The position numbers were made by a program, and so were the translations under genes. A stretch of 64,000 nt of DNA, filler included, from Rhabdomonas costata (lineage: Eukaryota), in NCBI GenBank assembly GCA_019059605.1. It is 28 parts of 28 records of this genome, joined end to end, with 100 filler letters (N's around TTAATTAATTAA, not from the genome) between each part and the next. Parts side by side here need not be neighbours in the genome. Positions count along the whole stretch, not along the records: positions 59,557 to 61,741 come from JAHMHO010004977.1; 27 more parts are not named here. One strand, given 5' to 3'. The notes under the pieces are model-generated. The model worked only from the letters and a program-made list of their open reading frames with translations. It did not search any database and was not told the DNA's origin. Below are positions 1 to 64,000 of the stretch, piece by piece. The stretch's first letter is position 1, and each line of letters begins with the position of its first letter.

Positions 1-596
1 AGGGCAGATAAGTTCCAGATATGGTAATTCTATCCCGCACTTTCCTTCAATGTCCCACCTTATCCAATTGCACCCTGCCCTGTCCATTTCTAACCTTTTC
101 GTTCACTTTCCCTCCTCGAACTCGTTCTCACATCTTGTCGAAGACGGCGCTGGCGCAGGGGACCGAACACTCCTTTCAGTGTGAAAAGCAGACTGTGCTT
201 TTCGCGTTAAATGCTGCCTTGGAAACGCTGGCCTGTGAAAATGCAGTATGGGAAATGGAACGATCCATAAGCAGATCATGATATTTTTGACATTTCGCCC
301 GATGTGAACAGGTCGACCTGCACGCTTACGCTTCCAATGGGTTGATCCGCAGCTTCCACCTCGACGTGGCCACTCGCTCCTTGTGGTATTTGTGTTATAT
401 ATGCCTCTCTGTACACGTGTGTGTGTGCGTGACCGTGAGATTGCACAGTCAACAGCGAGGGCGACGACGAGATGGCCCAAGGATGAAATATCGAGCAGAC
501 AGGTGATCACGTTCTCGCCCGCAGTGCCCAAGCAAGAGGGGGAAGGTTGGCCCCACAAAACCCTCCTCCACGACCGACGTCATTAGATCCGATAAC

Positions 597-659
597 CACA
601 CGCACACTCGCACACACACACACACACACGCACACACACACACACAAACACACACACAG
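597..659. repeat. (CA)n microsatellite, imperfect
   Basis: Visible cacacacaca tract with cg/ct interruptions. Similar tracts lie at 994-1075 (CA/CTCA), 15906-15936 (TG), 28252-28279 (TG) and 43696-43714 (TG). Confidence 0.95.
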
Positions 660-2435
660 AGAAGGCTATACTGCCTGAGGTGAGGGCTGAACCGGAGAAG
701 AGGTTAGGCAGCACGGCGCTCAGAGAATGCACGCATGGAATGTGTCAGTGTGAAGGAGCGGTGAATGATGTGGCGTAAGGGCCAAACGGCCGTGTGAAAA
801 TACATCAAACCCCGGGTGCGCAAAGAACCGTGAAACACCCGGCGCGCGGCTGCCTACGGATTTCACGCCGAAGGGAGAAAACTTCCGTCCCCGGGATCAC
901 GCGGATTGCGCGGCAGAAGCAGCCAGGCGCAAGCTCCCGAGCGAGCCTACCTTACAAAAAGAGGAAAGAGGGTCTGTCACTTTCACATATGCGCGCACAC
1001 ACACACACTCACTCACTCACTCTCACTCACTCACTGACTCACTTACTTACTCACTTTCATATGTACATACACACATGAGATTGGTGTCGTGTCTATGGTG
1101 TGGCGAAGAAGGCACAGATGCGAGGCGGGCATGAATGTGCGGTTGATATCATGCATAATGCATGTGTGCGCGTACGGAAACCCGATGCACGTGAAGAGCC
1201 ACGAGAGAGAATGCGGCGTGCATTCGGCTCCGCGCGGATTTCACGCCGGCGGTGGTGTTCCAGATCTATAACATACCTGTAACACTACCACCCCGGGCTC
1301 GCACTTACACAGAAACAACAGCACACATCGCGCATACCCCCAGCAGCAAAGCAGACGCAATGCCTCCTTCTCGGGGGACTGGAAGGGGAAGCTGAGCAGT
1401 GAGAGTTCCCATGTTTAAGGAGATCAGAGCCAGAGGCCACAGCTGGGCCAGACACAGGACTTTTGTGGTCGTATACATCCCCAGACCCACCAGACCCAGA
1501 CATGGCTGGAAGGGACCTGCAAGTCAAGCGAGCTCTACTACCGCGGAGGGTTAGGTGCCCACAATAAGCGCCAGCCTTAAAAGAGCCAGTTTGCATGGTC
1601 CTGCCTGCACTTCGACCCTTAGGTTGCGAGTAGGTGGTCAATCCTGCGCGACAAGGGAGCGCATAGGCCGGAGGTCACCCAGGCACCCGCTTCGCATAAG
1701 GTCCAGTCAAAAAACCAGGACAACAGTCGCGCATCAGTCTGCGCTGAACACACATTCCCGCACGCGTCGACCATGCACACACACACGCTTTCCCGGCACA
1801 TACATGGTGCCCACGCACCCGCGTTCTCGTCTCAGGGGGGCTTATCCCAGTGAGGGCTCGGTGGAAGTGCTGCGGATTGCCCTGGTCGACGTCCGCTCGA
1901 TCTCGCCCACCTGGGCGGACACGCGAGGTGAGCGCAACATATAATGCCCACATGCTTCAGTTACGTCCTCAGAGAGCGGAAGGTGCAGGGGGTGGCGGTC
2001 GTTTTTACTATTTGACGAAGCGCTTTTTTGATTGTATTTCTCTACCGCTTTTGTGCTCATTCGTGTCTCTCGTATGTTATGTTTTTGTGCCGTTGTGGAA
2101 CATATTCTTCGCTCTGTCCTGGGGAATCCCTGCCGCCCACGTTGAAGGAGCACACGGAGCACATGGGTTGAGCGAAGAATATGTTCCACAACNNNNNNNN
2201 NNNNNNNNNNNNNNNNNNNNNNNNNNNNNNNNNNNNTTAATTAATTAANNNNNNNNNNNNNNNNNNNNNNNNNNNNNNNNNNNNNNNNNNNNGGGGTTGG
2301 GGGACCATATAACCATCCTGCTGAAGACGATGGCAATTATATAGGGTCTGACGACTCGACGACGAATCCGTCACATACGTTCTTCTGAGTTTTGGGTTGT
2401 AACTATCCTTAGATCAATTCCGATTGTGCATATAG

Positions 2436-4483
2436 GATAACTGCGCGTCCCCGAAGTCCCCATCCTTCGCGCACAGAGTCCGAAATGGAGGCCCCCTCCG
2501 TGACCCTGTTCCGCAGCGAGGTGGGCTCCGCCCAGGAGAGCCTGCGGACCCTAGAGGCTGAGCATGAGCTGCAACTCCGGCAGTGGGAGGCCCAGAGGCA
2601 CATGAATGACAGGACCGTCACTGAATTGCGCGCACAGGCTGCGCTGCTACGCGACCGCGAGGCCGAGCTCACCGCGGAGCTGGAAAGACTGCGGGCCAAG
2701 CAGCACTCCCGTGGGGGCTGCACGACGCCCTCCCGCAGAAGACCCCCGGGGGTTAGTGTGGATACCCCCACGCGGCCTCACAGGGGCGGCTCCGTGTCCC
2801 CGCAGCACCGAAACAGGTGTTCACTCCACCCATTTTGCTTTTTCCTCGCTTCCCAAAGCACACGTGGGGAGTAGATGTTGAGCCTGCTCAAACTGCGTCT
2901 CAGCTGGAGCTAGCCTTAGCTTAGCATTCCCACTGCGCTTGACTGCCACAGATAGTCCGGTGGAAAGCTGCTTCCAGATTTGCCTTGACGCTTCCTCGGA
3001 CTCAGAGGATGTGGTCGGGAGCTCGTGGTTCTCTTTTGTACTTCGCGCTGTATCTAGATCTACGGGGAGCTCCCCCCGTGCTCGGGGGTTGCCCGCCGCT
3101 GAGGTGAGCGTGACCATCCCTCCAAGCCCTTCCAAGGCCCGCGGTCTCCCTCTCACCACCCCTCCACCTCCAGGGGACCCCAAGGATGGCTCGGATCCTA
3201 TCGCCCTGGCAGTGCAGGAGTGCCTGCTGGCCCTGGAAGAGGCCACCGTTGCTCCAAGTGCACCGTCGCCACCTCCTCCACTTTTGCCCCACCATGACTC
3301 GCCCCGTGAAGGGGTCGGGATCTCCGGAGATCTGCTGGACCCCAGCGACGCGGAAGTTATGGATGCGACATCGGTGTCGGTGTGTTTGCTTCCAGTGGAT
3401 TTTTGGTCCATCGACCCCAGTACCTTTTTCCTGAGCCTGTGTTGTATTTCTTGGGTCGTAGTTGGTCTTGAGGTACTCGTTACGCTGCCGGTTATCAGCA
3501 AGCAGGATGTCTGGGTGGTGCTTTCCACATTGGATTTTTTGCGAGAATGATTGAAGCGCTCTCCTCTTGTGCACTTGTGTGTATGGAACTGTGCAGGCCA
3601 GCTCAAATGGCGCTGAACCTGCACGACAACCTGTTGTGGACGTGGCCCTGTGGGAAGCCAACTTCACCTCATCTGAAGCTGAAGCTGTCGCGGTGTGCTC
3701 TTAGTGCGCGGCTTTCCCAACATCTGGCACACTCTGCGGCCTTGCTGCGTTCTGGAAGTTTCAATGTCCACTTGCCATCGTGGGCTGTCGGGCTCAGCAA
3801 AGGGGAGCCCCAGAAGAGGGGTTTGGATGGCAAATGGATCTTTCCCTCCGTCCAACAACGCAGTGCTTCTGTCTTCCGGCCTCATCAGGATTCCGAACAC
3901 CACGGCCACTCCAGAACCCACAAACCCACACCCAACAACCACATTGTGCAAAGCGAAAAAAAAAACAATCCAAGTCCTCATGTGCAAAGCGTGCGCAGAC
4001 GCGTTGAAGAGAGCTCTCCCCTCGTATTTCGATTCTTCAACCTGCAGTGTCCTTTTCAATGCAGGGGGCGGAAATAACCGCTGGCGCCGAGCCCGCTGAG
4101 GTGGCTTCGGCCGATCCCCCGGCTCCCGAAGTCTCCGAAGATCCCGTGCAAGCCCCCGCTGCAGCGACCGGTCCCCCAGCAGCCTCCTCTACCGTGTTCA
4201 CCTTATCATCATCCTTGTACCCCGTTCTCTCCCCAATCGTGGCCCTTCCCCGCAGGCGAAGAACCGCTGCAGCTCTTCCTCTGCCCGCCGTCCAGGTGGG
4301 TCCCTTCGTTGATCCCTTCGAGGTTTCTAACCCGTCCCCTCACACCAAACCCCCGGCAGCTCTGCCCTCGGAAGAGTCTCCCGGGCTGTACGCGCCTTGT
4401 CCCAACCCGAGCCTTCCAATCCGCAAGCACCGCCACCGGCTGCGTGGCTCCCGCACGCGGCCCTTGTCCGGGTCCAACCAACC
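2436..4483 (+). CDS. Partial multi-exon hypothetical protein: coiled-coil followed by Pro/Ser-rich low complexity
   Basis: GC-rich blocks at ~2436-2816 (ESLRTLEAEHELQLRQWEAQ...ELERLRAKQ, ending AG|GTGTTC), ~3058-3373 and ~4064-4483, each preceded by a pyrimidine tract and AG. The exact exon chain was not resolved. Confidence 0.6.
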
Positions 4484-5101
4484 NNNNNNNNNNNNNNNNN
4501 NNNNNNNNNNNNNNNNNNNNNNNNNNNTTAATTAATTAANNNNNNNNNNNNNNNNNNNNNNNNNNNNNNNNNNNNNNNNNNNNTGTGTTGTGGTGGTTGC
4601 TCGTTTGTTTATCTCACTCAAGCATGTATACGATATGCATGTTGCTCTTGGGTTCGCACTCGCACGTTTTCTGCACAGTGTGCTGAAAACGTTGCGTAGC
4701 ATACCTCTCCCTGGCAATCGCACAAACAGATGTTCGGGATATTCGATCCGACATCTGCGAAAAGGATGTGAAAAAGAATTAGTAACGCGGGCCCCTTTTC
4801 CAACGGAGCAGGATATACAGGTGAGGTTGGTGTACAGTGTCGCCAAATCAGAATTGCCGTGTGCCTTCACCCGCACCATTGCTTCAAGCTGAGGTGGATC
4901 GCTTGAGCATCTACTTGCCAGCTCAGCCGTCCACTTTGGGTCCCGGCATTGTGGCCTCATGGGACTTGTGTGCTGACAGTGCTGTGTGAAATCGATTCCT
5001 AACTGGGGATTGAAGCCATCAGTTTACAGAGCTGGTCTCCCCCTGTCCTTCCACCTCACTTTCTCCATTTCTTTTCTCCATTTGCGTATTTTTTCTCGCA
5101 G

Positions 5102-5313
5102 CTCACCGGGAGGCGGGCCCCGAGTATGGGGGTAGCGCTGTCGCCACGGCAGCAGCGGCGCTGCGCAGGCCTTTCCCTGGGCTCATGCTGGCGCTGGTGG
5201 CGGTGTGCGGGGTGCTGGGCGGGGCCCTTCTGGGGGCGCTGGTGGGCAGGCGCGTGGCCTCCGCCACTGCGGCTGTGGGGCGGCGTTTGACTCCTCATCC
5301 CTCCCGTTGGTAG
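5102..5313 (+). CDS. Terminal exon of a membrane-anchored protein
   Basis: Follows the acceptor ttttctcgcag. Reads HREAGPEYGG...LMLALVAVCGVLGGALLGALVGRR...PSRW-TAG, with one hydrophobic helix near the C-terminus. Confidence 0.6.
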
Positions 5314-5548
5314 GACCCCCAACAAAGCCTCTCGCTCATTTCCTGGCATGCTGGAAAAAATCAATGAGTGAGGCATTCGTGGGGTTGCATGAGGGGCAAA
5401 GTGAAGGACTTGGGATGATAGGAAAAGTTTCTCTTTTGGGTTGCAAAAACGGAAACGCTGACTTCAGAATTTTACGAATACTCTCGTGATATTTGTTATT
5501 TTTTTTAATCCTTCACGGGTTTAGCCCAAATGCCCCGGAATAGCGACG

Positions 5549-5843
5549 ATGCGGCGGTCCAATGCTGAAACCTCACCCTCAGTCGAAGAGTGCTGGTCCA
5601 CCTCCATTCCAGTTGATGAGCATTGCGTTTTCTTTATGACTGCCTTTAATTTTTGGTGGGGCAACAATCCTCAAAAAGGTTCTCGTCCCGGCGAGGATTC
5701 GACACCCGCGGGGAGCACCCCTTCCGGCAGGGCGGGGTTGGAGACGAGGCCTTGATCCCTTCCATTGACCCAGAGGAGACCGGCTCGATGCCAGGGATGG
5801 GGGCAGCGCCTGCCGCGGGGGCTGTGGAGCTCGATCCCGCCAC
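5549..5843 (+). CDS. Possible first two exons of a hypothetical protein
   Basis: ATG at 5549 reads MRRSNAETSPSVEEC-TG|gtccac, which is phase-compatible with aaaag|G-TTC TCG (FSSRRGFDTRGEHPF...ELDPA) ending at a gtaagg donor. Confidence 0.35.
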
Positions 5844-7555
5844 GTAAGGTTAAGGCTTTGGCGACTTGAGCGACTTTTCCCACCAACTATAGAGAAATGA
5901 CTTCCCCTCAACTCAGCCCCGGCCCCTCCTGCTTCTTGCCGCAGGGTTGTTCAGTCGATTTTGTTTCTTCCCTCATTTTTTAGTTTTATTGTAACTTCTT
6001 GGGGTCTTGGAACCACTTCCGTCCGTCCTGAACCTGGCCCACGTACAAGCTTGACGATTTCTCATTTCTTTCGTTTGTCTTGGGAGCACCTGCCCGAGAA
6101 GTCCTTCCCATTTATCCAGCGCTGCTTGAGTGAGAAGGGAGCCTGCGTTTCTAAAGGGTGGGTGGGTGGTTTATCAGCACTCGTGTAGGAGGGAAATCGG
6201 TGGGGTTCACACCCCCTGATTTGTTTCTGGCTTTCCTCCCTGGGACGATTAGCTAAAATGCACTCCTGTGTGTCCCCGCATTTATGCGGGGGGCGGAAAG
6301 AAAAAGATGGGTTATTGTTGGCCACCTTTCGTAAGACCTCTCCCCCTCCTCCTCCCTGAAGAAGTCTTCATGTACTGATGAAGGGCGCCCGTTGACTTAT
6401 CCGGCACAGTGGGGGGATAGCCCCACTGGGGGGGGGGTTGTCTGGCTCCTTTTTTGCAGTCATGTTTTGCCCTTTTTGATTTGGAACCTCGTGTTCTGAT
6501 CTGGACAACGCAGTGAAAGTGCAATAATTTTGTAGCTGTGGTTCGCCGGATGTGTCTGTTGCTGGCTCACCTCCAGCTTCTTGGTTCCCGTCTGGGCGCG
6601 GGTGCCTCGGTTCCCAAGTTTAGCTTTCCATTGTTCTCAAATCACTATCCTCACATTGCATGGACATGAAAGAGCTCTCATCCACGTCTGTAACTCCTGT
6701 AACTCCTGGGCCCGTCCTAGGTTGGGTTAGGTAAGGGTTAGCGTGTGGCTCTGCGCTAACCCTTACCCACCAACNNNNNNNNNNNNNNNNNNNNNNNNNN
6801 NNNNNNNNNNNNNNNNNNTTAATTAATTAANNNNNNNNNNNNNNNNNNNNNNNNNNNNNNNNNNNNNNNNNNNNGTGGGGGGGGCGAAATCGGTTTGCTT
6901 TTGAGGTTTACTCGTTGTGTCCGTTGTGGGTGGTGAACCTATGCCACTTGATGGATTATGCGCAGACGGTAGATGGGAAAGATCCCAGATACAGGTGGAA
7001 GGTCAGTTTTCTATTTTAAGTGGACTTTTATGTTATATTGAGGTGCACTGGTTTCCTGCGCTTATGCTGTGCCTTGTGTGAATAATTGTTTGCTCCCAAC
7101 CCCACCTTGCCTAACTCTCCTCGACTCGAGAGGTATTGTTCTCCCAAAACCTGCCTCGAGGAAAAATAATTCGGTTTATTTTTCGCAAAACTCAAAAGTA
7201 AGTAAAATGCCCGTGTCCACAGCGATATATCCGATTTTATATGCGATCAAGCGGAATCGTGCGTGTGAAACCAACACGAACCTTGCAATTCAACAACTCC
7301 TTCAATGCGCGAAAATAACCCCGACCATCCGATTGCTCTGTCGGAAGACCAACACTCCACTGCTGTCGTTGCCTTTGAGGGTGTTTCCTTCACAAGAACA
7401 AATCGATCATGAGTGGCGAAAAGTACAGTGGGTGCGTTGGGACGACGTTTGCCATTTGGTTCGAGGGTTTCAGTTTAGAAACGGGTCCCTGCCATCGTTT
7501 TTGTGTGATGCGTTTGCTCCGCACGTGTCCTGTGTGGCATTCTCGGGGTGCGCAG

Positions 7556-8912
7556 CTGTGCTGTGCCGCGAGGAGAGCGTGGGGCGGACTCAGCTGCAGC
7601 GATTGCAGTGGGAGGAGTGGGCCGCGGTGCAGCTTCAGCTCTCCTTCCTGGGCCCCGACCACGGGGGAGCCATGCAGAGCCTATACGACACCCTTCTCGC
7701 CGCCGAGGCACAAACACACATATATTTGTACACATCGCCATGGGACAGAGTTATTTTAGCGGACAAAGCCAGCGCCGCACAGGCAAACACGCGTGATGCC
7801 GTTCACGACGGGTACTAAGGTGTCCACAATAGTGAAGCAGCAACTACATGCTGCAGTTAGTAGCGCTCGAAAGGCTCCGAGAATGGAGCGAAGCCTCAGG
7901 ACCGGAAAACGGTGAGCAGAAATCCAGCGTTTGGGCCAGAATGGCTTTTAATTGGCCATTTTCTTCTTCTCCAATGTTCGTTGCAATGGGTTTCCTGCAA
8001 TGTGGTGCTTCGCTCTGTTCAAAAAGGAAGGCGGCGAGTGTGCCTCTAATGGAACCCCCATGGACCGCCAATTCTTGCAGGGATGAGTTGAGAAAGTGTT
8101 GACTAGTGAAGCGGGAACAGCTTGTAAACCTAAGGAGTGCAACCCCGTTAATCTAAAACCTGGGTGTATGGAATGGTCTGTCGCGTTTTTTTAGAATGCC
8201 GCTCGGAGCTCTCTTGCCGCGGAGTGCTTCGCAGAGGCCGGGGCGCTGTTGGAGCAGCACCGCCAGACCCAAGAGGTGGCGCTGGCCCACCAGAGGCAGA
8301 GGGTGGAGCTGGCCCAGGCTGAGGTCTGGTTTCTCACGTGGGCGAGTGCACAGAGACTCCTTGATATGGCAAAAGCACAAGTGGTCGCGGTTGCCGCCTT
8401 CCGCTGAAAGTTAGCTCGACTACCCCCCCCCCCTTGGACACGCACAGACACGCATACGATCCTATCCCAACAACATAAATATTGCACGCATGGCTGTGTA
8501 GCTGTGCTGTTCTCGTTACTTGTCCTACCTTGCGTATATAAATAATTCGCGCAGAACTGCGTTCGTGGACCGGATTTGTTGATACACAGACATGTGTATG
8601 TAGAGTGACTGATCCAATTACCCCAATGAGATTCGTAAAAGTTTGCTTGGATCAGGAAGTGAGGAAAAGTTCGCATCGCCCGGCTGTTTCGTTTTGCCTC
8701 CCTACCAAATTTCATCCCGAGTAGATTCTTGTGAATGTCAACTCTGCGGGTGTCTTTTCCAGCGAGGTGGGCGGGAGGTGCTTCGGGCGGAGGAGTGGGC
8801 AGAGCGGCGCCCCTTGGAGCTGCGGCTGCAGGCCCAGGCCGCTGTCCTGGAGCATCAGCGCACCCGTAATGCCCTCGCTGCTCGGCGGGTGACCAGCCTC
8901 CTGCTCCTCGAG
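7556..8912 (+). CDS. Three internal exons (7556-7707, 8195-8323, 8763-8912) of an E/R/A/L-rich coiled-coil protein
   Basis: Phase-0 joins ...DTLLAAE|NAARSSLAAE...ELAQAE|RGGREVLRAEEWAERR. The second and third exons are 129 and 150 nt. The first donor is GC (G|GCACAA). Confidence 0.75.
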
Positions 8913-11900
8913 GTGCCCCTTCCCCTCCCGGAGTCACGCAACCCCACCCATCATCTTTTCTCTGCGCAATGCATTATGTTTGTGGGGGAGGGGACACCAG
9001 TCGATGTTCGATTGATAAGTGGTGGGATAACGAACAATAGCATTTGGTGTGCCCTCCCCCACAACNNNNNNNNNNNNNNNNNNNNNNNNNNNNNNNNNNN
9101 NNNNNNNNNTTAATTAATTAANNNNNNNNNNNNNNNNNNNNNNNNNNNNNNNNNNNNNNNNNNNNGGTTGTTGTGTCATGTCATGTTATGTTATGTCATA
9201 TTGGGGCCGAAAGGGGGGTTTTTGTATTTTTGTTGTCGCGTTTTGTTTTAAGTTTTGGAAAATGCGTGAGTGTGTGGTTTGAGCCGTTTTTGACGTTTTC
9301 TATACTTGGGAGTAATTTGAAAAGCCCGCAAGGTTTACAGTTTTGCAATTACGCCCGTTTGAAGTTTAGGTAGTTGGGTTTCGGAAGGCATTAGCAACAA
9401 CATGATCAAACAATAATTTTTGGAAACGCTTTTTGCGTTGATTCTCAAAGAGAGCGAGCAAACGTACGATGGAGACGCCAACATATACGTCCCACCACAA
9501 TGCCTTCATCTCCATTAGCTCTCTCCATCAGCGCAGGTAGCATCTTTGAGAAAAAGAGCGAGCATTTCGTGCTAAACATTATAAACGCAGAAACGTCTTC
9601 CCGATGGCAAGAATATCTACACTAAAGATGTGATTTGACTCCAATGTACAGACACAAGTTTTCTTTTAAACGAAAAGTGCGCGGAAAAAAGTGAAAAAAA
9701 ACTGCTATTCTTTCACGCTTTCCCGTGCAAACTAGTCAGCACGCTTTTTAATTTCGAGAATTGGGGTCTACCTCAAGAAAAAGGCGTGATTGTGGCGATG
9801 ATCTTTTGATCAAGTCGCAATTTTGCTTACTCCGCTCTTATCACCCCATGGCTCTGGTGGTGCCTCCCGCGAGGCACAGTGAACCCACGCAAGGGCAACG
9901 CGTGGAGATCTGGAGAAGGAGGAGTGGCATCGGAAGGTGGCCATCTTCTCTCTGACGGTCCCTCCCTCCGGTCGGTCCCTCCTCCCCTCACACTTCACTC
10001 ATTCTCAATCCCCGTCGGTCATGCGGTGGAGTGGCAGCAGAGTCACTCATCAACCCCTCGAGGCATGGTCATACCAGCATCCCTCTCACATCATCCCTCA
10101 CTCTGGGTGGTGGTGATGATGGTTGAGTGCCACTGGTAGTCAGGAGTGAGGGAGCAGGAGGGTGGGTTGCGCCTCTGTCACTCTTCAGCCCAACATCAGG
10201 AGGTACCATCACGGCATCATCGCATCATGGCATCTTCCTCTCCGTGTGGGAGGGTGTACAGTGGGGTGCATCAGCCCATCCTGTCACTCTTGGCCTCAAG
10301 CATCCGTCACTCCATCCAACATCATCATCAGGGTCGGCGACCTCCACTTTGAGTGTTACCCTGATGTGGGATGGGTGTTGTTGGTGCTTGGTATGTACCT
10401 ACTCTGCAACATCGATTGTACCACTACCACCACTGCCTCTGTGTGTGGGTATACCGTAGCATCACGTATACTACCACTACCACTACCACTAGAGTGTGTG
10501 TATGTGGGTAGATCGAGCGCACAGTTCCATCTGGGGTACGGGACCAACATAGGTGTTCCCTCCAGTGGGTAGGTACGCTGTGACCTCATCGCCACTACTA
10601 CTGCACGTGGGTACATCTTGGTGAGTTGGACCATGTGTGTATGGTTGTCTTGCCATGATTCCTGCACTCAGGTTCAACCGAGATGAGAATAGGACGCCAG
10701 ACTCCAGGCATTGCCACTTGTCATGGAAGCTCACCCCACGCACCATCATCGGGCTCAGTCACATGGCTTGAGTGACGTTGCATCACCGGTTACCACACAT
10801 CTTACCTCATATAGGGCTAATGTACGTCATAGCCTGGCATCCATCACCAGGTCTTCCTTCAGTGGGACCACCACTGGAACAGCGCTGTGCCTTTCACAAG
10901 TGATACACACGTATTGCCAGGCGTACCTGATCACCACCTCACCCATCAGCGCAGTCACCTCAACTTCGCATGCGGAATGTTCGCATATGGTACTGGGGCC
11001 AGAGCTTTGCTTTGGTGTCTTCGTGCAGTCGCGTACATTGAGTTCAGTCCTCTCTACCAGTACCTTGTCCTGGATCCGCAGACCCTTCCCTGGCTACCTT
11101 CAAATCTCAGCTTAATGGTGATGCCGTATTGCGTCCGACACTTTCCCGGGAGATTCCGAAGGACTTCCAAATGACCCCGAATCCAGAAACAAACAAAAAA
11201 TCGTTGCTGGCACACCGGTGTGCAGGTGGACGGTGCGCCAGCCTACAGTTCTTTCTCTTATCAAGCTTAGGCTCAGTACGCAGGCCTGCAAAGGGCCAAA
11301 AAGGGCCCATGCAAGCCTGTGTAGAGGCAAAAAGGGCTCAAAAATACCCCAAAAACNNNNNNNNNNNNNNNNNNNNNNNNNNNNNNNNNNNNNNNNNNNN
11401 TTAATTAATTAANNNNNNNNNNNNNNNNNNNNNNNNNNNNNNNNNNNNNNNNNNNNGGTGGGTGGTTCTCCGTATTACTGAGTACGTGGAGTCACGCTCT
11501 ATCACGCTATTCTGCAGGTTTCTTATGCAATGGCTGTGGTGTATGGAGTTGCGTGCAACGGTTCCTCCAGTCTTCGCAGAAGCAGATGAGTTATCTGATG
11601 GCGAAGACCGCACCCTGATTGCATTGTGGTGGCCTGCTCCGAATATCCTTGGCTATAGATAAGCTCTTTTTCAAAGTGATTGGGCAATTGCAGTCCTTCC
11701 TCCAAACGTTTCAAGCAGTCTTTTGGGATTAACTCGTAGGTGTATGCGTGCGTATAGTCAGCGCGATTTCTGCGGAATGTCTTTCTCCAGTTTTGACTAG
11801 CTAGAGGAGGATCAGTATGCCTTACTTCCGCAGTTACAGAGAGCGAGGTAGGAGGCTGCTGTGACTATGCGGTTATGATTTATAGAGTGACTCACCATCC

Positions 11901-12947
11901 TCGCTCCCCAAAATTAGCGATGATATTCAGGCAAGGCCGGGCTCCAGCTCTGATTCAGCACAAGAATGATAAGCTATGGAGATGGAGGCATTAATAAGTT
12001 TTGGTCAATCAATTCCCGCACCCTTCATCAAAGTCATCATCATCATCAAGCTGCCTATCACTCATGTTCTGATCCAGCTCCTGCCCTTGTGTCTTTGGCG
12101 GTTTATACTGTTTTTGGTGTCATCACTTTTTTTTGGGGAGGAGTCATCGCCAAAGAAATTGCCCTGTTCGCGTTTTTGTGTCTTGGGCATAACGAGTGTA
12201 GGCAGTGAGAGAGACAAGAGACACTCAGATCGACATTGGCCCTTGCTTCCCCATGGGTGTCCGCAGCGCCCGCCACCCTGGTGAACGTATCGAAGGTGGG
12301 GGTCGAAGAATTGTAGGAATGCTTAAAAAGGGATTGATGAGGACAGGACTGCGGTCAGTCCTGTGCGCGATCGCCGATAGGGCGAAACAGGTTGTTTGTG
12401 ATGGTCGCTCGCAAACGCCTGCGAAAACAAATGTACAACTGCAGGACGAGGACATCAGCACTTGCACGCCTGTCCCGAAATTGAAGGTGCACGCCCATTT
12501 CCGCACATTTTTCACTTCTGTTCAGGAGTTTTTCAGGCCCACGATAGGATGGGTTTTATGTCATTGCCGACCACCTTTTCAAGTTTTCTTCCGCCCCTGG
12601 GTTTCTTGTCAGCCTGTGCGCCTGGTTGTGGTGCAACTGGAAGGGTCAGGTTTTTTGGGGGGTCTTTTTTATTTCATCTCAACTTTTTCACAGGCGGTAT
12701 GGGTGCTTTTTCGCTCCTCTTGCAGATCCACTCATGCCAATTTTCGAACAGTATTGCATATGAACAATGCACCCTGAGTTCTCTAGTGTCTGATAGGTTA
12801 GTGCAGGTCACCGAGTTGAGGCTCTGAGCGGTGCGCTTTGGAAACGCCGCATCCCTTATTTTCTTATCTGGTGTTTTCACACTGGCGTGGGCTCTGTAAG
12901 CTCAGATTTATCCACCTCCGCGGTTGAGTGTTACACTTTCGACGCAG

Positions 12948-13201
12948 GTCATAGATTGTGAATCCGTTCATTCGAGCTCATCTCAGACCCTCGGCCCTGA
13001 CCGGGAGTTGGTCGGGAACAGCCTGATGAGACCCACAGCACGGAGTCCCTCGAAGCCGAAGACAGCATCATACCCAGCGCTGTACTCCAAGCCCTCACCA
13101 GCCCCAAACCCGCGGACACCCCTTTCTTTCAAGCAAGAAAAATCTGCGGAGATCCCAGCGAGAAGTCGCTCGTCCACGCCGGTGCAGACATTGGGCTCAA
13201 G
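12948..13201 (+). CDS. Probable internal exon, Ser/Pro-rich hypothetical protein
   Basis: Acceptor gacgcag is followed by an open frame VIDCESVHSSSSQ...RSRSSTPVQTLGS. The 3' boundary is uncertain. Confidence 0.4.
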
Positions 13202-15903
13202 GCAGTTCGTGATCGTGCGTGCGCGCACCTCTAGTCCACCGCCGATCCGGCGGATTGGGCATGAAGGTCTTTTCGTGAGTTTTTTATGCATGAAAAGGAC
13301 AAAAAAGAAAGTTTGAGCATGCGGGGTGATTGTAAGCGGTGACTGCACAGTTTTCCTGGCTTCATTTATTAAGAAATTTGCCATGGTGGTATTTTTCCGC
13401 GCCCAAATGCAACAAAAAGTGTGTCTCGCTTCACAGTTAGAATGTTCTGACAAAAAATGTGGAACTGCAAAAACTGCGAACCAAACACTGCTATTGAGTC
13501 GAAAAATGTCGTTAACCCTATACTCACACCTTGAGCATAGCGAACAATATTGGCTTAGCAAAGCGAACAGTATTCAGTATCAGGGCTGGGGACATTGCAA
13601 GCCACAAACTCCGCTGGCGAGCTCGCTTGTACCCCCCAACCNNNNNNNNNNNNNNNNNNNNNNNNNNNNNNNNNNNNNNNNNNNNTTAATTAATTAANNN
13701 NNNNNNNNNNNNNNNNNNNNNNNNNNNNNNNNNNNNNNNNNTGTTGGGTGGGGGGTGTGTGCACATTTCCATTGCTTTTGATGATGCTTTGTTCTTGCAC
13801 GGGCCGTGTTTTTTTTGCGCGGGTTGTGAAAATAGTGGTTAGTGAAGGGTTTCGTATCTCCCGAGAGAGGAGCAATCCCCCCTTTCAGGAGGTTAAGGGG
13901 TGCCGCTGTGACCCTCCGCTGCGACGAGAGAGGGCGAGAGCAGCCCTAACAACTCTGGTGTTGCTGTCGTTCACTGCCCACTGAGGGCGTTGTGCTTGCA
14001 CATGACTCGTGGCTCACTCATGACATACATCATTCAAGGTGTGCTGTGTTTATGCCTAAATGCTGTCAACGACGTGCCACCTTGTGCTTTTTTTTATATG
14101 GAATCCCAGGCAGCAGTCTGATGTGTGTGTGTTTGCAAACCCCGACCCGCGGTCCCAGAAAGCGATTGCATTTTTGATCCTGGTACGCCGTCCACGCATT
14201 CTCATTTGTTCGCTGGAGTCCTGAAGCTGGGGTCCTGGGGGTTCTCTTGGGCTCTTGCATAACTTGTATATATTTCTCGCGCTACTTTCAAAGGGAGAGC
14301 TCTGTGAGTTCTGAAACACAAACCAGCCTTCCAGGTGGTTTGAGGTTTCATAGTTCAACCCAACCGCGCTTCTTTTGCAATGGTTACTTTGGTACTCCTG
14401 TGAAAGAACAAAAATGAGAACCGGAGGTGCGTTAAAATTTTCCGCGTCATCTCAAGCACAATTACGCGCAATGTACATCGACATGTACATTTGCGGACTT
14501 CACAGCTGAAACAGATAACTTTAGAATGACAAAGCTCAATTTTTAAAAGGATCCTTTCCATAGTGCTCCTTGTCTTGAGCTCTTTTTGATCCTAAGGTAT
14601 AGTCCTTCCCCTGAAATTCCTTCCTGCACCGTCATCTTCCCTCGCTTGTGAACTCTCCAAAAGAGTCAAATTTGACCTAAAACCACCATGCAGTGCTCAA
14701 AATTACCCAAAAAAAATAGGCTAAATACTCCAAATAGCCATGAAAAAAAAAGGGGGGGGGGACAAAAATAGGCAAAATTGGCTCACAAAATAGCATCTGT
14801 GTCGTCAGTTTCATTCCCCTGTCCCCCAGGGTGGTCTCTATCTCCACTTGCAAAAACTGCAAGAACACAGGGAGCTCCAGAACGGAGAAGCCAGAGGGTA
14901 GTCCGCCCAAGGTGGTCTCTTTCTCCTCTCGCTCCACCCCCTGTCTCCGGGCAAGAAGGGAGAGAGAGACTGTGATGAAGCGTAAACCCTGAAGCCCGTG
15001 AGTTGAAGAGAACGGGCTTCAGTTGACTCGTTCCCCCAGCTCGCTCGTGCGTAATTTGCTATGTAACGGGGCGAAAGCAGATGTTCTGATTCGCGAGTGT
15101 CAACGTGTCATGCCGGGAATTTAGGTCTCGGGCGCCGCGCTGAGCGTCACCACGACCACCACTACTTACCCTCCGCTTCCGCCCAGACCCACAGCACAGG
15201 GTGACGCAGCCTTGACGACGTACTGCTGCCAGGTCAGGCTGGAGATTTTCGACCGAGGGCAGCCCGTCTGGGTCCGAAGGTGCCCCTCCCGCTCTTGCAA
15301 GGCCTTTATCCTATCCCTTTTTCCTGTGTTCTTTGCCCAGAGTCTCGAGTTCACGTGGTGGACGGCGTTGTTCCGTTGCGATGAGATTTTCCATCACTCC
15401 TGTTGGCACAGGCCGGTTTTGTGACTTCGTTTGCAGTGCAATCATCGTTGCTTCGTATGCCATGAGCCGCTGCGGACTCCCGGATTTAGAAGTGTGGCCT
15501 GCTCAAGCCGATCCTAACTCTCCGTCGAGTGCTGGGCTCCAACAAAGGCACCACACAGGGCACAGTGACTCTTCATCATCGCAAGCTTTACTGAACCCCC
15601 CACCCCAGGGACACTTTTTGCTTCCAATTAAGTGCCTATTGTTCTCTTCCCCTTTGGCCGGCTGACATTCCACTTCTGACGTTCACTCACCCCGCCCCCA
15701 TTTACTGTGGTGACTGCTCTACTGTCTCACTCCTGCGCGCGAGGCGAGAAACAAAAGGAGACTTCTTCAGCGAAACACAAACTGCTCATAACAGAGAGAC
15801 ACAGCAGATTCATGCACAAGACGGCAGTTACCGGTCCACTCACACAAGAATAATACAAGCACTGAGTTCTGAGTTCACCCTATAGTCCCACCTCCCACCG
15901 CAC

Positions 15904-15939
<36 letters not shown>

Positions 15940-16155
15940 ACAACACNNNNNNNNNNNNNNNNNNNNNNNNNNNNNNNNNNNNNNNNNNNNTTAATTAATT
16001 AANNNNNNNNNNNNNNNNNNNNNNNNNNNNNNNNNNNNNNNNNNNNGTGGGGGTGGGGTTTAGCACACTCTGCACTGGTATGGAAGCGGTGCGGAAACTC
16101 ACCAGCTCGATAAAATAAGGCAAAAAGGGCAAGGCCAGCGGAGAGAGGGCACGAC

Positions 16156-16302
16156 CTGGGAGGAGGGCATGGGAACGTCATCGTCATCGTCCTCCATATC
16201 CGCCACGGGGTCGTGATCCATCTCCTCGTCGCCGTGGCTGTGGCCATGTCCGTGGCCGTGGCCGTGGCTGTGGCCGCAGCAGCCGCCGTGGTGGTGCGCC
16301 AT
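16156..16302 (-). CDS. First coding exon of a protein with a His/Gly/Cys-rich then acidic N-terminus
   Basis: Reads MAHHHGGCCGHSHGHGHGHGHSHGDEEMDHDPVADMEDDDDDVPMPSSQ (49 codons) to a CAG|GTCGTG donor. An acceptor ttctttttggcag lies 26 nt upstream of the ATG. Confidence 0.8.
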
Positions 16303-18641
16303 TTGATATTTGTGCGTATGCCTTGGGGCTGCCAAAAAGAATGCAGCGGGGTGGCTGAAGAGTTCTGGCCGAGTGCGGGAGTGCAGGTGGGGTGGAATGA
16401 AAACGTGGCAGCAAATACTCTGTCTCTGTCTCTGTCTGCAGAAGTTCTACCGATAAAATTTTCCTTTTTGCATTTCCGTGATAAAAGCCTCTTAGCGACC
16501 AAAACCGGCGAGGGGCAGAATAATGTCCGCATTGTTGGCTCTGCAGAGGGCCTAGTCACCCAGGGGGACTCATTTTTAATCACCCACACACACACACACG
16601 TTAGACAAAGAAATCATCGCGGAAAAAAGGCAAAGATAGACAAGCCTCCTTTTCAAGGCCTCACCTATACACGCGAAGAGTAGAAACACCAAGAAAACCA
16701 ACCGATCAATTCCAACAGGTCCACTCGTCCATGATGTTCACACAGATGAGGTTTCCGCGCACGGCAGTGGCTTGGTAGTGGAAAAGGTGGTTGAACTCGG
16801 GTTCAGCCAGCGGCCGTTTAAAGTAAGGGGCAAGGCGAGGTCATTTCGGTGGCGAGGTGAGCTCTTGGGCTTTCAGGTGCCACACCAAGTTATCTTCTCT
16901 GTGGCCACATGCGTGGTTGACGACACCGGACACCGGGCTGGCGATCTGCATCCTGTGGTGCTCAACGCACCGAGAGCAGCGTCCTGCTTCACCGCCCCCC
17001 CCCCCTTCCCACCATACCTCGCAGCACTCATTTCATTTATACTCAATCCCTAAGCTGCCCCTCACATGACTTCCGCAGTGGCGGTCCAGTTGCTCTGCGC
17101 TCCCCACAGCGGATGGGTACGAGCGCCAGCATGAAACTCGGACGGGTCGGGCTCCCCAGGTGGCTCCCTGAAGAGCCGTTCTCGGTACTGCTCTGCATCC
17201 CGCTGCTTCTGCAGCACCTGAGGGAGGAAGTAAGTCCCAGCATCACAATTTGAACCAACTAAAACTTCTGGTACTGAGCCTACACTAGCTCAGCTAGTAG
17301 GAATCGGCAATTCTCAGTAGGCTTGGCGGTGGAAGAGGCCAGCTGATCACGCTCGCACAGTGAGCAGCTGCAATATTCGGTATGCTCTGCGATGGTGTGA
17401 CCTGGTGATGACTCGGAACGGTCTACTTCACCCAAAGCGGGTAAATGAGTCAGAAATTAAAAAACGACCCAAGAAAAGTGCAGATGCACATGAGATGACC
17501 TGCAGGAATCGAGATGTTGCACGCGCGGGTGAGGCGGTCCCCAGCGCAGTGCATTGGTCCCGCGCTTGCTCAAACAGGAGCCTTCCAGAAAGCTGGCCGG
17601 GGTCAGAAGGAACCTCCCCTGCATCAAAATGGCCACGGCAAAACATACCCACCCACCATTCAAGGAAATAAGTCTCGCTCACTGAACAACCTGATGCATT
17701 TCAAACTGATGCTTTCTTTCTCTTCGATACCGTTGCGTTTTTGGGGAAACTCTTTCGCTTTTTGGTTGAATCCAACCCCTGTGTTTCTGTTTGTTGTGTC
17801 CGCTCACTCAATGCTATTGAGGATGCGTCATCGGGCTTTGCCTCTGCCTCTGGACGAATGTTAGGCTGCAAGGACGAAGCGACGGAGAAAGAGACGGAGT
17901 TAAAAGCCGTCAAGAGGGCCACCGGAAGGTGCCAAGTCTCAAGCCTTCGATAATGTAATTACATTCTAACGTCAAAATATATGACGCGCTCGGGCATCAG
18001 CTAATCTAACTCTTATGATGCAAAAAAAGGGGGACAAAGTTGACAAACCACGAAATGTTTCAAAGGTCTTACTGCATGATTTCAGTGTTTTCTACCATAT
18101 TTGCCAGCCCCACACCATCAATGTATTCCAAGACACGCACAAGAAAACTGCTAATACAAATCCGTTGAAAGGATCTCTTTTGTGCCCACTCCTCCGCACC
18201 CCTCCATCCACCGCCCTTTCTGTTTCCCCCAACACCCNNNNNNNNNNNNNNNNNNNNNNNNNNNNNNNNNNNNNNNNNNNNTTAATTAATTAANNNNNNN
18301 NNNNNNNNNNNNNNNNNNNNNNNNNNNNNNNNNNNNNGGGGTTTTTTGGTCTTCGCGACTTTCCACAGGAAACTCCAAGAGTAAGGGCAACAAAGGGACC
18401 AGGGTTGACGCCAAGCACCTTTGGTGTGATTTTCTCAAAATAGCGACGAACACGTGTGCAGCACCACTCTACCCACCCACACATCCTTCAGTCATTCGAT
18501 CAGTGCATCATTCCCCCCTCACACCTCCACACACCATCATTATACTTATCTTTGTGCGCGTGTGCGCATTCTTCTTCTCCTTCTTCTGCCCCTGCGCTTT
18601 ACCGCACACTTCGGGCATGGCATTTCGGGGCTGTCTTGGCA

Positions 18642-18782
18642 GACCCGCTCTCCCTGGCGCTGTTTGCGAACATCTCCGTCACCACGACGTTCCAGTTGGG
18701 CAACTTCAGTGCCCCTCCGGTAAACTCCACCGAGCTCACCTCTATGATGAGCATCATCCTGGACTCTAATCGCCCCGCAACG
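18642..18782 (+). CDS. Probable exon of a secreted/surface glycoprotein
   Basis: After acceptor ttggcag, reads DPLSLALFANISVTTTFQLGNFSAPPVNSTELTSMMSIILDSN with three N-x-S/T sequons. It runs into a GCAC repeat via G|GCACAAAC. Confidence 0.45.
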
Positions 18783-20659
18783 GCACAAACGCACGCACAC
18801 GCACACGCACACATACGCACAGACACACGCCCACGCCCACCTGAGTTTCTACCTTGCAGACTTGAACGCAAGAGGTATTTGACAATTCGGCTGTTTGCCG
18901 TAGGCCAACCAGCGACATTTTTTGAGAAGCGTGCCAGTTCAGTGAAGAGTGAAGTGGGTTCACCAGTGGATCTGGCAGTTTCAACATTGAGTTGCAATCT
19001 TTTGTGCAGTGCATAGATGGTGGGGTATTCTCCCTTGGGGTTGCTAATTCCTCGTTTATCCTCGAAAAGAATGAAAGGACAGCTTCCGAGCCGCGCCGGT
19101 GTGCAACCTCGCAAGTCACTGTGACAACTTTACAGCTGCGACCGTCGCTTTGCGTGGATTGAAATACTCTTTGCAGTATGTGTGCGTGTGTGCGCACGCC
19201 CGCGCGTCACCTTCACTATCACCTATCCCGCGTATTCCTGAGCAAGACCAGCCGTTGTGTGCCGTTGTGCGTTCACACGTCCTTTCCTTACATCCGTTGA
19301 CTGTCCTTCCATCACGCTAATGCTGCCCTTACTGCCAAATTGAACTCCCGAGGGGAGGGGGCCACAGGTCGTAAGCACGCAGACTCTGGCCGCGGCGGCG
19401 GTTTCTGTTGATCTGTTCTCCGCGGCGTCGCCTATTGCTCTGCAACGCACGGCTGACTGTCCTGCGACCTTTGTGCTGAGCTTTGGCAACCGCACGGCAG
19501 CCATTGTTGCCGCCGTCCCACCGGCCACCGCCCTGTCCAATCAGCCTGCCCTGTCAAACCCCGGTGCGTGTTTGTGGGCTGTTTCTTCTGCCTGTGAGGT
19601 GGGGTGTTGCACCGGCCACTGCCAATGTTCACGTTAGCCGTGCCAAAGAGCGCAAATTGCAATTATTTGAAAGGAGAGCTGCCGCGGGGTCGAATGCACG
19701 CCGCTCTTCGTGTGTCTGGGGTCTTGCGATGGGCACACATCCACCTCACCAACCGTGCAATCTGGCTCCGCTTCCGTCGTGCGTTCTTTGCCGCATCCGC
19801 ACCAAAACCACCATTGACTCAGCAAAGTGCAAAGAAAGGCACCAATGTGAGCTTGGGGTCTTACCGCGGTTGCACTGTGCGGACGTGGAGTGGGCGGGTG
19901 TGGGCATGAACTCGCCGTGGTCCCCGACCCGTGGTAGGGATGGAGCCTGTGCGATTTGGGCTCAAGTGCTGAATAACAATCAAAAGATGAAGTGCAAAGG
20001 TATGCGTGTGTGCGATGCGATAGGTGGTGAGTGATCTAAGTGTCTAAGGCTTACCGAGTGCGCCGTTTCTGCGGGCATGCCCTGTTCCGATTTCCGTGAG
20101 TGAATATTGAAAAAAATGATTGAATGCCCGAAGGCATTTTTGCCAAGGCAATTGCCATTTGGTATATGCCACTCCACCCTATGTGTGTCTACTTCGTTTG
20201 CCTCTATTAGCTATAGATGTTCTTGGCATTGCATGTACTTTTAGATGAATTTCTGTGAAATGGAACGCAGTGTGTCGCACAGAATTGTAAAAAGACACAG
20301 GAAATGTGTCGTTACAATCGGAAAAGCCAGGAGAGCTTAACAACATAATGGACAAGTTGGGAAAACTTTGGAACTCTCCCTCTTCAGAAATGAAAGAAAT
20401 CATTCAAAACAAATTGGAGGTCATGTTGGGACGTGATGAAGCCTGCTTCAGCCGCCGCCCCCCCCCCCGTTTCCGTTTGTAACGACACATTTCCTGTGTC
20501 TTTTTACAATTCTGTGCGACACACACACNNNNNNNNNNNNNNNNNNNNNNNNNNNNNNNNNNNNNNNNNNNNTTAATTAATTAANNNNNNNNNNNNNNNN
20601 NNNNNNNNNNNNNNNNNNNNNNNNNNNNTTGTTGTTGGTGTCATACTGGAAAACACAGT

Positions 20660-22780
20660 GGTTCGTGCGGTGCTTCGGGCTGCGTTTCCCTCGGACTGGG
20701 TCAGCCCTGTCGGGGTGCCCGGCGGCGGTGCCAGTGGTGCTCCGCCTCACCCCCTTGCCCTACGCGCCCCACGCGAGAGACTTTTGGCCCTTCGCGTGGT
20801 GGAAGGGTACTGCCTGCTGTTCCCTGGGGCCTGTGTGACCTTCGCGGAGTGCGGGGTACAGGTGAGCATTGGACCGCGCAACCGTCCCTGCCTTTCTCTC
20901 GCAAGGGTCCCCCGCTGCTGTGGCTCAGCTTATCCTATCCCATAAGATGAATACGGGGTCCTCCCATTCTTCTGGGGCTTTTCCGTTTGTTCCTTCGTTC
21001 CTGCGTCCCTTCGGTTCCCCAATGCCAACGGACCTCAGGACGGCGTTCCAGGCTTGCTCAGTTCTAAGTCGGAAGATAAGGGGAATGGCTTACCTATTTC
21101 CGTCTTTTTGACATTGGTATAGCGATGATATACCTCAAGCAGAACTCATCCAAACCGTTCACACGTACCGCCTGGGAGCAGATTTTGAGCTTGGCTGGGC
21201 ATTGCAGAGGGCGCTGAGCGTGTTCAGAACTGTCTTCCCTTCAAGATTTCAGCGTCAGCGCCCCCTCCCCATCCGCATTCCTCCTCAAGGTGATTCCGCT
21301 CCTGGTATGCAGCCCAAAACCAGGACAGCAGGGGTATATTATGATGAATCAGCCATTCCATGTGCCGTGGTGTGTACATGTACATGTACATGTGTTTGTT
21401 TTGTTCTTGAAGGCGGTGCTTCAGGAGTTTCACGGGTTTCGGATGCGGCCCGCACCCTCGCCCTTTGCCGCGGAGGAGGGGGACTCTTCGGAGCTCAGGG
21501 AGGCTCTCGCGGTGGCTGGCCTGGAGGCCGTTGTGGCTGCCTCCCTACGGTGCGCCCACGTGCAGTCCGCGCTGCTGGACCGGGACGGGGTGGCGCTTGT
21601 CCTGGCCGTGCTCCCTGGGCTTGCCCCGGCCACAAGGTCGCCCGTGTCGGTGGCCTGTTATGCTGAAATGAACACACCCTGTTTCCCGTCAGTATCCCGC
21701 CGAAAAGGCAGCGATAGAGGAAGCGGCGACTTAGTCCCTATGCGGTTGAAAAGGGGAACGGTGAATTTTCTGAAACTGCCGTGGGCTTGAGGTAGCCTTC
21801 ATCTGGGAGGGCTTGTCTGCACAAGTGTGTTGGAAATTGGAAATACCCGTATCAGTTTCAGTGGCTCCGCCATTTCTCGGGGCTCCAACAATGAACAGGG
21901 GATTGGGAATCCTGTCCTCCCTGCGATATATTTCAGCTTCACTTATTGCTTTCGTCTCCTTTTCTCTTTTGTATTGTTTCATCGACACCTCTGTTTATTT
22001 TCAGCGCCCCCCCCCCTGCCCACCTTCGATTCCTCGCAGAGACTGTTGCCTGGATTGCCTAGCTGTGCTGCACTTTGCCATGGCAGAGACTCCCGGGCAC
22101 ACCTCCACCGCGCAGAGGCTGGAGCGGTTCACCAATAGTCTGGCCAAGCGGTGTGTCGGAAGACGTGGGAAACACTTCGGTGGGGTGGGGCTTTCTCGAC
22201 CCATACTACCGCGGCACTGCCACAGAATTGCGGTCAGGATATTGGGCAAAGTGACTCTTTTCTAGCTTTTGATGACGTGGCCTACGCCGTTGAGGGAGGC
22301 CCAGATTGCCGTTTTGGCGTAAACCCTTGAAGTCGAAGTGAAATGTCTTGCGGTGGCCAGTGTCGAGTCAGTTGGTGGATTCCACACGATTTCTTGCAAA
22401 CGATTGATGCAAACATCTAATGTAAGATATTTGAGCACCGTATGAGCAGCTCAGGAACCTGCGTTTTTCCCACCACCCCTCGTGCCTCGTTGCTGGTCTC
22501 ATAGGACATGCCTGAGCTCCGGAAAAACATTACATCCCTCCCTCTCTTCCCAAAAAAAAATGGGCATTGTCTCTCTCAGGATTGGCGACGACCTTGCCCG
22601 CCGCCTTTGTGCGATGGGCTCTGCTCTCGCACCAGAGTACGCCTCACCATGGGCTGTTGCGGGGGGCATCGACGATGGCACAGTCAGAAAGCGTTGGCCC
22701 GAAACCGTGCCACGCTTTTCTCTGAGATCAACGCTGCACTGGCTGCGGGGACTTGAACGGGCATTGCCAGCGCCCGTCAG
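20660..22780 (+). CDS. Partial multi-exon Ala/Leu-rich hypothetical protein
   Basis: GC-rich blocks at ~20660-20861, 21413-21636, 22040-22149 and 22580-22780 are flanked by AG/GT sites, e.g. ELREALAVAGLEAVVAASLRCAHVQSALLDRDGVALVLAVL. Confidence 0.6.
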
Positions 22781-23369
22781 GTGGTTCAGTTGAAGCAGCC
22801 AACTGTTCCGCACACCACCNNNNNNNNNNNNNNNNNNNNNNNNNNNNNNNNNNNNNNNNNNNNTTAATTAATTAANNNNNNNNNNNNNNNNNNNNNNNNN
22901 NNNNNNNNNNNNNNNNNNNGTTTTGTGTTGTATTTTGCCTATAAACTTAACTAAGGTTTGAGAAGAGCCCGCAACACGGACTTTTTCTGTACGTGGGAAT
23001 TAATTAGCAATTGCCATTTCACTCCTCCCGTGACCCGAAACTGCATGAAACTCATGAGAATGTCTCACCGGATTTCACTGTTGTTTTGCTCAGGGGAAGT
23101 GCCCAACCTTGACGAGACCCAAGTAGTGCTTTACAATGGGGCTTGGCGTCTTTGGGGCTTTCTTTAGGCACACCTGACAACCCACACATGAGCCTTATTC
23201 TTTCTTGCTTGCTGGAATGTCGCCTGAGTGTTTTTGTTCCCAAGACTTTGTTTTTATTTGTGTTTGTATCTCCATTCTTCGCTCCCATCAGTTTTTTGTG
23301 CCAATCTTGAGGTTTAGGTTTTTCTCTTTGTAAACCTTTGGCTTTCTCTCGGACTTTCTGGAACGGTAG

Positions 23370-24508
23370 AGAGCAAGCAGAGAGTGTTGGGCCAATGACG
23401 GGCTCGGGGTTGGTACCTGGAGGGGTTGTGGTGGAGATGCTTCTGCTGGCGCGGTGCTGCGCAGAGGTCCTGCACGAGCTCGAGGCCGGGCTGCTGCCAC
23501 CCAGCCTGCTCAGCCTTCCCGCCATGCTGCAGCACGTGCAGCTGTACTCCGCGGCCGTGGAGCGGTGGTACCAGTGCCAAAGGGAGAGGGGTGGCGTTCT
23601 CTATTCTTGGTGGAGGTCATGCCAGGGTAATTATGATAACTTCCCGCGCCTGCGCAAACGCATGATTTCACACCGATTCAGTCAAACCATTGGTCATGAA
23701 TTTTCTGACTGGGTTATGTTACTTCTGTGTTTTGTTCCCAAGTACCGATTTTTGTGAGTGCCACGTCCAACCCCTCACGCTGCTGGAGGAAGAAGCGGCA
23801 CAAGAGAGTTGGAGAGATGAAAAGAACGGCCAAAAGGGCCACCGCCAGGGGTGCAAGGACATCACAGCCGTTTTTGCCTCATTTGGAAGTGGAAGAATGA
23901 CCCGCGGCGCTTCGGCTTCAGCTCCCCCGGCAATACCCTGTTTGCTGCTTTACTTCTACAATGGCTGTGCCCTGCGTAAGAGGCATTTTCTGACGATGGC
24001 ATAGGGTGACAATGTGCTTCTGCACGCTGCCGCGTGCCTCGGCCGCCCTGCAGAACTTCCACCAGGAAAACCCCGCTCTCCACGATAAGGTTTGTCAAAC
24101 TCTTCCTCCCGCCCTACACAAACCACTCACGAGTTCGTAGGAGGGCGTTCAAAAACCAGGCTTCCAGTGCGCACCGTATTTTGGGCATATCAATGCCGAA
24201 GTTCCATCTCTTCACTTCAAGCACCCCAAGCCAGGGCACCTCACTGTGATGGTGCAGGTCGGCATTTTCGCCTTGTCTCTGTTAGCTCTGACTTCCACCA
24301 GGCATCAGTCTTGCAGATTCGACTGTAACAAAGAGTTGTGGTGGTTGGGTACCGTGCACTCTGCTTTGGTTTGGCAGCTCACGGCTGCACTGCCCGAGAT
24401 GCTGTGCACGGAGCTGCCGCTTGCCATCCACCGGTGGCTGCTGACCTGTCTGGGTCTTTTGGGACCCACCCTGCCCACCGGAGGCCTCGTGCTGGAGCTG
24501 TGCTTCCA
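23370..24508 (+). CDS. Partial multi-exon Leu-rich hypothetical protein
   Basis: Coding-like blocks at ~23370-23564 (EMLLLARCCAEVLHELEAGLL) and ~24258-24508 (LPEMLCTELPLAIHRWLLTCLGLL, ending at gtatgt). Confidence 0.55.
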
Positions 24509-26904
24509 GTATGTGCGTTCCTCGACTTGTTTGAAAGTTCTCGCATGGGTGGGTCGTTCATGTTCATTCTCGCCTGCTCGGCTGCAGCTGTGGCGTTACT
24601 TGGGGGTGGGGGTCAACTTTGGAAACTTTGGAAACCGTGTGTTCGTGTTGTTGTTTTACAGTGGTTAAAAACGCCGTGCCTCCTTGGTCGCCTTCCTCAA
24701 CATTGCCATCATACGCACCGAAAAAGGAACAGCTTAGTTCTCGAGACAAAATCGATCCCGAAACCCTTTCGGAGCTGCCTTCTGGTTACCAGAGAGTTAA
24801 CCTTCATGAAGCGCTGCAGAGGACAGAAAAGACTGTCGTCAAACCAAGACCAACTTCCTCAGATGAATGCAACCCTCACTGAGGCGAGAGAGCGTGTTTC
24901 GATTTCCACTCCCGCGCGTCCGGCGACCCGTGCGTGATTACAGCACATGAGCACTCGCAATGAAATCGAGGTTGGCAACCCAGCAAGCCAAGAATGCCTT
25001 TTGCGCGCACGCACACACCTGACGCAGGGTCGTGATTGTGTACAACGGCAGCCTGTGCCGACTACTCTCACTGTCTGGCGCGCTGTACGGCGGCCGTTGT
25101 ACACAACCCCNNNNNNNNNNNNNNNNNNNNNNNNNNNNNNNNNNNNNNNNNNNNTTAATTAATTAANNNNNNNNNNNNNNNNNNNNNNNNNNNNNNNNNN
25201 NNNNNNNNNNTGTTGGGTTGATCTCCCAGCGCTACTACAAGGATGGTGATGCTGCATTGGGATTTGCTCGAAAGGGCCGCGAGTTCGCTATCTGCATTTC
25301 CTGCGGGATTGGGTGAGGTTATGTGCAGGTGGAACGAGGGATGGGTGGCACCATCTGTCAGTAGCTGAGGCGTGGACAACTTGGAAGGCGTGCTCAGTGT
25401 GAAGGGATCTAGCTGCAGTAGTATGCTAGGGTGGTACATTGCCTCTGCGATCTAGACGTGACTTTAGCATGAAGTACTGGGTGTCTGGGGTGCGGACGTG
25501 GTGAGACAAGGTTCCTGGCAACGTGTGCCGTGGTGTAGTATCCGATCCGTGTTATCAGGTGCGTGGATCGACGTGAACTGAGAGGCGAGGTACCTGTTGA
25601 GGCTACAATCTCGCAGGTCCTGGCCGGAGTTTCTGCTGTCGTGTCGATGCTGGTTCTTCGCGCGTGTTTCTCATTACTCTCATTATTACGGTGCTACTAT
25701 GCATTGTATCCCTGCTAAGACGCTCACGGTTCCCGCAGATATGGTTGCAACGTCGCTACCCTGAATGCGAGGACAATGATCTCTTGTTGGGAAGGGTGTG
25801 GGTAAGCCTGGTGCAGCGTTCATGGTGGTTGGTGGCTCCCAGCTATCATCGATGCGTCAGACCAGGGCTACACGTCCGGATCGTGGCGTTGGGTTCATCA
25901 CGACGGTGGGTACCGACCTGAGGATGCAAGGACCTCCCGGACGCAGTGTCATGGGAGGCCCACTGTGCATGCAAACCCCGGGCCTGCTTCAGTTTCCCCG
26001 TCATTATGTGTGGACGAGTGGAAAAAGGACAGTTACACGCTGTAGTATAATGTCTACAATACCCCATTATTATGATAATACACGGCGGAGAAAAGAGGGT
26101 AAATCTTTTCTCCCGCAAATACCTAGGTACTTGGACCACTCTGCTGTGCTACGCGGCAAAAGACAAACTGGAAAACAGAAAACACGAACACGCCCCAGCG
26201 AAATATGTCGGAATCCGAAGGGACAAGCGTTTCGCCACCCAAGCCCTCGCAAAAGTTTCTATTCGAATCCCAAGAGACACGAACGTCGTCTGCTGAGCCT
26301 ATAAACTCAGGCTATGAAGATGGGTGACACAAACAGTGAACGCTTGTCTCAAACAAACAGAAAGCAAAGCAGACCCCCAATCCATCAAATTCCGCTTCCG
26401 AGGAGACCCAGTACGAGAAGGAAAGTGCAGCAGGGTAGCGCACAACTCGAGGTCGGAATATCAGTACAGACTGGATGTAGGCCGACTTCGTAAGTTGCTG
26501 AGAAAATGCTTCTGTGCCATTCAGCTTCCAAGTTACACAGCGGTCCTCTGAACGAAGAAAAAAATTAAGTTCAATGTATTAACCCCAACACTCCTTTTGT
26601 CTGAAATCTTGGGCAAACTTTAATCATAGCATCCACCCAAGATTTTGGAAAGATTCGAGAGAATAACGACACCATCACACCATCACACATAAATCCTTCG
26701 AAACCAAATTCTTGTGCATGTTTTTCTGTTTCCAAGTGGAATTTCCAAAATTTACCACTTGACTCCAACGTAAAGCTCCGTTCAGGACAGGCATGAGCAT
26801 GCCGAGTGTTAGAAAAGAGGGAGAGACGAAAAGGCCATTCGAGGACTTGAAACACTGCACAGAACCTCGGTCTGGAAACTTTTCTATGCATTCCGAGAAC
26901 CAAT

Positions 26905-27370
26905 CCTCAGGCCAGCGTGACCAATCGTCAAACTTGGTTGTGAGGGAGGAGGTGTAGCCTAAAATAAAAAAAGAAAGGCGAATTCGATTCGGGGGCAACA
27001 AATTGCAAAGAAAAAAGCGCTGCACATGCCTGCCTCGCAAGCTCGACAGTCTGTGCTGGGCACAGAGAAGAACGACCCTTCTGCGCAAGTAGTGTTACAA
27101 GGAAGCCATACTTCTTGAGATATCTGCACAAAAAGGAGCAGGATGGGAAGTGCTCAAGGGCAAGGCAAAAGGCAAAAGAAAATGCTACCCACAGGTGTAA
27201 AAAAAAAAACTGGCCGAGCGGACGTTCAAAACAAAATTCCACCACAAACAAAGGCAAAAAAAAAAGCCGAGCAGTGCCCTCACCTTGCTGCTGGGAGACG
27301 GAATGCAGGGGTGCACGGGATGCCAATCCACACGCAGTGCATTGCGGGTGCCTTCACACTCAACAGTGTT
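26905..27370 (-). CDS. Small internal exons of a hypothetical protein
   Basis: Phase-compatible chain ...WIGIPCTPAFRLPAA-R|YLKKYGFLVTLLAQK-G|YTSSLTTKFDDWSRWPED across two GT-AG introns with T-rich acceptors. Confidence 0.5.
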
Positions 27371-27579
27371 CACTACAGTTTCAACATCCTCACAACACAC
27401 NNNNNNNNNNNNNNNNNNNNNNNNNNNNNNNNNNNNNNNNNNNNTTAATTAATTAANNNNNNNNNNNNNNNNNNNNNNNNNNNNNNNNNNNNNNNNNNNN
27501 TTGTGGTTGGCGCGATAAAAACGGGGACACAGAACTTTACCACGTAACCCAAGAAAGAAGACAAGAGAGAAGACAAGAC

Positions 27580-27750
27580 CTGAAGAGTCCGTGTAGTTAT
27601 CGCGGTGACCGGCCTTTCATCGCCGGGAGGCTCCGCAGTTTGCGTGCTGAACCGCGACCCGCTCCGCAGGGGAAGAGAGAGGGACCACCCCAAACTCCGC
27701 CGCAGCGGCACACATGCCCACAGCACCCCCGAGGCAGCAGCCCGGTGCAT
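27580..27750 (-). CDS. First exon of a protein with a mitochondrial-presequence-like N-terminus
   Basis: Reads MHRAAASGVLWACVPLRRSLGWSLSLPLRSGSRFSTQTAEPPGDERPVTAITTRTLQ|gtcttg (57 codons). The first ~38 residues are R/S/L-rich and acid-free. Confidence 0.5.
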
Positions 27751-28686
27751 TCTCGGAGGGAAAAGGCCCAAAGCAGCCGAAGCTGAGTGGGTCTATGGGG
27801 GGCTGCGGACCCCAATACACTTCTGAGCCTAACGCTGAAAGATGCTCACCACTGCCCTCCCGTAGCTACGAGTACTCACCCCGCGGCTTCACAAAATGAA
27901 CCCGCACAAAGGTGCAAAGGAGGATTGAATCGAGAAAGTACAAAATGGAAGCACGCGCCCCGAAGCACAACGAAAGAAAAACGAGGACGACAACAGACAA
28001 CAGAAAAAAAAAGGATTGGGTTTCTGCGTACGGGAGGGCGGCGGTGGACAACAGCAATTTTATTGCAACTTCAGCGTTTGTCGAGAAAGCTAATCCATTC
28101 CAAAAGTGACAACCGGCCGAGTCAGCAGCCAATCCCTCTGCATCAAAGGAATCCGAATACTTGGAGGCCAGCAAACAAACAGACTTGTAGCTCCAAAGCA
28201 ATCGCTGTGGAGAAAAAAAACGTCGCCTACTCGGGCTCCAACAGTGTGTTTGTGGTTGTGTGTGTGTGTGTGTGTGCGTGTCTGACATTCTTGTAGGGAG
28301 CTTTGCCTAGCTAGTCGTCACTGCTCTGGTGCAACAGAACTAGCTGTAGTGGCAGCTACTTGCACAACCATTCTGGATCATCCGCAGACAGACACAGGGA
28401 ATAAGGTCGACAAAGGGCCCTTTGTCAGCATATGGGAGCATCACACCAAAAAAAAAAGACCCAAAGCCGCACAACATTTAACCCCCGAGCGCGCGGAGCA
28501 TGGGCAAAAATGACCCCAAGGGCGGTGTGATGAGGATCACAGGCCGCACACCCCACACCCCAAATATGGGGCTTCAGCAGTCAAAGACAGGCAATGCGCA
28601 TGTGCTGTACAACACAACGAGTCGCTCTTCTGCAACACATCGAGTTCGAATGACTGGGATACGAGGAAGATCTGAGGAAGGGGATC

Positions 28687-29621
28687 TCAGAAGATCCGTG
28701 GTCTCAGAGCCTGCCCAGGCTGTAGGGTGGGCTGCGCCTGCTGAGCCCGGATCACGGTGAGCTGCTGCAGAAGTCCGTCCAGCTCGAGCCGGAACCTCTC
28801 GATCTCATTGTTCTTGGCTTGAATCACAAGCTGAAGCTTCTGCTTTTCCACTCCTGCACCAAGAAGAGGGGGATTGTGCGTACATGTGTGTATGGCGGTT
28901 CTTTTGGAGTTTTGTGGCTAGGAACCCTCCAAAACTTGAGCTTGAGTCGAAATGGTGACAAAGATGGAAGTGTTGGACGTCCACCCAGCCGCTCCCCTCC
29001 CCTCTCCTCCCCTCCCTTGCTTCTAGATGAGCATCAAAAGCAAAAGGAATAAAGCCGATGAAGCGGGAAAGGCATCAGTGCCTATCCGTTTGGTGTAGAT
29101 GCGCTTGTTCCGTGTTCCCTGGAATCTTCCCAGACCATGAAAACCGATTTACAACTGCAATTGAGCACCCGATCATGCCGCTTTCCCCCATGCTTAGGTG
29201 GTGGCCGAAGGCAGTTTTTGGAGTGAAACCTGCCGGTGCGGTTGTCCACCTGACGACCCTTCAATTCGCGACTGTTTTGAACTGATCTTCATCAGATTAA
29301 GCTGATCCCGAGGCTGGTTCATCGATCAGATCAGAAGTAGTGGAGCGAGTCGAGTCTGAACTTCATTCCTATCAGCTTCCGCCGAAGAAAGGCAACAGCG
29401 ACGGCGCTCATGAGCCCTCTTTACCTGACGACAACCCCCCCCCGCATTCTGTTATTCCGGATTGCGAGGAAAAATAGAAAAAGGGGTAACGGGCGGGAGA
29501 GGGTACCGATCTCGAACTGGGCCATTCTGCGGGTCTCCTCGACGGCACGCCCCAGCTCCCTCTCCCGCACAGCGCAGCTCTGCTCCAGCGCGTACAGCCT
29601 GGCCGCCACCGCACTGAGGTA
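28687..29621 (-). CDS. CEP162: Centrosomal/transition-zone protein CEP162-like, last two exons (29507-29621, 28687-28853)
   Basis: The phase-1 splice gives LYALEQSCAVRERELGRAVEETRRMAQFEIGVEKQKLQLVIQAKNNEIERFRLELDGLLQQL...RIF*. This matches the CEP162 C-terminal motif as I recall it (KNxELExFRxELDxILxxL). Confidence 0.8.
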
Positions 29622-29986
29622 CTATGCAAACAGGCAGATGACACATCAACATCAAGAGAGAGAGATAGAGACAGAAGCACATGCATGACTNNNNNNNNNN
29701 NNNNNNNNNNNNNNNNNNNNNNNNNNNNNNNNNNTTAATTAATTAANNNNNNNNNNNNNNNNNNNNNNNNNNNNNNNNNNNNNNNNNNNNGGCCGGAATT
29801 CAAGGGGCGAGGCTTTCCACACCCATGGCGCCGTGTGCCGAACTGGCTTCTTGCGGACGGCGTCCATAACCAAACTGCCACACTTCCAATTGAAAACTCT
29901 GTTGCCAACTGTCACAAAGTGTCAATTGACACCTCTTCTCAAGTGCTGCCATCTTTATGCCGCACAAGTTGTTTTTTGCTACCACG

Positions 29987-31981
29987 TGTCACGTGTTGCG
30001 CTCTGGAACTTTAACAACCTTTTGTTACCACCTGTCGCAAAAAGCAGGTGGTACTTCGCTGCGTTCCCCGCACTGGTGAAGGAAACAAACCTCTGCTACC
30101 ACGTGTCAGTCGTCACGGCGGGCTCGGACCAATTACGTGGCTCTTGCGAATTCCCCGCGTAGCCCACTCGATCCGCTCCACTCCATGGTCCCTCCCGACA
30201 AAGATTTCGCTTTGTGAGCGCTGTCAACTCACCTAGGTGAGGAGACTTTATTTCCCACTGGTAGGCCTCGCTTTCGCTGAGGGCCGGGTAGAGCCTGACC
30301 GCAACCACTGCCAGCAGCTGCCCAAGCCTTTGGACTCTTCGTCGACGACTTTCGGTCGCTTCTCAAACACCTCTGAAGGTGAATTAACCACCATTGCTCC
30401 TCAACTAATCTTAATACACCAAACTCCACGACATCGCGCCGCGCCTCACCTCAAAGGGGACTTGGCCGCCTTCGCTTCGACACCAAACACTCGGAAGGGG
30501 ACTAAACCGCCTTTTCCTTTAAAACCTCACTTGATCGCGCACCTGCGCTTCGCACTTCTCCTGCGGACTCCGCCGCTGGGACTAATTCGTCGGGGGTGGT
30601 CTTCTGCCTTACCGCCTCGCTTCGCCAAACTCGGAGGGGGGACTTGAGGTGAAATGGGTGGCCTGTGGGCCAGTAGCAGTTGCAATGCTACTCTACCTCC
30701 AAAGTGTCCCCTAACCTCCTTCCGCTCTGGCTTCCGAAGTGAGCGGCGGCACAACCAGAAGAGATTACGAAGTATCGGGGAATAGCAGGGTTTCGTCCCT
30801 GTTGACTGTTGTCGTGTTTGCAAAGTACTCTGTTGTACTTCTACTGTCGTCGTCATTGCCAAGCACAGTGCCGTGCTACTGCTATTGTCGTGATGGTGCA
30901 GTGGATGTTGGAGTCATTGTGTTGCATTGCTATCGAGAAAGAAGTGGCCTTTAGCCGCAGCAAAAGAAAGAAAAAGAAGAGGAAGTTGCATTGTGATTGG
31001 TTGCAGCGGATGGAGAAAGGTATCACATTGCATTGGATTGAAGAAGAATTGACTTAGAATACAAAGTTTGCATTGTGGGCAGTAGGAAAAGCTGAGCCGT
31101 TGAGTGATCGGACATCGGTTGTGGAGTACACCTCCGTCCAAGCAGTGGAGGGTGTAACGGCTCAGGACAGTTATGTATCACGTTTGCAAGAAAAGTGGTT
31201 TCGTGACAGCTAAGTGGTTTTGAAATAGATTCCGTAAGGGAATGTTGAGCTCAAGCGGGCTTTACCGGCTCTGTGTCTTTGTACAGAACAGCAGTTGCAT
31301 TGACTGAAAGACAGCTTAAAGCTGAACTGTTGCAGATGTTGTAAGAGAGCAGAGAAAATCAGTGAAATCTCAGGAGATCAGTGAGGTGCCGATATGAAGT
31401 GTTCTCAAGTTGAGAGCAGAAGCGTTGAAGCTCAAGAGCTTAGGCTTTCAAAAAAGTTGCAATGAAAGAGGAAGACCTTTGTGAGGAGCTGACCTTTTAG
31501 AGGAGAAAAGTGCGTGGAAAGGCGAGCGCCGAAGAGAAAGAAGAAAGTGCAGAGCGCAGGTGTCGATGACGACCTGGCTTCAGGACGCTGTTGACGAGCA
31601 AGCTGGGGAGGAAGAGTTTGACGAGTAGCGGCGGGCCTTGTCGAGAAGAATTGCGCGAGGAGCCATGGGAGCCATCCCGGAGGGCAGGGCATGGCAGCGT
31701 AACGAGGAGAAGCAGAGAGTGCATGTTGAGGCCGCGAGGCCCCGGCCAGCAGCGCCCACCCAAGCGGGAGGCCAAGGCGGAGCCAACTCTGCGATGAGGC
31801 CGCCACAGGCCGAGGTCAGCGCAAAGGAAAAAGAAGGGAAGAAGAGAAGAGAAGCCGAGAAGGCAAGTTGCAGGACGAAGTTTGTGAAGAGTCTCGTTGC
31901 TGAGTCGAAAGAGGAGAAGTTAGAAGAGCAATGCGGGAGACCGAGGGGGGAGTTTTGGTACCAAGTGAAGCCCCCCACCCC
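29987..31981 (+). mobile_element. Possible 5' LTR plus gag start of an LTR retrotransposon
   Basis: TGTCACG (29987) and CGTGACA (31202-31208) form a 7-bp inverted pair like LTR termini. A purine-rich, intronless K/E/R-rich ORF follows and ends at the contig edge in VKPPT, resembling Ty3 gag KPxxF. No PBS or second LTR is visible. Confidence 0.35.
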
Positions 31982-33086
31982 NNNNNNNNNNNNNNNNNNN
32001 NNNNNNNNNNNNNNNNNNNNNNNNNTTAATTAATTAANNNNNNNNNNNNNNNNNNNNNNNNNNNNNNNNNNNNNNNNNNNNGTGTTGGGTGTGTGTGGGG
32101 GTTTTTGTCATATCTCCGTTGTTTGACGCCCTTTTTGCTTTGCCCTTTTTCATGTTTGCGCGGGAGGGGCTGCCCGCCTGCGTTTAGGGTTACTTCCCTT
32201 CAATCCACTTCCCAATCTTTTTTCCTTGTGGTTCCGCGAGGAGCCAGGCAGCCCTGCACACAAATGGTGTCTGCGGAGTCGGTATCTTAGCGGCGCACTT
32301 CCCCTCCCTTCGTGCTTCTCACCCTTGTCCTCGTTTCTCAGCCTTTCCCGCCCCTGACTGCTGTTCCACGGTCTCCACGGTGGCGGCTCATAGGCTGATC
32401 CAGAAGGCTGTCGGTTGGATAGTTTTGGTTAGTTGAATTGTTTTCAAAAAAGACAGGTGGGTTCTAAAGTTTCAATGTGGTTGGCAATGCAAGGAAGCTA
32501 GCCTGGCGCCTTCGCGTTCAGGTTAGGCTTAAGGGGCTGCGATGAATCCGAGGAAAGGTGGTAGGGACGCGGATTGGTTTTGAGGGGTTTCCATCCCGGT
32601 TTGTGATCGTTCAATTATTACTATAGGTGAGAGGGTGGTCAACGTCCCTTGTCTCATGAATGACGCTCACACACTTTAGCCAAGCATGGGTAGGAACCGA
32701 ATGGTTATGTGTACTGGCATGCACCCACAGGATCGGTTCTTCGTTTCAGAGGAACATATGTCTTTCTCTCCTTAGAGAACAGATTTCTCTCTGATCCGAT
32801 GTCAGAAATTCATGTTCGCATTGGCAGCGACGGGAGTCGAATCACTACTGGGTAATGTTGTGCATGACATCACGCTTTAAAACATAGAATTTTTGTTTGG
32901 GCAGCAAGCTCAGGCCGTTCCCCAAGATCGGCCAAACGAGCCACCGAGAGTGGGGTCACCGGGGCTGGAAAATAGGCGATAGAAGTAGTGGCACTCCGCG
33001 GCCAGCAGCGCGGAGTTTACTGGAAAAAGGCGCGGCGAGAGGGGGGCACCACCCTCCACAGTGTCACTCCGACTTTCTCCCGGCAG

Positions 33087-33189
33087 ACCTGGCAGAACGG
33101 CAACAACGCGGTCGCACAGCACGGGCGAGGGGTTGAGAAAGAGTTTCTGCACAGCGGGACGGGTGTCCTCTGGCAGGGCCTGGAAACCA
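33087..33189 (+). CDS. Probable isolated internal exon
   Basis: ctttctcccggcag|TWQNGNNAVAQHGRGVEKEFLHSGTGVLWQGLET-A|gtacgt. Confidence 0.4.
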
Positions 33190-34632
33190 GTACGTTCCAC
33201 CATGGATATGGATCCTCAGCTACTCCGCCAGCTCCAAATTTTAAAGAACTTCAAGAAACTGCGAACAAGAGAAAATTGTCGGAAGAAGCGCGCACCAGAA
33301 TACTACCGGTGATGCGGGAGCAAGGGAGTGATTCTGGACTCTTACCGCAAGTTGTCATTCGACACAGGCGGTTAACAGAGTAACATGTAAGAATATAAGA
33401 AATATAGAACCATCGTGCCAACGTGCGATATCACGCACATTCAACTTTCGTGAGCAAGTCCTGTTTGCACTGTTCGGATCACAAGATATATCACTAAACA
33501 CCAACAATCACTACTATCCTTCCCCACAACCTCAATGTTTTTCTTTGATCCTGCATAAGATTTTCTAATCACAACGATGCCCCCCCCGGAAATTCCCCTC
33601 GGCTCCCGAAATAAACCTTCATCAGCAGGTCTTGCGCGGAACCCAAAATGACCTGTACTCCTGTACTTGCTGTTTATAATGTGACATTCTTATCTTCTCC
33701 CAGTCAGAAAAAAGAAATATGTGCTATGCATTCATCCGCCTGTCTCTCCGACGGTAAGGGCGACATTACAGCTCAACATCGAGTGACCGCGGTGATGGTG
33801 GCTGCGGCATGGAGGTAACTGACGATGCGACGTCATTCGCCTTTGGATAATTCGCTGCGATGTATCCCCAGCACAGCGCTCAGGCGTGGCAGACCAACTA
33901 CTACAGCCCCGCAAAGGGCGGGCTCGCGATCCATAGAGGAGGGGCACAGTGCCGCGGAGAGCGCCTTGGAATTGTCGAGGTCGCAGTGGCGAGGAACCTT
34001 TGCTCCTGAGATAATTGAGGAAAGGCATTCATGCGGACAAGAGGGATAGCAAACCATATATTTTCCCAAGTATGCTGAAGTGTAATTCATGTGTCAACAA
34101 AATGGGTCACCGCAGACATTGCATTTCACCAAAATTCTGGGTCTCAGATATTTGATTAAAAAAAGCATTTTTGAACCTTTCTATCACTCTTTCTCTTTAG
34201 GGGGGGATTGCGGCTGTTGAAAACCTGAACAACGTCCACCTGGCGCATGGAGTGGGGCCAGCCCAAAACCCNNNNNNNNNNNNNNNNNNNNNNNNNNNNN
34301 NNNNNNNNNNNNNNNTTAATTAATTAANNNNNNNNNNNNNNNNNNNNNNNNNNNNNNNNNNNNNNNNNNNNGTGGTTTTGTCCCCCCCCCCCCCGAATTT
34401 TTCGGGGTTATTTTAATGCTTTGACTTTGAAACAATGAAACAATGAACAAGATACAGAAAGCAAAAAAAAGAAAAAAGAGTGTTGTACCTCGCTATTCAC
34501 ATGCCCCAGATCCTGGGTGCTTTATCTCAAGACATGGGCGGGGGGTAGACATTTTGGCGGACAAAGTGCCTGTAATCCAACTCCACCCTCACCATCACCG
34601 CAAAATTTCCAGTGCACAAAAAGGATCCGCAG

Positions 34633-36550
34633 TCAGGGTGGGCGGCACACGGCATTGAGCGGCACACTTCGGCCCTTATCAACATCCCAAAAAGTAAAGT
34701 TGGGGTTCCATCTGGCCCTTCGCAAGAAAGCTCTCCGGCATGCAGGCAACAGCTTCCGCTTGGAGTACCCGTTGAAGTGCACAAACACAGGTGTCGTTCC
34801 TGGTAGGTTGAGAAAAATAGTCCACAAGTCCAAACACGGTACCTACCTACCCAGCTCCGAATCCATGGATGTCCGATTGTCAGTTTGTTTGATTGCGCAA
34901 CGAGTTGGAAGTGGGGACCTCTGGGCCCAGTTCACAGATCATCATATTCATAGTTCATCATATTGCAGAGAAGCAAAACAACCTCCGGACGAAAACACAC
35001 TGTAAAATAAAACACAATTGTAAAAAGCAGTACCGGTTCTCGCAAGGCGCGGTGATTCGCACCGAGAAGCCCTGGAGTAGGACCGGCATATTTCAGGAGC
35101 CGTCTCGTTGACACCTCGGGCGGAGCGCTTGCCCTGCCGGCGCATTAAAGCCGCTGAGCGAAAAACGTTCGCCGTAAGGAAAAGCTCTGCACCATAATCC
35201 ACCCCGGCGAACGCCGGGTTCTCGAGCAATATCAGTGACATTATTGCCTGCAAAAAGAATTGAAGGTGATTATTGGAAGATCACGCGCACGCCAAGCCAG
35301 GACTAAAAGCCACCTGATCGTCAGCTTCTCGACGATGCAGCCGAGCAAAATCAAAAAGTTGTCTGAGATGTTTGTACCTTCCAGCGTAAAGCCCTGTGAA
35401 GAAAGAATCAAGCTCTGCGCCGCACACACTGTGTAATATGAGTTATTTTGGCCAGTTGGGTTCGTGTGTTTGTAAAAACGGTGCGGAGTTTTCCGGTCCC
35501 CAGCAGTTGGAGCTATGTCCACTGTGTATGTAAACTGTTTACCGTGACCCCAAATTTTCTTTGCTCCTGTCGCATACTTGAAGCTGTTTTATGTTTACGC
35601 GGTACTTGTCTGAAGTTCGTGGTCCGTCCCTCCCTCCCTGATGATAGCCTTCGCCATCGTCTTTCAACGTTATTAAACGGTACAACGCCGTTACAAGGTG
35701 AACGTAAGTTACAAGGTGTTCTTATAACGTATATTATCGGCGTTATACGGCTGGACGGCCACGGGCGCCTGGCCGCTAACACAATCTCTGCTTTTTCCCC
35801 TTCCTTGAATCTTCGTCCTCGAACTCGGACCACCCTGCTCGTTTCCCTTATTAACATTTGCTAACCGCCGATAGCAAATGTTAATAAGGACTAACCCACC
35901 ACCTGCCTCAGGCTTCAAAATGGGTTCAAACAAACCCATGACGAAAAGAAATCATCACTGCAAACATAATGATTGTATTTTGCCATTCATTCATCAATCC
36001 AAAGTCCGGCGCACACAACAGGAACACAATTCAAAGGAGAGGGGACAATGGTTTTAAAGGTCAGCTCGAAAAGCACGTTAATTCCATCGTGTTCACAGTG
36101 ATATCTAAAACTTTCATGCTCCTCAAAACGTTAACCGGATACGACCGGCAAATGTAGATGTTCCAAATTTGTTGCGAATAACACACAAGAATAGACCCCA
36201 GAAAAAGTGTTGATAGAAACGCTGGGAGGGGGGGGAACGGGCCAGAGCCGGGACCAGAAGGCTTGAATTTGAAAACGGCAGAAAAATGGGGTGGAACAGT
36301 ACGTCTTGCGCCGCCTAGAAAACTTCTGGAATGTCTGATTGTCAACACTGTGCAGGGGAATTTGTTCCACTTGCCCCGAGCAAACAAGGAAAATAAAAAT
36401 GAGGGAAGCACAAAAGAAGAGCACACCTGAGTTTAGGAAATTGTAAATGGAGGACTTTGCGGTTCTATTCGCAGAGAGTGCAGTCAAGGCAGCACAAACA
36501 TCAGCCGAATTATTCCAACGGAGGGAGCCTCCAGGAGCTGGTCGGTAATT
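34633..36550 (-). CDS. PLOD/LH3-type glycosyltransferase domain protein, last four exons (36427-~36550, 35314-35393, 35034-35247, 34633-34799)
   Basis: All three introns are GT-AG and phase-consistent. The spliced product carries YNFLNSGLYAGR, DDQAIMSLILL, VDYGAELFLT and TPVFVHFNGYSK, the motif series of the PLOD GT domain (FLNSGxxxG, DDQ, LDxxxxLF, PxxxHGNG). It ends at a stop with no oxygenase domain. Confidence 0.85.
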
Positions 36551-38519
36551 CCCACCACAACNNNNNNNNNNNNNNNNNNNNNNNNNNNNNNNNNNNNNNN
36601 NNNNNTTAATTAATTAANNNNNNNNNNNNNNNNNNNNNNNNNNNNNNNNNNNNNNNNNNNNGTTTTGTGCACCAATGTTCATCCAAGCTCAGTGATTATG
36701 AGCCAGGGTTGCAACGACCTTGAAACTGACAGGATAAAAGCCCTTCCTTGGTACCGTGAGGTTCAAGCGAGTGAAAAAAAAAAGGTGAGAGCCTCTGCTT
36801 ATTTTTTGAAAGGGGGCTTTTTGTCTTTTTCTTAGAGCTCGCTTTGGGTCGTCGCACCCCCGGTCCTTATTCACTGCGAGCATGATTAGAGCACCTGTAA
36901 TAAAAGCCTCTTAACTTTTTTTCCTATTTTTTTTTGCTTCTGGGTCAAGGACGAGTGACAGCTGCTTTGACTGGCCGCTTTCGGTGGGTGACGCGGTCAT
37001 TGCACCGAACTGCTTCAAATTGACAGAGAATGCATTTTTGGTAGTTTGGTGCGCTTGCAGAGGCTTCACTAAGTCCGGCAGAACTCTTGTCTGGCGGACT
37101 GGACATGTGTCTGTTGTTTGCTCTGCTGAGTAAAAGCTAAACAAGAGACCCCACTCATCCTTTTTACTTAATTTCCCCCCCTTTTTTTACTTCAATTTTT
37201 GGTTGAAGGTACCTCCGTTCGTTTCGTTTGGGAAAGATACGACCTGATCTCGAGTGCTAAATGCTCATTCTTGTACTTCTGTTTTCCCACCCCGCCGCAC
37301 TGTGCCTCAGCCCTCGGTAAAATGGCATCATCTCACCATTACAGGTATCACCATTGCTTCATGGTTACGCTTGGCATCATCCTGGCACTTCACTACATCT
37401 TCCATTCTACCTGGGTTCATGCAGTGGGTTCAGGGTTGGGAATCGGCATCAGCGTCAACCTTACGCCCTTCACCTTGCCTGAGTGTGGTTGTCAACTATT
37501 ACCCTTGGTCTAGCGTTGGAGTAGCGGTCATGTCATACCGTACGCCTTGCCTTCCATCGGTAGGGTTGACATCAAACACCATGACACCCGGAGCATGGTT
37601 CCTATGAAGCGTTGATGCTGTGAGTGTGAGTGACTGATGCATCCACACCATCATGTCAATCTCGGCGACCTACACTACGGCACTTCCACCATCAGGCATC
37701 ACACCGATAGGCACCTACCAGGATCAACCATGCCCTGACCACCAGATGGCATCAACAGCATCGACACCCTCAGCATACCAACATGCTAACCTTATGCGCG
37801 GTATTACACGGTGTGTTACGCCCATACCACTACAGGGGTTAGATGCTGATACCACTGTAGGTGCCAACATTAACATAACCACCGTCATAGAAATAGTGCT
37901 TCGGGTGTAGGGATCAGCGTTGCACTGTCACTACCCTTACGCTCTGCTCCTACACTTCAACATATATACGTTTACAACTACTACTATGGAAGCATACCAC
38001 AGGTTGGTCATACCCACGCGTACATTGTGGCGTAGTGTCTCTAGTCGTAAAGGGCCATGTGAAGTGTGCCGACCTGTGGTTTGCGTCAATGGCTCGCCAC
38101 TTACCACTTGGTTTAAGGTCAGAACCTACGCTTGAGAAATCTGTGACGTTCAAGTGTAGCCTTCGTCTCGCCATCTCCAAGTAGCCTTCTACTTGCTTAC
38201 TTTATCGTTGCCTCATGTTCGCGGGGACGTCTGGATTCTAGCCTACCAGTTCCATTCGCATGCATGGGTCGTAGTTCAACACAGTAGGAATCACGGCTCT
38301 CACATGTGGTTCTCACATGCTTCCAGCGTAGCGGTGGGTTCACGTGTCCGTAGAGAGGTGATTTCAATCATGTTATCAGCTGGAGACTTGCAAATGCGCA
38401 AAGTCATGAAAAGGTGCAGGTAAGACGTCCTGATATGCACTGATATGCCTAGTTGTAAAAAAAGGCCTCAATTCTTTGCTGGTAGTTTACTCGCATACGC
38501 TTGTATAATCCATACATCT

Positions 38520-38850
38520 AAGAACACCGAATACAGAACACCTAATACAGAAGACCTGAACTCAGAATACCGAACTCAGAACCCCACCAGCAACTGCAGC
38601 ACATGCACTAGACACAGAACACAGAAACCCAACTCAGAACCAACCACTCCGAACTCCGAACTCTAAACCCCGAAAGCCAAGACCTCTATCTCACTCGAGC
38701 CCAGAGGCAATAACCCAACTCGGAAACGAAGGCAAGAATCCGACACCAAACCAAACTCAGAACCCGAAATCATGAAGGCAGAAACCAAGGAACCCAGAAT
38801 ACCGACACCATGAATTTCATGAACACAACTCCAACCATGGAACCACAAAC
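38520..38850. repeat. Degenerate ~7-bp tandem repeat (C[AC]GAA[CT][ACT]-like)
   Basis: agaacac cgaatac agaacac ctaatac agaagac ... cgaactc agaaccc repeated with decay over ~330 nt. Confidence 0.75.
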
Positions 38851-38964
38851 CNNNNNNNNNNNNNNNNNNNNNNNNNNNNNNNNNNNNNNNNNNNNTTAAT
38901 TAATTAANNNNNNNNNNNNNNNNNNNNNNNNNNNNNNNNNNNNNNNNNNNNGGGTTTGTGGTTC

Positions 38965-40913
38965 ATGATGAAGCTGCTGTGGGCCAGAGTCAAAGCTCAT
39001 TTGCTTGGCGAACCCTCAGAGGACCGCTCTGTGGGGCAGCTGGAGGAGCGCGCCCTGTACGCGTTCTGCTGCCTTGGCGCTGTGTATCAATTTGCATGGT
39101 ACCTTTCCTGTTTCCGAATTTCCGCCCTCCCTTTGAGAGTGGTGCTCATCTCAGCTGCGCCTGAAGGCGAATGAGCACCACCGAATGGAGCTAAGCTAAG
39201 CTAAGCTAAGCTAAGTAAGCTCTGCGGAGAGGCACAAACTGCCAACAGTATTCATAGCAAGCGAGTGACATATAAAGCAGGCAGAATGCATCTTTAGTGG
39301 GACGTAGCTTAAACAGCCTCACACCCACCATCATACAGCCCGCCCCACTTGTGGTGGAGCGGGGGCCGCATTGGGGCCTCCACCCACAGCGTTGGGCCTT
39401 GAAGGGTTCCGGTGCGGGGGCGCAGGCTCGTCTTTAGGGCTTATAGGGAGCAAATCGGATAAGAAATGGAAACCCCGCATAGTTTGGTAAGAATGGCTGT
39501 GTACAAGGTGATTATGGCGTGCGTTTTTGCCTGCGTTAGCTGTGTTGTGGTTCCTCTGCTGCGCGTTGCAGGAGCATGGCATTGCTTCGCCCTTACCCCG
39601 CGGCGGCGGTGTCGATGGCAGTGGGCTGCGCAATGCTGTTGGCCTGCGCGGTGGTGCAGGGGGTTTGGCACCGCGGGTGGTCCCGCGAACTCCTCTGTGT
39701 AGCCGCGGCGGTGCTGGTGGCGCAGCCCCTTCTTCAGGCTGTGCTGCAGGGCGGGCTCGCCAGCTGCGTGTTTCGCCCACACTCATTGATGTTCGGCCCT
39801 GCGATTGTTCTGACCGCCTTGGGCATGCTCCGACTTGCGGTACGGCATTTCTGGGGACCGGTCTATTTCGGGAGGGGGGTTGTGGACGAAAATTTTTCGC
39901 GCAGCATTGGTACACGCACTCGCTCAGGTCGTTTTTCAAATGATTTCTGTGGTGGCGACCAGTGTCCTGGCTGTGTGGGACACGGCGCTGTCCGAAGTTA
40001 TTGTGGGCCACCTGAGGTGGGCCCCAATGCCCGAGCCTGGCCCGCTGGGCAGGCTAGTGCTGATGGACACCATTCTGCTCCAGGTGGCCCTGCTGTTGGG
40101 GTCCCTGTACCTCGCCCGCGGCGCCTGGCTGGTGGGGCCCCGCTCCATTGCAATGCCCTTGGCACAAGTGTGCCATGAGCTCAGGTTTGGCAGTGCTGGG
40201 CTTGGGAGGGCGCATCCCCTTTCTTTGGGTTCCTGCGTACGGTTGCCAGAGAATTGATGGCCCCTCCCTGCACGGACGCGACATTCATCCCCCCCACACA
40301 CACCATGCAACGTTAAATGCTTCGCTTGAGCAGACATTGTGGGAGTAAATCTTGCCTCACTTGGCCTAAATAGATCCTGCGGTGGCGGTGGCGGTTTGCT
40401 TGCTTCACTCGTTTGCGTTCACAGGTGCCGTATATCAGGAAAAAAGCTCGCAGTGGCCAAGGGCCGGGGCCACGGCGATCCAAAGCGAGTCTCAAAATTT
40501 AAAAAAGAGAAGCCCCCGATTTAAAGAAAAAAGATGCTCCACATTTCCTGTCCTGGACTGGGTTTTGCTCTTCCTCTCGGGGTTGATTTTGCGCCAGGAA
40601 CCCTTTGGTTGGAATCTTGAGTATGGCCGACGACGCCCTGGACCGCACCACCTGCCCCGAGCTCCGCTCCGACCTGGCGGTGATCCGGGACAGTGGGGCC
40701 TACCTGCTGGCTCTACTGACCAACTACCTGGACCTGGCCAAGCTCACCCAGGGTCGAATGACTCTGGAGAGGCTACCAGTGCGCCTGCCTCAGGTGCTCC
40801 GGATGGTCACAAGCCTGTTCCGGGCCCGAGCAGAGCAGAAACAGGTCACCCTGAGGGTGGCGCTCCCCTCGGAGATCCCCGTGTTCTGGGGGGACCCCAC
40901 CCGGTTGCAGCAG
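38965..40913 (+). CDS. Membrane-bound sensor histidine kinase, exons 38965-39098, 39572-39839, 39928-40184, 40598-40913 (3' partial)
   Basis: Three phase-consistent GT-AG introns. A multi-helix hydrophobic N-terminus is followed by the H-box VCHELR|NPLVGILSM, LLALLTNYLDLAKLTQGRMTLE (HisKA) and WGDPTRLQQ (start of HATPase_c). Confidence 0.92.
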
Positions 40914-41530
40914 GTGCGGGAGTGTTGGGCGTGAACCCGTGTGGCGTAACTCAAATCTAACCCTGCAACTGCTTGGAATCACAGCGCGCAAGTTGTCTCT
41001 TATATTCTTTTTAGGTTAGGCCAGGTTTGGTTTAGTTAGGTTTGAACTTGCTTGGCAAGGTATTTTTTGGCACAGTATGTCCCAGCATTGTTCACCTTAG
41101 ATGGAAGGAAAGCGGAGCGGCAATATGGTCCAACAAAACAANNNNNNNNNNNNNNNNNNNNNNNNNNNNNNNNNNNNNNNNNNNNTTAATTAATTAANNN
41201 NNNNNNNNNNNNNNNNNNNNNNNNNNNNNNNNNNNNNNNNNAGTGTAAAAATACGTTTTTTTCACCTCGTTTTTTCACTCACAGTAGCTCCACATACACG
41301 CACGATATGAAACAATAGGGACAAGCACTTACCAAGTGTAGGACGTGAAAAAAACGCAAAAAATAAAAAAGTAAAAAAGATGAAAAATGTGATGGATATG
41401 CAGATAGATGGTATAAAGTGCACCATTGCTGCATCTACCATGCCTCCTGCGTAAAATACCCGCATTCTACCCGTGGGTGTGAGATGCAGGAGATGTGGGC
41501 ATACATGCACCCAATACTCTTGGCATTCCA

Positions 41531-41945
41531 GGGGCCCCGAATTCTTTGCTGGTCGTATACTCGTCACTGCGTTCCTCGTATACTCCCTAAATGTGGTGGT
41601 TCGTACTCTCTACCCACATAAGGGGCTTACGAGTACTCACCTACCTGCCGGTGGCCCTCTATGTTGGGTATGCCTCGGTACCCTCGACATACCCTCCTAC
41701 TACCAGAGGGAGACCGCAGGGTCGACCCAGCAATACCTGCACATGCGGTGCCTTCCAGATACCCCACTCATCACTCCTAGGGTCGTGATTCGTGGGGCCC
41801 CTGGGTTCTTGCTGGTCGCATACTCCACTACGTGTAGTATGCCCCCTAAATGTGGTGGTTCGTACTCTCCACCACCATAAGGGGCCTAAGAGTACTCACA
41901 GATACAAGAGGGAGACCGGCAGGTCGACCCAGAAAGACCTGCCGT
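41531..41945. repeat. Diverged tandem duplication, period ~260 nt
   Basis: ggggcccc..ttgctggtcg.atactc occurs at 41531 and 41794, cctaaatgtggtggttcgtactctc at 41586 and 41845, and gggagaccg..ggtcgacccag at 41708 and 41910. Confidence 0.85.
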
Positions 41946-44195
41946 ACTGGCTCTGACCATTTCTTGACATTACTGAACCTTGTACGTGATGGACACTTCC
42001 AGTGTTGACTGTTTCTTAGGTAGGTCAAATAACGAATCTATGCCTAATATAACTACTACTAACGTGCCTTAAGATTTTAAACATTTTTTTCCTCTTTGGA
42101 ACATGGTTTAGATGGATTACTAATAATTTAAATTTACATGGAGTATTCAAAAAACCAGAAATATCTTTATCCACTGAGGTTATTCAAAATTCCATTTATG
42201 CCTTGTCGCATGACTTGAAGCGTAATAACGTAGCAGAAAGCTGTAAACATTCGCCGACAAAAGTTCTTACTGCGTTCCTAAAAAAAGGACAACCATACCA
42301 TAGCAAAACTCCGGATAAGGTTCTCAGTCCACGAGCAGAAGCAATACAAGAATATATTTCGGCTCAAGCTAAACGTTGCTCAAGGATTTTAGAAATAGAA
42401 GCTCAAACCAAGGAGCTAGCATTGCAAGAATTGTTAATAGAAAAAACCGACTTAGGGTTGTTGACAGAATTTAACCCTAACAACGAACCACAAATAACAC
42501 GGCTAACTAAGTCGCTCCAACACACGTTAGCCAAAAAAACGCTATAGAACTAGCAAAAGAACACTTTGAGGTTGTGGTTTGGCCGACCAAAATTGCTGAA
42601 ATTTTAAGTCAGAAAACCTAGAACAAAAAACCAAAAATGCTTGTGGATTACTTTTGTTGTGGTTAAAAGCGAGTTTGGTAGGTTTTTGGCCATTTTGGTG
42701 TTGTCGGTGTGGGGGTTTGGTAGCAAGCATCAAGAAAACGTCTTCTAATTAAACTCTCTGCCCTCAGCTTTACTCAAGCCATTTAGTACTCGACACCTGC
42801 ACTCTGGACTTTTTTCTTCTCTTAGGCTCTCGACTTTTCAACGCTCACATGTAACACACTTTTCTTCTTGCACCTTTGCTGAACGTTATTGGAAGTGAAG
42901 ATTTTGAGCTTCAACTCTTCTGCTTCTTTGCAACTTCAGCTTTCTTCTACTTTGAACTTGATAACGCTTCAAATTGGAATTTCATTGATTCCATGAGATT
43001 TTACTCATCTGTCAAAAACCTCTTAGCTTTCTTTAAGTCAATGCAACAGTTCTGGGAAAAGCATGCACTGAACTTAACATTCCCATATGTTTTTGAAACC
43101 AAGTAGCAGTCACCAAACAACATCTCTTGAAAACGTGCCACCTAACTTTACTGAGCCATTTTTAATATTATCACAGCGTTTACTTTCGAAATTACTGGCG
43201 TTTTCAATAGGTCATCAATGTGGTCACGTAGTCTCATATTCGACAGGAAAAGTTAATGAGAGGAAAATAAGCCGAATTTAAGGACAATTGTTGGGTAATA
43301 ATTCAAGGAAACGCAATGTTTATTCTTTTTCTGGTTTCAGTTTTGGCTACGCCGAATGAATATCCCGAATTGTTTGCCCACAATCCGGTAAATTGCTACT
43401 TATAACAAGAAGCATTTTAAGTGGTAAGTGGNNNNNNNNNNNNNNNNNNNNNNNNNNNNNNNNNNNNNNNNNNNNTTAATTAATTAANNNNNNNNNNNNN
43501 NNNNNNNNNNNNNNNNNNNNNNNNNNNNNNNGGTGTGTGGGAAAGGGCTACAGGGACCAGAGTATTCCGTGTGTGTTGAGGCACTGGGCCGGGATCTGCT
43601 CGTTAGCTCACTGTGCGGTGTACTCCGTTTCCGGGGAGTCGGAGTGTGACTCTACCCCTCATCAGGGGCGTGCTGACCCCTGACCAGAGTATTCCGTGTG
43701 TGTGTGTGTGTGTGGTACTGATGAGGTGTAATTTCCCTGTATTGGAGAGCTATGCTGGTGAAAAATAGATTTATATGGCGAAAATTGAAGAAAAACTTAT
43801 CGAGCCTTCATAATTGCACATTAAAAGCGAGTATCGTGGATCCGAAATTCTCAGTTTGGATAGAGGAATTACAGCAAAAATTTCGGCTTCTGATGCATTC
43901 CTTCCCGTTTTGGGGTTTTGCTTTAATTGAAAATTTTACCTGAGACCCAGAAAAGCAGCCCAAGCAATTTATTCCTGAACGCGTTTTTCAAAGCCGATCT
44001 CCGCACCCTCCGCTGTCGATAACAAGAAGATGAGCACTAATGGAAACTAATACAACTCAATATATTGAGGTATGACGAAAACAGCGCAAGACGGCAATCG
44101 AAGGCGGACAGCGACGCACGACTGGGTTTCTTCATGGCCCTTTCCTACAGCCCAGCGACGAAGACATGCAATGCTAGGCAAACAGAACGCAAGAC

Positions 44196-44885
44196 CTGCT
44201 GTAGACAGTACAGGTAGTCCACCTCGGAGAGGACAGGCTCCCAGCCAAATAGTACCCCCAGAATTTCCTCAGCAATCACCTGCTCAGGCTTTATCTGTAA
44301 AAGCTGGTAGGCCCAGGAGGCAGCCCGAAAGTTAAGCAGTGCATGGAGAACCCTCACACAGGCAGCCTTTCTTTCGGTGCATTTGGGAGCGGCGGTTTGG
44401 ACCCCTTCTTCCAGAAGCAGGGTGGTGTCCCCCGAGGAATGCACAGTCATGTGCTCATGCTCGTAAACCTTAAGAAACATGCATCCCAGCAAAAGCGCAA
44501 GCTCTCGGAGAAACTCGTCTGTGGTGGATGTCGCAGATGCAGAGTTGATGGCGACCATGGTGGAGGACAAACCACTACGCTGCTGAAGAGCGGCAAGTAC
44601 TGCGACAAAAAGGCGAAACAGGCTCCCACTGGAACGAAACCACTGGGGCTTCGACTGCACCAAGGATAGAACTGCAAGACGCTGGTGAAGGGCACTGAAA
44701 AAGTGTCCCGAGGAAAGGCCGTGGAGAAGAAGTCGGTGGAATTCAAGCAGGGCAGAGTGATATTGCCCGTACGCCTCGCCATTAAAGTACGCAATGTGCA
44801 CTTTAACGGAATTGTGGCCAGGATAATCCGTTTCCGACTGAAGGGCTGGAGTGCAGGGCTGATGCTCTTCCACCAGACTCCATAA
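44196..44885 (-). CDS. Large 690-nt internal exon of a Leu-rich helical hypothetical protein
   Basis: cttgcgcag|LWSLVEEHQ...VDYLYCLQQ|gtcttg, 230 open codons, phase 0 at both ends. Confidence 0.75.
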
Positions 44886-45882
44886 CTGCGCAAGCAGAAC
44901 AGCCCCCCAGCAGCAATGGGCACACAGAGGATTATGCACAAAGAAAAACGAATGCTTGGATAACCTGGCCACCGTCGAAAACGTACCCTTCAAAAACACC
45001 CCTTTGGTGGAATAAACCAAGGAGAAAAACTGAATTTCTCCTGAGTCACCGTACGTTCACCATCTATCCTGTGTCCACCTCCTCGGTCAGTCAGTCCCCC
45101 CTATCTTTCTCTCTCACTGCTCTCCCTGGCCATTCAGGTTTTGATCTGCCACAAAGATGCCAATGTCCCAATGTTTTGCACACAAACGAAAAATGCATTC
45201 TGCACTGAGGTAGATTGGATTTGAAGCACCCCGTTGGGCGGTCGTAAAACTTGCAACAAAGCGGAATTCATACAGAAACAAAGCGTGGCGATCAAACCTG
45301 TCGGTACTTTTGGGGGAGTAAATCCTCAGAGGAGCGGCATTGCTCCTCTGCGGATTCAGCTTTGGCGCTACTTCGCACCAACCGTTGCAGAGTGTGCTGA
45401 AAAGTCTTCAGATATTCTTCCGGGGCATGGGTTAAAGCGTTTGATACTGCCATCATTTGATGTCGAAAACAAAAGACATTATCCTCACAGCGGACGGAGA
45501 TGCGAATCTGTTTAAGCCTGCTAAAAGGGCTGCAGATTCATCGAATCATTCAGTACCCACAATTCAGCACATGAGGAAGTGGACATCAAGGTATTGCGAG
45601 TCTTCAAACACGCAAGTGACCGAAAGTGGACCCTTGCGTACCTTACGGCTTCTCATCTCTTTCTTGTTCCGTACGTGTTGTTTGCTGTTTGCTGTTAAGA
45701 AAAAAAAAGGGGGGGGGGGGGNNNNNNNNNNNNNNNNNNNNNNNNNNNNNNNNNNNNNNNNNNNNTTAATTAATTAANNNNNNNNNNNNNNNNNNNNNNN
45801 NNNNNNNNNNNNNNNNNNNNNTGTGGGGGAAAGCGCATCCAGTATTTCACTCAAGCACTCTCGTCTCGTACGTGATGAGATC

Positions 45883-48012
45883 GCTTGAGTGAAATACTGG
45901 ATGCGCTTTCCCCCGCACCTCTGGTGTAATGTCCAGTACAAAGATCGTCTCCGTACTCTTTTTAATGATGGTAAACTGTCCCACCGCTTTCGGCATCAAA
46001 TTCCCCGGGGGGTCTCCAAATCTCCCTGGTAATGCTTCCGCTTACTGATCAACACATCCTGACACACACAGAATTTGTAATCCGCTCTTTTGCGATTGGT
46101 ATACGTCGCAGCCTCTGCTTCTCCTTCTCGAATGCCTCCCGCACTTTCTTCCAAATTGTTTTCATTTTCTGAATATGGACTTTACCTTCACCTGGTGTGG
46201 GCTCTGTAGACTGTGGAATGTTCCACCAGAACACCGGATGGTACCCGTAGTTCAGGCAGAATGTGATGTACTCTGTATTGGCAATAGACGCACTGTTGAT
46301 TGCAATCTCCACAAGTACCAAAAGATCCATCCAAGTCATGCCTGTATGCGAATACATCAGCGTAGTCATCACCTGCTTCATGGTCTGATTGGTCCTTTCG
46401 GCTTGCCCGTTAGTTTGTGGTTGGTATGGCAAGGATCTTCTGCTCTGGATGTCCATGAAGATCGGATCTAGATCGCTCACAATACTCATCGGCAAACCAT
46501 GGTGTCTCACTACCTCCCACCAGAACAACTCTGCAATGTCGTGGGCATTCATTTTGTTATAGCACGGTATCAACACAGCCATATTCGTTGCCCTATATGT
46601 AACGTTAAAAACCTCATTCACCACCTGCCCTTTGCCTGAAAACTTCCAAGGGCCTGGCGGCATGGAAACGAAATCCAAATGGATTCCCATTTCCTCACGG
46701 GCACCTCCAACACCTGTGTATGGCCTCTTGGCAAATGGTGGTCCGCATCTCTGACACACATCAAAGGTACGCACATAAGCTCGCACCTTTCTCTTGATGT
46801 TCTTGAACGTGTAAGTGCGCTTGATCATGGCGGCCGTCCTGGCTACTACACAAAGCCCTGATGCTGGAGAATTGTGGTACCGCGAAATCACCTCTAACTC
46901 CATCTGGAAATGTACCACAATCTTCCACAGCTCAAAAATTCTACCATTGTGCCACTTTGTAGGGTCCAACAACTCTGCAGTGGTCAAGTTGAAAGACCTC
47001 TTCCGCACTATTGGGTCAATCAAGTAGTCTGCCCACCAATCCTCTGGATTACCTGCTGCTGCCACCCTTAAAGGTGCACAGAGAGGTCTATTGAACCCCA
47101 ACGTCGCCAAACTCAACAAACACTCCATCTGTGCAAATCCCAGACTCGCCTCGTCCACTGGGTGCCTAGATAAGGCATACGCAGCGACATTTTGCCTTCC
47201 GGGAATATGGGCTATCTGCAAAGTATACCTCTGCAATCTCTCCAACCACCGCACTTGCCTTGGCGAAGGCCGGGGGTTCTTCTGCAAATAGCTTAACGCC
47301 GAGTTGTCCGTGTGAACTCTGACATCTGAACCCAGCAAGTAATGCCTCCATTCTTCCAACGTGTCTACCAACTCTAGCATCTCCTTCTCATGCACTAGGT
47401 AGTTTTTTGGAACAATACGCCACCAAGTGCATCTTTCCATCTTCACCTTGTTGCGAAATTGTGTCTTCAATCCACACATCTGAAGCATCCGTGTGAAGCA
47501 CCATTGGCATCTTAAAATCTGGCACGACCAAAACTTGAGATTTCAACAGTCTGGCTTTCAACATCTGAAACGCCGTCTCCTGCGCTTCACTCCAAACCCA
47601 CTCCTTCTTCTTCTTCATTAAATCCGTCACTGTGGCTGCCACTGTGGCGTAATCTTCCACGAATATCTGGTAAAACCCACACAACCCAAGAAAACTCTTC
47701 ACCTCAGAAGGGTTCCGCAACTGCGGCCATTTGTACACGGCCATTAACTTCATCGGCTGTGGTCTGGTCCCATTTCTACAAACAATAAATCCACAATACT
47801 CGACTTATGGCTGTGCAAACATGCACTTCTCTGTATTTACAAAAAGCTTCTCTTTAACCAACCTCTGGTACAACACCAGCAACGCTTCCACATGGGCTTC
47901 CAATGTCTTCGTATGGACGAGATTGTCGTCCACGAACGCATCTGTAGTCTATCGCAGATACTCAAGAACGAAGTCCATGGTTCTCTGGAACCTGGCTGGG
48001 GCACACCCACCC
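45883..48012 (-). mobile_element. Degenerate Ty3/Gypsy pol (RT-RNase H-integrase)
   Basis: RT: APARFQRTM, FVDD, VKSFLGLCGFY. RNase H: LHTDAS, EKEML..EEWRHYLLG, VHTDNSAL. Integrase: IVSDLDP, QTNGQAERTNQ, C-terminal HPVFHSS. The order RT-RH-IN is Gypsy-type. Stops and frameshifts are present. Confidence 0.97.
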
Positions 48013-48112
48013 NNNNNNNNNNNNNNNNNNNNNNNNNNNNNNNNNNNNNNNNNNNNTTAATTAATTAANNNNNNNNNNNNNNNNNNNNNNNNNNNNNNNN
48101 NNNNNNNNNNNN

Positions 48113-50260
48113 CCGCTTCAACAGCGCGAACATCAGCGACCGTCAGGTCGCGAACAGTAGAGCGGGCGGGTCCACTGCGAAGAGCAGGCGGAGGGCGGGA
48201 GGAGGACTGCTCGGTCTCGGCCATGATCCGCTCCCGTCGCCGAAGAACATCGGCAAGGCGTTCGCAGAGCAGGAGGTGAAAGGACCGCAGGATGATGGTC
48301 ACCTCCCACTTTTCCAATGCAGGTAACAGCCCTCGTAGTGAGAGCGGGAGCAAACCCACCGCAAGGTGAGGAAGGTGAGCTTGTAACCACGCAGGAGGGA
48401 GGCCGGGTCGACCTCGAACTCCACAGGCCTTGGTCCAGAAGTCGGGTGCTAACTGCACCAAGTCAGAGGAGCCCGTAGTGGGGCACCCCAGCACCGCATG
48501 GGCGTCGTCCTCGATGGCGGCAGAGCAACAGAGACACCGAGGAGACGAAGCCAGTCGTGCAGTGACAAGCCGGGCCTGGGTATTCAAAGCACCAGCACGA
48601 GCACGGGCCACCCACTTGAGGACCGGGGGGCACACAGGATATACGAAATGGTGATCTGCCACGTGCGGGCGCCGGAAGAGCACAGTGGAAGAGGGCCAGT
48701 CAAAGGCCATTCCAGCCGGGTACAGCTGAGCGAGCCAGGCTCTGCGGGCACTGCCCTCCTGAAGTCGGGCGGTCCACCAGGTTGTAGTAACAGCTGCTGA
48801 GAGTTCCGAGAGGCACTGGCCGGCTTCATCGCGGAGCTGGACCGCGTCCTCGAAACGCGCATCGGAAGAGTGATATTGCCTCCTGGCGTGAACCGCCTGC
48901 TTCGCCAACAGGTCCGCCGCCGCATTGCCCAGAGCCTTGACTGCTCCCTTGGACGCCGCCGCGTCGTCATGCGCCTTCACCTTCTCTAAGGTGGGTGCAT
49001 CAAGGCGATGGGCCCATTGATGAAGGAATTCCCTTACCACCACACGCTCAGGGCACGAAAAGACCGCCCTGGGAGAGCGTCGGCCCCAGGCTCCCACCAG
49101 CTGCAAGGCACAGAGCGACTGGAAACCCGCCACGAGGGTGAGCGCCACCAGTTCACAATGGGTGGAGCTGCGAGGCTGTGGGACACTGTTCTGGAAGGAG
49201 ACGGAGGAATACCACTGCAGGGCCGCCGCCCCTCCCTGGCTGCTCACCGAGCCGTCAGTCCAGACGGCACTCCGAGGAGGGGGGTCGTCGGCGGGCAAGT
49301 AACGGATTTGGCCCCGGTAGCAGGGCTCGGGGTCCAAGTGGGGCCAGTTAGAAGCAGTTACAGCCTGGCGGTTGCAGTAGACTCGCCACCGGAGAGAGGA
49401 AAGCGCCGCTCCAAGTGCAGGAGTAGGCTCAACCCATGTAATCCCATCAGGCGAAGCCAGCGTACTGTGCAGAGTACCCAAAAACCCCGAATGATTGGCG
49501 ACGACCTGGAGCCATCGGACCCGACGAGCAAGCATATCCAGCGCGGGTCCGGAACGGCGTAAGCTCCCAAAGGGAGACCCCCGATTACTTCCACGGCGGC
49601 GAAGTGGCTAAGGCAGAGTGGAGGGAGGCGAGTGAGTGCACGCTTCCCTTGGGCCCACAGAGGCAATGGCTGAGCGTTCGAGACATTGCGCACCTCCGAG
49701 CCATAGAGAGCCCGAGGGAGAACGGCCGCGCCCCACAACTGAGAAGCCACAGGGGCGGGTACAGACAGCCCCACCAGCCGGCGGCCTGAGAGGAGGGCCT
49801 GCGGAAGCCGGGTCGCAACATGGGTCGCCAGCTACCTCCATGCGCAGCTCGATGGCCACCATCCGGAAGGTGGCCCGAGACTCAAGGTCCAAGGGCCCCG
49901 AGTCCAAAGTCAAGGTAATCTTCTGACCCCCGGCAACTCCGAGCACCAAAGTTCAGTTTTGCCCAGGTAAAGCTGCACACGAAGGAGCTGACACCAAGCC
50001 TGGTACGCGCCCACCAGGAACTCCACTTCTCGGAGATAGGCAGCAAGCAGACGCACGTCATCCGCGTAGCTGGTTGATGCAAGATATGAGTCATCCAACT
50101 TCACCCCAACCAGCGGTGGAACGGCTCGAATAGGATATTCAGGAGGTCGGGACTGGCCGGGCAGCCCTGGGCACGCCCATTGGCCATAGTCCATTCCGAC
50201 CCATCGACTTGGCCGTAACGGAAACGGTGCCGGAGGTGGGCATAGAAGTGCTTGAATCAC
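48113..50260 (-). mobile_element. Degenerate non-LTR retrotransposon (LINE): RT end, RNase H, C-terminal zinc finger
   Basis: RT: SYADDVRLLA, GKTELW, VLPRALYGSEV. RNase H: VWTDGSV, STHCELVAL, EKVKAH, GNAAADLLAK. Zinc finger: CLCC...EDDAHAVLGCP. At least three frameshifts. Confidence 0.93.
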
Positions 50261-50807
50261 CGGATAACCTCCGAAGAGATGCCCGTCTCCCCCCCACCAC
50301 CNNNNNNNNNNNNNNNNNNNNNNNNNNNNNNNNNNNNNNNNNNNNTTAATTAATTAANNNNNNNNNNNNNNNNNNNNNNNNNNNNNNNNNNNNNNNNNNN
50401 NGTTTTGTGGTGTTATATGGGCGGGCGGCTGCCCTGTGCTGTTTGGCATGCGCTCGGAAAGAGTGATTGTAATGGTACGTCATTCGTTCCTCCATAATGG
50501 TCAGATATGATTTGAATTTGGCTTCAATCCAACCATAATATTTCATATTTTCCATTTTTGATGTCTGGAAAGTTGTGTGCCGCTGACGGTTCTATCGTTA
50601 TCATCACTGGGGTTTCCCTTGTGCACTGTGTCCCTGCTTGTGTGTGTCCGCGTATACGTGGCATGCCTGTATGGGTATGAGTGGGATAGGCTGCAATGCC
50701 GTTGCCATTCCTTCTGGTCACTCGGCGTTGCATCCGCGGGGGTGTCTGTATGTGCCAGTGGCGGAGATGGAGGAGGATGGGATAGGGGTGCATTTTTTTT
50801 GCGATAG

Positions 50808-51633
50808 AAGCCTCGCCCTTGGGCCCTGCGAAGGCCGAGGGGGAAGGGGAGGAGTCGAGTTACGCCTTCTCAGGACGCCCCGGGGACGATGGGACAGATT
50901 GTGGTCCGTCCGCCAGCCCAGTTGCTGTGCCCGGAAGGTGTGGTCACCCTCCGCTGTTGCCATTTACGCGCAGCTATTAATTTACTCGCATTTCGAGGAT
51001 GGCTTAGCCAGCCACGTCAGTTGGAACAGGGAACCAATGTGCCGCCGGAACGCCTGCCTGACATAACCTCATTGTGTTCGCAGGCCGGCTTTGCCAACGA
51101 ATCATGTGAACTTCGATCGCTGGACATCGAGTGGTTTCCTTTCTTTCAGTCATTCCGTCCCTTGATCCGTCATCCGATGGGTTGTTCCATCACGTTGGGT
51201 CAGGTGATGTCGCATCACTATTTTTCTGGGATTTTAATAAAATTTGTACCGTAATGCAACGAGTAGAGTTTAGGCACGTCGCTCAATAAAACTCCCAGCA
51301 GTCCAAAACGTTCTATTTAGATTCTCAATAGATTTCGTGCAGCTATGAGACGAGTGCGATGGGTTGTAATTAAAGGTCCGGCTTCGACTTCGTGACCCTT
51401 TATCAGCGCTACAAAGTGTCCGAATTTCGTCATTAAGTCGTTCGCGCAGCTGTTTCAATTCAACTCACACCATCTTCGTTGCGCGCAGGGCGGCCGCCGA
51501 GGACTCCGAGGTGGTGGTGGACTACGAGGACGAGGATGGGTTGGCCCGAATTCTGGCCCGGTTCAAGCGCAGGCTGCTTCCGCGGTGGAACCCGGAGGCT
51601 CGCGGGCCTGGAGTCAGCCTGGCGATTGCCTAG
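50808..51633 (+). CDS. Last three exons of a hypothetical protein (~50808-50937, 51084-51130, 51489-51633)
   Basis: Phase-compatible chain ...WSVRQPSCCARK|AGFANESCELRSLDI-E|AAAEDSEVVVDYEDEDGLARILARFKRRLLPRWNPE...AIA*. Confidence 0.6.
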
Positions 51634-52690
51634 CTTTTGTACTCTGTACTTTGTAAACTTTTTTTTGAATTGAATGGCTGTAAAGTGGACTTCCGTGGTA
51701 GGAGCTCGTGGGTTAAGAATTGCCTCAAGGCCGGTGGCAACCCAGCTTGGTGATGGAGTGAGGAATGGTGTTTTGTTTAAGAGACAGCTGCTTTTCAGCG
51801 GTCCTGTCACTGCTTTTTACATTTTGCCGGTGATCGTGATCAGTAGGGAGAGGTTTTTTATCCTCTCTCTCTCCTTCACGGGTGGGGGCGGGAGGATCAT
51901 AGTTTTGACGGTTTTGTTTGTAACGAGTCTTTTCATGGGTTAGTTCCTGCGAGGTCCCTTGGTTTCTCACAGCCTCTTCAGCCTATTTCGGGAAGCAACA
52001 TCGCTCCAAGTAACATTAACCTTTGATGTTATACAAGATTATTATTTAGCTCGCTTTGTTCCTCCACCGTTGTTATTTGCATCGGTCCATCGCAAAACAT
52101 AGTTGAATCAAAGCACCGTTGGCAGAGTTGCCTGTCTATCTAGCCGCGTCCGCCCCCTTTCACTCCGTAGTTTCATCGAATCATCTCCATGAACAGGTCT
52201 ATCGAGGACGTTCGGACTCTCCTCAGAGACCAACCCCTCTCCATGATCAATGCCTTGGAGTTTTATGAACTGCTCTTGTCGAACGAGTCAAAGAAGCCAA
52301 CCAGCTTACCCAAGACAGAATGTGACCCCGATGGCCGGTCACCATCGTACAAGTCAATCTTCGGAGGATTCCAGCATCGTGCCACACCTTTCCAGCTTCC
52401 CCACCAGTTTTTTGACCGCCGTTCACAAGAAGAGGGTATGGGCGCGACTACCGCCAGGGCGGAGGCCGCTGTTGTTGTCGTGAGGTATTAACATCCGACA
52501 ATCCACCAAGGGAGTTGGTCCCACCATCCGGTCAGGGGACCCAAACTCAGCCGGTCGTGGCAACGGACCCGGTCCCCACCTAGACTTGGGNNNNNNNNNN
52601 NNNNNNNNNNNNNNNNNNNNNNNNNNNNNNNNNNTTAATTAATTAANNNNNNNNNNNNNNNNNNNNNNNNNNNNNNNNNNNNNNNNNNNN

Positions 52691-54670
52691 GTTGGGATTC
52701 ACGGGGGAGACAGCATGGTCATCAGGGAGGGCGTCCACCGCGCCGGGGTGGGCTTCGCAGAAGTGCGCCCAGAGGCCCTGGGCAACGTCTCCCCGGCAAG
52801 CGGAATAGGGACAGCGCTGGCAGTGGGCGGCCAGCTCATCGCCTTTGTTTAGGCTCTCGTAGTGCCCGGACAGATCACTGCGTGCAAAACCATTTGTTCT
52901 TGCCTCCAGCAGGCTGTAGTTGAAATTTTCCCGCTTAATGACACTTTTAGGGTGCGGACTCTTGAGAAACCTGAGGCATTTCCACGCAATAACCCACTTT
53001 CTCAGACGGTCAAACCCTGTTCGCTCGCCCGGTCTGCTTATATGGCTCGGTGGCCTTTCTTCGCGTTTCTTCCTTCACACGCCATCTCCTTCTGACCACG
53101 GGGAGCTCCCGACTAGACGCCGTTGCCCTTCCCCCTCTCTCCTTTTTTGTCATCTCCACGATCTGTATTCGACACCGACGTAGAAACGTCTTGTTGTCCG
53201 CACGCTTTCGTTCTCTCTCTCTCTCTCTCTGTCTGGGTGAAGAATGTGGAAATGAGTGGTGGCACAGGAGCTCGGGTCCCACTAAAGCCGGATCCTCGAT
53301 TATGATCTCTCAATTATTGGGGAGAGAGGATCCTCACTGCGCATCTCCCTGTAAGCTGAAGTATGTCATTGTAATAAAATGTTCTACACTTTGTGCGAAC
53401 CCAGATCATCATTCCTTCTGTTGTTGTGAATTTTTTTAGGGAGTTGTTCTGCTCAATAGCTGCACCACTTCTGCACCACTAGCTGCACCACTGCACCCTG
53501 TAATACATACAACCCCATCGCAGAGCATTCTGAACTGCTCTAGTATCACCGAAAGCATGGCATGTCGAATCTAGCAGGGTGTCAGAAGGAGGTGCACGTG
53601 CCCCAGAGACAGATTAATTTCTCACACCGGGGAATGAGGTGATGCCGGTGCAAACGCAGGCGCAACAAAAATGCTGCGCGTACATCTCTTGTTCTTCGTT
53701 AAACGCTGTATCTTGTACCTGAGGTGTTTCATCGGATCTTGTTCGGGGGGCCACTGAATGGACTTTATAAATGGGGACATACAAACATACTCGGTACTTC
53801 TCCCGCAGTCTGGACACAGCAGGTAGTCCTCTGCATCGATTAGGGTGAGCCGCTCCAGCACCCCCGCCATGGGCTGGCTAGGCATCTCGTCATAGCCAAG
53901 GTCCGCTTGAACCTGCTTCTCAGTGAGCCCAGCACCAAACTTCTCAATGTTCACCACCATCACCTTGGGCGCCTTGGCCTTTTGGAGCTCAGCGGAGACC
54001 TTCTCGAGGTTCTCGTTCAGCCCCTTCACCTTTCGGCGGGTTGGGGGAGGGAAACGTCCGCACAGTGCGCCATGGCCAAAACCAGACAATAACAGCGCTG
54101 CCCGTCCGCTCCGCTCGCTCTCTTCAGTGCATCCATTGTCCAACCTGTCCTTCAAGCTCCCGGATGTAGTCCAAGGGAGGCACCGTCTGCACCTCGGAGT
54201 CCGCATGAGTGGGGAGATGTAAAGAGCGCCCTCCAAGGAAGGAGCGGCGGCGGCCTCCAAGGCAGAGGTCAGATCTGGCGCCTGCAATAATACGAAGGGA
54301 AATAACACATCGGCCGCCCCACAGGTGAAGAGTACCCCAGTACAACAAAGGCCAGCATGGTAAAGGATAAGCCTCAATTCTTATACTGAGTGTCAGCCCA
54401 GACGGAGTTCGTGGCTTTCTTTTTTTTGAGTGGGAGGGTGCTCAACGGATAAACGTTGTGCTGACCTCTGTCCCTGGGTAAGCGGTCCGCTCAGACCCCA
54501 GTATTCCGCTGTACTACAAAGAAAGGAACAAATGCATGCGCCTGGGCAGGCTGGTCTTCAGAGTCACTGCTGGTGGTGTCACTTTCACTTCCGCCGTCCG
54601 ACGGAGAGGTCTTTCCCAGCGCCGCCTGCACGCGCTCCAGCAGACACTGCGCTCGCTGCACCTTCTCCAC
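52691..54670 (-). CDS. Coiled-coil plus Cys/His zinc-finger-like protein, exons 54542-54670, 54145-54281, 53719-54029, 52691-52913
   Basis: DYIRELEGQ|VKGLNENLEKVSAELQK (phase 0), CPDC, and MKHL-S|LLEARTNG...HCQRCPYSAC...LWAHFCEAHP (phase 2). One apparent 1-nt frameshift near 54211. Confidence 0.7.
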
Positions 54671-55145
54671 CTGAGCGCAGATAAGAAAGTTCAATGCCCA
54701 CTTCTCGTCAGCAAGGCGTGCCATCAGGATCGCCCGCACAGACTCTGAGCAATTATGCAGGCACTACTCTGAACAAACCCCATCAAAGCACCCTTGCAGA
54801 CTGCAGATTAGCCCTGACCGCCCCGCCGGAATGGACGCCGATGCCAAGGTGGAAAATAGAAGTATGAACAACCACCCACNNNNNNNNNNNNNNNNNNNNN
54901 NNNNNNNNNNNNNNNNNNNNNNNTTAATTAATTAANNNNNNNNNNNNNNNNNNNNNNNNNNNNNNNNNNNNNNNNNNNNGTGTTAGGTGTGTTTGGGGGG
55001 GTTGGTCCACGTTGAACTTTCATTTGAGTTTACTGGGTACTTTTTGGAATGTCTATGAATTCCGGTTTGACTTACGAGGGCGCAGTTCAATTGCCGACCC
55101 GTGTGCGCCGTGTGCAACAACTCCCATTCTCACGCAAACTCGTAC

Positions 55146-55272
55146 CCAGAATGTTTGCGCTGAGGGTGTAGTACGGGTTGTCCCAGCTGACTCCATTGTA
55201 GGCCTGCGCAGCAAAGTGGAATAGCACGTCGGGCTGCACGTCAGAGATGACGTGGAGCATCCGGTGAGGGTC
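55146..55272 (-). CDS. Single internal exon of a GDP-mannose 4,6-dehydratase / NDP-sugar epimerase (extended SDR)
   Basis: ttttttcacag|DPHRMLHVISDVQPDVLFHFAAQAYNGVSWDNPYYTLSANIL-G|gtacga fits the family segment D...vQPDeiyHLAAQShVxvSfxxPxxTxxxNxxG. Confidence 0.85.
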
Positions 55273-55964
55273 CTGTGAAAAAAGCCAGGGAGGACAACCC
55301 GGCGGAGAGGGAACCAGAAAGCAGCGCTGGGGGAGGGGGGCTGAGACCGACAGCCACGAGGGTGAGGGAGCTAAATCCCAGCTTACTAACCTTACTAAAG
55401 TACAGTACGTAAGTCTATCCGACAATTAGGCGTTAACCCACCTTTGACAACCGATCTACTGTACCCAGTCCATCCTGATTCGTTTTCTAAAGGGTTTTGA
55501 AAACGCCACGACAATGTCAAATGTCAAAATGGGAGCCAGCGCTCCCTCCACTCGATGATGAATCCCCCGCGATGGCTGTACAGACGGAAAACAAAAGTGC
55601 CAGACACCACCCCACCTGCAATTGGTAGAGACAAGTGAGGGGCTTGGGGAGAGCAAGGCTCTATGCAGCTCTTTAAGAAGCACGCCGGGGACACTGCACG
55701 TCATTACTGGTCATATGTAAAGTTTGAAAGCTGATGAATTCAGTACTGGTGGATGGCCTTTTTCTCTCCTTGAACCAAATGCCCATCTTGAATCAATCAA
55801 AATGTTTATGTCGGAAGGTCCCAGGGATGCAGAAGGAAACACCATGTCCAGATTTCGTACACGTGTCATTGAGTAGCACAACCGACCCCGGCTGGTTATA
55901 TGGTCGAAGAGCTGCACCCGTCCCCGCGTCTCGCACCGTGCTTGGATGGGTCTGGGTGTGGCAG

Positions 55965-57013
55965 GAGATGGACCATCTGCGGCGGTGGGTGCTGAGTGGG
56001 CGGCCGCCCTCGCACCAGACCACGCTGCTGATGGAGTTGCAGCAGCGCCTGCTGGAGGGCAATGGGGAGTGCACCGTGAAGGTGCGCGTGGTAGGGTATT
56101 CTGCGGTTTACTGCTAGAGAGAGAGGGAGGAGGGAGGGAGGGAAGCAGCGTTCCGGAGGACTGCTATATTAGCAACAGACCCTGAGGCTGCTTCCTCTTA
56201 CCGACAAAAAGAAGAATGAAACGGGGATATCTGGAGCTTCGGCTTGGGGCTCTCCAATTTCGCTCTCTCCGCCCGAATGAATTGAATTTCGTGTGACCGT
56301 TGGCCGTATCCTTTTTGGTTGTGTGGGTAACCCACATCACATTAGCCGATGAGGTCCGTCCGTCAAGGCAACCCCGTTGATTAGGGGTTGTCAATCTTGG
56401 GGGGCAAGGTTGTCCAAAAGGGGTGGGTGGAGTGGCTGGACCGCATGATGATTAGGCTTTTCCATCCGCCCAAGCGCCCCTGGTTTACTGCGCGACAGGA
56501 TTAATAATAAAAAGCTTTGTCAGAAAGAGTCATGTGAGCTGTGGCTCGTCCTCCGTCTCGTGCAGATCCGACGACGCGAACAATAGAAAGATGAGAGCAT
56601 TAGGTCGATGTCAAGCATAGCAGAATTAGCGTCAGGGGCTAGACTCTGAAGTCTTTGTAGCTTTGGTTTTTGGTCTGGAACCAAATCCCTGCGAGGCCAT
56701 GCACGCCGTCAGTTGCGAGACGATAAAACACGCTGGACCTCATGTCCATCCATCCACACAAATATGTATGATTAGAAGCAGTGAATTTTTTAGCCCTCGA
56801 GAAACCCGACCTCAAGCCCTTCTCTAACCGTAACCCCCAACCCAAACCCTCCTTTCGACACCCTCCGACCCTCCTTTCGCGGCTCTTTAGGTTGGACTGG
56901 ACCTGCAAGGCCGCCCCAAGGGCCTGGCCGAGCCCTACTTCACGGAGTCCCTGCAGACCATCGCCAAGGTAGCCGAGCAGAGCAAGGCCGCCAGCAGCCT
57001 GATCGTCGAGAAG
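55965..57013 (+). CDS. GTPBP1/GTPBP2-family translational GTPase, N-terminal exons 55965-56081 and 56891-57013
   Basis: The phase-0 splice gives LLMELQQRLLEGNGECTVK|VGLDLQGRPKGLAEPYFTESLQTIAKVAEQSKAASSLIVEK. This resembles the GTPBP1/2 pre-G-domain motif RxxEGxGExxxxIGxxxxGxxxGLxExxxxxSxxT. Confidence 0.72.
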
Positions 57014-57949
57014 GTGACCAAGGATTCCCCAGTCTCCAAGTTTGTAGCCCCCCAACCCACCTCACCTTATGCCCCTCACGTGAGCTGTGGTCTAAAGGCA
57101 AGGAACCAGAAACGGCCATATTTCCATCCTTCACCGATCCGACGAACGTATCGGATCACACACACACNNNNNNNNNNNNNNNNNNNNNNNNNNNNNNNNN
57201 NNNNNNNNNNNTTAATTAATTAANNNNNNNNNNNNNNNNNNNNNNNNNNNNNNNNNNNNNNNNNNNNTGTGTTGGTGTCCTTCTTCTTGTTTGCATTTTG
57301 CTTCTTGGCGGCCGCAGGTAATGAAGAGCGGCTTCATTCCATTGGCGAAGCTACGGGGTATTTTATCACTATCCCTTGTTGATGATTGGATCGAGCAGCG
57401 GTCCGAATCCATCGGTCTTGGTTTTGAAAATTTACTGGCGGAGCAGCCATCATTGTAGACGGTTACCAAGCCGGTTCGTGACATCCTCCTACACTAGGAG
57501 TTTACTCCGGAAAACGTGGTTCGAACCGAAATGGTAATTAGCAGTTTTCCGAATACAAACTCCTAGACAAACTCTTTTAACAGCCTATATTTGCTGCTGG
57601 TGTGGGTGTTGGGATGACGTTTGGATAGTTCCTGCTCAATTAATGATGGTTTCGGCTTGCAAACAGATTAACATGAGGAACATGACCAACGTTCTGGCAG
57701 ATTGCCAGTACCAGTGTGTGACAGAGCATCACATCATCCTCACCTCCAAAGCTGTGATGCAGTTCCCATGCAACCTTCATGAGCTGGAAATAGCCACGCT
57801 CAGTCAGATAGCCCTGCAGCACAGGAAGTGGACTAACCGCTTTGCACAGTCGCTGGATATTACCAATCCAACTCATTGCTCAACCACGTAAAGTAAAGCA
57901 CCCTCTTCCGGTTGGTGGAGTGGAAGCTAAAGCACAATTACCTCCCAAT

Positions 57950-59310
57950 CGAAACACACTACATTGTGTAGAAGGTTCGATCGCTTCCTGACCCTCTCAG
58001 TATGGACACAATGAAATGCATACACCACAAAAAAGTCATCTTCGTGAATGGGTTTGATGTCCAATTGCGGATTGCTTTCAACAAAACTATTGTCCACATA
58101 CCGTTATGAATTTTCATCGCGAGGTTGGAAGTCCTAATCCACGTCTTTGCTGTTGGTGAGCCGGGGCATTGTAACCTCCCAGTGTAAACTTCAGTGCTTG
58201 TTCAAGTTCACGTTGTTATTCCATGTTGTCATGGATGTCAATCTCTAAAGTGTTCTTTGTAATCTGCCTCTTGATATTGTAATGACCAATGTCATTCGGT
58301 TCCATGTGTCCAGCGTGGCCCATCTGGTTACAATGGTGTTTCCTCTGGTTGATCAATACGTCCTGCCCAACCACAAATTGAAAATTGGCCCGTTAGGATG
58401 CCGAATTACTTTCCCGCTCATGGTAAAGGGCACGGTACACAAAGGCCCAGTAGGTGTTTAGCTGCGCAATCCATTCATTATCGTCACCGCTCTCTCAGGT
58501 TAGTCTCTCCTCGTCGTTGTTGTGGGCGTCAAAGAATAATCTAGAGGTTCAAGAAGTATGTGCTGAGCTCAGTGCCTCAGAGGTTGGCGTTGTTGATGGC
58601 TATCTAAGCAACTTCCAGCAGGCAAAGCTAGCTGGTCAACCTCCAAATCCTAAATTCCTGCATTTGTATGCCTTGTTCTCTCTACGCCGTGCCATTCGCT
58701 GCTTAATTTCCATCACGTCGCACAGAGCCTTCCAGAAAGCGCTAGTTCACTTGGTGTTCTGTCAAAAATGATGATGGATGGCAATTCTCTGTGGCGCACA
58801 CCTCGTGCAAAACAGCTCTGCCACTTGGGGTGCCTTTACTTTGTCCTAGAATTTAACTAAGATTACCTGCTTTGAGACACGGTCTGTTACGGTCAGCACA
58901 TGATTAAAACTCTGCGCCTGTGCCATTTTGACTGCCACTGCCTTATGGGCATCTACAATTTTTACATGTTGCCTCGAGGAAGATGACCTTGTTCCTTGGC
59001 CTGTCGACATGCCACGCAAGTTCTTCAATAGCGGCTCACGAGCCTCCTAAGATTTACAATTTGGTACCGTCTTCTCACCTTGCAGACTTCACGATTGACT
59101 CACAAATGGCCTGCTACAGGCAGGTCATGGTACTGTGCAATTATCTCCTTGGCACTAAATTTCGGCACAACAATCCGGTCGTGTTCCCAAATGCCGCAAT
59201 GATGAAAACAAGTCTGGTTCTTCAAAGTCTTTTGCAAGCTCAAAGCTTCCGCTTTCAACCTGTGAAAACTAGACAACAGAAAATCTTTTAACCCATGAAA
59301 CTTCACTGAT
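57950..59310 (-). mobile_element. Highly decayed Ty3/Gypsy integrase region
   Basis: Fragments DRIVVPK..AKEIIAQYHDLPVAGHL, FNHVLTVTDRVSKQVILV and IGHYNIKRQITKNTLEIDI (GPY/F-like) are broken by many stops and frameshifts. Confidence 0.85.
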
Positions 59311-59608
59311 TCTCACAGCACTCTTCACCATTGCCGCCATGCTCTCTTCTAGGCTGGCATCCCCTAACTGGGTCGACTTTCCGTATCTTCACCACCTCGG
59401 TCTCCGGCATTGCTATTCTAACTTCTCCTCTTTCGACTCTGCTGCGCGACTCTTCGNNNNNNNNNNNNNNNNNNNNNNNNNNNNNNNNNNNNNNNNNNNN
59501 TTAATTAATTAANNNNNNNNNNNNNNNNNNNNNNNNNNNNNNNNNNNNNNNNNNNNGTGGGGTGGTGTTTTTAACGCGAAGGGAGCAGGGGTGGGTTCAC
59601 AAAACGAC

Positions 59609-61591
59609 CTCGATGTAGCTCTTAATGCAGTAGCAGATGTCAGCGTTGATGTGCACCTGCGCCGTGCTGGCGGGAAAGTACGAGCTGCACTCCTCTCCGG
59701 AGATCGTTCGCCACGAGAACAGGCACCCTTTGGTTTTTATCCCCGTTGCACTCCCTTTCGGCGTGTCTCTTTTGCGCCCTGCTGATGTTCCGGTACTACA
59801 CCCTGGACGCGGGCGTACTCGGGGTGGGTGTACAGGAAGAACGGGATGATGTAGATCTCCGTGTCCCTGCCGCGATGATTTGATGCCGATGCGGTCTCAC
59901 AAGAACGCCGCAGGACGCTGCTGGAGGGAACCATAGCTAAAGCTACTGCCCATTACCACCAGATTTGCAGCGAATGTAGCAAACTTCCTAGTTGTCTCCC
60001 CATCATTGATTACAAAGGCTCATATTGTAATGTCTGGTTGGCCAAAGCACTTGCAAAGATTGCAAGTCAAAGTGAGTGTCTCTGCAACGAGGAAGCCTTT
60101 GGCGCCCACAGCACGCTACAATAGATCTGCTAGTGTAATTTTCACCAGTACCACCCCATCTTTCAAGTGAGGACACAGCACCTTAACGCCGGAGAGAACC
60201 CAGAAGAGAGGAAAAGGGAAGCGCCGTTGACGACGGCATTGTGGCCGTGCGCACACCAGAAGTAGTGCCCGTTGTAGCCCTGCCCAGTGAGGCCCTTGGC
60301 GCCGCTGTTGGTGCGCCCCTCGCGGCCCACGGACTGCAGCAGGTGGAACAGGTTGAAGCGGATCCCCTGCTGCAGGTAGCTATCCCCCCGGATCTCAATG
60401 TCCGCGGCCTTCCAGAAGCTGTGCAACCGCACAAGCACTCACATAACTACCCAACTGGGGCGGAAAGGTCCCAACACTTTGGGGCGGACGCCTTGACGGC
60501 GACGCTTCTTCTCCGAGCAGCAACAAAGGTCTGCACGGTCGCTCCAGCGGCATGGACACAAAGGGCACAAAGACACAAAGGCAGCGGACATCCCAGTCCG
60601 AAAAGAGTTGAGTTCACTTCAAACACGTCCAGCGTGGGGCTTTGAGTCATGCAACACTATTTTTCGGCTGTGACGCAGCCGGGGAGGGCAGTGCTGGGCA
60701 TACTCCTCGAAGAACACGCGGTTCTCGGCGCGGATCGCTTCGTAGCCCAGCTGCTTGGCCTCCGCCACGACGGCCTGGGCGGTGCGGTGGAGCTCGTCCT
60801 TATCCATATCACGTGAGGTGATATAGCTGACGAACTTGGTCAGCGTGACGCTTTGGCTGTGAGAAGGAAGAGAGAAAATTGGAGAATGCTGTACTTAAAA
60901 AGGAAGAAGTTAAATATGGGACGCACTGAATCAGCTTCGAATCCTGAGCCGAAGCGTAGAGGAGTTGAATTAACTGAAGGAAAGAAGCTGGCACCGTTAC
61001 TGATCACTATGCTCAGTTAGCGCTACTTGTTTCGAAGCAATTTCAATTGACAATAACGCAAGTTTCGAAGAAAAAAAGAACAATCACCACTTCGTTTTCA
61101 ATTCGACTCCCCGTCTCCATCCTGCGTTTCCTATCATATTAGTTGGCATGCCATTTAACGATATACCCTGAGATGTACCCTGAGATGCCTTTCACTTCGC
61201 CATGTTAAAAAAATGGGAAACTCACCCGTCACCACTCACCGACATTAGAAATTCAACGCCGAGCAAAAAAAAGGCAGGGGGTTTGGAGACTGTGAGTTGG
61301 TGGGTGTGAATCGGGTTGATAGGCGTACCCTTGCTTTAGGGGCACCGCGAAGCGCACCCCAACCTTCTCATCCTGGATGAGGTCCCAGGCCTCCTCCTCG
61401 AACGCCACGGGCTTCCCACTGCTGCAGTGCACCTCGTTGTCCATCGCGCACACCATGAAAAAGTTCGAGAAGAACGTCCGCTGCTCTAGCGCGGCGTAGG
61501 TCCCACCCTGCTTCTTGTAGATCGTCTGCAGGGAGGGCGCAAGGTCGCTCAGCCGGGGGTCCACCGGCCCCCCATGCGGGGTGAAGTGCTC
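59609..61591 (-). CDS. GH65 inverting disaccharide phosphorylase (trehalose/maltose/kojibiose type), exons 61329-61591, 60704-60856, 60257-60418, 59609-59866; last exon locally rearranged
   Basis: Phase-consistent GT-AG introns. Motifs FWKAADIEIRGD, QQGIRFNLFHLLQ, GAKGLTGQGYNGHYFW|DTEIYIIPFF and GCLFSWRTISGEECSSYFPASTAQVHINADI are GH65 catalytic-domain signatures. Confidence 0.95.
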
Positions 61592-61841
61592 CTGCAGAAG
61601 ACCGGTAGTGCATGAAACTGTGTCCGGTGTCACGCACCAATGGTTTTGCAATCAGCAGCACCGCTTTTTCGGCAAGGATCCTCGCAATCATTTCAGCGCG
61701 GGTAAACTTCGCGGTGCATGGGTGTACGGGGAGAAAACACCNNNNNNNNNNNNNNNNNNNNNNNNNNNNNNNNNNNNNNNNNNNNTTAATTAATTAANNN
61801 NNNNNNNNNNNNNNNNNNNNNNNNNNNNNNNNNNNNNNNNN

Positions 61842-63780
61842 GTTTTTGGTGGTGATTGGTGGGGGCGTGGGGTCCGAGGAGAGGGGCCCCAGCGGTTGGG
61901 ACACAAATGGGGACGGCTCGGAGGTGGAGGATGACAGGATTGGAGAAGGGCTCTGCCGAGGCCACGATGAGGCCGGCCGCATCACAAGCACACGCTCCGG
62001 GGTCGGGACGACGTCGGAGAGGATCCCTTTGAAAAGGAAGAAAGTTTCAGTGGCGCCGAAGAGATATGCTTAAGGTGCAGGTGAGAGGCAGCAATGATGC
62101 TGCATGAGCTTCAAGCAAAATATTGTCAAACACAAAACTTCGAAGAAAAGGAGAAATGCAGGCGTTCACAAAATGATGTGGGCTTCCTTGAAAATAAACA
62201 ATTTTCTTTTGAGAATGGAGCGGCATTAAGCTCCAATTGAAAGAATGGTAAAAAAAAACTCCACCACAAGGGCTGAGAATCAGGAGGGGCATCTCTCAGC
62301 TGGCCTTGAAAATACGACGCTGGGGGGCAGCCCAATCCAATGGTGCGGACGATCTCTCTAAGAATCCAAACACAAAAAGAAGAGACGTGTCGTTTCCAGG
62401 GCTTTTACAAACAGTGGAATTGACACTGCAATGTTTCCTCCTGAAAAGGAGGGAAATCCAACAAGCAACCTGAATAGCAACGATGGCAAAGCTGACATGA
62501 AACGTGAAAACACCCACCCACTCACACACCTTCCTTGTCGACACAGCACAGCACCGTCATCGATCCCAGGCTCCACAGAACATTGCAGGTGTAGTAGAGG
62601 TGGGTGAAATGTCTGGGTTGCCAGCTGTTGTGGCCCTGCAATTCCAAAACCAACACACACACACACGATACTCAAGAAAAAGGTCGATGGGGAGTCATCA
62701 TGCAGCAGCGCCTCTTCAAAGGTCACTTCGCCACTTTCACAGTAAACACCGGCAGGAATGCAGCAAGGAAGGGCTCACCTCGCAAGCCTAAGTCACCGAA
62801 AAGATAAACAGTACCCTGGTGGGCGTCAATCAAATTCGTGCAGCACTTGCACCTCCAGCACCCCATCGCTGGGGCACCGGTAAAACCGACAGACAAATGA
62901 AAACAAGACATGAAGGTACACAAGGTCATAAGGTCAGTGGTTATGAAAAGATATTTACAGAACGTATCTGTCAACACGAAAGTAGCACGCTCTCTCGAGA
63001 ACCAACACCGCCACATCTGGTCGCCTGGTCACGACTTGGGTAAGCAACAACTCCCAACTCCATCGTCAACCACACAAGCGCACACCCGGTTCATCTTCAG
63101 AGCATAGCTCCAGGCTTTCATGGGGTGCACGGATAGGGAGGGGATCAGGTCCAGGTTGATTGGCACGGCCAGCTTGTACTTCGGGAACACAAGGTTGCCA
63201 CCCCCCGCAGCTGCGGGCAGGGCCGCGGCATCATCAGAACTGACAAAACGACATAAATCAAAAGACAAATTGGGGAAGGTACAGAAAGCGTTTGTGCTGT
63301 CTGATTTTACTTGCAGCGGTGGAAAGTAACCAATTTCTACATTGAGGGACGGTGCATCCGCACTTGTTGACGCATTTACCGCGTCGACAGATCTGGAACT
63401 TTGCCGTCGAGATGGCTGTGGATTGTCTGACTCTTCCGGCAGACTTGTTGCATCTCAGAAAGAACAACCAAACGCACATTTTGACTGCCACACATAAAGC
63501 AAAGTGCTCATTACGTTGAGATGAAAAAGCACTATGCCAAGGGGACCAAGGTTTTCCATGCTTTTGGTTTGATCCCGACCTTTCAATAAAAACTCTTCAA
63601 GCAGCTCGTGAGCGATATTCTTGATCGTACCCCAGTGCCCGGTGTCATTATAAGTTGTTTTGTAAGAGTGCGGGAGTCGGTCAACTCCTAGCGACGCCTC
63701 AGCAACAATCAATCTCTCGATCTTCCACTGGCGGACTATTCCGGTTTCTATCACGGAGCCCATGTCACCACTGCTGAACC
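61842..63780 (-). CDS. Partial multi-exon hypothetical protein
   Basis: Exon-like blocks at ~63549-63780, 63330-63453, 63087-63239 (GGGNLVFPKYKLAVPINLDL...ALKMNR|gtgtgc), 62270-62357 and 61842-62026 with AG/GT flanks. The chain is not fully resolved. Confidence 0.5.
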
Positions 63781-64000
63781 TGTCCCAATATCTCAACCAG
63801 ATATGCCACCCTATCCCATCGTGGCCTCCACACCCACACAAAAAGATGGAGGCCACTCATTGTGAGCTTAAAAGTGTGTCTGTGAAGTGCCTGCCAAGGG
63901 TTCGGCAGAATCCCTCCCTTGTCCACCAGCCCACTTTCCGGCCCAGAAGTCACAGACCTGGAGAGGGTGTTGCCCAGGCCCCACCCAACACACCCACCAC

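Follow-up and report, generated by a model that had tools for sequence, protein, structure and literature searches.

In the scrambled genes of ciliates, segments of a gene can lie in inverted orientation. To our knowledge, such rearrangement at the DNA or RNA level is not known outside ciliates, and we know of no germline/soma nuclear dualism in euglenids. Short template-switch inversions, which include inversions of the spacer between inverted repeats, arise naturally in genomes; as PMC5453318 and PMC8604942 describe them, they combine an in-place reverse complement of some tens of nucleotides with microhomology at the switch point and a cluster of neighbouring changes. For the nonconventional introns of Euglena gracilis, PMC11170887 gives the consensus motifs CCAGG at positions +3 to +7 of the 5' end and CCTG at positions -9 to -6 of the 3' end. 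Strand switches at short microhomology also generate the snap-back chimeras of whole-genome amplification, which are inverted duplications that end a contig. A universal primer for such amplification is given in PMC10781638 as an 18-nt G/T sequence to which K10 and NN are appended, with a variant in PMC6961581. The euglenid draft genome presented in PMC8219788 was obtained from sorted and microdissected cells whose DNA was amplified with a commercial kit; its coverage was estimated at 10-20x, its contig N50 is 1.2 kb, and its proteins are stated to be predicted from the transcriptome only. The locus described here, in which eleven codons of a GH65 exon stand on the opposite strand, shares some feature with each of these systems. 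Although the lesion is real in the sequence, it most likely reflects either an artefact of the laboratory or a copy that is dead, and not real biology.

The window, that is, the whole 64-kb stretch that was analysed, consists of 28 contigs of 2159-2205 nt each, sorted by length and joined by identical linkers (N44-TTAATTAATTAA-N44, for example at 59457-59556). Since the linkers contain stops in all six frames, open reading frames or repeats that run across them are meaningless. The minus strand of one contig contains a partial GH65 gene of the trehalose-phosphorylase-like type with three complete GT-AG introns (Table 1). In a Pfam search, pieces of its exons matched positions 1-37, 37-55 and 69-131 of the PF03632 profile, and one piece matched PF03636 weakly. 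A protein search with one exon yielded P0001 (1384 aa, source name eukprot:RCo007337), which carries the domains PF03636, PF03632 (E = 1.5e-115) and PF03633, together with a weak PF00702 (HAD) match, and whose name is presumably linked to a euglenid species with a published draft genome. The next relatives of P0001 include one labelled by its source as Eutreptiella, which is a euglenid.

Table 1. Features of the contig that carries the lesion, and terminal fold-backs in the window
Feature	Position	Strand	Length (nt)	Remarks
Contig with the lesion	59557..61741		2185	N44-TTAATTAATTAA-N44 linkers on either side
G/T-only run at the low contig end	59557..59572	+	16	amplification-primer remnant
Start of the next intron	59573..59608	-		GT donor 59608-59607; cut off by contig end
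Exon part, P0001 residues 426-466	59609..59731	-		KGCLFSWRT...IKSYIE
Orphan segment	59732..59775	-	44	replaces the expected 36 nt for AARKRAREINLK
Inverted block, P0001 residues 403-413	59776..59808	+	33	ALLMFRYYTLD; tblastn
Exon part, P0001 residues 384-402	59809..59866	-		DTEIYIIPFFLYTHPEYAR; CAG acceptor 59869-59867
GT-AG intron	59867..60256	-	390	splice points from P0001 alignment
Exon, P0001 residues 329/330-383	60257..60418	-		sole differing residue, S versus I367
GT-AG intron	60419..60703	-	285	
Exon, P0001 residues 278/279-329	60704..60856	-		
GT-AG intron	60857..61328	-	472	
Exon, P0001 residues 191-278	61329..61591	-		tblastn
3' part of the upstream intron	61592..61741	-		CAG end at 61594-61592; runs to contig end
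Six terminal fold-backs (inverted duplications)	2092-2192; 6730-6767; 8980-9064; 20270-20524; 25036-25106; 45825-45914			

When P0001 was compared with the window by tblastn, residues 191-278 (88/88) and 426-466 (41/41; minus strand 59731-59609) were identical, and residues 279-328, 331-383 and 384-402 were identical save one, I367, which is S in the contig. In the 88/88 match (61591-61328), the codon of G278 is completed with the first G of the intron; in the spliced reading, its last base comes from the next exon. After the exon part for residues 426-466, P0001 continues ...SYIE-ATNDQ, and the contig reads GAG followed by GTCGTT at the same point. The near-identity of the exons to P0001 indicates that the window derives from the organism of this protein or a very close one. 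P0001 itself reads collinearly through the affected region (...HPEYAR-ALLMFRYYTLD-AARKRAREINLK-KGCLFSW) and holds residues that the contig cannot encode; therefore, it was not derived from the contig. At the single differing site (60306-60308, minus strand), the contig codon is AGC (S), for which an allelic difference and an amplification error are both possible.

According to the original prediction, the minus-strand gene loses family similarity after ...HPEYAR and stops at 59737, whereas the motif expected next is written on the plus strand. This description is accurate. The family match on the minus strand ends at R402 (CGC, 59811-59809), after ...DTEIYIIPFFLYTHPEYAR, and the frame past R402 runs as VQGVVPEHQQGAKETRRKGVQRG to a TAA at 59739-59737 (ORF 59737..59952). 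The plus strand at 59776-59808 reads GCC CTG CTG ATG TTC CGG TAC TAC ACC CTG GAC, i.e., ALLMFRYYTLD, and P0001 residues 403-414 (ALLMFRYYTLDA) match plus-strand positions 59776-59811 with 12 of 12 residues identical. The flanking minus-strand match (P0001 residues 384-402 at 59865-59809) is likewise identical throughout, and positions 56-68 of the Pfam GH65 profile are exactly those missing between the two minus-strand pieces. An exact match of 11-12 residues to the sole missing stretch, in place, cannot be chance.

In these respects, the site resembles the short-range template-switch inversions described above: the exact reverse complement of the expected sequence occupies the same place (12/12 residues), it is tens of nucleotides long, microhomology is present at both switch points, and other changes cluster beside it. 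At one switch point, GCG (59809-59811) is common to both readings, and at the other there is GC (59774-59775), so that the sense match of the block can be extended to 59774-59811; microhomology of 2-4 nt is weak evidence alone. The 3-bp inverted microhomology that had been predicted to bound the block does exist (CGC at 59775-59777 and GCG at 59809-59811), but it is trivial. Unlike typical spacer inversions, the site is flanked by an inverted repeat of only 3-4 nt and has become 8 nt longer overall, and for 35 nt no template could be identified. No second copy of the 33 nt was found in the window. No significant inverted repeat, and hence no fold-back with both arms, was found in the contig, and the altered stretch showed no special DNA fold in terms of hairpin potential (z = -0.23).

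The neighbouring segment is more difficult to account for. The codons of R402 and K426 are 77 nt apart in the contig, as against 69 nt expected, and these 77 nt consist of the inverted 33 nt and the orphan 44 nt. The peptide ARKRAREINLK (residues 415-425) had no tblastn match on either strand of the contig, and the 44 nt aligned with the back-translated peptide no better than shuffled sequences did (168/500 for the minus strand and 423/500 for the plus strand). On this ground, the 44 nt were rejected as a copy, whether diverged or inverted, of the 36 nt expected here, as only the first 10 nt fit. These are the first nine orphan nucleotides together with the C at 59776 (CGC AAA AGA G), which agree with R416-K417-R418-A419. 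A fit as good was reached by 37 of 2000 shuffles when anchored at this place and by 580 of 2000 when unanchored, and it suggests a loss of 7 nt at the junction. With the same C included, the orphan segment is purine-rich on the minus strand, having 2 T in 45 nt. A search for its source elsewhere in the window or in P0001 gave only chance-level matches of at most 12 nt; 35 of the 77 nt are thus without an identifiable source, and a nearby template does not account for the whole of the changed stretch.

When the 33 nt are flipped, the minus strand reads HPEYARALLMFRYYTLDA, followed by KETRRKGVQRG and a stop, which is out of frame with KGCLFSWRT; the orphan segment had been said to be out of frame with the downstream exon, and this is confirmed. 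The suggestion that the segment might itself be an inverted intron is not supported, as it has no AG and fits the expected coding sequence in neither orientation. Among GH65 relatives, the spacer from PE.AR to G..F.W is 13 residues (33 proteins) or 14 residues (42 proteins) long, as counted in 75 of the 87 fetched relatives, the pattern having found nothing in the other 12. The longer in-frame reading that the contig gives is therefore no natural variant. The contig has no intact in-frame catalytic-domain segment between these motifs, the first 11 codons being inverted and the rest replaced. Owing to the frameshift and the stop, the contig copy cannot make the enzyme, and the inversion alone cannot yield P0001.

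These results bear directly on whether the exon could be scrambled in the ciliate manner, as a genuine feature of the euglenid nucleus. Under this reading, a rearrangement of DNA or RNA would flip the 33 nt and bring in the missing 36-nt segment from elsewhere. As in ciliates, part of the coding sequence sits on the strand opposite to the collinear segments that flank it in the same gene; moreover, the inverted block is exact (12/12 residues), it abuts the preceding exon codon precisely, and a collinear product exists. However, ARKRAREINLK is absent from the contig in any frame on either strand, and flipping alone leaves the frameshift and the stop. Since this peptide is not encoded and the 44 nt do not fit it, flipping cannot restore the gene, and unscrambling of the locus alone is excluded. 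Ciliate-type genes have all segments of the product in the locus and matching pointer repeats; within the contig, residues 415-425 are missing and the repeats at the junctions are a trivial 2-3 nt. On the plus strand, the flanks of the block lack AG/GT splice signals, the rest of the gene has ordinary GT-AG introns, and a single case has been seen, in a euglenid. Programmed rearrangement, which if true would provide the first scrambled nuclear gene outside ciliates, is thus very improbable, as the evidence speaks against it.

Within the context of euglenid biology, it is also conceivable that the 77-81 nt between HPEYAR and KGCLFSW form a short nonconventional intron and that the likeness to the GH65 motif is incidental. 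The organism group is the right one, and the minus strand starts with GT-CCAGG, which agrees with the 5' consensus of E. gracilis (PMC11170887). Nonetheless, this GTCCAGG is no more than the T-L-D codons read as their reverse complement, and the 3' consensus CCTG is absent at positions -9 to -6 for any end that would keep KGCLFSW. There is no terminal pairing, the stretch has no special fold (the z of -0.23 given above), and 77 nt is not a multiple of 3. The stretch replaces protein-coding sequence, such that its removal would delete 23 residues that are present in P0001, and the segment is kept by all 75 relatives in which the motif search found it. With the 5' motif present, the 3' motif absent, the frame wrong and a collinear P0001 that contradicts it, this candidate was rejected; it is even less probable than programmed scrambling.

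A different perspective is offered by the ends of the contigs. Runs of at least 7 nt that consist of G/T only, when read inward, were present at 45 of the 56 contig ends and were mostly 10-11 nt long. At two ends (32082-32108 and 54980-55005), most of the 18-nt universal amplification primer has been kept and is followed by a 10-nt G/T run. These runs and 18-mer remnants match the published primer, which indicates that the contigs were assembled from primer-amplified DNA. At primer-type ends, the terminal 10-30 nt originate from the primer and not from the genome. In addition, 6 of the 56 ends have a terminal fold-back whose arms are exact and 13-48 nt long, the loops measuring 10-159 nt; 200 shuffles gave 0.025 on average and never more than 1. 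These six fold-backs are snap-back artefacts of amplification, and they can be mistaken for hairpins or terminal inverted repeats. Strand-switch artefacts are thus frequent at the contig tips of this window. The lesion itself lies 175-250 nt from the low end of its contig, which starts with a primer-type run; at the high end (61734-61741), the minus-strand sequence is GGTGTTTT. An internal G/T run at 59729-59738 was considered as a primer footprint and rejected, as the universal part of the primer is absent; G/T runs inside contigs are common (182 in 60,180 nt versus 63 in shuffles), and such a run proves nothing alone.

From this context, we infer that the lesion is a local double template switch that occurred in vitro, during primer-based whole-genome amplification, and we assign this reading a probability of roughly 0.6. 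A DNA polymerase copying the sense strand would have abandoned its template once past the CGC codon of R402 and, by way of a GC-rich microhomology of 3-4 nt, paired with the other strand immediately beyond the TLD codons. Copying backwards for 33-35 nt would then have produced the in-place inversion. On its return, the polymerase would have overshot by about 7 nt and landed downstream at the CGC of R416, so that the event amounts to a spacer inversion in place that also deleted a few nucleotides; a garbled, purine-rich stretch of 35 nt would have followed. The net outcome would be 77 nt in place of 69, with the frameshift and the stop, and low coverage of the contig tip would have let the lesion persist. 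The gene that the organism expresses is collinear and intact. The GC/GCG microhomology at the junctions together with the 10-nt fit to R416-A419 gives the pattern of such a switch-and-return event. The amplified template, the frequency of strand-switch artefacts in the window, the location at a contig tip and the otherwise perfect copy of the gene all favour an in vitro origin. The comparison with snap-back chimeras extends to the right junction: there the motif is followed by the antisense of the preceding exon, exactly as a snap-back at CCGC/GCGG would leave it, and the same window holds six fold-backs and primer remnants. A literature search for inverted chimeras produced by the amplification kit returned nothing directly useful.

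There are, however, features that fit an in vitro origin less well. The six fold-backs are inverted duplications at the very end of a contig, whereas the site is an in-place inversion in which nothing is duplicated and beyond which the exon is collinear again after 77 nt. This requires two linked switches, which are rarer than one. A double switch is also plausible with strand-displacing synthesis in vitro. A clean switch would not produce the 35 orphan nucleotides, which are unexplained under either origin. Moreover, the I367S difference could mean that the contig represents an allele or copy different from the expressed one. A literature search for inverted chimeras produced by the amplification kit returned nothing directly useful.

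It is within this context that a real lesion has to be weighed. The GH65 gene would then have a heterozygous null allele, or a duplicate of it would have become a pseudogene very recently, through a short-range template switch or error-prone break repair in vivo; an intact copy would give rise to the transcript. Molecules carrying both junctions presumably existed physically, since a k-mer assembler should be unable to join sequences over a 3-nt overlap. The I367S difference between the contig and P0001 is such as another allele might show, and an in-place inversion with microhomology is a hallmark of natural short template-switch mutations (as set out in PMC5453318 and PMC8604942). Nonetheless, the intact state of the other exons and of all three complete introns argues against an old pseudogene, and with all other compared exon residues identical and the splice sites intact, an event in vivo would have to be very recent. 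In addition, the rate of such coding lesions expected in approx. 60 kb of genome is far below the rate of strand-switch artefacts in the window (6 of 56 ends), and the site lies in a contig tip beside a primer-derived end. A null allele or young pseudogene is thus possible but less likely than a template switch during amplification. Of the three readings that had been put forward originally, amplification artefact, which was named there as a serious alternative, is now the best supported, in view of primer remnants at 45 of the 56 ends and fold-backs at 6; a dead allele or paralog stands as the lesser possibility, and the scrambled exon repaired at the DNA or RNA level is not upheld, given that ARKRAREINLK is encoded on neither strand of the contig and that the flanks of the block carry no AG/GT.

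Searches for an independent copy of the locus were consistent in their outcome. A near-length protein search, in which the query was the frame with the 44 nt and the downstream exon, gave no matches. A shorter-length protein search with P0001 residues 384-466 gave 53 matches, all of at most 69% identity and none from the organism of the window. Among metagenome contigs, 30 loci were recovered, likewise at no more than 69% identity; 28 of them were 52-69% identical (with residues 1-76 to 1-83 matched) and two were 36% identical (residues 3-71), so that these contigs contained no close relative and hence no independent copy of the locus. Bacterial relatives retrieved with P0001 residues 384-466 reach at most 69% identity there.

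This finding serves as a warning that a draft genome assembled from a few cells whose DNA was amplified with primers can contain not only fold-back tips but also in-place micro-inversions within exons. Such artefacts mimic pseudogenes, odd introns or scrambled genes. In an intron survey that aligns transcripts to such a draft, this site would count as an intron whose borders are non-canonical. Three simple signatures can flag regions of this kind, namely contig ends that carry G/T-only runs, inverted repeats at the termini and a location of the oddity close to a contig end.

Several further observations concern P0001 and other parts of the window. Several of the closest relatives (among P0001 and P0003-P0006), including the one labelled Eutreptiella by its source, are fusions with a C-terminal HAD domain and may therefore join a trehalose-phosphorylase-like portion to a beta-phosphoglucomutase-like one, and the C-terminal tail of P0001, approx. 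350 residues long and of low complexity, looks like read-through. The contig at 41242-43431 has a G+C content of 41.5% and, unlike almost all others, has a primer-type G/T run at neither end; it contains an open reading frame at 42053-42547 on the plus strand that had no Pfam match. This contig may have a different origin, e.g., organellar or contaminant. In another contig (62.7% G+C), whose low end lacks a primer-type run, a 498-aa open frame on the minus strand (48114-49607) shows weak matches to PF13966 (reverse-transcriptase zinc-binding, E = 1.3e-4) and to RNase H (PF00075, E = 5e-3) and is probably a fragment of a non-LTR retroelement. Finally, an internal perfect hairpin with arms of 18 nt and a loop of 8 nt is located at 35846-35889, far from the contig ends.
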